From IMG/VR virus record IMGVR_UViG_3300045974_000093, positions 1-34,437 of that record: a DNA stretch of 34,437 nucleotides, one strand, 5' to 3'. Every line of letters begins with the position of its first letter. The first letter of the stretch is position 1. The stretch comes from a virus. Of the stretch, positions 1-34,437 are shown piece by piece. The notes beneath the pieces are model-generated. The model searched no databases and had not been told where the DNA came from. It saw only the letters and a program-made list of their open reading frames with translations. The translations under genes were made by a program, and so were the position numbers.

Positions 1-483
1 AACTTGTACGGTGCTAACTTGTGCGGTGCTGACTTGTCCCGTGCTGACTTGTCCGGCGCTGACTTGTCCCGTGCTAACTTGTACGGTGCTGACTTGTCCG
101 GCGCTAACTTGTACGGTGCTGACTTGTCCGGCGCTAACTTGTCCGGCGCTAAAAACGCTGAATTGGCTGTTGCAAAAACAAGAATATTACCTGACGAAGG
201 GGATATTATTGGCTGGAAAAAATGCAATAACGATGTAATAGTTAAACTACTGATTAAATCAAATACAAAACGCTGCCATGCGTTTGGGCGTAAATGCCGT
301 GCAGAGCGTGCAACTGTTTTAGACGTTTTTGGCGATGATATTGGAATTAGCAAACATGATAACAAAACTCAATATATAAAAGGCCAAGAAGTTGTTTGCG
401 ACGCATGGGGCGAAGATTGGACTATTGAGTGCTCGGGCGGAATTCATTTTTTTATTACACTTTTAGAAGCTAAAAATTACTAG
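1..483 (+). CDS. Pentapeptide-repeat protein, 3' part (continues the gene that starts at 33993 across the contig junction); repeats followed by a ~110-aa Cys-containing globular C-terminal domain
   Basis: Frame 1 is open from base 1. It reads NLYGANLCGADLSRADLSGADLSRANLYGADLSGANLYGADLSGANLSGA, i.e. A(D/N)L(S/Y/C)(G/R) pentapeptides, then KNAELAVAKTRILPDEGDIIGWKKC...CSGGIHFFITLLEAKNY, with a stop at 481-483. Bases 1-127 equal 34311-34437 in the same codon phase. Confidence 0.85.
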   Translation, partial: NLYGANLCGADLSRADLSGADLSRANLYGADLSGANLYGADLSGANLSGAKNAELAVAKTRILPDEGDIIGWKKCNNDVIVKLLIKSNTKRCHAFGRKCRAERATVLDVFGDDIGISKHDNKTQYIKGQEVVCDAWGEDWTIECSGGIHFFITLLEAKNY

Positions 484-492
484 GAGATAAAC

Positions 493-792
493 ATGCAACC
501 ACAATACATAAAAGCAAATGGCGACGAGTTACTAGTTAGCGGCCTAAAATATGGCGCTGACGACCTTTTAATCGACGTGTACGGCTTTGCGAACAAAAGC
601 GACGACGATTACAGCATTGAAGGAATAACACTGCACAAAACAATGATTGATCTTGGCGGATTGTTTAGCCAAGCAAATTTGCGCACTGTTGAAATGCTTG
701 TGTACACAGCAAAAGAAAAAGAAGCGCAAGAAGCAAAACAGCAAGCGCAAGAAGACCGCGCTATTGATCGTAAAATTTCACGGAGCGTTTAA
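493..792 (+). CDS. Hypothetical acidic early protein (99 aa)
   Basis: ATG at 493 preceded by AGGAG (482-486). The ORF is tightly packed in the rightward operon. No recognisable motif. Confidence 0.6.
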   Translation: MQPQYIKANGDELLVSGLKYGADDLLIDVYGFANKSDDDYSIEGITLHKTMIDLGGLFSQANLRTVEMLVYTAKEKEAQEAKQQAQEDRAIDRKISRSV

Positions 793-793
793 C

Positions 794-1015
794 ATGAATG
801 AGAGTTCAGAAATCACATTGCAAGACTTCATCACTGGAATTCTTGGCGCAATCATCTTTCTTATTATTTTGTCGCTAGTTGCAAATAAAGATGATGATGA
901 AATTAGCTTGCAATACTCAAAAGAAATTGCGGAAGCGCAGCAGAAAACAATTGTTCACGAAAGAAATGAAACGCTGCACGAAAAGTGCATTAATAATGGG
1001 GAGTGTGAAAAATGA
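794..1015 (+). CDS. Small membrane protein (73 aa, one TM helix)
   Basis: Internal ATG at 794, 1 nt after the previous stop. Hydrophobic stretch ITGILGAIIFLIILSLVA. The 647 start in the ORF track overlaps the upstream gene and is rejected. Confidence 0.55.
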   Translation: MNESSEITLQDFITGILGAIIFLIILSLVANKDDDEISLQYSKEIAEAQQKTIVHERNETLHEKCINNGECEK

Positions 1016-1380
1016 ATAAGAAAGAATTTATTGCCAAAGAAATTGAAAAAAATAAACTCGTTTTTGGTCGCTGGCATTCAGAAGAAAAAATTAATTCAGC
1101 AGATAAATTAAAAATTATTTTTGAAGATCCCCCTAAAAATGAACAAGAGGCGCTTCAGCATGGGAACGCTCTTGCAAATACAGAAAATTATCCCGTTGGT
1201 CCAAGTTCTTGTTTTAACGTTGGCATATCTGGAGGATGCGGTATTGAGTGCTTTGTTTTTGTTAATGGCGGGTGCGAAGAGCCACAAGAAATTTCCAAAG
1301 ATGATGTTATTACTTTTTATGGAAAAGAAGAAGCCAGCTTAATTTTAGAATCTTATGAATGTTTTAAGGAGAAAGCATGA
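1012..1380 (+). CDS. Hypothetical protein (122 aa), Cys-rich centre
   Basis: ATGA start/stop overlap with the upstream ORF. Contains GISGGCGIECFVFVNGGCEEP. No family recognised. Confidence 0.55.
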   Translation: MNKKEFIAKEIEKNKLVFGRWHSEEKINSADKLKIIFEDPPKNEQEALQHGNALANTENYPVGPSSCFNVGISGGCGIECFVFVNGGCEEPQEISKDDVITFYGKEEASLILESYECFKEKA

Positions 1381-1589
1381 AAAAGCAAGAATTAACAGAC
1401 TGGTATCCACCACATATTAAACCAGTTCGGGTTGGTTGGTATCATACGGGATTAAGAAATGAGAACCCTAAAAATGGCGGATCAGAATTAAATCAAAATT
1501 TGTGGTGGAATGGGATGGAATGGTCAACTTATGAAAATGGTTTGCGTTTGCTTTATCAAAATCGCTGGTGGCGAGGAATAAAGAAATGA
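1377..1589 (+). CDS. Hypothetical Trp-rich small protein (70 aa)
   Basis: ATGA overlap with the upstream stop. Contains WYPPHIKPVRVGWYH...WWNGMEWS...NRWWRG. Confidence 0.5.
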   Translation: MKKQELTDWYPPHIKPVRVGWYHTGLRNENPKNGGSELNQNLWWNGMEWSTYENGLRLLYQNRWWRGIKK

Positions 1590-1661
1590 GTAATACAAGC
1601 AAACATATTTTTGAACTTTGCGAAGCGGCCGATAAATTAGGATTAACACTGGAGGAATACA

Positions 1662-2213
1662 ATGAGCATTTACAAGAAATTACAAGACGCACGAATCAAA
1701 CTGCAATCAATCAACATGAAGAAGTCCGGCCACAATAAGTTTGCAGGTTATCAGTATTTTGAACTTGGTGACTTTCTTTTACCGATTCAGCAAATTTTTA
1801 ATGAAATCGGATTGTGTGGCATAGTCTCATTTACAAAAGAAGTCGCTACTCTGCGCATTTATGATACTGAATCATCAGAATTTATTGAGTTCACTTCACC
1901 GATGGGTAGCGCGGCTTTAAAAGGCTGCCATGAAGTGCAAAACATCGGTGCAGTGGAAACATACCAGCGTCGATATTTGTACGTCGCCGCGATGGAGATT
2001 GTTGAGCATGACGCTATCGAAGCAGTGACAGGCAAAGATGATTTAAAAGATATTGCAATGGAAGTCATTGCATTAATTGAAGCGGAAAAAATTGCTGAAT
2101 CAATTAAATATTTAGAAGATCAAAATTTAGGCGCAGATAAAGCGAAGTTATGGAAACTTTTATCACCTAGGTATCAACAAGTAATTACCAATTTTAAAAA
2201 GGAAAACAAATGA
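1662..2213 (+). CDS. erf: ERF-family single-strand annealing (recombination) protein
   Basis: GGAGG lies 7 nt upstream of the ATG. The N-terminus IYKKLQDARIKLQSINMKKSGHNKFAGYQYFELGDFL aligns by eye with P22 Erf (FYARLAEIQEHLNAPKNQYNSFGKYKYRSCEDIL). A YQRRYLY motif follows. Confidence 0.8.
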   Translation: MSIYKKLQDARIKLQSINMKKSGHNKFAGYQYFELGDFLLPIQQIFNEIGLCGIVSFTKEVATLRIYDTESSEFIEFTSPMGSAALKGCHEVQNIGAVETYQRRYLYVAAMEIVEHDAIEAVTGKDDLKDIAMEVIALIEAEKIAESIKYLEDQNLGADKAKLWKLLSPRYQQVITNFKKENK

Positions 2214-2701
2214 ATATCTCTTTATACAAAGCAGCAGATGAACTAGCGCCATTGCTTGACCAAATTGATGACGATGGCGTCATCAGTGACGAATTAGCTG
2301 ATGCCCTTTCCATTTTTGAAGGCAAAGGCGTCGCTGTAATTGCTTACATTTTAAATTGTGAAGCTCAAGCGCAAATGATTAATGATGCAGCAGAAAAAAT
2401 GAAAGCCAGAGCAAAGCCATTTTTAAATAAATCCGAAAGATTAAAGCAATATTTGCTAGACAACATGAAGCGAACAGGAATAACTAATATTGAATCAGCA
2501 GAATTTACCGCAAAGTTAGATTTAAACAGAGATAAAAGCGTTGAAGTTTATGAGCAAGCATTATTGCCAGAAAAATTTTTAAAACAACCAAAGCCCGTTG
2601 AGCCTTCGCCCGATAAAATTGCAATTAAAAAAGCAATTGAATCAGGCGAAGAAATACAAGGCGCAAGAATTATTGCCAAAGACCGCTTAACAATTAAATA
2701 G
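2210..2701 (+). CDS. Siphovirus Gp157-like protein (recombination-module accessory)
   Basis: ATGA overlap with erf. The helical N-terminus ISLYKAADELAPLLDQIDDDG...EAQAQMINDAAEKMKARAKPFLNKSERLKQYL and the position between erf and ssb are typical of the Sipho_Gp157 family. Assigned from memory of the family pattern only. Confidence 0.55.
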   Translation: MNISLYKAADELAPLLDQIDDDGVISDELADALSIFEGKGVAVIAYILNCEAQAQMINDAAEKMKARAKPFLNKSERLKQYLLDNMKRTGITNIESAEFTAKLDLNRDKSVEVYEQALLPEKFLKQPKPVEPSPDKIAIKKAIESGEEIQGARIIAKDRLTIK

Positions 2702-2710
2702 GAAATCTAC

Positions 2711-3151
2711 ATGTCATCATTAAATAAATGCACGTTTATCGGGAATCTTACACGTGATCCTGAAATTAAATACTTACCAAGTAGCGAAGCTATTGCAAAC
2801 GTGAACATTGCTTGCAACGACAGATGGACGGACAAAACCACGGGCGAACGTAAAGAGTTAGTCGAATATATCCGCATCGCTTACTTTGGCAAACTGGCCG
2901 AAATTGTTGGGCAGTACGGTAAAAAAGGCGGGTTAGTCTATGTTGAAGGCAGCTTGCGCACACGTAAATACACGGACAAGGACGGAGTAGAAAAGTTTGC
3001 AACTGACATCAAGGGCAATGAATTCCGCATGTTAGGCGGAAAAGCTGAATCAGCGCCACCGCCACAGTCACAGCAGCGACTTGCACAACGCCAAGCACCA
3101 AGACAAGAAGCAAGCGGCTTTGATGACTTTGATGAAAATATACCATTTTAA
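2711..3151 (+). CDS. ssb: Single-stranded DNA-binding protein
   Basis: OB-fold N-terminus LNKCTFIGNLTRDPEIKYLPSSEAIANVNIA...EYIRIAYFGKLAEIVGQYGKKGGLVYVEGSLRTRKYTD closely parallels E. coli SSB. It has a Gln/Pro-rich linker and the canonical acidic tip DDFDENIPF. Confidence 0.95.
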   Translation: MSSLNKCTFIGNLTRDPEIKYLPSSEAIANVNIACNDRWTDKTTGERKELVEYIRIAYFGKLAEIVGQYGKKGGLVYVEGSLRTRKYTDKDGVEKFATDIKGNEFRMLGGKAESAPPPQSQQRLAQRQAPRQEASGFDDFDENIPF

Positions 3152-3169
3152 AAATAATTTAAATAAAAC

Positions 3170-3198
3170 TTGCAAGTAATTGCATTATGGTTTAATAT
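3170..3198 (+). promoter_or_regulatory. Sigma70-type promoter TTGCAA-17 nt-TAATAT
   Basis: -35 TTGCAA at 3170-3175, 17-nt spacer, -10 TAATAT at 3193-3198. It lies immediately after the ssb stop, at the head of an ORF-free segment. Confidence 0.5.
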
Positions 3199-3204
3199 GT
3201 AGTT

Positions 3205-3745
3205 ATTGCAGCGCGGTTGAGGGTAGGAAGTGAATTAATCGCGAGGGTAGTTTTGAACGCCAATCAAAATTGCATAAATATTCGCATAATGTATGTGTAG
3301 CCCGCACGTTTTCAAGCACCCTGACAAGGTTTAATTATGCAAAGTCCGAATGACTCACGTTACGAGTCACTACACGCATGAGCATTGATGCAAAGCCAGT
3401 AACTAACGGGTGTTGGTTGCCGAAGGTTTAATTAGTGCTCAGTCGTGTAGTAAATGAGCAAAATTTTAAACGGTGCTCAAAAACGGAAATATGCCGTGAC
3501 GCTAAAACGGGGAAGAAAGCAGTCTGGCCGCTTCCGGTTCGTGCGGTTGGCTTATGGAGATCGATATATCCGAATCTAAGAAGGGGTAGCGTCCTTCTAC
3601 TACACGTAACCTGCACCGCGTAAGAGTGCAGGAACTAGATACAAGCGGCTTGAGTTAGGTATTAGCAACCTAATAGTACAAGCTCCGTCGTAATTGTTTT
3701 TGGTCAACTCTGCTTTATGAGAATCAAGCTGCTTGTATTTAGTTA
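3205..3745 (+). ncRNA. Candidate large structured RNA or long structured leader (family unknown)
   Basis: No credible ORF: the longest is 62 aa, has no RBS and needs a non-ATG start. The segment looks more GC-rich than its flanks. Several stable complementarities exist: 3351-3356/3364-3369; 3370-3384/3436-3450; 3299-3308/3540-3552; 3610-3616/3626-3632; 3655-3660/3668-3673. Confidence 0.3.
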
Positions 3746-3761
3746 AAACTGGAGAATAAAA

Positions 3762-4859
3762 ATGAATGAAAAAATAATAAAATCTTTTGAAGCGTGGCAC
3801 AAAGAAAAGTTTCCGTTTGAGTCTCTGAAAAAGCTAAACAATGAAACTTATGTAGATGTTGTTGTATTTAGTCGCTTTGAAGGCTATCAAGCTGCACTTG
3901 CAGCACAGCCGCAGCAAGAGCCAGTAGCGTATCTATACCACGATGCCGCAAGCCTTGATGATTTGCTTCGAAATCGAACGAGCGAAATTCTGTATAGCGT
4001 TTGCTTTTCACTGCGAGGTCTTGGAGGGGCTTATAAAAATGAAACGCCACTCTATGCGCAGCTAGTACAGCAAGAGACGCCCAATAAAAAATACTGCGGG
4101 ACATGCTCCTCATTTCGCGTTGGTGATACTTGCAAAAAATGCGGAAGCGAAACGTTCATTCCTCATCCCGACTTTACAGAGCCACCATTGCCACCTATCG
4201 ACAAAATTCGAGAATTAGCGAAAGAAGTTGGATATGCAATTGGTGTTCACGGAACACAAGAACGCGATTTTGATGTTATCGCCGCACCTTGGGTAGATAG
4301 TGCAGTCGGGAATTACGGTTTAATCCAGCACATCGCAAAAGGTCTAAATGCAACCATCGTTGACCAAGAGCATAAACCGTTAGGCAGATACGCTGCAACA
4401 TTGCAGATTGATGGATGGTATAAGCCGCTTGATTTATCCGTTTGCCCTACCATGCAGCCAGTACAGCAAGACCATATTGCTGACAGCAGCAAATTGGTTC
4501 AAGCCGTGAATGCACTAGCAGTGCAAACAGGCGAATCAGCAGAGGAAATTACCGACTGGCTCACGAATAAAGGCGGCTTGACTCAGTTGATGCTTTCTCA
4601 CTTTTCTGCAAAGACAGCGGAGAGCAAGCAAGAATGGATTCCTGTAGGAAAAGTTGGTTTATCGGATGGTGCTTTGATATATGCAGTAACAAAACTTGGC
4701 AACGTTGTTGAAGCTGAATATTTCTGGCGGCAAGGAGGTGATCCAGATCGAATTATTTCAAGCGAGTATGGCGATGATTCAATGCGCGAATATACACACG
4801 TAATGCGCAGAGAAAAAATCCTTCCAAAGCCACCAGAGACAAAGGAAGGCGCGGTATGA
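3762..4859 (+). CDS. Hypothetical protein with internal Zn-ribbon and C-terminal DUF551-like domain (365 aa)
   Basis: GGAG lies 8 nt upstream of the ATG. CxxC...CxxC (YCGTCSSFRVGDTCKKCGSE). The C-terminus EWIPVGKVGLSDGALIYAV...YTHVMRREKILPKPPE resembles the phage DUF551 pattern (W..v..LP ... THWMPLP.PP). Confidence 0.65.
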   Translation: MNEKIIKSFEAWHKEKFPFESLKKLNNETYVDVVVFSRFEGYQAALAAQPQQEPVAYLYHDAASLDDLLRNRTSEILYSVCFSLRGLGGAYKNETPLYAQLVQQETPNKKYCGTCSSFRVGDTCKKCGSETFIPHPDFTEPPLPPIDKIRELAKEVGYAIGVHGTQERDFDVIAAPWVDSAVGNYGLIQHIAKGLNATIVDQEHKPLGRYAATLQIDGWYKPLDLSVCPTMQPVQQDHIADSSKLVQAVNALAVQTGESAEEITDWLTNKGGLTQLMLSHFSAKTAESKQEWIPVGKVGLSDGALIYAVTKLGNVVEAEYFWRQGGDPDRIISSEYGDDSMREYTHVMRREKILPKPPETKEGAV

Positions 4860-5101
4860 ATTTCGCTCAACAAAAAGACATTACCGTAGCTGATTGCGAA
4901 GCGATAGCCAAAGAACTGAACGAGCTTATTCAAAAGATCAAAGAAGGCGACCTTGATGCTTTTGTGAAGTTCTGGATTGAGGGCGGAACGGCTGAAGGTG
5001 ATGCGCGTATTAATCAAATTCAGGAAATTATAGCTTTGCGTTTTATTCACCGCGAAAACGAGCGCAATAGCCAGCAAGAGACACCCAAAGGAGGGGAATA
5101 A
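4856..5101 (+). CDS. Hypothetical protein (81 aa)
   Basis: ATGA overlap with the upstream stop. Helical, acidic. Confidence 0.55.
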   Translation: MNFAQQKDITVADCEAIAKELNELIQKIKEGDLDAFVKFWIEGGTAEGDARINQIQEIIALRFIHRENERNSQQETPKGGE

Positions 5102-5102
5102 C

Positions 5103-5261
5103 ATGAGCAACGCACGTTATTTAATTTCTCGCAACAAGCGCGAGGGATGGTATTTCGAATTTAAAGGACGAACAAGAAAGCACGGAAAATGTTTTTCTTT
5201 GCGTAGTTATGCAAAAAGAATGCGTGACTATAAAAATGCTAAAAAGGCTAATCATGAGTGA
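5103..5261 (+). CDS. Small basic protein (52 aa), not in the supplied ORF track
   Basis: Strong AGGAGG lies 8 nt upstream of ATG 5103. Translation: MSNARYLISRNKREGWYFEFKGRTRKHGKCFSLRSYAKRMRDYKNAKKANHE. Its stop overlaps the next start (ATGA at 5254). Confidence 0.45.
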   Translation: MSNARYLISRNKREGWYFEFKGRTRKHGKCFSLRSYAKRMRDYKNAKKANHE

Positions 5262-5733
5262 AGAAATAAAACCAGCAAGACAGCGTTATAGCGAATGGCT
5301 TACAGAGGGAAAAACATCTACGCTAACACACGATCAGCTTCATTCTCAATTTATGCAAAGCGAAATAAAAGATCTTCGCGCAGCGGTTGAAGCACTACAG
5401 AAAGAGAACACAAAACTGAAGCAACTAATTGCAGATAAAGAAAATGCAATTGCAGAGCTTACAAAAATTGTTCAGGAAACTGAAAAGTTTTACCAAAACA
5501 AAAAAAATACCTTTATTTCGCAAATTCAAGGGCAAGAAATTATTATTAAAAATTTAAGGTTTTCTTTAGATGAATGGTTTAAAAAGACTCTATTTGTTCA
5601 TGAAAACAAAGACAAACTTTTTGATGGATGTCTTGGTATTCACTTAGCAGATGCGATGCGCAAAGTAATTGAAGCGCAAGCAAAGCGTATTGCAGAGCTT
5701 GAATCAGTAACTAACACTAACTTGGAGAAATAA
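5254..5733 (+). CDS. Coiled-coil hypothetical protein (159 aa)
   Basis: Start MSEEIKPARQ is coupled to the upstream small ORF. Heptad-like KDLRAAVEALQKENTKLKQLIADKENAIAELTKIVQE. The 5209 start in the track lacks an RBS. Confidence 0.55.
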   Translation: MSEEIKPARQRYSEWLTEGKTSTLTHDQLHSQFMQSEIKDLRAAVEALQKENTKLKQLIADKENAIAELTKIVQETEKFYQNKKNTFISQIQGQEIIIKNLRFSLDEWFKKTLFVHENKDKLFDGCLGIHLADAMRKVIEAQAKRIAELESVTNTNLEK

Positions 5734-5943
5734 ATGAATAAAGAAGAACAAACTGAAAATTTAATAAATGAATTTACTGATTTTGCAGCAGAATATCCTC
5801 AAAGTGCTTTATCTTTAATTATTGGCTTATTTGTTAGCTTGCTTGAGCACAGCATAAAAGAGCAAGGAGGAGATGAAAATAAAGCAATAAAAATTGATGG
5901 GGGCGAAAAACGTGACGTCACTGTTCACGCAACAAAACATTAA
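5734..5943 (+). CDS. Hypothetical protein (69 aa); last gene of the rightward operon
   Basis: GGAG RBS, and the ATG directly follows the upstream TAA. One hydrophobic segment ALSLIIGLFVSLL. Confidence 0.5.
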   Translation: MNKEEQTENLINEFTDFAAEYPQSALSLIIGLFVSLLEHSIKEQGGDENKAIKIDGGEKRDVTVHATKH

Positions 5944-5944
5944 A

Positions 5945-6406
5945 TCAATAAATAACGCCAACTTGATCAATCAGCGCATTTAGTTTTTCAGCGAGCCTTG
6001 AAGCTTCTTTTGCCAAGTCTGAATATCTTCCTGCGCACTCTCCAAGTAAGTCTGCCCCGACTTCTCTTTGTTCAATAGGTCTTTGCTGATCTGCGGAAGT
6101 TGTGGGCACTCTTTTACTACTTGCGATTGTGTTGCGCAACCGCTCAAGAGAAGAATTGAGCTTATCATTACTAGCTTGCATTTGATTGAGTCTGACTTGA
6201 TATTCATCATATTTCTCATTTGCTTCTTTCTGTTTAGCTAGTTCGATTTTTATGTTTTCTTCACGCGCTCTTTGTGTTGCATCGTCCCACTTCTTCTGCA
6301 CTTCTGCGCGGCCTTGGTCTATAAACTTGTGTTTTTCGTGTTGATAGATTCCGAGCGCACAGCCAAAGGCTAAGGCAACTAAGCCGAGTTTAACCCAGTT
6401 AAGCAT
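5945..6406 (-). CDS. i-spanin (Rz-like)
   Basis: N-terminal TM (WVKLGLVALAFGCALGIY), then a long charged coiled coil. It is the last gene of the lysis cassette and contains an embedded lipoprotein ORF in another frame. Confidence 0.75.
   Translation of the reverse strand: MLNWVKLGLVALAFGCALGIYQHEKHKFIDQGRAEVQKKWDDATQRAREENIKIELAKQKEANEKYDEYQVRLNQMQASNDKLNSSLERLRNTIASSKRVPTTSADQQRPIEQREVGADLLGECAGRYSDLAKEASRLAEKLNALIDQVGVIY
5980..6219 (-). CDS. o-spanin (Rz1-like lipoprotein) embedded in the i-spanin gene
   Basis: Lipobox LLLSGC in MISSILLLSGCATQSQVVKECPQLPQI. Entirely nested out of frame inside 5945-6406. The probable real start is the Met at about 6168. Confidence 0.7.
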   Translation of the reverse strand: MRNMMNIKSDSIKCKLVMISSILLLSGCATQSQVVKECPQLPQISKDLLNKEKSGQTYLESAQEDIQTWQKKLQGSLKN

Positions 6407-6858
6407 AATTTACTTTCTTCATTTCTGCGTTTAGTTAAGCCAGGCAACGATACCATTACACCTGCAACTTTTGCTTTGTCCCATTTTAGCAACTGAAGGC
6501 AAGCACCTTTAATATCGCCACTTTTTAACATCCTAGCTGCTGTGGATTTTTTAGGGTCACAAGCTACTGTGTACCCGATATTGTAAGCAGCATCAGAGAA
6601 AGCCGCCAAGACTGGAATAGGAAGGTTTGGGGCGCATTTATCGACGTGGTCAATAGTTTCTAACATCGAAGAATTTAAACGATCCTTACACTCTTGTATC
6701 GTGTATTTTCGTGTAGGGTCAACGTTATGAGTTTCACCATAACAGACTGTCATAATCCCGACTGGGTCACGGTATGCAACTTGTCGCAATCCCTCAGCAG
6801 GAACTGCAAGCGCAGTCGCTAAAAGTAAAGCCGCACCTTTCTTCTGGTTATTTTCCAT
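6379..6858 (-). CDS. Endolysin, P21 R-type lysozyme with N-terminal signal-arrest-release-like segment
   Basis: EGLRQVAYRDPVGIMTVCYGET matches the Glu-Asp-Thr catalytic-triad region of P21 R ([22 protein letters not shown]). GDIKGACLQLLKW and GLTKRRNEESKLC also match. The N-terminus GAALLLATALAVPA is weakly hydrophobic. Confidence 0.9.
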   Translation of the reverse strand: MENNQKKGAALLLATALAVPAEGLRQVAYRDPVGIMTVCYGETHNVDPTRKYTIQECKDRLNSSMLETIDHVDKCAPNLPIPVLAAFSDAAYNIGYTVACDPKKSTAARMLKSGDIKGACLQLLKWDKAKVAGVMVSLPGLTKRRNEESKLCLTGLNSA

Positions 6859-7084
6859 CGTCTTTTCGCCTTCCTATATTTTTCTGCGACACTATACGAG
6901 AAATAAAAGCTAAATTGGCAACGAGAAAAGAAATTATTGCAAAAGTCCCATGAGAAAACTTATCTGAGAACATTGGAATAATCACCTCTAAGCCACTGAA
7001 GAATCCAGCGATGAAAACAAAGCGAATTGACCAAGCATGTTTGAGAACGTGCCACCAATCGTCAATTAACCGAATTTTAGCCAT
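6848..7084 (-). CDS. Second holin-like / antiholin-like membrane protein
   Basis: Two to three TM segments (IRFVFIAGFFSGLEVIIP; GTFAIISFLVANLAFI). Directly upstream of the endolysin. The start at Met13 (7082-7084) or Met11 overlaps the upstream stop. Confidence 0.5.
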   Translation of the reverse strand: MAKIRLIDDWWHVLKHAWSIRFVFIAGFFSGLEVIIPMFSDKFSHGTFAIISFLVANLAFISRIVSQKNIGRRKDDGK

Positions 7085-7334
7085 TTTCATCTTCATCATC
7101 AAAGTTAAAGGATTTTTCAAGCATTTCTGTTTTTTTCTTCCAGAAATTACCCTTGTTTATGTTTGCTCGGATGAGGAAGCAACATGCAATGATACCGAAG
7201 AATACCGAAACTGCGCCTAACACTTGGTTAATCAATCCAATGTTCGTGAAGAACGCGGTTAATATTGTCGCTATTACTGTCCCGACTGTCGTTCCCGTAG
7301 CGTCTTGAACCTGTTCCATACTTTCTTTTAGCAT
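7077..7334 (-). CDS. Holin (class II-like, two TM, charged C-terminus)
   Basis: TVGTVIATILTAFFTNIGLI and VLGAVSVFFGIIACCFLI, followed by the charged tail KKKTEMLEKSFNFDDEDENG. Position is within the lysis cassette. Confidence 0.6.
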   Translation of the reverse strand: MLKESMEQVQDATGTTVGTVIATILTAFFTNIGLINQVLGAVSVFFGIIACCFLIRANINKGNFWKKKTEMLEKSFNFDDEDENG

Positions 7335-7756
7335 TTTGGTGCCTCGCCTTTTGTATTCTTTCCCAAGCTAGCGATATCAATGCTACAAAGACCGCGCATG
7401 TCAAAATAAGCCGTAGTATTTCGATCATCGTCTATCCAAATTAGTCGAACGATGAGCGCAGCATCTAAAGCGTAGATCATCGCATTATAAGCAACTGGAG
7501 AAAAATAACATTCATATAAAACCCAACCCACATACTGTATAAGTAAATTTGCAAAGCATATTTTTTGCAAGTCACTAATAAAATTAGTATTACGCACACT
7601 TGGCAAAACCATGATGCAAATAAAATTAAACACCGCAGCCACAACAAAATACCAATAGCTTCTAATGTCTTTTAAAACAAAAAAAGATACTAGTTCTATT
7701 GTGGCTAAGAAAAATGCGGCTATTAACCGCATTTGCCAATGCTTAAACTGGCTCAT
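7328..7756 (-). CDS. Polytopic membrane protein (142 aa, about 4 TM), function unknown
   Basis: Four hydrophobic stretches. Located between the tailspike and the holin genes. Confidence 0.5.
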   Translation of the reverse strand: MSQFKHWQMRLIAAFFLATIELVSFFVLKDIRSYWYFVVAAVFNFICIMVLPSVRNTNFISDLQKICFANLLIQYVGWVLYECYFSPVAYNAMIYALDAALIVRLIWIDDDRNTTAYFDMRGLCSIDIASLGKNTKGEAPKC

Positions 7757-7851
7757 TTTTTCTTTGACTTGCGAAAACCGCTTGGTGGTGGCGGTGGTGG
7801 TGGCGGTTTAGTCGGGCCATCTCCACCGATGGTTAGTTTATATTTTAACAT
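7753..7851 (-). CDS. Possible 32-aa micro-ORF with an octa-proline run
   Basis: AAAGG lies 5 nt upstream of the ATG (7849-7851). Translation: MLKYKLTIGGDGPTKPPPPPPPPSGFRKSKKK. Its stop forms an ATGA overlap with the start of 7328-7756. Confidence 0.25.
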   Translation of the reverse strand: MLKYKLTIGGDGPTKPPPPPPPPSGFRKSKKK

Positions 7852-7902
7852 TTTTACCTTTCAAAGTTAGCTACATTTTACAACAAAACATCCATTTATT
7901 AA

Positions 7903-9813
7903 TTATGAATAAATGCTTAAAAACATATTACATTGCACACTAGCCGTAGTAAAAGTCAAAGTAAGTCCATCAGCGTCAAAAGCACATGTTGCAGAATTGG
8001 TAATCACATTTGCAGGAGTTCTAGTCTGTAATACTTGTCCGCCTACTGCGCTACATGTATATCCTGCTGCTGCTGCAGTTGTATATGTGCATAGTTGTGT
8101 TGCGCCATCGTATGAGCCAAGGCTTGTAATTACCGATGTACTGCCACCTATTACCGCTTCAATTTGTACTGCTGTTGGTCTAAATCCTAGCCCCGTAATC
8201 GCCAAAGTACCAGGGGCAGCTAGTCCTGCTTGGTTATATCTTACAAAAGCAGGTTGAATTTTCCCGTTTGACAAAATATTGCTGCGAATAACGCAATCAG
8301 AGCCCCAAAATCCGGTATCCCATCTAAATGTACCGACGCCCTCTTGAAAGAAATTATTATTTGAAATTGTAATTTGCGAAGGAGTGCCGCCGCTAAATTG
8401 ATAACCTTGAATTGCATATTTTTGAGTTTTAGTCCCTTGCAAGTCATAAATAAAATTATCGTGAATATCAATAAGAGAAGGCGCAACACCAGAAGATAGA
8501 CCAGAAGAAAAAGGATTTGAGATCATCGCAATACCTGCTGAAACTGGGTAAGCAACGGTATCAATGCCGTTTTCGTGAATTCGATTTCCTTTTACTTCTA
8601 CGCGTTGGCAGTCACCCAGCACAATTCCGTCTTTTGCGCATCGAGAAATATCATTATCCGCAATAACAATATTTGTCCCCCAAATTTCTAGACCCGCAGC
8701 GGCTACAGTTTTCATCGTCGTGCCGTTTATACGATTATCTTTGATAGAAATATTTGTCCCATCAGGGTTCATATAAAGTGTAGATTCGTAGTTATTATTG
8801 CAAACGTTCCCATGAAATCTACCGCCATTTGTTGAAAAATAAATTGCAGACCATCGATTGCCTTCAAAAAGGCAACTTAGAACATCAATGTCTTTGCATA
8901 ATGATGTATCTCCTGAGCGCCCTGTCCAAATTGCCGACCCGCCTTCTGTTGTTGCAATTGTTTTTCCTAGCCCCGAAAATTCACACTCACTAATTCTAAA
9001 TGCATTACATCCACCAATTGCTATACCTTGGTATGTATTATTTTTAAACGAGCATCGTTCTATTCGACTTTTTTGCGCTTTAAAAAATGAAACTAATGCT
9101 ATTGTTCTTAAAGTATTACTATTACCATCAAACGATAAATCCTCAATTGCCATTCCAGTATCGTAATAAGTATCAACTGAGCCTGATTGAGTAGCATTTA
9201 TAAGCATTTCTGAAGAAGCTGAAAACCCAGAAGATAATGTAAAGGTCGTAACACCAATACCAAACCCGCGTATTTTTGTTTTACTATAAATTGTAAGTTT
9301 TGACCCGATAAGATAATTTCCAGCAGGAAAAACTAGTTTTTTACCAGTTGCAGCATTTAACGCAGCTTGTACCGCAGAGCTAACATCTATCAACAATGTC
9401 CCAGCTTGAACATCAGCAATTTGTGCCGACGTCATAAACTCGAACACGTTATATTCTTGCCACTCCAAAAGATTTTTAAGCGTAGTCAAAACCGCACTTG
9501 TCGCAGTTCTAAGCCATCCGATTAAAGTAGTACCAGTTGATGACGCAAGAGTTGCAGAATCAGTACGTAGTATCAATTCATCATATCTTGCAGAATCCCC
9601 AGAAGCCGAACCCGCACTTAATCCCGTCAATTTATGGTTTGACATCGGGATGTTAGCCGTTACATTACTTTGACCATCGGTTGCAATTGATGATGTTATT
9701 GCTGTCGATAAGTCGCTTGTTAATGTGTTAAATGTTGCCGAGCTGATTGTCGTCCCGCTTGTAACTGGCTGGCCTGCTGGCAATACATACGTACCTGATC
9801 CGTTTCTTGGCAT
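7903..9813 (-). CDS. Tailspike / tail fibre with right-handed beta-helix (depolymerase-like) body
   Basis: Typical fibre N-terminus MPRNGSGTYVLPAGQPVTSGTTISSATFNTLTSDL...HKLTGLSAGSASGDSARYDE. The central part has repeated beta-helix-like segments (KKLVFPAGNYLIGSKLTIYSKTKIRGFG...; NNTYQGIAIGGCNAF; DNRINGT; GNRIHENG). It is the last structural gene. Confidence 0.8.
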   Translation of the reverse strand: MPRNGSGTYVLPAGQPVTSGTTISSATFNTLTSDLSTAITSSIATDGQSNVTANIPMSNHKLTGLSAGSASGDSARYDELILRTDSATLASSTGTTLIGWLRTATSAVLTTLKNLLEWQEYNVFEFMTSAQIADVQAGTLLIDVSSAVQAALNAATGKKLVFPAGNYLIGSKLTIYSKTKIRGFGIGVTTFTLSSGFSASSEMLINATQSGSVDTYYDTGMAIEDLSFDGNSNTLRTIALVSFFKAQKSRIERCSFKNNTYQGIAIGGCNAFRISECEFSGLGKTIATTEGGSAIWTGRSGDTSLCKDIDVLSCLFEGNRWSAIYFSTNGGRFHGNVCNNNYESTLYMNPDGTNISIKDNRINGTTMKTVAAAGLEIWGTNIVIADNDISRCAKDGIVLGDCQRVEVKGNRIHENGIDTVAYPVSAGIAMISNPFSSGLSSGVAPSLIDIHDNFIYDLQGTKTQKYAIQGYQFSGGTPSQITISNNNFFQEGVGTFRWDTGFWGSDCVIRSNILSNGKIQPAFVRYNQAGLAAPGTLAITGLGFRPTAVQIEAVIGGSTSVITSLGSYDGATQLCTYTTAAAAGYTCSAVGGQVLQTRTPANVITNSATCAFDADGLTLTFTTASVQCNMFLSIYS

Positions 9814-9822
9814 GATAATCCC

Positions 9823-11763
9823 TTAGTTTGTAAAGTCTTGCAAATTCAAAGTTGGTTGAATCCCTGCGCGTATTAAATTACTTAGTTCTAATGCTTTTTT
9901 CATTCTTGCGTCTGCATCAAGTGATTTTTGTACCGCTTTTGAAGCCATAGCAGGATTTGCCAATACTTCAGCCAATTTTGCTTTTGTTGCTTCGTCTGCG
10001 TTTTTGTACAGATAATTACCTGCGGATTTAACCGCCCCACCTAATCCTGATTCTGAAATAAAGTTAGGTATTCCCGCCTTATTCATAAGCCCTTGCATTG
10101 CAAAATGCTGCCAAGTATCAGAGCCAGAAGGCTTGCCACCAGTAATGCCTTTTGCAATCATTCGAGCATCTTCAGCCACACCTTGCAGTTTTGCCATTTG
10201 CTCAGGTGTCATTATGTTTTCAAGTTTGGAATTTTTTAAGCCCGTTACGTTTTGCGCTAATTGATCGCCATTTTGTAACGCCCGAGCATAAGCATCTGCG
10301 CTTAATTTAAACGGTGCATTACCACCCGCGTCAGAGAGAGCAGGCACTAACTTGCTATAAAGTTCTTGGCCTATGTCTATCTGATTGACAGGCTTCATAT
10401 TCTCCACATGTGCAAGCCGTGCTTTTTGGTACGCTTCAGGCATTAAATCAAGCAATTGCCCACGAGTAGCTTTAATTGCGTTGGATTCAGTTTTAGCGAT
10501 TCCAAGTGTAGGGTCGCTTAAAAGTGCATCCATTCCCATTTTTATGGTATGCATTCCGCTAACTGGAACCGATTCAACGGGAGGCACTTCAAACGTAGAT
10601 GGGGCGCCTTTTGTTACAATAGCTTCTTCAGCAGGCGCTACATTGTTATAAGGGTTAAATTTTCCTTGAACTCTACTTACTTTATCTGGCGAATTAACTG
10701 TTAAATATTTAGGCAATAAATCCTCAATATTCACAGGTGGATTCATCCCAATTTCTTTTGCAAGATTCTTTGCTCGCTCAGCGGAAGAAATCATTGACGG
10801 ACGTCTTGCTAAATTAGTCAATTCAGGCGTCACAGGCATGTGTTCCGCATTTGCTAAAGTATATAAGTCTTTAGCTTTTGCATCTACTGCCGCTTGTGCG
10901 ATTGCTCTTTCTTCGGGATTCTTTGCTATATCAGCTAATGCCCCTGCTAAAGCATTTCTTTGCGCTTGGTCTTGAAACATTTCAGGATGAACAGATTTTA
11001 CAGACCTCTCAATTGATTGCATTTTAGGGTTTGTCGTAGCCTGACCGACAGAAGGCATAAATCCTTCAGTTTTTCCCGTGTTTGTAGATAGTTCTTGCAA
11101 AAAATCAGGTACTTTATAAGGTTCAATTTGGCTTTTAATAAAATCACCAACAATTCCTAGCCTTCCGCTATCAGAAAAAGGCTGTACTAGTCCTTTTGCA
11201 GCACCCAATGCTTTACCAGCGCCACCAACAACGTAAGTTAGTGGGTTCGTATATTTTGATGCTGTACTCAATGCATCAGCTAATTGACTAGCTTTGCTTA
11301 TATTACCGACTTCGCCAACTTTTCCAACTAATCCAGCGCCACCAGATAAAACCGTAGAAAGGTCACCCAAAACAGCGGCAGGGTCATTGGCTAAATGCTC
11401 TTTAAATCCTTCTACGCTTCCATAATTTTGTTTATATTGATTATTTACAATATTAGCGACTTTTTCAGAACGTCCATAGGCGTCTGGATTTGGGTCGATA
11501 CTTTTTAAAGTAGATACCACAGATTCAGGAAGAACCTTATTAACTTCGCCAGCTGCTAAATCTAATATAGAGCCAGTCGTATTAATTGGATGAGCTAAAG
11601 CCGAACCAATACCACTAACAAGGCCATAAACACTTTTAGGCAGATTCCCCGCAGATTCCAATGCAATGCCACCCCATGTCTTAGGCTCTTTCTTTGCGGC
11701 AGGCTTAGCTGTAGAAAGATCGAACCCCTCAACTGGTTTTGCGGTTTCAAGGTCAAATCCCAT
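9823..11763 (-). CDS. Internal virion / DNA-ejection protein (646 aa; gp16-equivalent position)
   Basis: Position in a T7-like order directly upstream of the tailspike. Ala/Gly-rich and helical. TAATG 1-nt overlap with the upstream gene. Confidence 0.55.
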   Translation of the reverse strand: MGFDLETAKPVEGFDLSTAKPAAKKEPKTWGGIALESAGNLPKSVYGLVSGIGSALAHPINTTGSILDLAAGEVNKVLPESVVSTLKSIDPNPDAYGRSEKVANIVNNQYKQNYGSVEGFKEHLANDPAAVLGDLSTVLSGGAGLVGKVGEVGNISKASQLADALSTASKYTNPLTYVVGGAGKALGAAKGLVQPFSDSGRLGIVGDFIKSQIEPYKVPDFLQELSTNTGKTEGFMPSVGQATTNPKMQSIERSVKSVHPEMFQDQAQRNALAGALADIAKNPEERAIAQAAVDAKAKDLYTLANAEHMPVTPELTNLARRPSMISSAERAKNLAKEIGMNPPVNIEDLLPKYLTVNSPDKVSRVQGKFNPYNNVAPAEEAIVTKGAPSTFEVPPVESVPVSGMHTIKMGMDALLSDPTLGIAKTESNAIKATRGQLLDLMPEAYQKARLAHVENMKPVNQIDIGQELYSKLVPALSDAGGNAPFKLSADAYARALQNGDQLAQNVTGLKNSKLENIMTPEQMAKLQGVAEDARMIAKGITGGKPSGSDTWQHFAMQGLMNKAGIPNFISESGLGGAVKSAGNYLYKNADEATKAKLAEVLANPAMASKAVQKSLDADARMKKALELSNLIRAGIQPTLNLQDFTN

Positions 11764-13463
11764 TATTTCACCTCTTGAAATTGTTTTCCGTCTGGGCTTA
11801 CATAGGCTCTATTGCCTTTTGCGTCTGTGTGCAATATCCAGCCTTGATTGTTTTTAGGTGGAACATTAGCCGTAGATTTTATTGATTGATCTTCGTATTT
11901 AGGCGCATTCACTTTCAAATCGAAAGGAAATTTTGCACCGCCTTGGCTTGCGGATTCAATGTCTCGATTATGCAAATCAATAACTTTGTGCGCCATCTGA
12001 TCGCGCCAATCCAGAATCTTATCAAGTGCTTTAGGGTCTTTCCCAATTGTCCCCATGATCGCATCGAGGCGTTTTGCATCTGAATCTGTCGGATTTACCC
12101 CAAGTTTTTTAGCATTGTCTAAAATGCCTTTGCCTAGTGTAGATCTTAAATAGTCAGTTTGTGACGCTTTGTTAGAATCAATATCTATTCCTAAACTAGA
12201 CGCGATTTTTACTGCATCCGTTTTTGTATCTGCGCCAAATCCTTGATAAGCGCCTGATTTAATCGCGGCTCGACTTTCATTAATTGCGTTTAGTTCGTCA
12301 ACCGCTGATCGAGCCTTGTCTCTGCTATCCAATAAGTTTTGAGCGCCACCTTCATTCACTTTTTTAGCAAATGCTTGAGCGCCTTCATCTTGCAATTCAA
12401 TTCCTTTTCCTGAGCCGCCAGTTTTATTTAAATCAACTGAGCCTACAATTCTTCTGCCATTTGGCAATTGAAAATTGACGTCAAATTTGCCATTTCCAGC
12501 TTTTGCACTTTGCAAGATTGAATTTCGTACATTTTCAGGCAATTGAGACAAAACATCCTGACCTTGGTATTGTTGCGTACCTTGCTGTCCACCAGTAGCT
12601 AAATCTCTAGCTTGGGCTTTAGTCATCATCATTTTACCGCTAGGCGTATCAACAACGGTCATTTCTTGACCTGCTTGCGCACTTGCTACAGCGCCAGCTT
12701 TTGCGCCTTCAATCGATGCGTTTGCATTTGAATAATTTGGCAAGACAGAAACCTGACCATCTTGCAAAGTCATGCCTTCAGGAAGTTTAGGCTGGAACCT
12801 TTCGACACCCGTCGCCAAATCTTTTGTAGTAGTGCCTGGCTGAAATTCAATCATGCCGCGTTTTTTAGCTTCTGCAATGCCCAACCGTCCCATTTCATAA
12901 GGGTCTTGACCTTTTGCAAGCATATCCCTTTGTTCTGTAGTCATTGTTAAAGCATTCTCAGCAAGTTTATTGCCTAACTCTTGATTGCCAGCCAGCCATG
13001 CAGCCATTGCTTGACGTTTTACAGTATCAACGGGGCTTGAAGGTGTAGGGGTTTGAGCTGTGGGGGTTACATTTCTTTCAGTTAAAGCCTGATCGCCTGT
13101 AAAACTTGTTTGTGGTTGTTGTGCTTGCGCAGGTTGTGAGCCGCCCAGTCCAAGCATTGAGCTAAACGCATCAGTTTTTTGTTTTTGTAGAGCCTGCCCA
13201 AGTTGCAAATTCTTTTGGTCAATATCGCCCTGCATTTGATTGCCGAAGTATGCTTGACCAATTTTCGCCAATGCTTCAAAAGGCGATTTTTTAACCGTCC
13301 AACCGCCAACCATTTGAGTTCCGCCATCTTGCTGTAATGCTTGTTGTTTCAGCATATCTGCAAGTTGCTGCTGTCTCATTAATTGTGTTTGCTGAACTGC
13401 CAAATCAGGTGCAATCATTTGCATACTTTGCGGCACTTGTGCAGAAGTAAAAGGATTAGCCAT
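11763..13463 (-). CDS. Internal virion / DNA-ejection protein (566 aa; gp15-equivalent position)
   Basis: Gln-rich N-terminus (QQTQLMRQQQLADMLKQQALQQ). Its position and 1-nt overlaps on both sides indicate coupled translation with its neighbours. Confidence 0.55.
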   Translation of the reverse strand: MANPFTSAQVPQSMQMIAPDLAVQQTQLMRQQQLADMLKQQALQQDGGTQMVGGWTVKKSPFEALAKIGQAYFGNQMQGDIDQKNLQLGQALQKQKTDAFSSMLGLGGSQPAQAQQPQTSFTGDQALTERNVTPTAQTPTPSSPVDTVKRQAMAAWLAGNQELGNKLAENALTMTTEQRDMLAKGQDPYEMGRLGIAEAKKRGMIEFQPGTTTKDLATGVERFQPKLPEGMTLQDGQVSVLPNYSNANASIEGAKAGAVASAQAGQEMTVVDTPSGKMMMTKAQARDLATGGQQGTQQYQGQDVLSQLPENVRNSILQSAKAGNGKFDVNFQLPNGRRIVGSVDLNKTGGSGKGIELQDEGAQAFAKKVNEGGAQNLLDSRDKARSAVDELNAINESRAAIKSGAYQGFGADTKTDAVKIASSLGIDIDSNKASQTDYLRSTLGKGILDNAKKLGVNPTDSDAKRLDAIMGTIGKDPKALDKILDWRDQMAHKVIDLHNRDIESASQGGAKFPFDLKVNAPKYEDQSIKSTANVPPKNNQGWILHTDAKGNRAYVSPDGKQFQEVK

Positions 13464-14458
13464 TATAGCGCCCCTATATCGATCATCTTGTAGCCTGACT
13501 CGTGAGTATGAACGGCCTCAGGCTTAACTTGTTCTAATTCTTGTGCCAATACGCCAATTTCAGGCCTACCAAATTTCTCGTAAGAGTAAATACCAATGCC
13601 TAATTTGTCATGTGTCCCAATTCGTTCAATATTTGTCTTCAATCGAACGTCAGAGAACATTGCCATTCCTGCCAAATTTGCACCAGCACCAAGCAATGAA
13701 TTATTTTGTGCGACTTTTGAGTTATACAGCCCCATGTTATACTGATTTTGTCCATTTGCCGCCCCTAACATATCCGCGCCTTGAGTTGTTGCCTGTTGAG
13801 GCGCATTAACAAAACTAGGGTTGGATACTTGTGAACCTGTACGGACAGCATTTAACATGTTCAAAGGTTGATTCTGCAATTGACTCAAAAGTTGGAATTG
13901 CTGATTTTGCGCATTTTGACCAACATTAATACCGTTCAAAGCTGCCTGAGAGCGCAAATCATTTTCTGACTCATTCTGTGTTCGCATTGCGTTGTTATAC
14001 GCCTCAGAACCGCGCATAATCCCTTGGTTTGCAAGTTGGTTTTCTAGCGCTGCATGAGATTGATCAATTTGAGGTTGAAAACGAGCCATTAAAGCATCTT
14101 GCCCTGTTTGGCCTGCGTTCACCATCGATTTTGGCAAATTTGCCATTGTTAGTTGATTGCCTAGCGCATTTTTTACATATCCTAGCCCTTGATCTGCAAG
14201 GCTAGAAAGGCCCAGGCTTGTTTTATTTTGCTGATCAAGTAATTGCTGTTGCGCAGGACTTAGCGATTGAGTTGCAGTCCACATCGGATTGCCGGACGAA
14301 TCTTTCCCGCTTTCGTTATAAGTCAAAGAGCCATAGGGCGTAATTTGATTAACGCGATTAGCAGCTGCAGCAGCTTTTGCCGCTTCCAAATTGCCTGTTG
14401 CGGTAGCTTGAGCCGCGCCAGCATAATCGGGCGCTGGAGGTGCAGAAGGTGAGCACAT
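13463..14458 (-). CDS. Virion protein with C-terminal S74-type intramolecular chaperone (autoproteolytic) domain
   Basis: The C-terminus SDVRLKTNIERIGTHDKLGIGIYSYEKFGRPEIGVLAQELEQVKPEAVHTHESGYKMIDIGAL matches the Peptidase_S74 signature (SDxRxK ... Y.Y ... G.iAQE...v.PeaV ... vdY). The N-terminal two thirds are Gln/Asn/Ala-rich. Confidence 0.7.
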   Translation of the reverse strand: MCSPSAPPAPDYAGAAQATATGNLEAAKAAAAANRVNQITPYGSLTYNESGKDSSGNPMWTATQSLSPAQQQLLDQQNKTSLGLSSLADQGLGYVKNALGNQLTMANLPKSMVNAGQTGQDALMARFQPQIDQSHAALENQLANQGIMRGSEAYNNAMRTQNESENDLRSQAALNGINVGQNAQNQQFQLLSQLQNQPLNMLNAVRTGSQVSNPSFVNAPQQATTQGADMLGAANGQNQYNMGLYNSKVAQNNSLLGAGANLAGMAMFSDVRLKTNIERIGTHDKLGIGIYSYEKFGRPEIGVLAQELEQVKPEAVHTHESGYKMIDIGAL

Positions 14459-14467
14459 AATAAATTC

Positions 14468-14929
14468 CTATAAAACAAAAGTCATCGAATGCGCTGTGTG
14501 TTTTGCGCCCATTCTTTCCCACAATTTTGCTACGTTTAAATCCGTCATTGCCGATACATTTAACCGTTTAACTCCGCGATTTTTTAACTCATTCATGCCA
14601 AATTGAACAATCTTTTTACCCAAGCCATTTCGATGATTTACGTCAACATAAAGAGCATCTTCAATTGCAATTAAATCTCTATTATGCATGTCGTTAGTTA
14701 TATAAACATTACAATATCCAACCGCGACAGAATCCAACCGCGCTACTATTGTTAATAACCATCCGCCTATGCTTGCTTTTTCGTACTCATCTAATCGAGG
14801 GTTATAATCCGATGTTTCTACACCTTCTGATTTTAACCTTGTTTGCATTTCTTGATAATGCGATAAATATAAATGCTTTAATTCGTCGTAAGTTTCGTGA
14901 AATTTTTCAACAGTAATTGTATATGTCAT
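14468..14929 (-). CDS. GNAT-family N-acetyltransferase
   Basis: Acetyl-CoA motif A region YVDVNHRNGLGKKIVQFGMNELKNRGVKRL (R-x-x-G-x-G) plus the preceding beta strands VAVGYCNVYI. 153 aa is typical of single-domain GNATs. Confidence 0.8.
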   Translation of the reverse strand: MTYTITVEKFHETYDELKHLYLSHYQEMQTRLKSEGVETSDYNPRLDEYEKASIGGWLLTIVARLDSVAVGYCNVYITNDMHNRDLIAIEDALYVDVNHRNGLGKKIVQFGMNELKNRGVKRLNVSAMTDLNVAKLWERMGAKHTAHSMTFVL

Positions 14930-16722
14930 ACCACACCAGCAGGGTCAACAAGGTAATCAGTAGCCGCCCATCTCATACGAATATTTTTTACATATCCTTT
15001 TATGTGAGCAGATAAACAATAACCCATTGCAAAAGCTGTTTGCCAATCTCGTTTTATCGCCAAATCCCCTCCCCATACTCCAGCATCCCATAAAGCGGAA
15101 TCCCACAAAGCAGGGGCAGGGTTAGTCCCTGAAAAACTAGGTACGCCCGTTGGATCGCTTGTATCGTAATCAGCATTGACACCCAAAGTTAATGCGGGGC
15201 TTCCATCAGTTGAAATGATTGGACGAACCATCTTAACCTGTTTTAATTGCGCATTTGCACCGAAATAATTAAACGATTGCTGAGCGTTAAAATTAATATT
15301 GTTCCCGTTATCTGCGTATGTATCCCATGCCTTATAAACTGCATTAGTTGAGCCAAAATAGAGTAAATCGCCATGCAATTCAAACGTATAAGCAGGATAA
15401 CCCGTGAACTGTGACCATGCGCCCGAAATCGTATTCATTACTAACTGATACGAAGAAGTCGTAGCAGACGGAACATTTACAATTAGCATATTCTCTTGCG
15501 GAAAAATTGCTGTTTCCCACCCAAAACTTGCCCCGTATGTAGTCGTATAGTCAGACATCACATGCTGGATTTTATCGGTTAGCATAATTTGCGTATTAAT
15601 CCGAGATGACATCAGAGCCTTAGAAAGTGGCGCTAATCCATCTTTGCAAATAACAAGCAATTCGCCTGCATATTTAGTAATGCACCTACGACCAATAGGA
15701 GAGCCAATCGAATAAATTCCGACTAAAGCCCATGTGGTGGAGCTTGCAGGGTCTGTCCCTTTATAAACCGCTACTTGGCCTTCAGACGTAATAAAAACCG
15801 CATAATCGTCCATGCCATAGCCAGCATCAAGCGACCATGTGCCCATTGCCATGATATAACCGCCAGAAGTAAATAGCGCTGAAAAATCCAATTGTGAAGC
15901 CGCGCCACCGATTGAGCTTGTTGGCATATACCAAACGCTTAATGAATTACTTGGAATAAAAAAGACGCGAGATTTAAAAATATTGACGTTAATAAATGTT
16001 TTAGGGTCAACCCCAGTAATTGCAAAATTAACGGAAGGAGTAACAATCCCCGTTACCGTAGTAACCCCTAGCGCACCAGATAACACGTAAGTAAATGTCG
16101 ATGCGCCTGTTACTGTAATAACGTATGTCCCGTTGTAGCCTGCTGGAGTGAATCCAGAAACAACCACGCTCATTCCTGATTTAAGGTTATGAGGATTTGC
16201 CATTGTTACTGTAGCTAACGTCCCTACGCTAGTAATTGATGTAACAGTAGTATTAAACGCAGCCGAGAACGCATTCCCCCATGCTGAACCGTTATAAATT
16301 AAAGGCGCATCGGAACCGTTCACATTAATCAAAAAATTCCCCCCGCCTGTCCCAAATAGAACATGCTGAAATTTGTCATTCGACAAACCAGAGACGGAGG
16401 GAGAAGAGACTGCGCCCTGACTTGTAATGTCATAGACAGCAGTACCGGAGAAAGCAAAAAACTTTAATGAGCCACTAGGCGGAGAATATGAAGCGATTGT
16501 ATTTACATTGGAAGGCAATCCAGTTGCCCATGCGCTGTACCCGTAGCGGACTTGCACATCATAAGGGGTGCAGAAAAAGTCGTTAAGAATGACCGCATCT
16601 GTTGGTTTCATCTCCGCAATAGGATCACGAGCATTCCACCCGCCAACCGGAGAAGAAACAGAAAGAGTTTTAGATATTTGACCGCGATTAATTCGCCTTT
16701 GAGCTTGCCTCATGTTCCCCAA
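14926..16722 (-). CDS. Tail tubular protein B-like (nozzle) protein
   Basis: 598 aa and beta-rich. Assigned by position after the A-like gene in a T7-type order, and by the N-terminus RINRGQISKTLSVSSPVGGWNARDPIAEMKPTDAVILNDFF, which is typical of podovirus nozzle proteins (recalled, not searched). Confidence 0.55.
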   Translation of the reverse strand: MGNMRQAQRRINRGQISKTLSVSSPVGGWNARDPIAEMKPTDAVILNDFFCTPYDVQVRYGYSAWATGLPSNVNTIASYSPPSGSLKFFAFSGTAVYDITSQGAVSSPSVSGLSNDKFQHVLFGTGGGNFLINVNGSDAPLIYNGSAWGNAFSAAFNTTVTSITSVGTLATVTMANPHNLKSGMSVVVSGFTPAGYNGTYVITVTGASTFTYVLSGALGVTTVTGIVTPSVNFAITGVDPKTFINVNIFKSRVFFIPSNSLSVWYMPTSSIGGAASQLDFSALFTSGGYIMAMGTWSLDAGYGMDDYAVFITSEGQVAVYKGTDPASSTTWALVGIYSIGSPIGRRCITKYAGELLVICKDGLAPLSKALMSSRINTQIMLTDKIQHVMSDYTTTYGASFGWETAIFPQENMLIVNVPSATTSSYQLVMNTISGAWSQFTGYPAYTFELHGDLLYFGSTNAVYKAWDTYADNGNNINFNAQQSFNYFGANAQLKQVKMVRPIISTDGSPALTLGVNADYDTSDPTGVPSFSGTNPAPALWDSALWDAGVWGGDLAIKRDWQTAFAMGYCLSAHIKGYVKNIRMRWAATDYLVDPAGVV

Positions 16723-17420
16723 CTCCCACGCGGAACTAATACGACTGGTTCAACATCATAAGTTGCGCCCGTTAATACTAACGTATCTTTGCCAGCATCA
16801 CGTCCCATTGTATCTTGTACGCGTCTTTCATACTTAGCAAAGTCTTCAGCATAATCTAAGCCTTTTGCAGCCTTCCATCGCCAAATAGTTCCTAAAATTA
16901 ATACTTGCTCATCTATTTTAGATGTATCAGCGTCATTAGTCCAAATCGAAGACGTGGAGCCTGTTGATGTATTAATCCAATTTGTAGAAATGTATTCAAA
17001 CGCGCATGTTTGGCCTGCCGGAGGAACAGGGTAAAAATTAATCTGATCGTTTATGATGCGAAAAGAGTTCCATGGGCCATTGATCTGCATGGCCTTGATT
17101 TGTTGCCAATCTTGCTCAGAACGTGGGCCATATACCGGACGTCTTAAGCTGCGATTCCATATCGTATTATTGACGATGTATTTAAAGCCGGGAGCGATTG
17201 TAGAAAGTGAGCCTTGAACTTGAGCCGCTACAGTAGTAAAAATGGTCTCTATCTGCAATGCTTGAAACGAGTAACGAGAAGCTAAATCCTGCCCCTCCTC
17301 GTTTGATATTTCAACTAACTGTTGAATCTGCTGATCGTTTGAAGATAATGCCGTATTAGGCGCTAAAATGCCGATTCTTTTACATGCGGATTGGATAATC
17401 TGTAAGCAAGTTAGCGCCAT
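16710..17420 (-). CDS. Tail tubular protein A-like / adaptor protein
   Basis: 236 aa. Assigned by position between the capsid module and the nozzle gene. N-terminus LTCLQIIQSACKRIGILAPNTALSSNDQQIQQLVEISNEEGQDLASRY. Confidence 0.5.
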   Translation of the reverse strand: MALTCLQIIQSACKRIGILAPNTALSSNDQQIQQLVEISNEEGQDLASRYSFQALQIETIFTTVAAQVQGSLSTIAPGFKYIVNNTIWNRSLRRPVYGPRSEQDWQQIKAMQINGPWNSFRIINDQINFYPVPPAGQTCAFEYISTNWINTSTGSTSSIWTNDADTSKIDEQVLILGTIWRWKAAKGLDYAEDFAKYERRVQDTMGRDAGKDTLVLTGATYDVEPVVLVPRGSWGT

Positions 17421-17428
17421 GTTATTTC

Positions 17429-18040
17429 CTAAATAGTTTCTTCAGTACGTGGACGACCCCGTTTTGGCTTGTCGTCGCTATCTTCCAATCGATCAAGTCG
17501 CGCTAAAACTTTATCAAGCTGCTCTTGCAATCGACGGTTTTCTTCTTTTGCATCTGCCAACTCTTTAACAACTGGCGACAAATCTTTTTTAGCTTGTATA
17601 TCAGCTTTAGCCATATCACGCAATACGCGGCCATCTAAGCCAATATCGCCAAGACTTGAATCTGGACATGCTGCCAAATCTTCAATAGTCGGAAAACGGC
17701 TTACAAGCGCTTCACGACGAGTTTTCAAGATACGTTCCCAAGTAATCAAAGGCGTACCATTACGCGGGATCTCTTTACCTAACCGATGTGCAGCAAGTCC
17801 TTCTTTGAACTCACTCACCCAACGATGGTCATAACGGCCTTCCCTTGCTTCGCGTCCTTTTCTTTCAATAAATTCATCAGCGAAAAACTCAATTGGATCA
17901 CCTTTGTGACCATGCGGAGTAATAAGAATAAACGTTACGATTTTCGGGACTTGATAACCTGCTTCTTTGCTTGCTTCTGCATCTTCACCGTGTTCTCGGT
18001 CTTGAAACGCAAAATAGGGAACTCTTGACAAATCACTCAT
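17429..18040 (-). CDS. Virion-module protein of unknown function with C-terminal coiled coil and AT-hook-like tail
   Basis: The ORF has a good context. Its C-terminus is ENRRLQEQLDKVLARLDRLEDSDDKPKRGRPRTEETI (RGRP core). Confidence 0.55.
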   Translation of the reverse strand: MSDLSRVPYFAFQDREHGEDAEASKEAGYQVPKIVTFILITPHGHKGDPIEFFADEFIERKGREAREGRYDHRWVSEFKEGLAAHRLGKEIPRNGTPLITWERILKTRREALVSRFPTIEDLAACPDSSLGDIGLDGRVLRDMAKADIQAKKDLSPVVKELADAKEENRRLQEQLDKVLARLDRLEDSDDKPKRGRPRTEETI

Positions 18041-18094
18041 TTATATCTCCGGTTAAAAGCGGTAGCGCTTTTTAATACTTTGACATTTAGCATT

Positions 18095-18126
18095 AAAAAA
18101 CGCCCTCCCCCGTAAAGAGGAAGGCG
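18095..18126 (-). terminator. Rho-independent terminator (minus strand) after gene 18133-18846
   Basis: Minus strand reads CGCCUUCCUC-UUUAC(G)-GGGGGAGGGCG followed by UUUUUU: a 10-bp stem with two G-U pairs. Confidence 0.65.
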
Positions 18127-18132
18127 CATCTA

Positions 18133-18846
18133 TTATACTACTTGACCTTGTGTAAATGGGTCATTAATAATTCCAGAACCATAACCAGTGTATGTACCTG
18201 TCAAGGTAATATTGCCAGTCGCAGTTGCGAGCTTATCAAATGTCCCAATTGCAGAACCCATGTAGATACGACGGCCATCTGGATCAAGACCAGCAACAAG
18301 TGTTGAAGCTGGAATGCCTGTTCCTGACAATGCCATACCCAAGAATGCGCCATCATAGCCGCCAATGACGTTTAGTACGGTGCTGCCATTGGTTGTCGTA
18401 GCTGCAAAGGTTTTTGTGCCTGTGGATGCGATGCGGTTGCGAACGTTTAACAATTGCTTACCATTCGCCAATACGCCAACGATGCCGTTTGCAGCTACTG
18501 CAATTGGCGTATCTGCTGCGACTGCCGCATTAGTTTTATAAACTGCGCGACCTTCTACTTGAACCCACCCATAAGTACCTGAAGCCATTGGCGCCATTGC
18601 TACACCGAAGCTATAGCCTTGACCAACTGCAGACAGCAACAACGTGCCCAGATAGACTTCATCCCAAATCACCAACGAGCCTTTGATAATAGCATCGTTA
18701 GATTTTACATAGATGAAAGTACCCAAGCCCCAAAACGGATCAACCGCTGTTACACGAGTGCCTAGAACGTGGCGCTGTGTTGTATCTGGCGCAAACCAAT
18801 CATTAAATGGTTGGGTGCCAGCAAAACCTGAAATTGCTGAAAACAT
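18133..18846 (-). CDS. Structural protein downstream of the major capsid gene (possible decoration or head-associated protein)
   Basis: 237 aa, beta-rich, Gly/Ala/Thr-rich. Bracketed by hairpins (18905-18934 upstream, terminator 18095-18126 downstream), which suggests high separate expression. Confidence 0.45.
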   Translation of the reverse strand: MFSAISGFAGTQPFNDWFAPDTTQRHVLGTRVTAVDPFWGLGTFIYVKSNDAIIKGSLVIWDEVYLGTLLLSAVGQGYSFGVAMAPMASGTYGWVQVEGRAVYKTNAAVAADTPIAVAANGIVGVLANGKQLLNVRNRIASTGTKTFAATTTNGSTVLNVIGGYDGAFLGMALSGTGIPASTLVAGLDPDGRRIYMGSAIGTFDKLATATGNITLTGTYTGYGSGIINDPFTQGQVV

Positions 18847-18904
18847 GTTTTACTCCTTTGCCCAAAGGGCGATAAATTATCTTCTCTTAAATACTTGATA
18901 AAAT

Positions 18905-18934
18905 AAGGCGCTTATTAACATTTCAAAGCGCCTT
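18905..18934 (-). terminator. Hairpin after the major capsid gene (weak or partial terminator)
   Basis: AAGGCGCT / AGCGCCTT 8-bp stem with a 14-nt loop, followed on the minus strand by UUAUUUUAU. Confidence 0.35.
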
Positions 18935-18943
18935 AATATTTCA

Positions 18944-19939
18944 TCACGCCTTAAGTACGCCCTGAAGTGAGCGATTTGCTAAAGCCAAATTACCTTGCCA
19001 GATGATAGTTTTGACCAGCGCGTCCTGATTGATACTTTCCACATCATCCAACATAGTGATATTAGCGTCACGATGAACGACCAAATCAAGATAGTTAGTG
19101 TTGAGAAAATACGCATGTTGCGATGGAATACCGCCTGAGCTATCGAAGAAGACATCAGCAGATTTATATTTCATCGACATCATACCAGCCTTGCCATCTT
19201 CATTACTTGTATAGCGTTTCAATGAAGTTTGAGACTGTTCGAAGAAAGTGAAATAATCATCAGACATGACGATCAAATCAGGCGTATCCATGCCACGCGT
19301 CAATTTAATCCACAATGGAAGCATTAAAGATTCGATTGTAGTAGCGCTTGGTGTAATCGCAGAACCACCTTGTAACGGAGCAGCTGCAGATTGAACAACG
19401 TTTTGCCAGAAAGCATAAGTCGAGCTATTGATACCGCCGACTGTACCTGTACCAGCATCAGCGACAAGAGCTTGCAAGCCGTTGATCTGATTAGCTGCTG
19501 TACCGTCAGAATACAAGTCTGCACTCAAGCCGTTAGAAAATGAATGTTGCGCATTTTTAATCTTTGCTTTCACAAAGTTAATGATGCGATTTTCACCGCT
19601 GTTTGTACGCATTTCCAAACCTGAGATTGCCAGATTTACAGCAACTTGACGCCAAGGATATTCAGCTGCAGACAATACGTCAACTGCATTAATATTCAAT
19701 ACGTCATAGCCGCTGTAACGTTGGTATGTCGAGTTAGATGCGTATTCGAGTGGCTGAGCGATACTAAGGCCACCATCTTCTAAACGTACTTTGCCACTTT
19801 CTGACAAACGACGATATAGCGCATTGTGTTTTGATACATTATCCGCCACATCTTTCGAGTGATTGCGAAATGTGGTTGCAACTAGTTCTGAGAATACGCC
19901 AAAGTTACCAGCGGCGTAGCCTTGTCCGGGAGATGCCAT
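18944..19939 (-). CDS. Major capsid protein
   Basis: 331 aa, immediately downstream of the scaffold-like gene and followed by a hairpin. Its size and position are typical of an HK97-fold podovirus coat protein. No motif-level proof. Confidence 0.75.
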   Translation of the reverse strand: MASPGQGYAAGNFGVFSELVATTFRNHSKDVADNVSKHNALYRRLSESGKVRLEDGGLSIAQPLEYASNSTYQRYSGYDVLNINAVDVLSAAEYPWRQVAVNLAISGLEMRTNSGENRIINFVKAKIKNAQHSFSNGLSADLYSDGTAANQINGLQALVADAGTGTVGGINSSTYAFWQNVVQSAAAPLQGGSAITPSATTIESLMLPLWIKLTRGMDTPDLIVMSDDYFTFFEQSQTSLKRYTSNEDGKAGMMSMKYKSADVFFDSSGGIPSQHAYFLNTNYLDLVVHRDANITMLDDVESINQDALVKTIIWQGNLALANRSLQGVLKA

Positions 19940-19958
19940 GTTAAACTCCTAAAATTTG

Positions 19959-20933
19959 TTAAGCGCCTTGTATTCTACGTAACGTAGCGCGGATTGTGTC
20001 GTCCATAGTGCCTATGGGCTGCGAACTTGGCAAAGCTGAGCGGGATCGAACGTTGACCGATGCCGCAGTTTTTGCCGCTTGCGCCTTCTTTGCAATCTCT
20101 GCTTTTGCTGCTGCCTGCTGTTCTGCGAGGACTAGAGCGCGAGTCTGTGGGTTTGCGTAGATGGCTTGCTCATAAGCATCTTGGAGAGTCTGAGCATGTC
20201 CGGCTTGTAGTAGCGCTGACATATGCCCACGAACATTTTCAAAATGTTTATGGTTTGGATCAGAAGAAAACTGCTCAATTTCGCTGTTTAACGATTGAGA
20301 AGCGCGCTGCTGTTCCGTTTGTTGCTGATTCTGTATATAACCCTGAAGTTGCTGCAATTGCGTTTGCAAATGAAGAACATTCGGATCTACTTGATTCATT
20401 TCTGGATTTTGTACCGCGCCCAAATCAATACCGTAGCTTTGGGCTAATTGTGCAAAATACGCTTGTTTTTCATGTGGCGCACCATAGCGAAGTTTATGGT
20501 CTGCGGCCATCAGTTCGGCAATAGCTTTGTCAGGCGTTACGTTTAGAGCTTGCAATGTCTGAGCGTATGGTGCGATCGCGGTTTCAATTGCTGCACCGAA
20601 TTGTGCTTTTTGCTTGTACTGATCAATACCTTTAAAAATGTCGCCTTCTCTGCGTTCGATTTCAGCTTGGACTTCAGGCGGCAAAGTATTAAACTTTTCA
20701 GCCGCTTCTTTTTTCCAGCTTGTAGGTGCTTTTTTTAAAGGTACTTCTGGCTCTGCTTGAATTTCTTCAGGCTTCGATTCTAAATTTGTCTCTACCTTAG
20801 TTTCTAAAGTAGTTTCTGGCGTTTCTTTCGTTATATTCCGTAAAGTATCGCGGATGGTGTCATCCATGCTTTTCGGTACATCTTCTATGATAGGTGCTTC
20901 AACTTCGAGAGTAGTCCCGTTGTCTAATTCCAT
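19959..20933 (-). CDS. Scaffolding protein
   Basis: 324 aa, highly helical, Glu/Gln/Ala-rich, with no Cys or Trp core. Located between the portal and capsid genes. Confidence 0.65.
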   Translation of the reverse strand: MELDNGTTLEVEAPIIEDVPKSMDDTIRDTLRNITKETPETTLETKVETNLESKPEEIQAEPEVPLKKAPTSWKKEAAEKFNTLPPEVQAEIERREGDIFKGIDQYKQKAQFGAAIETAIAPYAQTLQALNVTPDKAIAELMAADHKLRYGAPHEKQAYFAQLAQSYGIDLGAVQNPEMNQVDPNVLHLQTQLQQLQGYIQNQQQTEQQRASQSLNSEIEQFSSDPNHKHFENVRGHMSALLQAGHAQTLQDAYEQAIYANPQTRALVLAEQQAAAKAEIAKKAQAAKTAASVNVRSRSALPSSQPIGTMDDTIRATLRRIQGA

Positions 20934-21029
20934 TTTTTAAACTCCAGTCAATTAGCGGGACTTTCACCCGCTACCAGCGCCACAAGGCGTTAAGATTTAA
21001 TACTATTTTATACTAATTTTAAAAAAATG

Positions 21030-21248
21030 CTACTGTGTAAGTGCATTTTGCAACTGCGTAGCTGCTTGTGCTGCGGTATTACTCGATGTTAAATCCACCC
21101 AGCGTGACCGACCAGCATACGGGGCAATGACGCCAATCGCATAAACTGTAGTAATTGTTGCGCCCGGCTGGTAGGTTTGCAATTCAATCGTGCGGCCTGT
21201 TCCCGCTGGGTCTAATTGTGCCACTAAGGTTGCTTCTGTAAATGCCAT
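21030..21248 (-). CDS. Hypothetical small protein (72 aa) in the head module
   Basis: The ORF has GGAG context (aggagattatcATG). No motif recognised. Confidence 0.5.
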   Translation of the reverse strand: MAFTEATLVAQLDPAGTGRTIELQTYQPGATITTVYAIGVIAPYAGRSRWVDLTSSNTAAQAATQLQNALTQ

Positions 21249-21257
21249 GATAATCTC

Positions 21258-21644
21258 CTATTCTGTAGCTGCTAATGCTTCACGTTTTTTTGAATCTGGC
21301 AACTCTTGCCAAGCTGTACGAACTGCATGATCTAGCGATTTATCTTCAGCTTCCGCTTGATATGCCTTTTGCCTTTCTGACTCTTGGCGCTCGTTTGCCA
21401 TGCCTTCCCATTCACGACACCCTGACTGCTTTAAATCTTCTCGTCGCTCTGCTCGTGATGTAATCCATTTTCCCGTAGCTGGGCTTTCATACGCTGGAAT
21501 ATCTACGATTCCCATTGGCGCAGATAGTATCACTTTTTGCGACTTTTCACCGCAACATTCAGGTGTATCTAAATAATTTGCAATAGTACGAATATAATCA
21601 TGAATTTTCCCGCATTTATTGCAACGGCTCTCATAAATTGGCAT
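21258..21644 (-). CDS. Zinc-ribbon (FmdB-like CxxC...CC) protein
   Basis: MPIYESRCNKCGKIHDYIRTIANYLDTPECCGEKSQKVILSAP matches the FmdB-type zinc-ribbon pattern Y.C..CG...........C..CG....kv.s.p. TAATG-type overlap with the portal stop. Confidence 0.6.
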   Translation of the reverse strand: MPIYESRCNKCGKIHDYIRTIANYLDTPECCGEKSQKVILSAPMGIVDIPAYESPATGKWITSRAERREDLKQSGCREWEGMANERQESERQKAYQAEAEDKSLDHAVRTAWQELPDSKKREALAATE

Positions 21645-23851
21645 TATTCCCCCACTGATTGATTGGCTGCTGCGATTTGTCCAGCTTGCAAAGTAGTTGC
21701 TGCACTGATTTCTGCGACTTCTATCTTTGCTGCATTATTCATTTGTGCAATGAGTAAAGCCTGCTGATTTTCAATTGCTTTCATGCGCTCATCGCTTTCA
21801 ATTCGCATTTGTTCGAGGATAGACTCATTATGCATCTGTTGTTGTGCGCGTTGAGCTTCTAATGTGTTTTGATGTGCTATTTGTTGCGCTTGCATTTCTT
21901 GCTTGTGCTGTTCGACTTGCGCGGCTAATTGTGCGCTTTGCTGTTCAGCCTGCATATTCGCCTGCAACTCTCTTTGATGCTGCTGATCTGATAATTGCGC
22001 TTTCATTTGTTCGATCTGCATTTGAGCTTGCGCCTTCCCTGCATTAGGGTCTGGCGCTGGTTTAGGAGCTTGCATCTTTGCGAAAGCATCTTCTACTGCA
22101 CTTCCCATTTTTGCGCGCCTGCAAATAGTCAAAACAACTTCCTTCACCGCGTCGATTGGCAATGCGCCACGTTCTACAGCTGGAGCGATTCCGTTAATAA
22201 ACTGTGTGACGCCCGTAAGAAGCTGAGTCAATCCTTGCATGTCGCTATCTTGTTCTGCGCTTAATGTCGAATCCGTCTCAATGTCGATGCGGTATGTTCT
22301 AGCTGAGTCATCATGCATTTCCGCAATAACTTTTTCCCATGTTACTGGGTCTTGAGGCTGTGGCGGTTGTGGCGGAGGTTGACCGCTCATTTGTGCTTGT
22401 TGTGCTTGCTGCTGATACTGAAGCATCGCTTGCTTATTCTGTATATCAACTTGGGTTTGATGCGGCATTTGCACAAGCGTCATTTGTTCGAGCGTTTCAG
22501 GCTGGAATTTCTCGCTAATGATTTCCGCTTTTAAGCGAATCAAATCACGAATATACCGTTGAACTTCTTTTTGCATCTTTTGCAGTCGCTGAGTTCCCCA
22601 CTGCGTTTTAATGCGTTGCGCACCGAATGTCTCGTTAGGGTCACTAGCTGAGCGCATAATGTCCGATATACCAGTGATCTCATAGATGATCTGCTTAGTC
22701 TGGTCGCGCTGCGTATATAGCTCTTGCAGGACTCTTGCGCATGTTTCCATAGGCATGAACCAAATAGCTTTATCTAGGCCGCCACGCTCTAACAATGCCG
22801 TCACATTCTCCGCAGGGATTAACTCGTTATCATTGGCCTTAGATAGTTGCGATAATTCGCTAAGTGTAGAATCATAAATGCCGCGATTCTTCAACCCTTC
22901 AATGAGTTTATTGATGCGAATAGAAATTCGGTTCAATTCTGCTGCTTGTTGCTCGTATTGAGAGAATAAAGCAGCAGGGACTAGCGTATGATTGTTTTCA
23001 ATAGCATATAGAGGACGAGGAATAGGATAAAAGTCTTGAAGACCTAGAGGATCATCTTGTACCTTACACGGACTATCATAAGTCTTGCAAATCCAGACTA
23101 CTTTCTTTTTATCCTTGTCCCAAATTTCCCAAATTTCAGCAGTTTTGAATAAATCCGCGACTTCTTTTGAGTTTTTTACATCTTCATCGTCTGCTTGGTC
23201 TAACGGAATCTTATTTCCTACGTCTTCGCCAAACTTCTCGACCAATTCCTCACGTGCTAATTGATGTCTAAACGCTACCCAGCAAACCTCATTCCATGTT
23301 TTGCCAGATGAAATACGAAAATCATCATATTGAACGTTTTCACATAATACTTGTTCCCATTCAATTTCCTCGTAGGCTTCTGATTCTTGCAAATCATCGT
23401 CCGACGATGAATCTTCAGCGCCAATCTCACGCAAAGAAGGTACATAGCGAACACGCGATACTGTACGGCCTGCAAGAAGCATTGCTAACACATCAGATTT
23501 CAGGATATGGTCAAAATCATAGGTTTCTTGCGAAAACTGAAGCGCACGAGTAAGCACTTCTGATACCCGCATTCCTAGCGGGTCATCATCTTGGTATCTA
23601 CGCTTCACTTGTGGCTCAGGCAATGAGTTATAACACGCTTGGCGTAGCGTTTCAGTATTAGTCCAAAGGATATTGAACGAGTTAGCTTTAGGGTTTTCAG
23701 GTGTATATTGCCCGTAAATGTCTTTAGCCTTCTTGCGCCATGCAGATTCTCGCTTGTCAGCTAGTTTTAATTCGAGCTTCCACCGCTTCGTAATTGCTGA
23801 CGGTGATTCCCCGATGTCTTTCTCTGTTTCTAACTGAGTGTAGTCAGCCAT
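21644..23851 (-). CDS. Portal protein with long Gln/Ala-rich C-terminal extension
   Basis: 735 aa, downstream of TerL (two small ORFs intervene). The last ~130 aa are almost pure Q/A/E/M heptads. Confidence 0.85.
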   Translation of the reverse strand: MADYTQLETEKDIGESPSAITKRWKLELKLADKRESAWRKKAKDIYGQYTPENPKANSFNILWTNTETLRQACYNSLPEPQVKRRYQDDDPLGMRVSEVLTRALQFSQETYDFDHILKSDVLAMLLAGRTVSRVRYVPSLREIGAEDSSSDDDLQESEAYEEIEWEQVLCENVQYDDFRISSGKTWNEVCWVAFRHQLAREELVEKFGEDVGNKIPLDQADDEDVKNSKEVADLFKTAEIWEIWDKDKKKVVWICKTYDSPCKVQDDPLGLQDFYPIPRPLYAIENNHTLVPAALFSQYEQQAAELNRISIRINKLIEGLKNRGIYDSTLSELSQLSKANDNELIPAENVTALLERGGLDKAIWFMPMETCARVLQELYTQRDQTKQIIYEITGISDIMRSASDPNETFGAQRIKTQWGTQRLQKMQKEVQRYIRDLIRLKAEIISEKFQPETLEQMTLVQMPHQTQVDIQNKQAMLQYQQQAQQAQMSGQPPPQPPQPQDPVTWEKVIAEMHDDSARTYRIDIETDSTLSAEQDSDMQGLTQLLTGVTQFINGIAPAVERGALPIDAVKEVVLTICRRAKMGSAVEDAFAKMQAPKPAPDPNAGKAQAQMQIEQMKAQLSDQQHQRELQANMQAEQQSAQLAAQVEQHKQEMQAQQIAHQNTLEAQRAQQQMHNESILEQMRIESDERMKAIENQQALLIAQMNNAAKIEVAEISAATTLQAGQIAAANQSVGE

Positions 23852-23860
23852 GTTTTATCC

Positions 23861-24430
23861 TTAAGCCGATGTGACTGTTTCCCATGCCGCTGCGGTGCGA
23901 ACTCTTAGCTTATGTAGCGTCGAATCGTAATAAGTATCGCCTTCTTCAACGTTATCAACTGGTGCTGATGCAAGAGGAATGTATTTAAATTGGCCGCCTT
24001 TTTTCATCTTGAAGCGAATATTTGCAACCAAGAATCCGTTTGTACCAAAAATAATATCATTCCGAGCGCCTGACGAATCGGTACAAATAACTAAATTCCC
24101 GTTATTCCCCGATCCTGCAACGCATGAGCCAAAAAGATATGCATCATTCGGCCCCGTAATTGTGTACGACGAGTCAGCATAAGCCGAACTAGTGAATCCA
24201 GCATCAACAAAACCAGTTGTGTCGTTTGCGTTGTTGTTGGCATACGCGATCAAATCAGAACTTGCACTTGCCCCGTTGGACATGTTCTGAATTGCTATCT
24301 GCGTATATCCATTAACAGTATTAAGAAACGTCGAAAGAGGATTAGTCAAAGTAATCCCGTTTGTCCCTAGCAGTCTAATTGTCATTGAAGGCAGATTAGC
24401 TGCATTGAATGAAGGTGTGCGAATAGCCAT
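23861..24430 (-). CDS. Hypothetical beta-rich protein between terminase and portal (190 aa)
   Basis: Start taken at MAIRTPSF (24428-24430), just after the upstream stop. Asn/Ser/Gly/Thr-rich, with a fibre-like C-terminus EGDTYYDSTLHKLRVRTAAAWETV. Confidence 0.55.
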   Translation of the reverse strand: MAIRTPSFNAANLPSMTIRLLGTNGITLTNPLSTFLNTVNGYTQIAIQNMSNGASASSDLIAYANNNANDTTGFVDAGFTSSAYADSSYTITGPNDAYLFGSCVAGSGNNGNLVICTDSSGARNDIIFGTNGFLVANIRFKMKKGGQFKYIPLASAPVDNVEEGDTYYDSTLHKLRVRTAAAWETVTSA

Positions 24431-24431
24431 T

Positions 24432-24758
24432 TTACATTCCATCCCCGACCACAACACGCAAAGTTCCAGCAGCAGAGGCACCAATTAAACTAATCGTAGT
24501 TACCCCGCCCGGAATGCTAAATATCTCTTTACTGTTTGCAAACATGAAAACGCCATTGCTTATAGTAAGCCCAGAGGACGTACCAAACGACCATGCAACG
24601 TTAGCAGCGCCATCTACCGCGATTAATGCTGAGCAGCCCTCTGCTGGAATTGGCGGCAATGTTAATTGAGTTACCGCTGCTGTGATAGATGCGGCTGTTT
24701 GAGCAGTTGGCGTAGTACCTTGCGCGCCACGTGGCTGAAATGGGTAATTTTGTTGCAT
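24432..24758 (-). CDS. Hypothetical protein (108 aa)
   Basis: The ORF starts 1 nt after the TerL stop. Ala/Thr/Gly-rich. Confidence 0.5.
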   Translation of the reverse strand: MQQNYPFQPRGAQGTTPTAQTAASITAAVTQLTLPPIPAEGCSALIAVDGAANVAWSFGTSSGLTISNGVFMFANSKEIFSIPGGVTTISLIGASAAGTLRVVVGDGM

Positions 24759-24759
24759 G

Positions 24760-26214
24760 TTATTCCTCGCTTAGTCTGCGTCTTGTTTGACGCTCGATCA
24801 TTTCGTTAAATGTCCTGTGCTGCGGGTATCTTGGCTGTTCAGGCTCTTTTGATGCAAAATCCTCTTTCCATGCAATTGCCAACATCCTGAAACTATCTGC
24901 ACAGTGCGACGTAAAATCGTGCCTTGGATGATCTTTGAAACATTTCTTATCATCATCCCACTCTCTTTGATACAATTTTAATAGTTCTACTGCATCTCCG
25001 CAATTTTCTCGATCAAAATAACAACGCGGAAGAATTGCCCTTACTGCCTGAATACCATCCTGAAGGCTCAAACTAGGAACGATTCTAACCTTTTCAGCGC
25101 CAAAAACAGTCCAAGCCTTTTCTTGAATAGACCGACCAGCAGAAGCTAATGTTTTTGCCCTTGCGTCATGCGGGAAAGAAAACTTTCCGTAATTATACTT
25201 TCTTCTATGTTCTAAACTTTCAATTGGCTTTCCAAATACTGGTTTTGCATGAGCTTTTAGTTCCCAGTCATCATTCTCTAACTCATACCCAAATATCTGT
25301 TCAAAATAATGCTTAAGCGACTTTTTGTTTGCGCCATAGTATTCAAGAATGCGCAATTCTCCGCCAATGACCTGATAGAACCATATCCCTGTATCATCCG
25401 TCCATCCCAAATCCCAAGCTGTATGCACTGGGAAATTAGGGTCATGAGGTACGCTTGCAATTTGCCCATGCTTTTCAATTTCTTGTATTTCAGCGCCATA
25501 ATACGCACCTAATACCGCAGCCTCAAATGACACCATGTATTCCTGCTCAAACAATGCCGTGCCTTGATCTATTCCCCATTCCGCAATATACGCCATTTTT
25601 TCAGCGTGTAGCCTTTCAACGCTAATTACACCCGTATCTAATGCTGATAGTTTCTGAGTAAATATGCTTGGGTCTGTCAATCCTGCATTGTAAGTTTTGT
25701 AAGCGTGATTCTTTCCCCTTGGTGTCGTAATGTACATCTGCCATCCGTTATTTTCTGCAAAGATTGGTCTTAAATATGCTCTAGCTGACGGATTAGCTAA
25801 CGCCCATTCAGAAAACACCACGCCAGCAGGAGGAGAACCGACTAACGAATTATAGTTATCACTTCCTAAAACTTGCCATGTTGACCCATTCACAAAACGG
25901 ATCATCATTTCATTATCTTTAGTATTAAGCCTTAATTCATGCGGGAAAGCCTCATCAATTCTTCGCTTACCACTGTGCGGGTTAATAGCTTCCCATATAG
26001 CTTTGCGTGCTTGACTTGCTTCTGGCAACATGTGCCAATACGTAGCTTTACGCTCAAATGCTGCACAAGCTGTCCTATGTAATGCAATCTCATCTTTGCC
26101 TGAGCGACGATGCCAAATCAATTCAGCGTGTTTTCCTCCGTTCTCAAAGTAGTTCCACGCTGCCATTTGATAATCACGAGGACGCCAGCCATTAGGTAGC
26201 GTTATCTTTGCCAT
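24760..26214 (-). CDS. terL: Terminase large subunit
   Basis: Walker A-like WHRRSGKDE near the N-terminus, and an ATPase-plus-nuclease two-domain size (484 aa). Overlaps the TerS gene upstream. Confidence 0.9.
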   Translation of the reverse strand: MAKITLPNGWRPRDYQMAAWNYFENGGKHAELIWHRRSGKDEIALHRTACAAFERKATYWHMLPEASQARKAIWEAINPHSGKRRIDEAFPHELRLNTKDNEMMIRFVNGSTWQVLGSDNYNSLVGSPPAGVVFSEWALANPSARAYLRPIFAENNGWQMYITTPRGKNHAYKTYNAGLTDPSIFTQKLSALDTGVISVERLHAEKMAYIAEWGIDQGTALFEQEYMVSFEAAVLGAYYGAEIQEIEKHGQIASVPHDPNFPVHTAWDLGWTDDTGIWFYQVIGGELRILEYYGANKKSLKHYFEQIFGYELENDDWELKAHAKPVFGKPIESLEHRRKYNYGKFSFPHDARAKTLASAGRSIQEKAWTVFGAEKVRIVPSLSLQDGIQAVRAILPRCYFDRENCGDAVELLKLYQREWDDDKKCFKDHPRHDFTSHCADSFRMLAIAWKEDFASKEPEQPRYPQHRTFNEMIERQTRRRLSEE

Positions 26215-26623
26215 ATCTCACAATTTCAACTGTTACGCCACCAGACTGTTCTACTTCTTGCTTATCGCGCCATTCAGCAGGCCGTCTGTTTTTCAACCAA
26301 AATATTCCCGCTGTTGTATCGGGAGGATAGTACTTGCGAATTGGTGTTTGAACGATCTCACCAGATACCACGCGAATATCAACCTCGTCATGCTCATATC
26401 CGATAGCACGTGAAAACAAAGATCGCTCTACTCGTTCATCTGCTTCAACCTTACCACTTTTTAGGGCGTCGCAAAAATCCGCATTGTCTAATTTCCATCT
26501 ATACAAAGTAGCAACATTTACCTCAAAGAAATCTGCTATTTCTGTATCAGTTGCACCAAGCTTACATAACTTTCTTGTTTGCTCTACAAATTCATCTTTA
26601 TATTTGCTAGGTCGCCCGCGCAT
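26192..26623 (-). CDS. terS: Terminase small subunit
   Basis: MRGRPSKYKDEFVEQTRKLCKLGATDTEIADFFEVNVATLYRWK (HTH), then ...PPDTTAGIFWLKNRRPAEWRDK. This is the classical small-terminase pattern. Confidence 0.85.
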   Translation of the reverse strand: MRGRPSKYKDEFVEQTRKLCKLGATDTEIADFFEVNVATLYRWKLDNADFCDALKSGKVEADERVERSLFSRAIGYEHDEVDIRVVSGEIVQTPIRKYYPPDTTAGIFWLKNRRPAEWRDKQEVEQSGGVTVEIVRYGKDNAT

Positions 26624-26650
26624 TTATCTTCCCCTTGGGTAGCCAAGTTT

Positions 26651-26678
26651 AAAAGAAAAAGCCCCCGTAAAGGAGGCT
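26651..26678 (-). terminator. Rho-independent terminator immediately upstream of terS
   Basis: Minus strand reads AGCCUCC-UUUAC-GGGGGCU followed by UUUUUCUUUU. It lies 27 nt before the terS ATG. Confidence 0.65.
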
Positions 26679-26705
26679 AGTTTAGGCTTTCACCTCTTTT
26701 ATCAT

Positions 26706-26733
26706 TTTATATTAGATAGAGAAATGATGCAAA
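26706..26733 (-). promoter_or_regulatory. Candidate late promoter TTTGCA-16 nt-TATAAA (minus strand)
   Basis: -35 at 26728-26733 and -10 at 26706-26711, read on the minus strand. The terminator stem starts about 28 nt downstream of the -10. Confidence 0.35.
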
Positions 26734-26757
26734 TTTAGTTTAATAACTATTTAATTT

Positions 26758-27015
26758 TTAGTTAAAACAAGATTGATATTTAGATTTCCAAAATTTTTTA
26801 CAGTTTTCCAAAAATTCCTCAACACATCCATTTCTATTTTCTTCATTTCTATTCATTTGCGTTGCTGCGATTCTATTTAAAAACATTTCAGCAGTTCCTA
26901 AAAATTCATTTTCGACTTCAGCAAAAAACTCATGTGATTTTACTTCTAACTCAGAGCTAATGATTCTTTTTGTTAATGCTGATTTATGAATTGCCATTTT
27001 AGTTAATGTAGTCAT
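26758..27015 (-). CDS. Hypothetical AT-rich small protein (85 aa)
   Basis: Start taken at MTTLTKMAIHK, with GGAG 8 nt upstream. The longer 27078 start has no RBS. Confidence 0.45.
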   Translation of the reverse strand: MTTLTKMAIHKSALTKRIISSELEVKSHEFFAEVENEFLGTAEMFLNRIAATQMNRNEENRNGCVEEFLENCKKFWKSKYQSCFN

Positions 27016-27127
27016 GATTTTCTCCGCTAAGTTTTGCTGCGATGTAGTAACTATAAACCACGGGAAAATCATTTGCAAGTTTTATTTCAATTATTTTTAA
27101 TTTCTTTTGCTTGATCTTCCCATTGTT

Positions 27128-27322
27128 TCATTTTAATCTCCTTAATCTTTTACGCTCATCAACAATCGCGCCCCGTAGCGCCTCTTTTTCACTGTCACTT
27201 AGTATTTCTGCATAACCCTTTAAAATATGGCTTGGCGCTTGTGCTAAACGTCTTAAAACGCAACATTCTCTTGTAGCATGTGTTCTGCCTGCGTTCTTTA
27301 AACACCACTCACACCTTTTCAT
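27128..27322 (-). CDS. Small Cys-rich basic protein (64 aa), possible zinc-binding regulator
   Basis: MKRCEWCLKNAGRTHATRECCVLRR (CxxC...CC) and a basic C-terminus. Confidence 0.5.
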   Translation of the reverse strand: MKRCEWCLKNAGRTHATRECCVLRRLAQAPSHILKGYAEILSDSEKEALRGAIVDERKRLRRLK

Positions 27323-27494
27323 CTTCTTTTACTTCCAGCGCTTGATTCGCAAATTGAATCTGTATTGCAGTCAAAGTATTATCTTTTAATTGCTCACGAT
27401 ACTTGATTCGTTTTGCCCATGCTTTGTGGTCACGTCCCGCTTTTGTCAAAAGAGGAAATTTATCATTTACTGTACGAATATCAACCATTTTCAT
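27309..27494 (-). CDS. Hypothetical protein (61 aa)
   Basis: ATGA-type overlap with the upstream gene. No motif recognised. Confidence 0.45.
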   Translation of the reverse strand: MKMVDIRTVNDKFPLLTKAGRDHKAWAKRIKYREQLKDNTLTAIQIQFANQALEVKEDEKV

Positions 27495-28135
27495 ATCCTC
27501 AATTCTAAAAGTAAAGTTTTCAGCTTCTTAGCCGTTTCCGGATTAGGCGCAGCAAGCAACGGATGATTCGTCGCGCCTGACATTTTTAAAATATCGATCT
27601 TTGCTTCTGGCAATGCTTCCATCGCATAATCTATCCCGATTCGTTTCTTTTGCACCGCACTTGATAGCATCGTTACACGGCCATGAAAGTCTGAACCAAA
27701 TGAAGGGAAATAGCGCGGTTTTAAGCCGTTTAATTTTGCTTTGGCTACTACCCTAGCATAGGCATCTTTAAAAGCCATTCTAGCCGCTATAGCATCCCCA
27801 GAATTAAGCAAAGGAGCGGCCACAGACAATGCTTCTGCGATCTCATCGGTCAACAACCCAGATTCATGCTCTGATTTTGGTACGCTTGCCCATGCTTCGT
27901 CCGCGCTCATCCAAACATCATCAGCTTGCGCAAGGCATCCGTTCACAATATCTGCAAGTTGCGGCTTGAATCGGTTTGTAATGATGTAAGTCTGCGCAGA
28001 CTTCGCAACTTGCCCAGCGCCAAAATTCGAAAGAGCGTTCATCCACATTTCAATCTTTTCTGTCGTAAATGGCGCAAGATCATATTCAGTAATAATCAAT
28101 TTTATTGCTTTTGCAATTTCTTGTTTGTTATCCAT
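27491..28135 (-). CDS. Possible replicative-helicase loader (G39P / lambda P-like position)
   Basis: Start MDNKQEIAKAIKL overlaps the O-like stop (ATGGATAA). EIAKAIKLIITEYDLAPFTTEKIEMWMNALSNFGAGQVAKSAQTYIITNRFKPQLADIV resembles the G39P loader N-terminal pattern. It lies directly after the replisome organiser. Confidence 0.45.
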   Translation of the reverse strand: MDNKQEIAKAIKLIITEYDLAPFTTEKIEMWMNALSNFGAGQVAKSAQTYIITNRFKPQLADIVNGCLAQADDVWMSADEAWASVPKSEHESGLLTDEIAEALSVAAPLLNSGDAIAARMAFKDAYARVVAKAKLNGLKPRYFPSFGSDFHGRVTMLSSAVQKKRIGIDYAMEALPEAKIDILKMSGATNHPLLAAPNPETAKKLKTLLLELRI

Positions 28136-28919
28136 GAGCATGTTTCTCCATGTAGGCATCTAACGCATCAAACGTTTTTTGCTGAGCAAAACTTCTGTCA
28201 TTCACCCCGTTTTTCTCAATTAAAATAAAATGATCAACTTTTGCAGCTGTTCGGCAAATTAACTCAATGTCGTCATAGACCGTCTTGCGTTCGTTCTGCC
28301 CTTGAGAAAACGGGTCTATCTTGCAACCGTCAATTGCTTTGCATAACTGTCCAACTGTGTAACCGTCTTTCAATCGTGCCTTGATTGCCTTTTCTCTTTT
28401 GCCATCAAGTTTTGCAAATTCATGGTTGTGCTTCAATTTCCAATAATCGAACACTTCCAAAGTTTCGCTTTGCGGAACAGTGGTTTTAATATTCTTATCT
28501 CTTCTTATCTCTTCTGTATCTGTATCTAGTGCATTTTTGCGTTCTGTTGCGTTCGGTTGCGTTTGCTCTCGTTTTTTCTTCTGTTCTTCCCGAAATATTC
28601 TGCTTCTTTCCGCAGAGCTATCCTCTCGCTTTGGCTGTCTTTTCTCCCAGCCTGTAACATAGTCGCCATCAAGAACGCGACCTTGCATTTCCTCACGAAT
28701 TGCAACAACATTTTCAACATCAAGGTCTAATGCGGTTGCTACGTCTTCATCGCACCAACCTTGCGTTCGTCCGCGTTCGGTTGCGTTCGATGCTGTCGTT
28801 AGCATATGCAAATAAACAGAAATTACATCCCCAATCTTGTTATTCGACTTTCTTGCAATAGTGCGCCATTTTGGATCGTTAACCATATCGACCCACAACC
28901 TGAACCACGGATTTGCCAT
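28128..28919 (-). CDS. Replication initiator / phage replisome organiser (lambda O-like role)
   Basis: N-terminus NPWFRLWVDMVNDPKWRTIARKS...VISVYLHMLTTA (replisome-organiser N-domain pattern). C-terminus EVFDYWKLKHNHEFAKLDGKREKAIKARLKDGYTVGQLCKAIDGC (Phg_2220_C-like). Phased DNA repeats lie inside the linker. Confidence 0.7.
   Translation of the reverse strand: MANPWFRLWVDMVNDPKWRTIARKSNNKIGDVISVYLHMLTTASNATERGRTQGWCDEDVATALDLDVENVVAIREEMQGRVLDGDYVTGWEKRQPKREDSSAERSRIFREEQKKKREQTQPNATERKNALDTDTEEIRRDKNIKTTVPQSETLEVFDYWKLKHNHEFAKLDGKREKAIKARLKDGYTVGQLCKAIDGCKIDPFSQGQNERKTVYDDIELICRTAAKVDHFILIEKNGVNDRSFAQQKTFDALDAYMEKHAHG
28491..28788. repeat. Two clusters of 10-bp-phased TTGCGTTC iterons plus an AT-rich phased tract (candidate origin)
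   Basis: TTGCGTTC or one- to two-mismatch variants start at 28537, 28547, 28557 and at 28761, 28771, 28781. (A/C)TTCTTATCT units start at 28491 and 28501, with related units at 28511 and 28521. Confidence 0.5.
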
Positions 28920-28937
28920 CTTATTTTCCTTTAGACG

Positions 28938-29018
28938 AAAAAAAGGCTTTAAATGCTGTCTCTCCTTAATTGGAGTTGGTCGAACTGGTATAGCGCCAGC
29001 CAGACAGCATTTAAAGCC
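28938..29018 (-). terminator. Long three-way-junction hairpin followed by U7 (terminator/attenuator or small RNA) just upstream of the replication gene
   Basis: A perfect 17-bp closing stem, GGCTTTAAATGCTGTCT (28945-28961) / AGACAGCATTTAAAGCC (29002-29018). It encloses two small hairpins (28962-28975 and 28985-28999). On the minus strand it is followed by UUUUUUU (28938-28944). Confidence 0.5.
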
Positions 29019-29067
29019 CCGCTATAAATTTTTGGCGACCAAGCCAAGTTAAACTATAAAACAAAAA

Positions 29068-29217
29068 TCAAATTCTTACAAGAAGAATAGAAGATTTAAT
29101 CTGCAAATAACTATCCCATGCGTATTCAATAGCAAGAAACCGAGCATATACAAAACAGTCAGTGTCAAACTCGACCGCCCTAGTCTGCCCCATTATCCGA
29201 AAGTAAGCCCGAATCAT
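29068..29217 (-). CDS. Possible 49-aa ORF translationally coupled to the RHH gene
   Basis: ATGA overlap with the RHH stop. Translation: MIRAYFRIMGQTRAVEFDTDCFVYARFLAIEYAWDSYLQIKSSILLVRI. No independent RBS and no motif. Confidence 0.3.
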   Translation of the reverse strand: MIRAYFRIMGQTRAVEFDTDCFVYARFLAIEYAWDSYLQIKSSILLVRI

Positions 29218-29378
29218 TTTTTGGACTCCAGCAGCTTATAAGCGACTTCCAGCGCCTCTCTGATTCCTTTGCTGAGATTTCCATTGCCTAACTTTTCCGC
29301 AATCCTAGCAAGCCTAAAAGTAAGTCGAACATCGTATTTTTGAGCAGGGCAATCCTGTGATTCATCTATTTTTTTCAT
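29214..29378 (-). CDS. Ribbon-helix-helix (Arc/MetJ/CopG-type) DNA-binding protein
   Basis: MKKIDESQDCPAQKYDVRLTFRLARIAEKLGNGNLSKGIREALEVAYKLLESKK has the beta-strand (VRLTFRL) plus two-helix layout of RHH repressors. Start taken at 29378 (AAAGG RBS), not at the longer 29471 start in the track. Confidence 0.65.
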   Translation of the reverse strand: MKKIDESQDCPAQKYDVRLTFRLARIAEKLGNGNLSKGIREALEVAYKLLESKK

Positions 29379-29456
29379 CGTCCGACCTTTGGTTAGTACC
29401 ACGATAAATGAATCACAATGTTTGTGCGCAATTCTACGCGCAAAGGAGTTTTGAGC

Positions 29457-30359
29457 ATGGAAATAAAACAACTGTACGACGATATCAGCGACAAATTACG
29501 AGCGCATGAATACAACGCTCAGAATCGGGCTGAATGGTTAGCAAATGAGATTAACAAACTTAATAGAGGTGAAAAAATGAGCGAAACAGTGAACGATCGA
29601 GTAAATGTGCATCTAGGGGGTCAAGATGGCGGTATGGCAGCACTTGCGCCACTTCTTGCAGCACAAGGCGGTGGTATGGGTCAAAATGGCATGTTGCCGC
29701 TTTTACTGCTGGCCTTGCTTGGGCGTGGCAATGGCGGATTGTTTGGCGGCGGCAATGATGGCGGGTCTGGCGTAAATAACATACAAAGTACAATTGAATC
29801 AGGTAATATCATGTCAGCATTGGGTGATATCAAAGCATCAGTGCCGTTAGCTGAAGCTCAAGTACAGCTTGCATTAGCTGGCGCACAGAACGACATCAAC
29901 AACCAAACACAAGCGCAAACAATCCAACTCCTAAATCAAAACTTTATGGGACAGATTGCGAATCAACAAGCATTTTGCACAACACAACGTGAAATTGCTG
30001 AAACAGCTTGCGCAGTAAAGCAGACAGTAAATGATGACGGTGAAAAAACTCGTTCTTTAATCGGTGCAATTGACCGTGAGAATTTAAATCGCCAGATTCA
30101 AGTATTAGCAAATGAAGTTACAGAACTACGTAACGACAATCGAAGAACAGTAGGTGAAAACGGCATACGAATTGATATGACTAACAATCAGAATCAGCTT
30201 CAAATGCAACAGCAACAACAAGCGCAAGCGATTAATGGCATTGCTCACTTGTTAGCTGATAGTGTTCAAATCGCACGTGCTACTAACCAAGCAATCAATA
30301 TCGGTGGTGGTACATTGACTTCTAATCCAACTAATACAGCTACAAATTTGCGTACTTAA
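29457..30359 (+). CDS. Gly-rich / Gln-Asn-rich protein of unknown function (300 aa; alternative in-frame start at 29577)
   Basis: AAGGAG lies 8 nt upstream of ATG 29457. A second RBS-plus-ATG (GAGGTG...ATG) is at 29577. It has a Gly/Leu/Ala hydrophobic segment (GGMAALAPLLAAQGGGMGQNGMLPLLLLALLGRGNGGLFGGGNDGG), then Q/N-rich helices. It is the only plus-strand gene within the leftward block. Confidence 0.6.
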   Translation: MEIKQLYDDISDKLRAHEYNAQNRAEWLANEINKLNRGEKMSETVNDRVNVHLGGQDGGMAALAPLLAAQGGGMGQNGMLPLLLLALLGRGNGGLFGGGNDGGSGVNNIQSTIESGNIMSALGDIKASVPLAEAQVQLALAGAQNDINNQTQAQTIQLLNQNFMGQIANQQAFCTTQREIAETACAVKQTVNDDGEKTRSLIGAIDRENLNRQIQVLANEVTELRNDNRRTVGENGIRIDMTNNQNQLQMQQQQQAQAINGIAHLLADSVQIARATNQAINIGGGTLTSNPTNTATNLRT

Positions 30360-30365
30360 TAGCAA

Positions 30366-30404
30366 AATGGCTAGTCTCTTATTTGAGCTAGCCATTCTTT
30401 TATT
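30366..30404 (+). terminator. Bidirectional rho-independent terminator
   Basis: AATGGCTAG (30366-30374) / CTAGCCATT (30387-30395), followed by CTTTTATTT. On the minus strand the same stem is followed by UUUUGCU. Confidence 0.6.
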
Positions 30405-30559
30405 TAATCGCGACCCCAAAATGCAACTAAGCTACCTAAAACAATGCAATAAATGTAGCATAAAAATGCTGATATTCCACGATCAAAATTAAATCCACTA
30501 ATCCAAGCGCCCAAACAAATAACCAACGAGACTGCTATAAATATTAAAATAGGTTTCAT
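30404..30559 (-). CDS. Small two-TM membrane protein (51 aa), not in the ORF track
   Basis: GGAGAAATA-ATG. Translation: MKPILIFIAVSLVICLGAWISGFNFDRGISAFLCYIYCIVLGSLVAFWGRD. Confidence 0.45.
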   Translation of the reverse strand: MKPILIFIAVSLVICLGAWISGFNFDRGISAFLCYIYCIVLGSLVAFWGRD

Positions 30560-30574
30560 TATTTCTCCAGTTGT

Positions 30575-31132
30575 TTAAAACCAAACTGCGCGTTTTTCCT
30601 GCCGCTTGGCTTTTTTGTTAAAAATATTTTTCAGTCTAATCAGATACTCTTTGCTATAAACTCTAGACCGTTTTGCATTGTGTAAATATTCTACTTTCTC
30701 CGCGCCTATTCTTTCTATTAGTCTTGGGTAATATTCTGCAATATTCCCACTTAATTGCATGTTGCATCTAACGCAAGACATATGCAAATTCCAAAGGTGA
30801 AAACGTAAAGCGGAATTAGAACCTCTAGATTTTAAATGTGACGCATCGCGTGGCACATCAAATCTATGAGGCGTTCCACAGCTTACGCAAGGCTTACCCC
30901 AATCTCGCCATTTGACGTAAAGATTAACTGCTTTCTGTGCATCGTCTGCGTAATCTTTTGTACTCTTTAGTTTTTCCTTTCTTTCTTTATCCGCTTGCCG
31001 AACCTGCTTTGCTTCTGCGCGCTTCTTTTTTTCTAGCAGCTGAAGTCCAAGAGTTGCGCCACATTCAGGCGAGCAAAAATTTTTGAATGGCAAAGAAGGG
31101 GCGCGACAAATCTTGCATTTTTTAGAGTTCAT
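30575..31132 (-). CDS. ninG: NinG/Rap-family recombination endonuclease
   Basis: Aligns by eye with lambda NinG along its length: FCSPECG (lambda WCSPECG); CVSCGT (CISCGT); SHLKSRGSNSALRFHLWNLHMSCVRCNMQLSGN ([33 protein letters not shown]); RIGAEKVEYL (RIGQEAVDEI). Confidence 0.9.
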   Translation of the reverse strand: MNSKKCKICRAPSLPFKNFCSPECGATLGLQLLEKKKRAEAKQVRQADKERKEKLKSTKDYADDAQKAVNLYVKWRDWGKPCVSCGTPHRFDVPRDASHLKSRGSNSALRFHLWNLHMSCVRCNMQLSGNIAEYYPRLIERIGAEKVEYLHNAKRSRVYSKEYLIRLKNIFNKKAKRQEKRAVWF

Positions 31133-31988
31133 TTTTCAGAACCATTCCAAAATTATTAACTTTTAGCATTTTTTCTGTACATACAATTTTTATTAATTTG
31201 TTTTTTTTAAATTGTGAATAATCTACATGATGATGCCATCTATTAAATTTAAAACTTAGTCTTGCGACATCTGGGTGCAAATCAACAAGCATTTTACTTT
31301 TTGGCAATGTTCCTTCATCATCATAAAAATCTGCGCTATTTCCTCCGCGCATTCGTTGAGTTGTAATTTTCCCGCATAAAAAAGCGTTAAATTGAATCGT
31401 ACAAAGCCCATCTTTTAACACGCGCAAACTTAAATCTGTATCTTCGTTATATCTACCGCGCCAACGATAACCGAAATTGTTTTCAATTAATAAACAAGAA
31501 TAAATTCTTGTATTTAAAACATAAGGAGGAACCTTATCTGTTTTTTTGCAAAATGAATAATAATTGAGACCAGAAACTGGAACATTTTTATATCTATCAA
31601 CAAACTCTTCAGCAGCAGCTAACGTCGATCCTGTTTTTACTTCATATTTTTCATTTCTGTTTAAATAATGAAAAGCATCAATATTGTCATCCATTACCCA
31701 ATGACGCTTAAATCCATTTTTTAACGAATGATCTATGCAAAAATTACGAGCCGCGCCTGGGCCGACACTTTTTGAAAATCCTAAATCATCACAAGTTTCG
31801 TAATTTTCTTTATATGATTCTGGCAATATTAAAATTTCCCCAAAACATCGGCCATTTTTATATAAATCATATTCTGATTTTTCAACAACAATAAAATGAG
31901 AAACACCCATTTCATTTAATGCCCTTGTTGTTAACCCGTTTTTGCTTCGTCCTTTTGACACTATATATATTGGATATTTAGGATTCAT
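31122..31988 (-). CDS. Putative GT-A-like glycosyltransferase (TET/JBP-associated-glycosyltransferase-like); function unverified
   Basis: The ORF itself is secure at 288 aa. It has an N-terminal beta-alpha-beta YPIYIVSKGRSKNGLTTRAL, an acidic WVMDDNID motif and NEDTDLSLR. The family assignment is recalled from memory of phage DNA-glycosyltransferase-like proteins. Confidence 0.45.
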   Translation of the reverse strand: MNPKYPIYIVSKGRSKNGLTTRALNEMGVSHFIVVEKSEYDLYKNGRCFGEILILPESYKENYETCDDLGFSKSVGPGAARNFCIDHSLKNGFKRHWVMDDNIDAFHYLNRNEKYEVKTGSTLAAAEEFVDRYKNVPVSGLNYYSFCKKTDKVPPYVLNTRIYSCLLIENNFGYRWRGRYNEDTDLSLRVLKDGLCTIQFNAFLCGKITTQRMRGGNSADFYDDEGTLPKSKMLVDLHPDVARLSFKFNRWHHHVDYSQFKKNKLIKIVCTEKMLKVNNFGMVLKNEL

Positions 31989-32205
31989 TTTTATAAACCT
32001 TTTTATTTAGCCCCCAATGCGATTTAAAAGGGTGCCATATGCTTTTAGTTTTATTTGTTAATGTCTGAGATATTTTTTTTTGAAAATCTAAATAATCTTG
32101 CTCTGTTTCAAAACGAATAATTAACGTTTTAAAAGGCTCTTTTTTTTCCTGTATAAATTCAGGCATCCCAACCCATTCAGGGTATGCATCAAATAAATCA
32201 TTCAT
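31978..32205 (-). CDS. Small conserved-domain protein (75 aa) coupled to the glycosyltransferase-like gene
   Basis: YPEWVGMPEFIQEKKEPFKTLIIRFETEQDYLDFQKKISQTLTNKTKSIWHP resembles a module I recall at the N-terminus of some phage DNA-modification enzymes. 11-nt overlap with the downstream gene. Confidence 0.5.
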   Translation of the reverse strand: MNDLFDAYPEWVGMPEFIQEKKEPFKTLIIRFETEQDYLDFQKKISQTLTNKTKSIWHPFKSHWGLNKKVYKNES

Positions 32206-32222
32206 TTTTTCTCCTGTTATTT

Positions 32223-32609
32223 TTAACCATTTTCTATGGCTTGTTTTTCTTTAAATTCAACGCCTTGTTGCGCGCCAAAAGCGTAAATCAATTCGATCAA
32301 TTCAGAAAAATCACGCTTTGACATTTTCGATGTTGATTGACCACATACTACAAAACCACCATCTAAGCCTGGCACTACTTTCGTCTTTTTTAGCGATGCA
32401 GTTAAAACATGTTTCCATTCCTCATCGCTTAGCTTTTGACCGTACCATTTAACTTGATACGATATTTGCTTTAGCAATGACCATAAAAGCGCATTCTGCT
32501 CTAAATTACGTGTTGGTTCTTTAATTCGCACGATATAGCCATCTGGCGCGGTATTGATTGCGCCAATAGCTCTTTGTCGTGCTGTTTCGTGTGCTAAGAC
32601 GAAGTACAT
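32223..32609 (-). CDS. ninB: NinB/Orf-family recombination mediator
   Basis: RNLEQNALLWSLLKQISYQVKWYGQKLSDEEWKHVLTASLKKTKVVPGLDGGFVVCGQSTSKMSKRDFSELIELIYAFG parallels lambda NinB (RSLDQNRKLWACLGDVSRQVEWHGRWLDAESWKCVFTAALKQQDVVPNLAGNGFVVIGQSTSRMRVGEFAELLELIQAFG). Start chosen at MYFVLAHE with AAGGTGG 5 nt upstream. Confidence 0.85.
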   Translation of the reverse strand: MYFVLAHETARQRAIGAINTAPDGYIVRIKEPTRNLEQNALLWSLLKQISYQVKWYGQKLSDEEWKHVLTASLKKTKVVPGLDGGFVVCGQSTSKMSKRDFSELIELIYAFGAQQGVEFKEKQAIENG

Positions 32610-32680
32610 AGTTTCCACCTTGGACAGCTTGAAAGTTGATGATCGCCTTTGCATAATGGGCAAACTGTTTTGTAAGTCAT
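32594..32680 (-). CDS. Possible 28-aa Cys-rich micro-ORF
   Basis: GGAGATAACGCC-ATG. Translation: MTYKTVCPLCKGDHQLSSCPRWKLCTSS. ATGA coupling to the upstream ORF, and it overlaps the ninB start by 16 nt. Confidence 0.3.
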   Translation of the reverse strand: MTYKTVCPLCKGDHQLSSCPRWKLCTSS

Positions 32681-32832
32681 GGCGTTATCTCCAGAATTTC
32701 CATTGTACGAAGCCGCTGCAAATTTTCCTGAATTTCTTTCCAATATTTGTCTTCAGGAATTGATTCTTCTTCTCTCGATTCCCAATAATTCAGCTCAATT
32801 AATAATTCTCTTAGTTCACCTAAAGTCATCAT
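32677..32832 (-). CDS. Possible 51-aa acidic small protein
   Basis: GGGGGAT-ATG. Translation: MMTLGELRELLIELNYWESREEESIPEDKYWKEIQENLQRLRTMEILEITP. ATGA overlaps on both sides. Confidence 0.4.
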   Translation of the reverse strand: MMTLGELRELLIELNYWESREEESIPEDKYWKEIQENLQRLRTMEILEITP

Positions 32833-32945
32833 ATCCCCCACTCATCACTATTATCGGTTGGCAAGTCCCACGGCTGACCGCTGTTGTATGAAACTAAGTT
32901 ATACATGGTGTAGCAAACTGCTATAAATAAAATTAACCAAATCAT
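32829..32945 (-). CDS. Possible 38-aa small membrane peptide
   Basis: ATGA overlap with the upstream stop. Translation: MIWLILFIAVCYTMYNLVSYNSGQPWDLPTDNSDEWGI. Confidence 0.35.
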   Translation of the reverse strand: MIWLILFIAVCYTMYNLVSYNSGQPWDLPTDNSDEWGI

Positions 32946-33154
32946 TTTTTATCCTTTTCTAAATGTAAAACGCCATATTTCACGGCTCTTTCTTTTGGCA
33001 TTGTTATTTCCATTTCAGCAGATTGAAAAACCAAAATTAATTCTTCAAACGATTTAATTTTATTTAACTCTATTGTTACCATTTCAGGAATTTTAAAAAC
33101 GTTAGTCTTAGATTGCATTAAATTTGCATCATTATTAATTATAAAATTACTCAT
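32942..33154 (-). CDS. Hypothetical protein (70 aa)
   Basis: Coupled ORF in the leftward early operon. No motif recognised. Confidence 0.5.
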   Translation of the reverse strand: MSNFIINNDANLMQSKTNVFKIPEMVTIELNKIKSFEELILVFQSAEMEITMPKERAVKYGVLHLEKDKK

Positions 33155-33345
33155 TCCACACTCCTCAAATTTTCAAGCCACTCATCAGCATCTTCAACAT
33201 CTGCCCACGCTGCTGCACCTTTTTTTGTCATTTCGGAAAATTCTTTTTGATTCAATGATGAACTATAACAAGCATCATCTAGCTTCTTAGTTACTAGGTG
33301 TGGATAGCCACCTTCACGCAATAGTAGGTTTTCGTAATCATCCAT
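33151..33345 (-). CDS. Hypothetical acidic protein (64 aa)
   Basis: Coupled ORF. C-terminus AAWADVEDADEWLENLRSVE. Confidence 0.5.
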   Translation of the reverse strand: MDDYENLLLREGGYPHLVTKKLDDACYSSSLNQKEFSEMTKKGAAAWADVEDADEWLENLRSVE

Positions 33346-33850
33346 TTTTTTGCATTTCCTCTCTGAATTTTATTAATGTTTCTTTTGCATTATTACAATC
33401 CTCTTCTGTGTAACCGTTTGATTTTGCAGACTCACTTAAAAACGCTTGTGCATATTCTTCTATTTCTTCATCCAACAATGTTTTCCCAATTGCCGACCAT
33501 AAAAAAAAGAATACAAAATTGTCAACGCGATAATCTGTTTTTGCTACTAAAATTACGTCTAACGCCGGATACAAATCAATTTCAACTTTCCGAATTACTT
33601 TTGTTTTTTCCTGCGCCAATTGCTCAAGCAATTCTTTTTCAACTTCTGCAACTTTTTGTACATACTTTAATACTTTTTCAGCTGCGTTTTGAAATTCCAA
33701 TGATGTACTAAAAGACGTTCCAACACGATGACCGCGAATTTTAGTTTGTGAATATTTTTTATCTGCGCAAGATACAAACAATTTGCAAATCTTATAATCA
33801 GAATTTGTAAATAAATAAATATCTTGCAAAAGTTTTTGAATAACGTTCAT
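33338..33850 (-). CDS. Hypothetical protein (170 aa); first gene of the leftward early operon
   Basis: AAAGG RBS. It is the first ORF downstream of the leftward promoter. No motif recognised. Confidence 0.55.
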   Translation of the reverse strand: MNVIQKLLQDIYLFTNSDYKICKLFVSCADKKYSQTKIRGHRVGTSFSTSLEFQNAAEKVLKYVQKVAEVEKELLEQLAQEKTKVIRKVEIDLYPALDVILVAKTDYRVDNFVFFFLWSAIGKTLLDEEIEEYAQAFLSESAKSNGYTEEDCNNAKETLIKFREEMQKNG

Positions 33851-33880
33851 GTTTTACCTTTAAAATTTAAGAACAATTCT

Positions 33881-33908
33881 ATTATATACACTTAACACAA
33901 AAGATCAA
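33881..33908 (-). promoter_or_regulatory. Leftward early promoter TTGATC-16 nt-TATAAT
   Basis: On the minus strand, -35 TTGATC is at 33903-33908 and the consensus -10 TATAAT is at 33881-33886. It lies about 30 nt upstream of the 33850 start codon. Confidence 0.5.
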
Positions 33909-33930
33909 TTAAAAATAATTCAAAATAAAC

Positions 33931-33959
33931 TTGATTTTAAATTTTAACTAGATTAAGAT
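33931..33959 (+). promoter_or_regulatory. Rightward early promoter TTGATT-17 nt-TAAGAT
   Basis: -35 at 33931-33936 and -10 at 33954-33959. GGAG RBS at 33981-33984 and ATG at 33993. Confidence 0.5.
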
Positions 33960-33992
33960 ACTAAACATCAACAAACAAACGGAGAAATAAAA

Positions 33993-34437
33993 ATGTTAAT
34001 AGAAATTAAAAATCGCTTTAATGGCTCAGTATTATTTGCGCACGATGTTGAAAATAATAGTTTGGCTATAACTTTTAAAATGGCAATTAAAGCTCGTGCT
34101 GACTTGTCCCGTGCTAACTTGTACGGTGCTGACTTGTCCGGCGCTAACTTGTACGGTGCTGACTTGTACGGTGCTAACTTGTACGGTGCTAACTTGTGCG
34201 GTGCTGACTTGTCCCGTGCTGACTTGTCCGGCGCTGACTTGTCCCGTGCTAACTTGTACGGTGCTGACTTGTCCGGCGCTAACTTGTACGGTGCTGACTT
34301 GTACGGTGCTAACTTGTACGGTGCTAACTTGTGCGGTGCTGACTTGTCCCGTGCTGACTTGTCCGGCGCTGACTTGTCCCGTGCTAACTTGTACGGTGCT
34401 GACTTGTCCGGCGCTAACTTGTACGGTGCTGACTTGT
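33993..34437 (+). CDS. Pentapeptide-repeat protein, 5' part (runs off the window end and continues at base 128 after removal of the 127-bp overlap)
   Basis: GGAGAAATAAAA-ATG. N-terminus MLIEIKNRFNGSVLFAHDVENNSLAITFKMAIKARADLSRANLYGADLSGANL..., with no stop before the window end. The joined ORF is 266 aa plus a stop. Confidence 0.85.
   Translation, partial: MLIEIKNRFNGSVLFAHDVENNSLAITFKMAIKARADLSRANLYGADLSGANLYGADLYGANLYGANLCGADLSRADLSGADLSRANLYGADLSGANLYGADLYGANLYGANLCGADLSRADLSGADLSRANLYGADLSGANLYGADL
34176..34437. repeat. Perfect 135-bp tandem duplication (second copy truncated by the window end) within the 15-nt-periodic repeat array
   Basis: 34176-34302 is identical to 34311-34437 (and to 1-127). 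The unit is 135 bp, i.e. 9 pentapeptides, so it is in frame. The copies diverge only after GACTTGT (A in copy 1 at 34303, C at base 128). Confidence 0.9.
34311..34437. repeat. 127-bp terminal direct repeat with bases 1-127 (contig self-overlap)
   Basis: Base-by-base identity of 34311-34437 with 1-127. Confidence 0.95.

Follow-up and report, generated by a model that had tools for sequence, protein, structure and literature searches.

The window analysed here is the complete IMG/VR virus record IMGVR_UViG_3300045974_000093 (34,437 nt). Between the end of ssb at position 3151 and the start of the next ORF (365 aa) at position 3762, which is preceded by GGAG at 3750-3753, there is a gap of 610 nt (3152-3761). 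It was described in the original prediction, made from the sequence without database searches, as the only long non-coding stretch of the genome; we found that it is indeed the contig's longest stretch without ORFs of at least 70 aa, the second-longest being 412 nt (27079-27490). As had also been stated, no ORF in the gap carries a ribosome-binding site (RBS), and the longest ones have 62 aa; these use GVG starts, and there is in addition a 41-aa ATG ORF, also without an RBS. Each of the six frames contains stop codons of all three types, thus stop-codon recoding was ruled out as an explanation of the gap. Searches with a six-frame chimeric query against 5.8 billion proteins produced no match to the gap at E ≤ 10, and there was no real match to Pfam or PHROGs at E ≤ 1. 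The gap is genuine non-coding DNA and not a gene remnant. The phage itself is a singleton, with the closest SSB protein being 60% identical.

The gap is situated in an early operon, 3′ of erf-gam-ssb, and adjoins recombination genes; the replication initiator (28128-28919) and the helicase loader (27491-28159) are encoded away from it. No integrase was found among the contig ORFs scanned, and a reading of the gap as attP was set aside on this ground. Imperfect direct repeats, 74% identical, flank the gap (3157-3179 and 3737-3759). An insertion that duplicated its target site was considered; as a flanking repeat this pair is weak, and ATTTARWTAAAACT is a motif with further occurrences in the contig.

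A near-consensus sigma70 promoter was said to fire into the gap. The site exists at 3170-3198, but it matches the consensus at 8 of 12 positions and is not near-consensus; with the threshold of our promoter scan set at 9/12, it fell below the cut-off and was not listed. An A/T-rich tract (3151-3168) lies 5′ of this site and an imperfect palindrome (3171-3211) overlaps it. The terminator scan detected no intrinsic terminator in or after the gap. With no terminator and a weak promoter, RNA of the gap may exist only within a polycistronic early mRNA. The gap was also thought to be more GC-rich than its flanks, which is true only to a slight degree (0.40-0.47 versus 0.34-0.46); its GC skew is positive (G-rich, C-poor).

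Table 1. Sequence and structure features of the gap between ssb and the 365-aa gene
Feature	Position	Strand	Details
Promoter-like TTGCAA-17-TAATAT	3170..3198	+	read directly from the sequence
Two predicted 5′ hairpins	3212-3220/3235-3243, 3247-3256/3264-3273	+	MFE; pair probability 0.73, 0.98
Word B0, UAUGUGUAG	3292..3300	+	inverted repeat
Unit	3349..3481	+	small hairpin 3352-3368, long hairpin 3369-3451, linker AAAUG, 3′ hairpin 3455-3460/3473-3478
Closed domain	3444..3606	+	closing helix CGUGUAGUA (3444-3452) with UACUACACG (3598-3606)
Hairpin CCUGCAC-CGCGUAAGA-GUGCAGG	3610..3632	+	conserved loop; pair probability 0.99
21-bp helix 3633-3653/3724-3744 around hairpin 3654-3660/3668-3674	3633..3744	+	pair probability 0.99

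The fold z-score of 3200-3761 was −5.15 on the + strand and −3.06 on the − strand. The + strand value is the most extreme among all 562-nt windows of the contig, the rest being at −3.7 or weaker in a comparison made with few shuffles; the z-scores of 300-nt sub-windows of the gap are unexceptional against the genome background. Several of the helices proposed earlier were recovered in the minimum free energy (MFE) structure with high pair probability. These are the small hairpin (3352-3356/3364-3368), the long hairpin, in which a 2x2 internal loop separates helices 3369-3376/3444-3451 and 3379-3389/3431-3441, and the two 3′ hairpins (3610-3616/3626-3632 and 3654-3660/3668-3674). The MFE structure also contains the 21-bp helix, missing from the earlier list; it is 90% complementary at the DNA level, its two mismatches being G-U pairs on the + strand, and it ends 5 nt before the GGAG of the downstream gene. 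A long-range pairing, 3299-3308 with 3540-3552, was seen in one MFE structure as proposed, but it has no comparative support. The recurring words CTACACG/YGTGTAG and TGAGCA/TGCTCA are present as described. Word B0 is complementary to both CUACACG words, designated A (3369-3376) and A′ (3599-3606), and in one MFE structure it pairs with 3598-3606.

Relatives of the gap were not easily found. We observed no blastn match of the gap to INPHARED phages or PLSDB plasmids, and no megablast match of the first 12 kb to phages. In 62 IMG/VR loci with SSB relatives and five contigs with relatives of the 365-aa protein, nhmmer and blastn revealed no copy of the gap, and in none of the SSB-relative loci does a long ORF-free gap directly follow ssb; a later regex search of those loci did reveal a copy of the unit, in IMG/VR phage L009. 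Relatives of the unit were found by exact-probe scans, with large databases scanned by exact words, by regex over the collected loci and, as described below, with nhmmer and a covariance model. Among the other probes, 3610-3632 and 3294-3310 gave no true relative (failure or chance matches) and 3534-3550 gave three GC-rich chance matches only. Matches of probe CTACTACACGTAACCTGC fell in coding regions of unrelated phages, and those to Paenibacillus, SAR86 and other targets of the genome scan were bare 18-20-mers. The exact 12-mer AAGGTTTAATTA occurs in two copies 97 bp apart in the gap and nowhere else in the contig; searches for this pair pattern retrieved AT-rich tandem repeats only in IMG/VR and at least 120 unrelated loci in metagenomes.

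In the gap, the base of the long hairpin reads ACUACACG-CA-UGAGCAUUGAU on one side and AUUAGUGCUCA-GU-CGUGUAGU on the other, with a variable apex at 3390-3430. The family consensus consists of the small hairpin, a long-hairpin base ACYACACG-CA-UGAG/CUCA-GU-CGUGURGU, a linker RAAUG and the 3′ hairpin. We found this unit in IMG/VR phage contigs L195 and L196 (nhmmer of the gap versus L196, E = 3e-11), in three copies in L209, an Undibacterium non-coding region, and in L009, 5′ of a type I hammerhead ribozyme (32 bits, E = 1.5e-4). The central modules of the gap are 85-98% identical to copies in otherwise unrelated phages. A covariance model, R1, scored the gap unit (3349-3475) at 106 bits on the + strand and 14 bits on the − strand, the gap unit being one of its training sequences; independent matches to more distant copies were obtained in HK620, IME11, HC6 and SopranoGao (32-37 bits, E about 1e-7 to 1e-6). 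The gap unit belongs to the R1 family, with all 17 pairs of the long stem formed. The HK620 copy lies inside the annotated late leader, between pR'/qut and the terminator tQ, while the IME11, HC6 and SopranoGao copies are in unannotated RNA regions. P1 and a Stx2 phage share the unit's 3′ arm, the 3′ hairpin and the closed domain, and a stretch of 26-28 nt is 96-100% identical across P1, Stx2, Klebsiella, Hafnia, Edwardsiella and Aeromonas phages. In P1, HC6 and IME11 tRNA genes adjoin the copies, and homologous elements in L196, L009 and HK620 are located directly 3′ of promoter-like or annotated promoters. Every copy has the same orientation as its flanking genes. An RNA of this kind beside a recombination module had been considered unusual; the modules, single or in tandem, turned out to be widespread in phages of Gamma- and Betaproteobacteria, usually next to tRNA genes or downstream of an early or late promoter.

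Beyond the unit, L209 carries an analogue of B0, GUGUGGUGAAU, upstream of its first unit. At 2939-2919 it also has CCUGAC-CGCGUAAGA-GUCAGG, with the same flanks as the 3610..3632 hairpin (CACGUAA ... AAC) and one base pair fewer, deleted on both sides. The region 3633..3744, which follows this conserved hairpin, could by its position represent a second long hairpin that has diverged ('unit 2'); model R1 does not detect it. No homologue was found for the 5′ hairpins at 3212..3273. Altogether about half of the gap (3199-3348, 3480-3578 and 3654-3723) is without a homologue, and a single functional RNA of 550 nt is not supported.

Compensatory changes were assessed in two alignments. In a MAFFT alignment of six sequences the 17-bp long stem was 100% paired and had four compensatory pairs; the covariation score was 0.280 versus 0.186 for shuffles, with 1 in 500 of these reaching the observed value, and slid controls were 28-40% paired. 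In a ten-sequence alignment, which had been fitted to the R1 model, pairing amounted to 90.6% and 12 pairs had changed on both sides, with a score of 0.303 versus 0.155 (0 of 500 shuffles as high); this set includes close relatives (L209 copies A and C; IME11 and HC6), hence few independent events. The stems of the small hairpin have entirely different sequences among the copies, yet pair in all of them. The conserved helices retain G-U pairs, and the 2x2 internal loop has been kept instead of being repaired. These observations support the view that compensatory changes maintain the helices of the unit, in what are few independent lineages. Covariation had been proposed as a check on homologous intergenic regions; compensatory pairs were found across homologues of the unit, but an orthologous copy of the whole gap was not available.

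The closing helix of the closed domain is an inverted repeat with 9/9 complementary positions in the gap. The first hairpin of the domain follows AAAUG, and the last one (3579-3585/3592-3598) abuts the 3′ strand of the closing helix. When folded in isolation, the domain (3441-3611) and nine homologous domains had the same architecture as MFE structure (10 elements). The closing helix B:A′ forms 7-9 of nine pairs in eight elements, with double-sided changes in the gap and P1. As the 5′ strand of the closing helix (B) is also part of the long hairpin, the two folds are mutually exclusive over an 8-bp segment. The layout is that of STnc100, which, like PasD, is a prophage sRNA (bioRxiv 10.64898/2026.05.13.724894): in the STnc100 consensus the helix that closes the domain is UGGUG...CACCA, one hairpin comes immediately after AAU(G), and the last hairpin directly adjoins the 3′ strand of that helix. 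The closed domain and STnc100 are alike in being carried by phages or prophages. A P1 paralogue of the closed domain scored 33.9 bits against the Rfam STnc100 model (RF02076), with the cut-off at 47 bits. The gap had no STnc100 match at E ≤ 10 and so did not reach this gathering threshold; HK620, L209, L009 and L196 had none at E ≤ 0.1-1. In contrast to STnc100, the closing helix of the gap is of other sequence (CGUGUAGUA/UACUACACG), the 3′ end is without a terminator and the domain is fused to a long hairpin absent from the STnc100 models. In its predicted fold the closed domain resembles STnc100, a likeness of shape and not proof of homology.

Comparison with known RNAs was otherwise negative. 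No Rfam family was assigned to the gap by cmscan at E ≤ 10 (3100-3800, both strands, permissive filters), where three chance matches appeared (rliB, RUF1 and Afu_514), and at gathering thresholds the whole 34,437-nt contig had 0 matches. The module family is in no RNA database. The speculation on RNase P RNA was not borne out: there was no match to Rfam RNase P models at E ≤ 10 on either strand, which excludes classes A and B, and no P1-P4 core. The likeness is one of short strings only, and one of these, CGCGUAAGAG, is a conserved hairpin loop of the module family. Matches to 6S RNA, introns, ROOL/GOLLD/HEARO and every other Rfam family were likewise lacking, and Rfam detected neither a hammerhead nor any other self-cleaving ribozyme in the gap; the hammerhead is found only in the homologue L009. 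For tmRNA, ARAGORN predicted 0 tRNA or tmRNA genes in the contig and Rfam gave no tmRNA match to the gap at E ≤ 10; the gap has no tag frame, and no tRNA-like acceptor/T-arm closes the element. In IME11 and HK620, on the other hand, the unit lies directly 3′ of a tmRNA-like tag frame (ANDDVVLMAA* and ANEEMYLAVA*), and Rfam tmRNA_permuted matched these tag modules below threshold (33 bits, E = 6e-5). ARAGORN found no tmRNA in any homologue, and kinship of the module family to E. coli ssrA was rejected, as no similarity was found.

A folded RNA is the most likely product of the gap. In our judgement the chances are about even for the full reading, in which it is a transcribed + strand structured non-coding RNA of ∼550 nt, modular, belonging to an uncurated phage family, that would be stable and trans-acting. 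Of the original proposal of a structured non-coding RNA, the + strand element stands, given the homologues and compensatory changes; one global fold and a single large RNA do not. Transcription of the + strand would start at the gap's own weak promoter or result from read-through from ssb, and at least the central 280 nt (3349-3632) is assembled from widespread phage RNA modules. One module is the small hairpin stacked on the long hairpin, conserved at the base and varying at the apex. The other, which overlaps it, is the closed domain with its several hairpins: here the partner of the long hairpin's 3′ arm is an ACYACACG word located farther 3′, after another hairpin. The RNA may accumulate as a stable, probably processed phage non-coding RNA and could act in trans like STnc100/PasD or bind a conserved host factor. 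Pairing of the shared arm in either of two ways (A:B or B:A′) could serve as a conformational switch, and at the 21-bp helix, a plausible RNase III-type processing site, the non-coding RNA would be cut away from the downstream mRNA.

A possible, if rather less probable, explanation is that the gap is a cis-acting leader, serving for Rho protection, for RNase III/E processing and mRNA stabilization or for put-like antitermination, with A:B/B:A′ as an attenuator-type switch. The HK620 copy, together with its closed domain, lies inside the lambdoid late leader (pR' to tR'/tQ; lambda '6S RNA', StxS), a classic leader position; copies in L196 and Stx2a_WGPS2 lie just 3′ of a cI-type repressor operon, before early-left genes, and the L209 copy is upstream of recT-exo. 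In L009 the copy follows ninG in a promoter-RNA-terminator layout like that of the lambdoid late leader: a promoter precedes it and a terminator-like hairpin (identified by eye and not in the scan list) comes after it, ahead of a ParB/methylase gene. In the gap itself, the 21-bp helix stops just short of the Shine-Dalgarno sequence of the next gene, and the positive GC skew disfavours Rho loading. The gap copy differs from the late leader in being in an early operon and not after a Q gene, and no terminator requiring read-through is present downstream. The put RNA of HK022 also consists of two directly abutting stem-loops, which lie 3′ of early promoters in the nascent transcript (PMC9378689), and several homologues are at a comparable position. 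This comparison is one of layout and position only: the unit is about twice the size (∼130 versus ∼70 nt), and tandem arrays, such as the three L209 copies, are unexpected for an antiterminator. Copies adjacent to tRNA genes in virulent phages (P1 region, HC6, IME11) suit stable RNA genes better than leaders. We find it unlikely that the family, which would be large and spread over temperate and virulent phages of Beta- and Gammaproteobacteria, with chained A/B/A′ segments that would flip each module between the long-hairpin and closed-domain registers and with some tmRNA-like tag fusions, engages universally conserved host machinery (the ribosome and trans-translation, or RNA polymerase) rather than acting as an ordinary base-pairing sRNA, even if such binding would account for the 26-28-nt stretch of near identity across phages.

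That the element works as DNA, whether as an origin, as a site of recombination or packaging, as an array bound by proteins or as a MITE-like inverted-repeat insertion, with the hairpins as by-products of inverted repeats, we hold to be very unlikely. The unit does resemble terminal inverted repeats with a variable centre, reusable and sometimes tandem in unrelated genomes; the AAGGTTTAATTA pair is unique in the contig, direct repeats flank the gap and recombination genes adjoin it. Yet the conserved G-U pairs would be A-C mismatches on the opposite strand, the fold z-score differs between strands and the internal loop is conserved. The replication initiator and helicase loader are elsewhere, and an 18-mer genome scan pointed to one related bacterial genome locus, where a MITE would give many. 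Co-orientation of the copies with transcription, the G-U pairs, the HK620 leader with its annotated promoter and terminator boundaries, the L009 hammerhead and the tRNA neighbours argue for an element acting at the RNA level. Decay of a gene or a chance structure, i.e. gene-loss junk or a recombination scar of accidental stability, has in our estimate the slightest probability of all. In a singleton phage there is no way to demonstrate that the gap as a whole is conserved, half of the gap is without relatives and the sub-window z-scores are unexceptional. On the other side stand the contig's strongest full-length fold z-score and the central modules, with compensatory changes, in otherwise unrelated phages; an ORF-bearing homologue had been named as the sign of a decayed gene, and there is no protein similarity in any frame. 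For 3349-3632 this explanation is largely refuted.

Phage-encoded structured RNAs are poorly catalogued. An orphan 610-nt gap of an environmental phage is now tied to conserved RNA modules that model phages also contain without annotation, namely in the late leader of HK620, in the tRNA region of P1 and in Stx2 and N4-like phages. Among 5426 complete E. coli genomes, 157 likewise have the HK620 leader segment in which the modules lie, again unannotated. If functional, the family is open to study in genetically tractable systems and could expose a new mode of phage control over host machinery or the phage's own transcripts. At minimum, a new curated RNA family is justified and would give content to many intergenic regions that now appear 'empty' in phage annotation.

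The segment between ssb and the gene for a 365-aa protein (the gap) is non-coding. As originally predicted it is ORF-free, being the contig's longest stretch without an ORF of at least 70 aa, and TAA, TAG and TGA are all present in each of its frames. A chimeric six-frame query of the gap against 5.8 billion proteins gave no match at E ≤ 10, and Pfam and PHROGs searches gave no real match; the gap bears no trace of a decayed gene. The MFE structure contains the helices listed in the original prediction, at high pair probability, and also a helix of 21 bp. Over 562 nt of the gap the fold z was −5.15 for the + strand, against −3.06 for the − strand, and is the most extreme among the contig's 562-nt windows; 300-nt pieces were unexceptional. 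The promoter TTGCAA-17-TAATAT, described as near-consensus, is found where it had been placed, but only 8 of 12 positions match and it fails a promoter scan; no terminator was predicted in the gap. The speculative resemblance to RNase P was rejected because Rfam 15 produced no match in the whole window at gathering thresholds and only three chance matches in window 3100–3800 at E ≤ 10, while ARAGORN made no tRNA or tmRNA call on the window.

Relatives of the gap were found neither by a sequence search of annotated phages and plasmids, nor by synteny based on SSB or on the 365-aa protein, nor with several exact probes. One exact probe, GAGTCACTACACGCATGA, matched L195 and L196, both phage contigs of IMG/VR (nhmmer, gap versus L196, E = 3e-11); a related 18-mer matched an Undibacterium genome (L209), and a regex over the collected loci revealed an extra copy of the conserved unit in L009, an SSB-related IMG/VR locus. 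With the Undibacterium unit as query, blastn (E ≤ 0.01) returned about 120 phage records, among them HK620, HK633, mEp460, Stx2 phages, P1, IME11 and other N4-like phages, HC6-like phages and SopranoGao, as well as phages of Klebsiella, Salmonella, Yersinia, Erwinia, Hafnia, Edwardsiella, Aeromonas and Ralstonia. Nearly all matches lie in unannotated DNA. Since about half of the gap is without detectable relatives, a single large 610-nt RNA is not established.

The conserved unit has four parts: a small hairpin; directly 3′ of it, a long hairpin; a linker, RAAUG; and a 6-bp hairpin. The small hairpin has a different stem in almost each copy (GACUC/GAGUC, GACUGG/CCAGUC, GGCUGG/CCAGCC, CCUGAC/GUCAGG, GCCGG/CCGGC), and the stem of the 6-bp hairpin covaries (UGCGCA/UGCGCG, UGCUCA/UGAGCA, UGAGCA/UGCUCA). 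In the long hairpin the base is conserved, running from ACYACACG through a 2x2 internal loop (CA/GU) to UGAGCAUUG/CAGUGCUCA; the apex, 40–70 nt, is unrelated from copy to copy. In a plain MAFFT alignment with few independent lineages the 17-bp long stem was paired in all six units, four pairs having changed on both sides. For the whole structure 88.5% of cells were paired in the six-unit alignment, a value reached by none of 500 shuffles (slid controls, 28–40%), and the covariation score was 0.280 versus 0.186 in shuffles (1/500 as high). R1, a covariance model trained on the six units, detected independent units in HK620, IME11, HC6 and SopranoGao (32–37 bits, E about 1e-7 to 1e-6); the ten-sequence alignment, fitted to R1, had 12 pairs with double-sided changes and a score of 0.303 versus 0.155 (0/500). 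A hairpin further downstream, with loop CGCGUAAGA, also has a copy in L209, from which one base pair is lost on both sides. Judged by these alignments, the central 280 nt of the gap is shown to be a member of a widespread family of structured modules whose predicted helices are maintained through compensatory substitutions.

The 3′ arm of the long hairpin, B (CGUGUAGU in the window, GUGUGGUG elsewhere), is complementary both to the 5′ arm, A, and to a downstream A-like word, A′ (ACUACACG in the window, CACCACA elsewhere), which always stands directly 3′ of a hairpin. B can pair with A or A′, never both, hence two alternative registers are predicted in the family. Folded alone, the B-to-A′ segment (closed domain) takes the same shape in all ten elements: a closing helix (7–9 of 9 pairs) encloses hairpins, the first placed after AAUG and the last directly against A′. 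Pairs of the closing helix have changed on both sides in P1 and, with A-U replacing G-C, in the window. The window has an additional upstream B-like word. This layout is that of Rfam STnc100; STnc100 and PasD are prophage sRNAs (bioRxiv 10.64898/2026.05.13.724894). No Rfam model detected the family in any member tested, and the window had no match to STnc100. In P1 a segment near tciA, apparently a paralogue of the closed domain, scored 33.9 bits with the STnc100 model, whose cut-off is 47; STnc100 is the closest curated relative, matched in architecture but failing membership by score. A second unit in P1 apparently starts right after the first. The family is new to Rfam models though carried by model phages, while its kind (phage or prophage structured sRNA or leader) is already known; being broad, unannotated and experimentally accessible, it is of interest.

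In HK620 the late leader transcript contains both the unit and the closed domain, with the annotated pR′/qut on one side of them and the late terminator tQ on the other. In L009, after ssb-ninB-ninG, the order is promoter-like sites, unit, type I hammerhead ribozyme (RF00163, 32 bits versus a cut-off of 34, E = 1.5e-4) and a terminator-like hairpin, read by eye and not listed by the scan; hammerhead and unit share one 635-nt non-coding region between ninG and a ParB/methylase gene. The element directly follows a cI-type repressor operon in L196, where a terminator and a TTGACT-17-TAAAGT promoter precede it and small genes come next, and in Stx2a_WGPS2. L209 has three units in a 1250-nt non-coding region with a terminator on one side and a recT-exo operon on the other; in P1, HC6 and IME11 the element adjoins tRNA genes, in IME11 inside a 2.1-kb unannotated region. 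Its orientation is that of the flanking genes in every one of these loci.

That the element functions as RNA, on the + strand, is indicated by its orientation, its G-U pairs, the leader annotated in HK620 and the ribozyme next to one copy. An explanation as a DNA-level element or as junk is improbable. We see an about even chance that the gap specifies a stable phage ncRNA acting in trans, possibly processed at the 21-bp helix, the predicted processing site just upstream of the Shine-Dalgarno of the 365-aa protein gene. The main rival, which we hold possible, if rather doubtful, is a leader that would act in cis alone and serve processing, stability or antitermination.

Several further observations concern the relatives. 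GGUGAAUGCGCAGGCUGAUGCGC (26–28 nt: end of the 3′ arm, linker and 3′ hairpin) is 96–100% identical across very different phage groups, its carriers including P1, Stx2a_WGPS2, Klebsiella phages K751/T765/P01, Hafnia yong1, Edwardsiella EPP-1 and Aeromonas ST4; such conservation suggests that it may contact a host factor that is itself conserved. HK620 and IME11 each have a tmRNA-like tag frame just 5′ of the unit, GCAAACGAAGAAATGTATCTGGCCGTAGCTTAA = ANEEMYLAVA* in HK620 and ANDDVVLMAA* in IME11; the latter matched Rfam tmRNA_permuted at 33 bits (cut-off 47, E = 6e-5). For neither module did ARAGORN call a tmRNA, nor did blastn or nhmmer find similarity to E. coli ssrA; the window has no such tag frame. 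Besides the unit and the tmRNA-like module, the unannotated IME11 region contains two tRNAs and a structure resembling a tRNA, with a 7-bp acceptor stem, a T-arm and an encoded CCA, which ARAGORN does not call. Of 5426 complete E. coli genomes, 157 carry the HK620 late-leader segment, with unit, closed domain start and tag frame, and in none does RefSeq annotate it.

Coordinates of features in the window and in related loci
Locus	Feature	Position	Strand
Window	Pentapeptide/DUF5758 protein	4-483	+
Window	Erf	1662-2213	+
Window	gp157/Gam-like protein	2210-2701	+
Window	SSB	2711-3151	+
Window	Gap	3152-3761	
Window	Flanking repeats ATTTAAATAAAACT... and ATTTAGTTAAAACT...	3157-3179, 3737-3759	
Window	GGTTTAAT at −10 region	3189	
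Window	Upstream B-like word	3292-3300	
Window	12-mer AAGGTTTAATTA	3326-3337, 3423-3434	
Window	Unit	3349-3481	+
Window	Probe GAGTCACTACACGCATGA	3364-3381	
Window	Closed domain	3444-3606	+
Window	A′	3599-3606	
Window	Hairpin, loop CGCGUAAGA	3610-3632	
Window	21-bp helix	3633-3653/3724-3744	
Window	Mosaic 365-aa protein	3762-4859	+
Window	TAGT	31122-31988	−
Window	NinG	30575-31132	−
HK620 (L212, NC_002730)	Late-leader segment	2200-2620	
HK620 (L212, NC_002730)	Tag frame	about 2301-2333	
IME11 (L214, NC_019423)	Unannotated region	487-2571	
IME11 (L214, NC_019423)	Tag frame	1322-1354	
IME11 (L214, NC_019423)	tRNA-like structure, especially	1718-1786	
P1 (L216)	STnc100 sub-threshold match	2191-2311	
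P1 (OP279344)	GGUGAAUGCGCAGGCUGAUGCGC	65636-65663	
Stx2a_WGPS2	GGUGAAUGCGCAGGCUGAUGCGC	5467-5494	
L009	Hammerhead	5906-5952	

The 34.4-kb phage contig comes from a JGI metagenome. Small ORFs lie between the first early-operon gene and erf, and two small genes follow that of the 365-aa protein; the − strand encodes replication initiator, helicase loader, terminase, portal, tail, lysis, NinB, NinG and TAGT glycosyltransferase. Neither integrase nor reverse transcriptase was seen among the window ORFs scanned. The best relatives of SSB and the 365-aa protein among the 5.8 billion proteins have at most about 60% identity, making the phage a singleton; among SSBs with a named source, the closest belong to Undibacterium and Limnohabitans. 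The window element is probably a divergent family member from a phage of freshwater Betaproteobacteria.

The 12-mer AAGGTTTAATTA occurs twice in the gap, 97 nt apart, and is absent from the rest of the contig (chance expectation for some 12-mer so repeated, about 0.01); its second copy is part of the 3′ side of the long hairpin. GGTTTAAT also overlaps the −10 region. Imperfect direct repeats bracket the gap, which has the look of an insertion of about 580 bp in a short spacer between ssb and the next gene; a 14-mer of these repeats is over-represented elsewhere in the contig (13 matches versus 4.3 expected). The 365-aa protein has a CxxC...CxxC zinc ribbon, a core (residues about 105–230, GVHGTQERDFDVIAAPW) common to about 35 proteins and a separate module (residues 235–294) common to DUF551-type proteins; the upstream RNA is absent from the homologues examined. 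The pentapeptide-repeat protein that opens the early operon could be a DNA mimic or anti-defence protein, and the TET-associated glycosyltransferase (TAGT, E = 6e-48) adjoining NinG hints at possible DNA base hypermodification in this phage.
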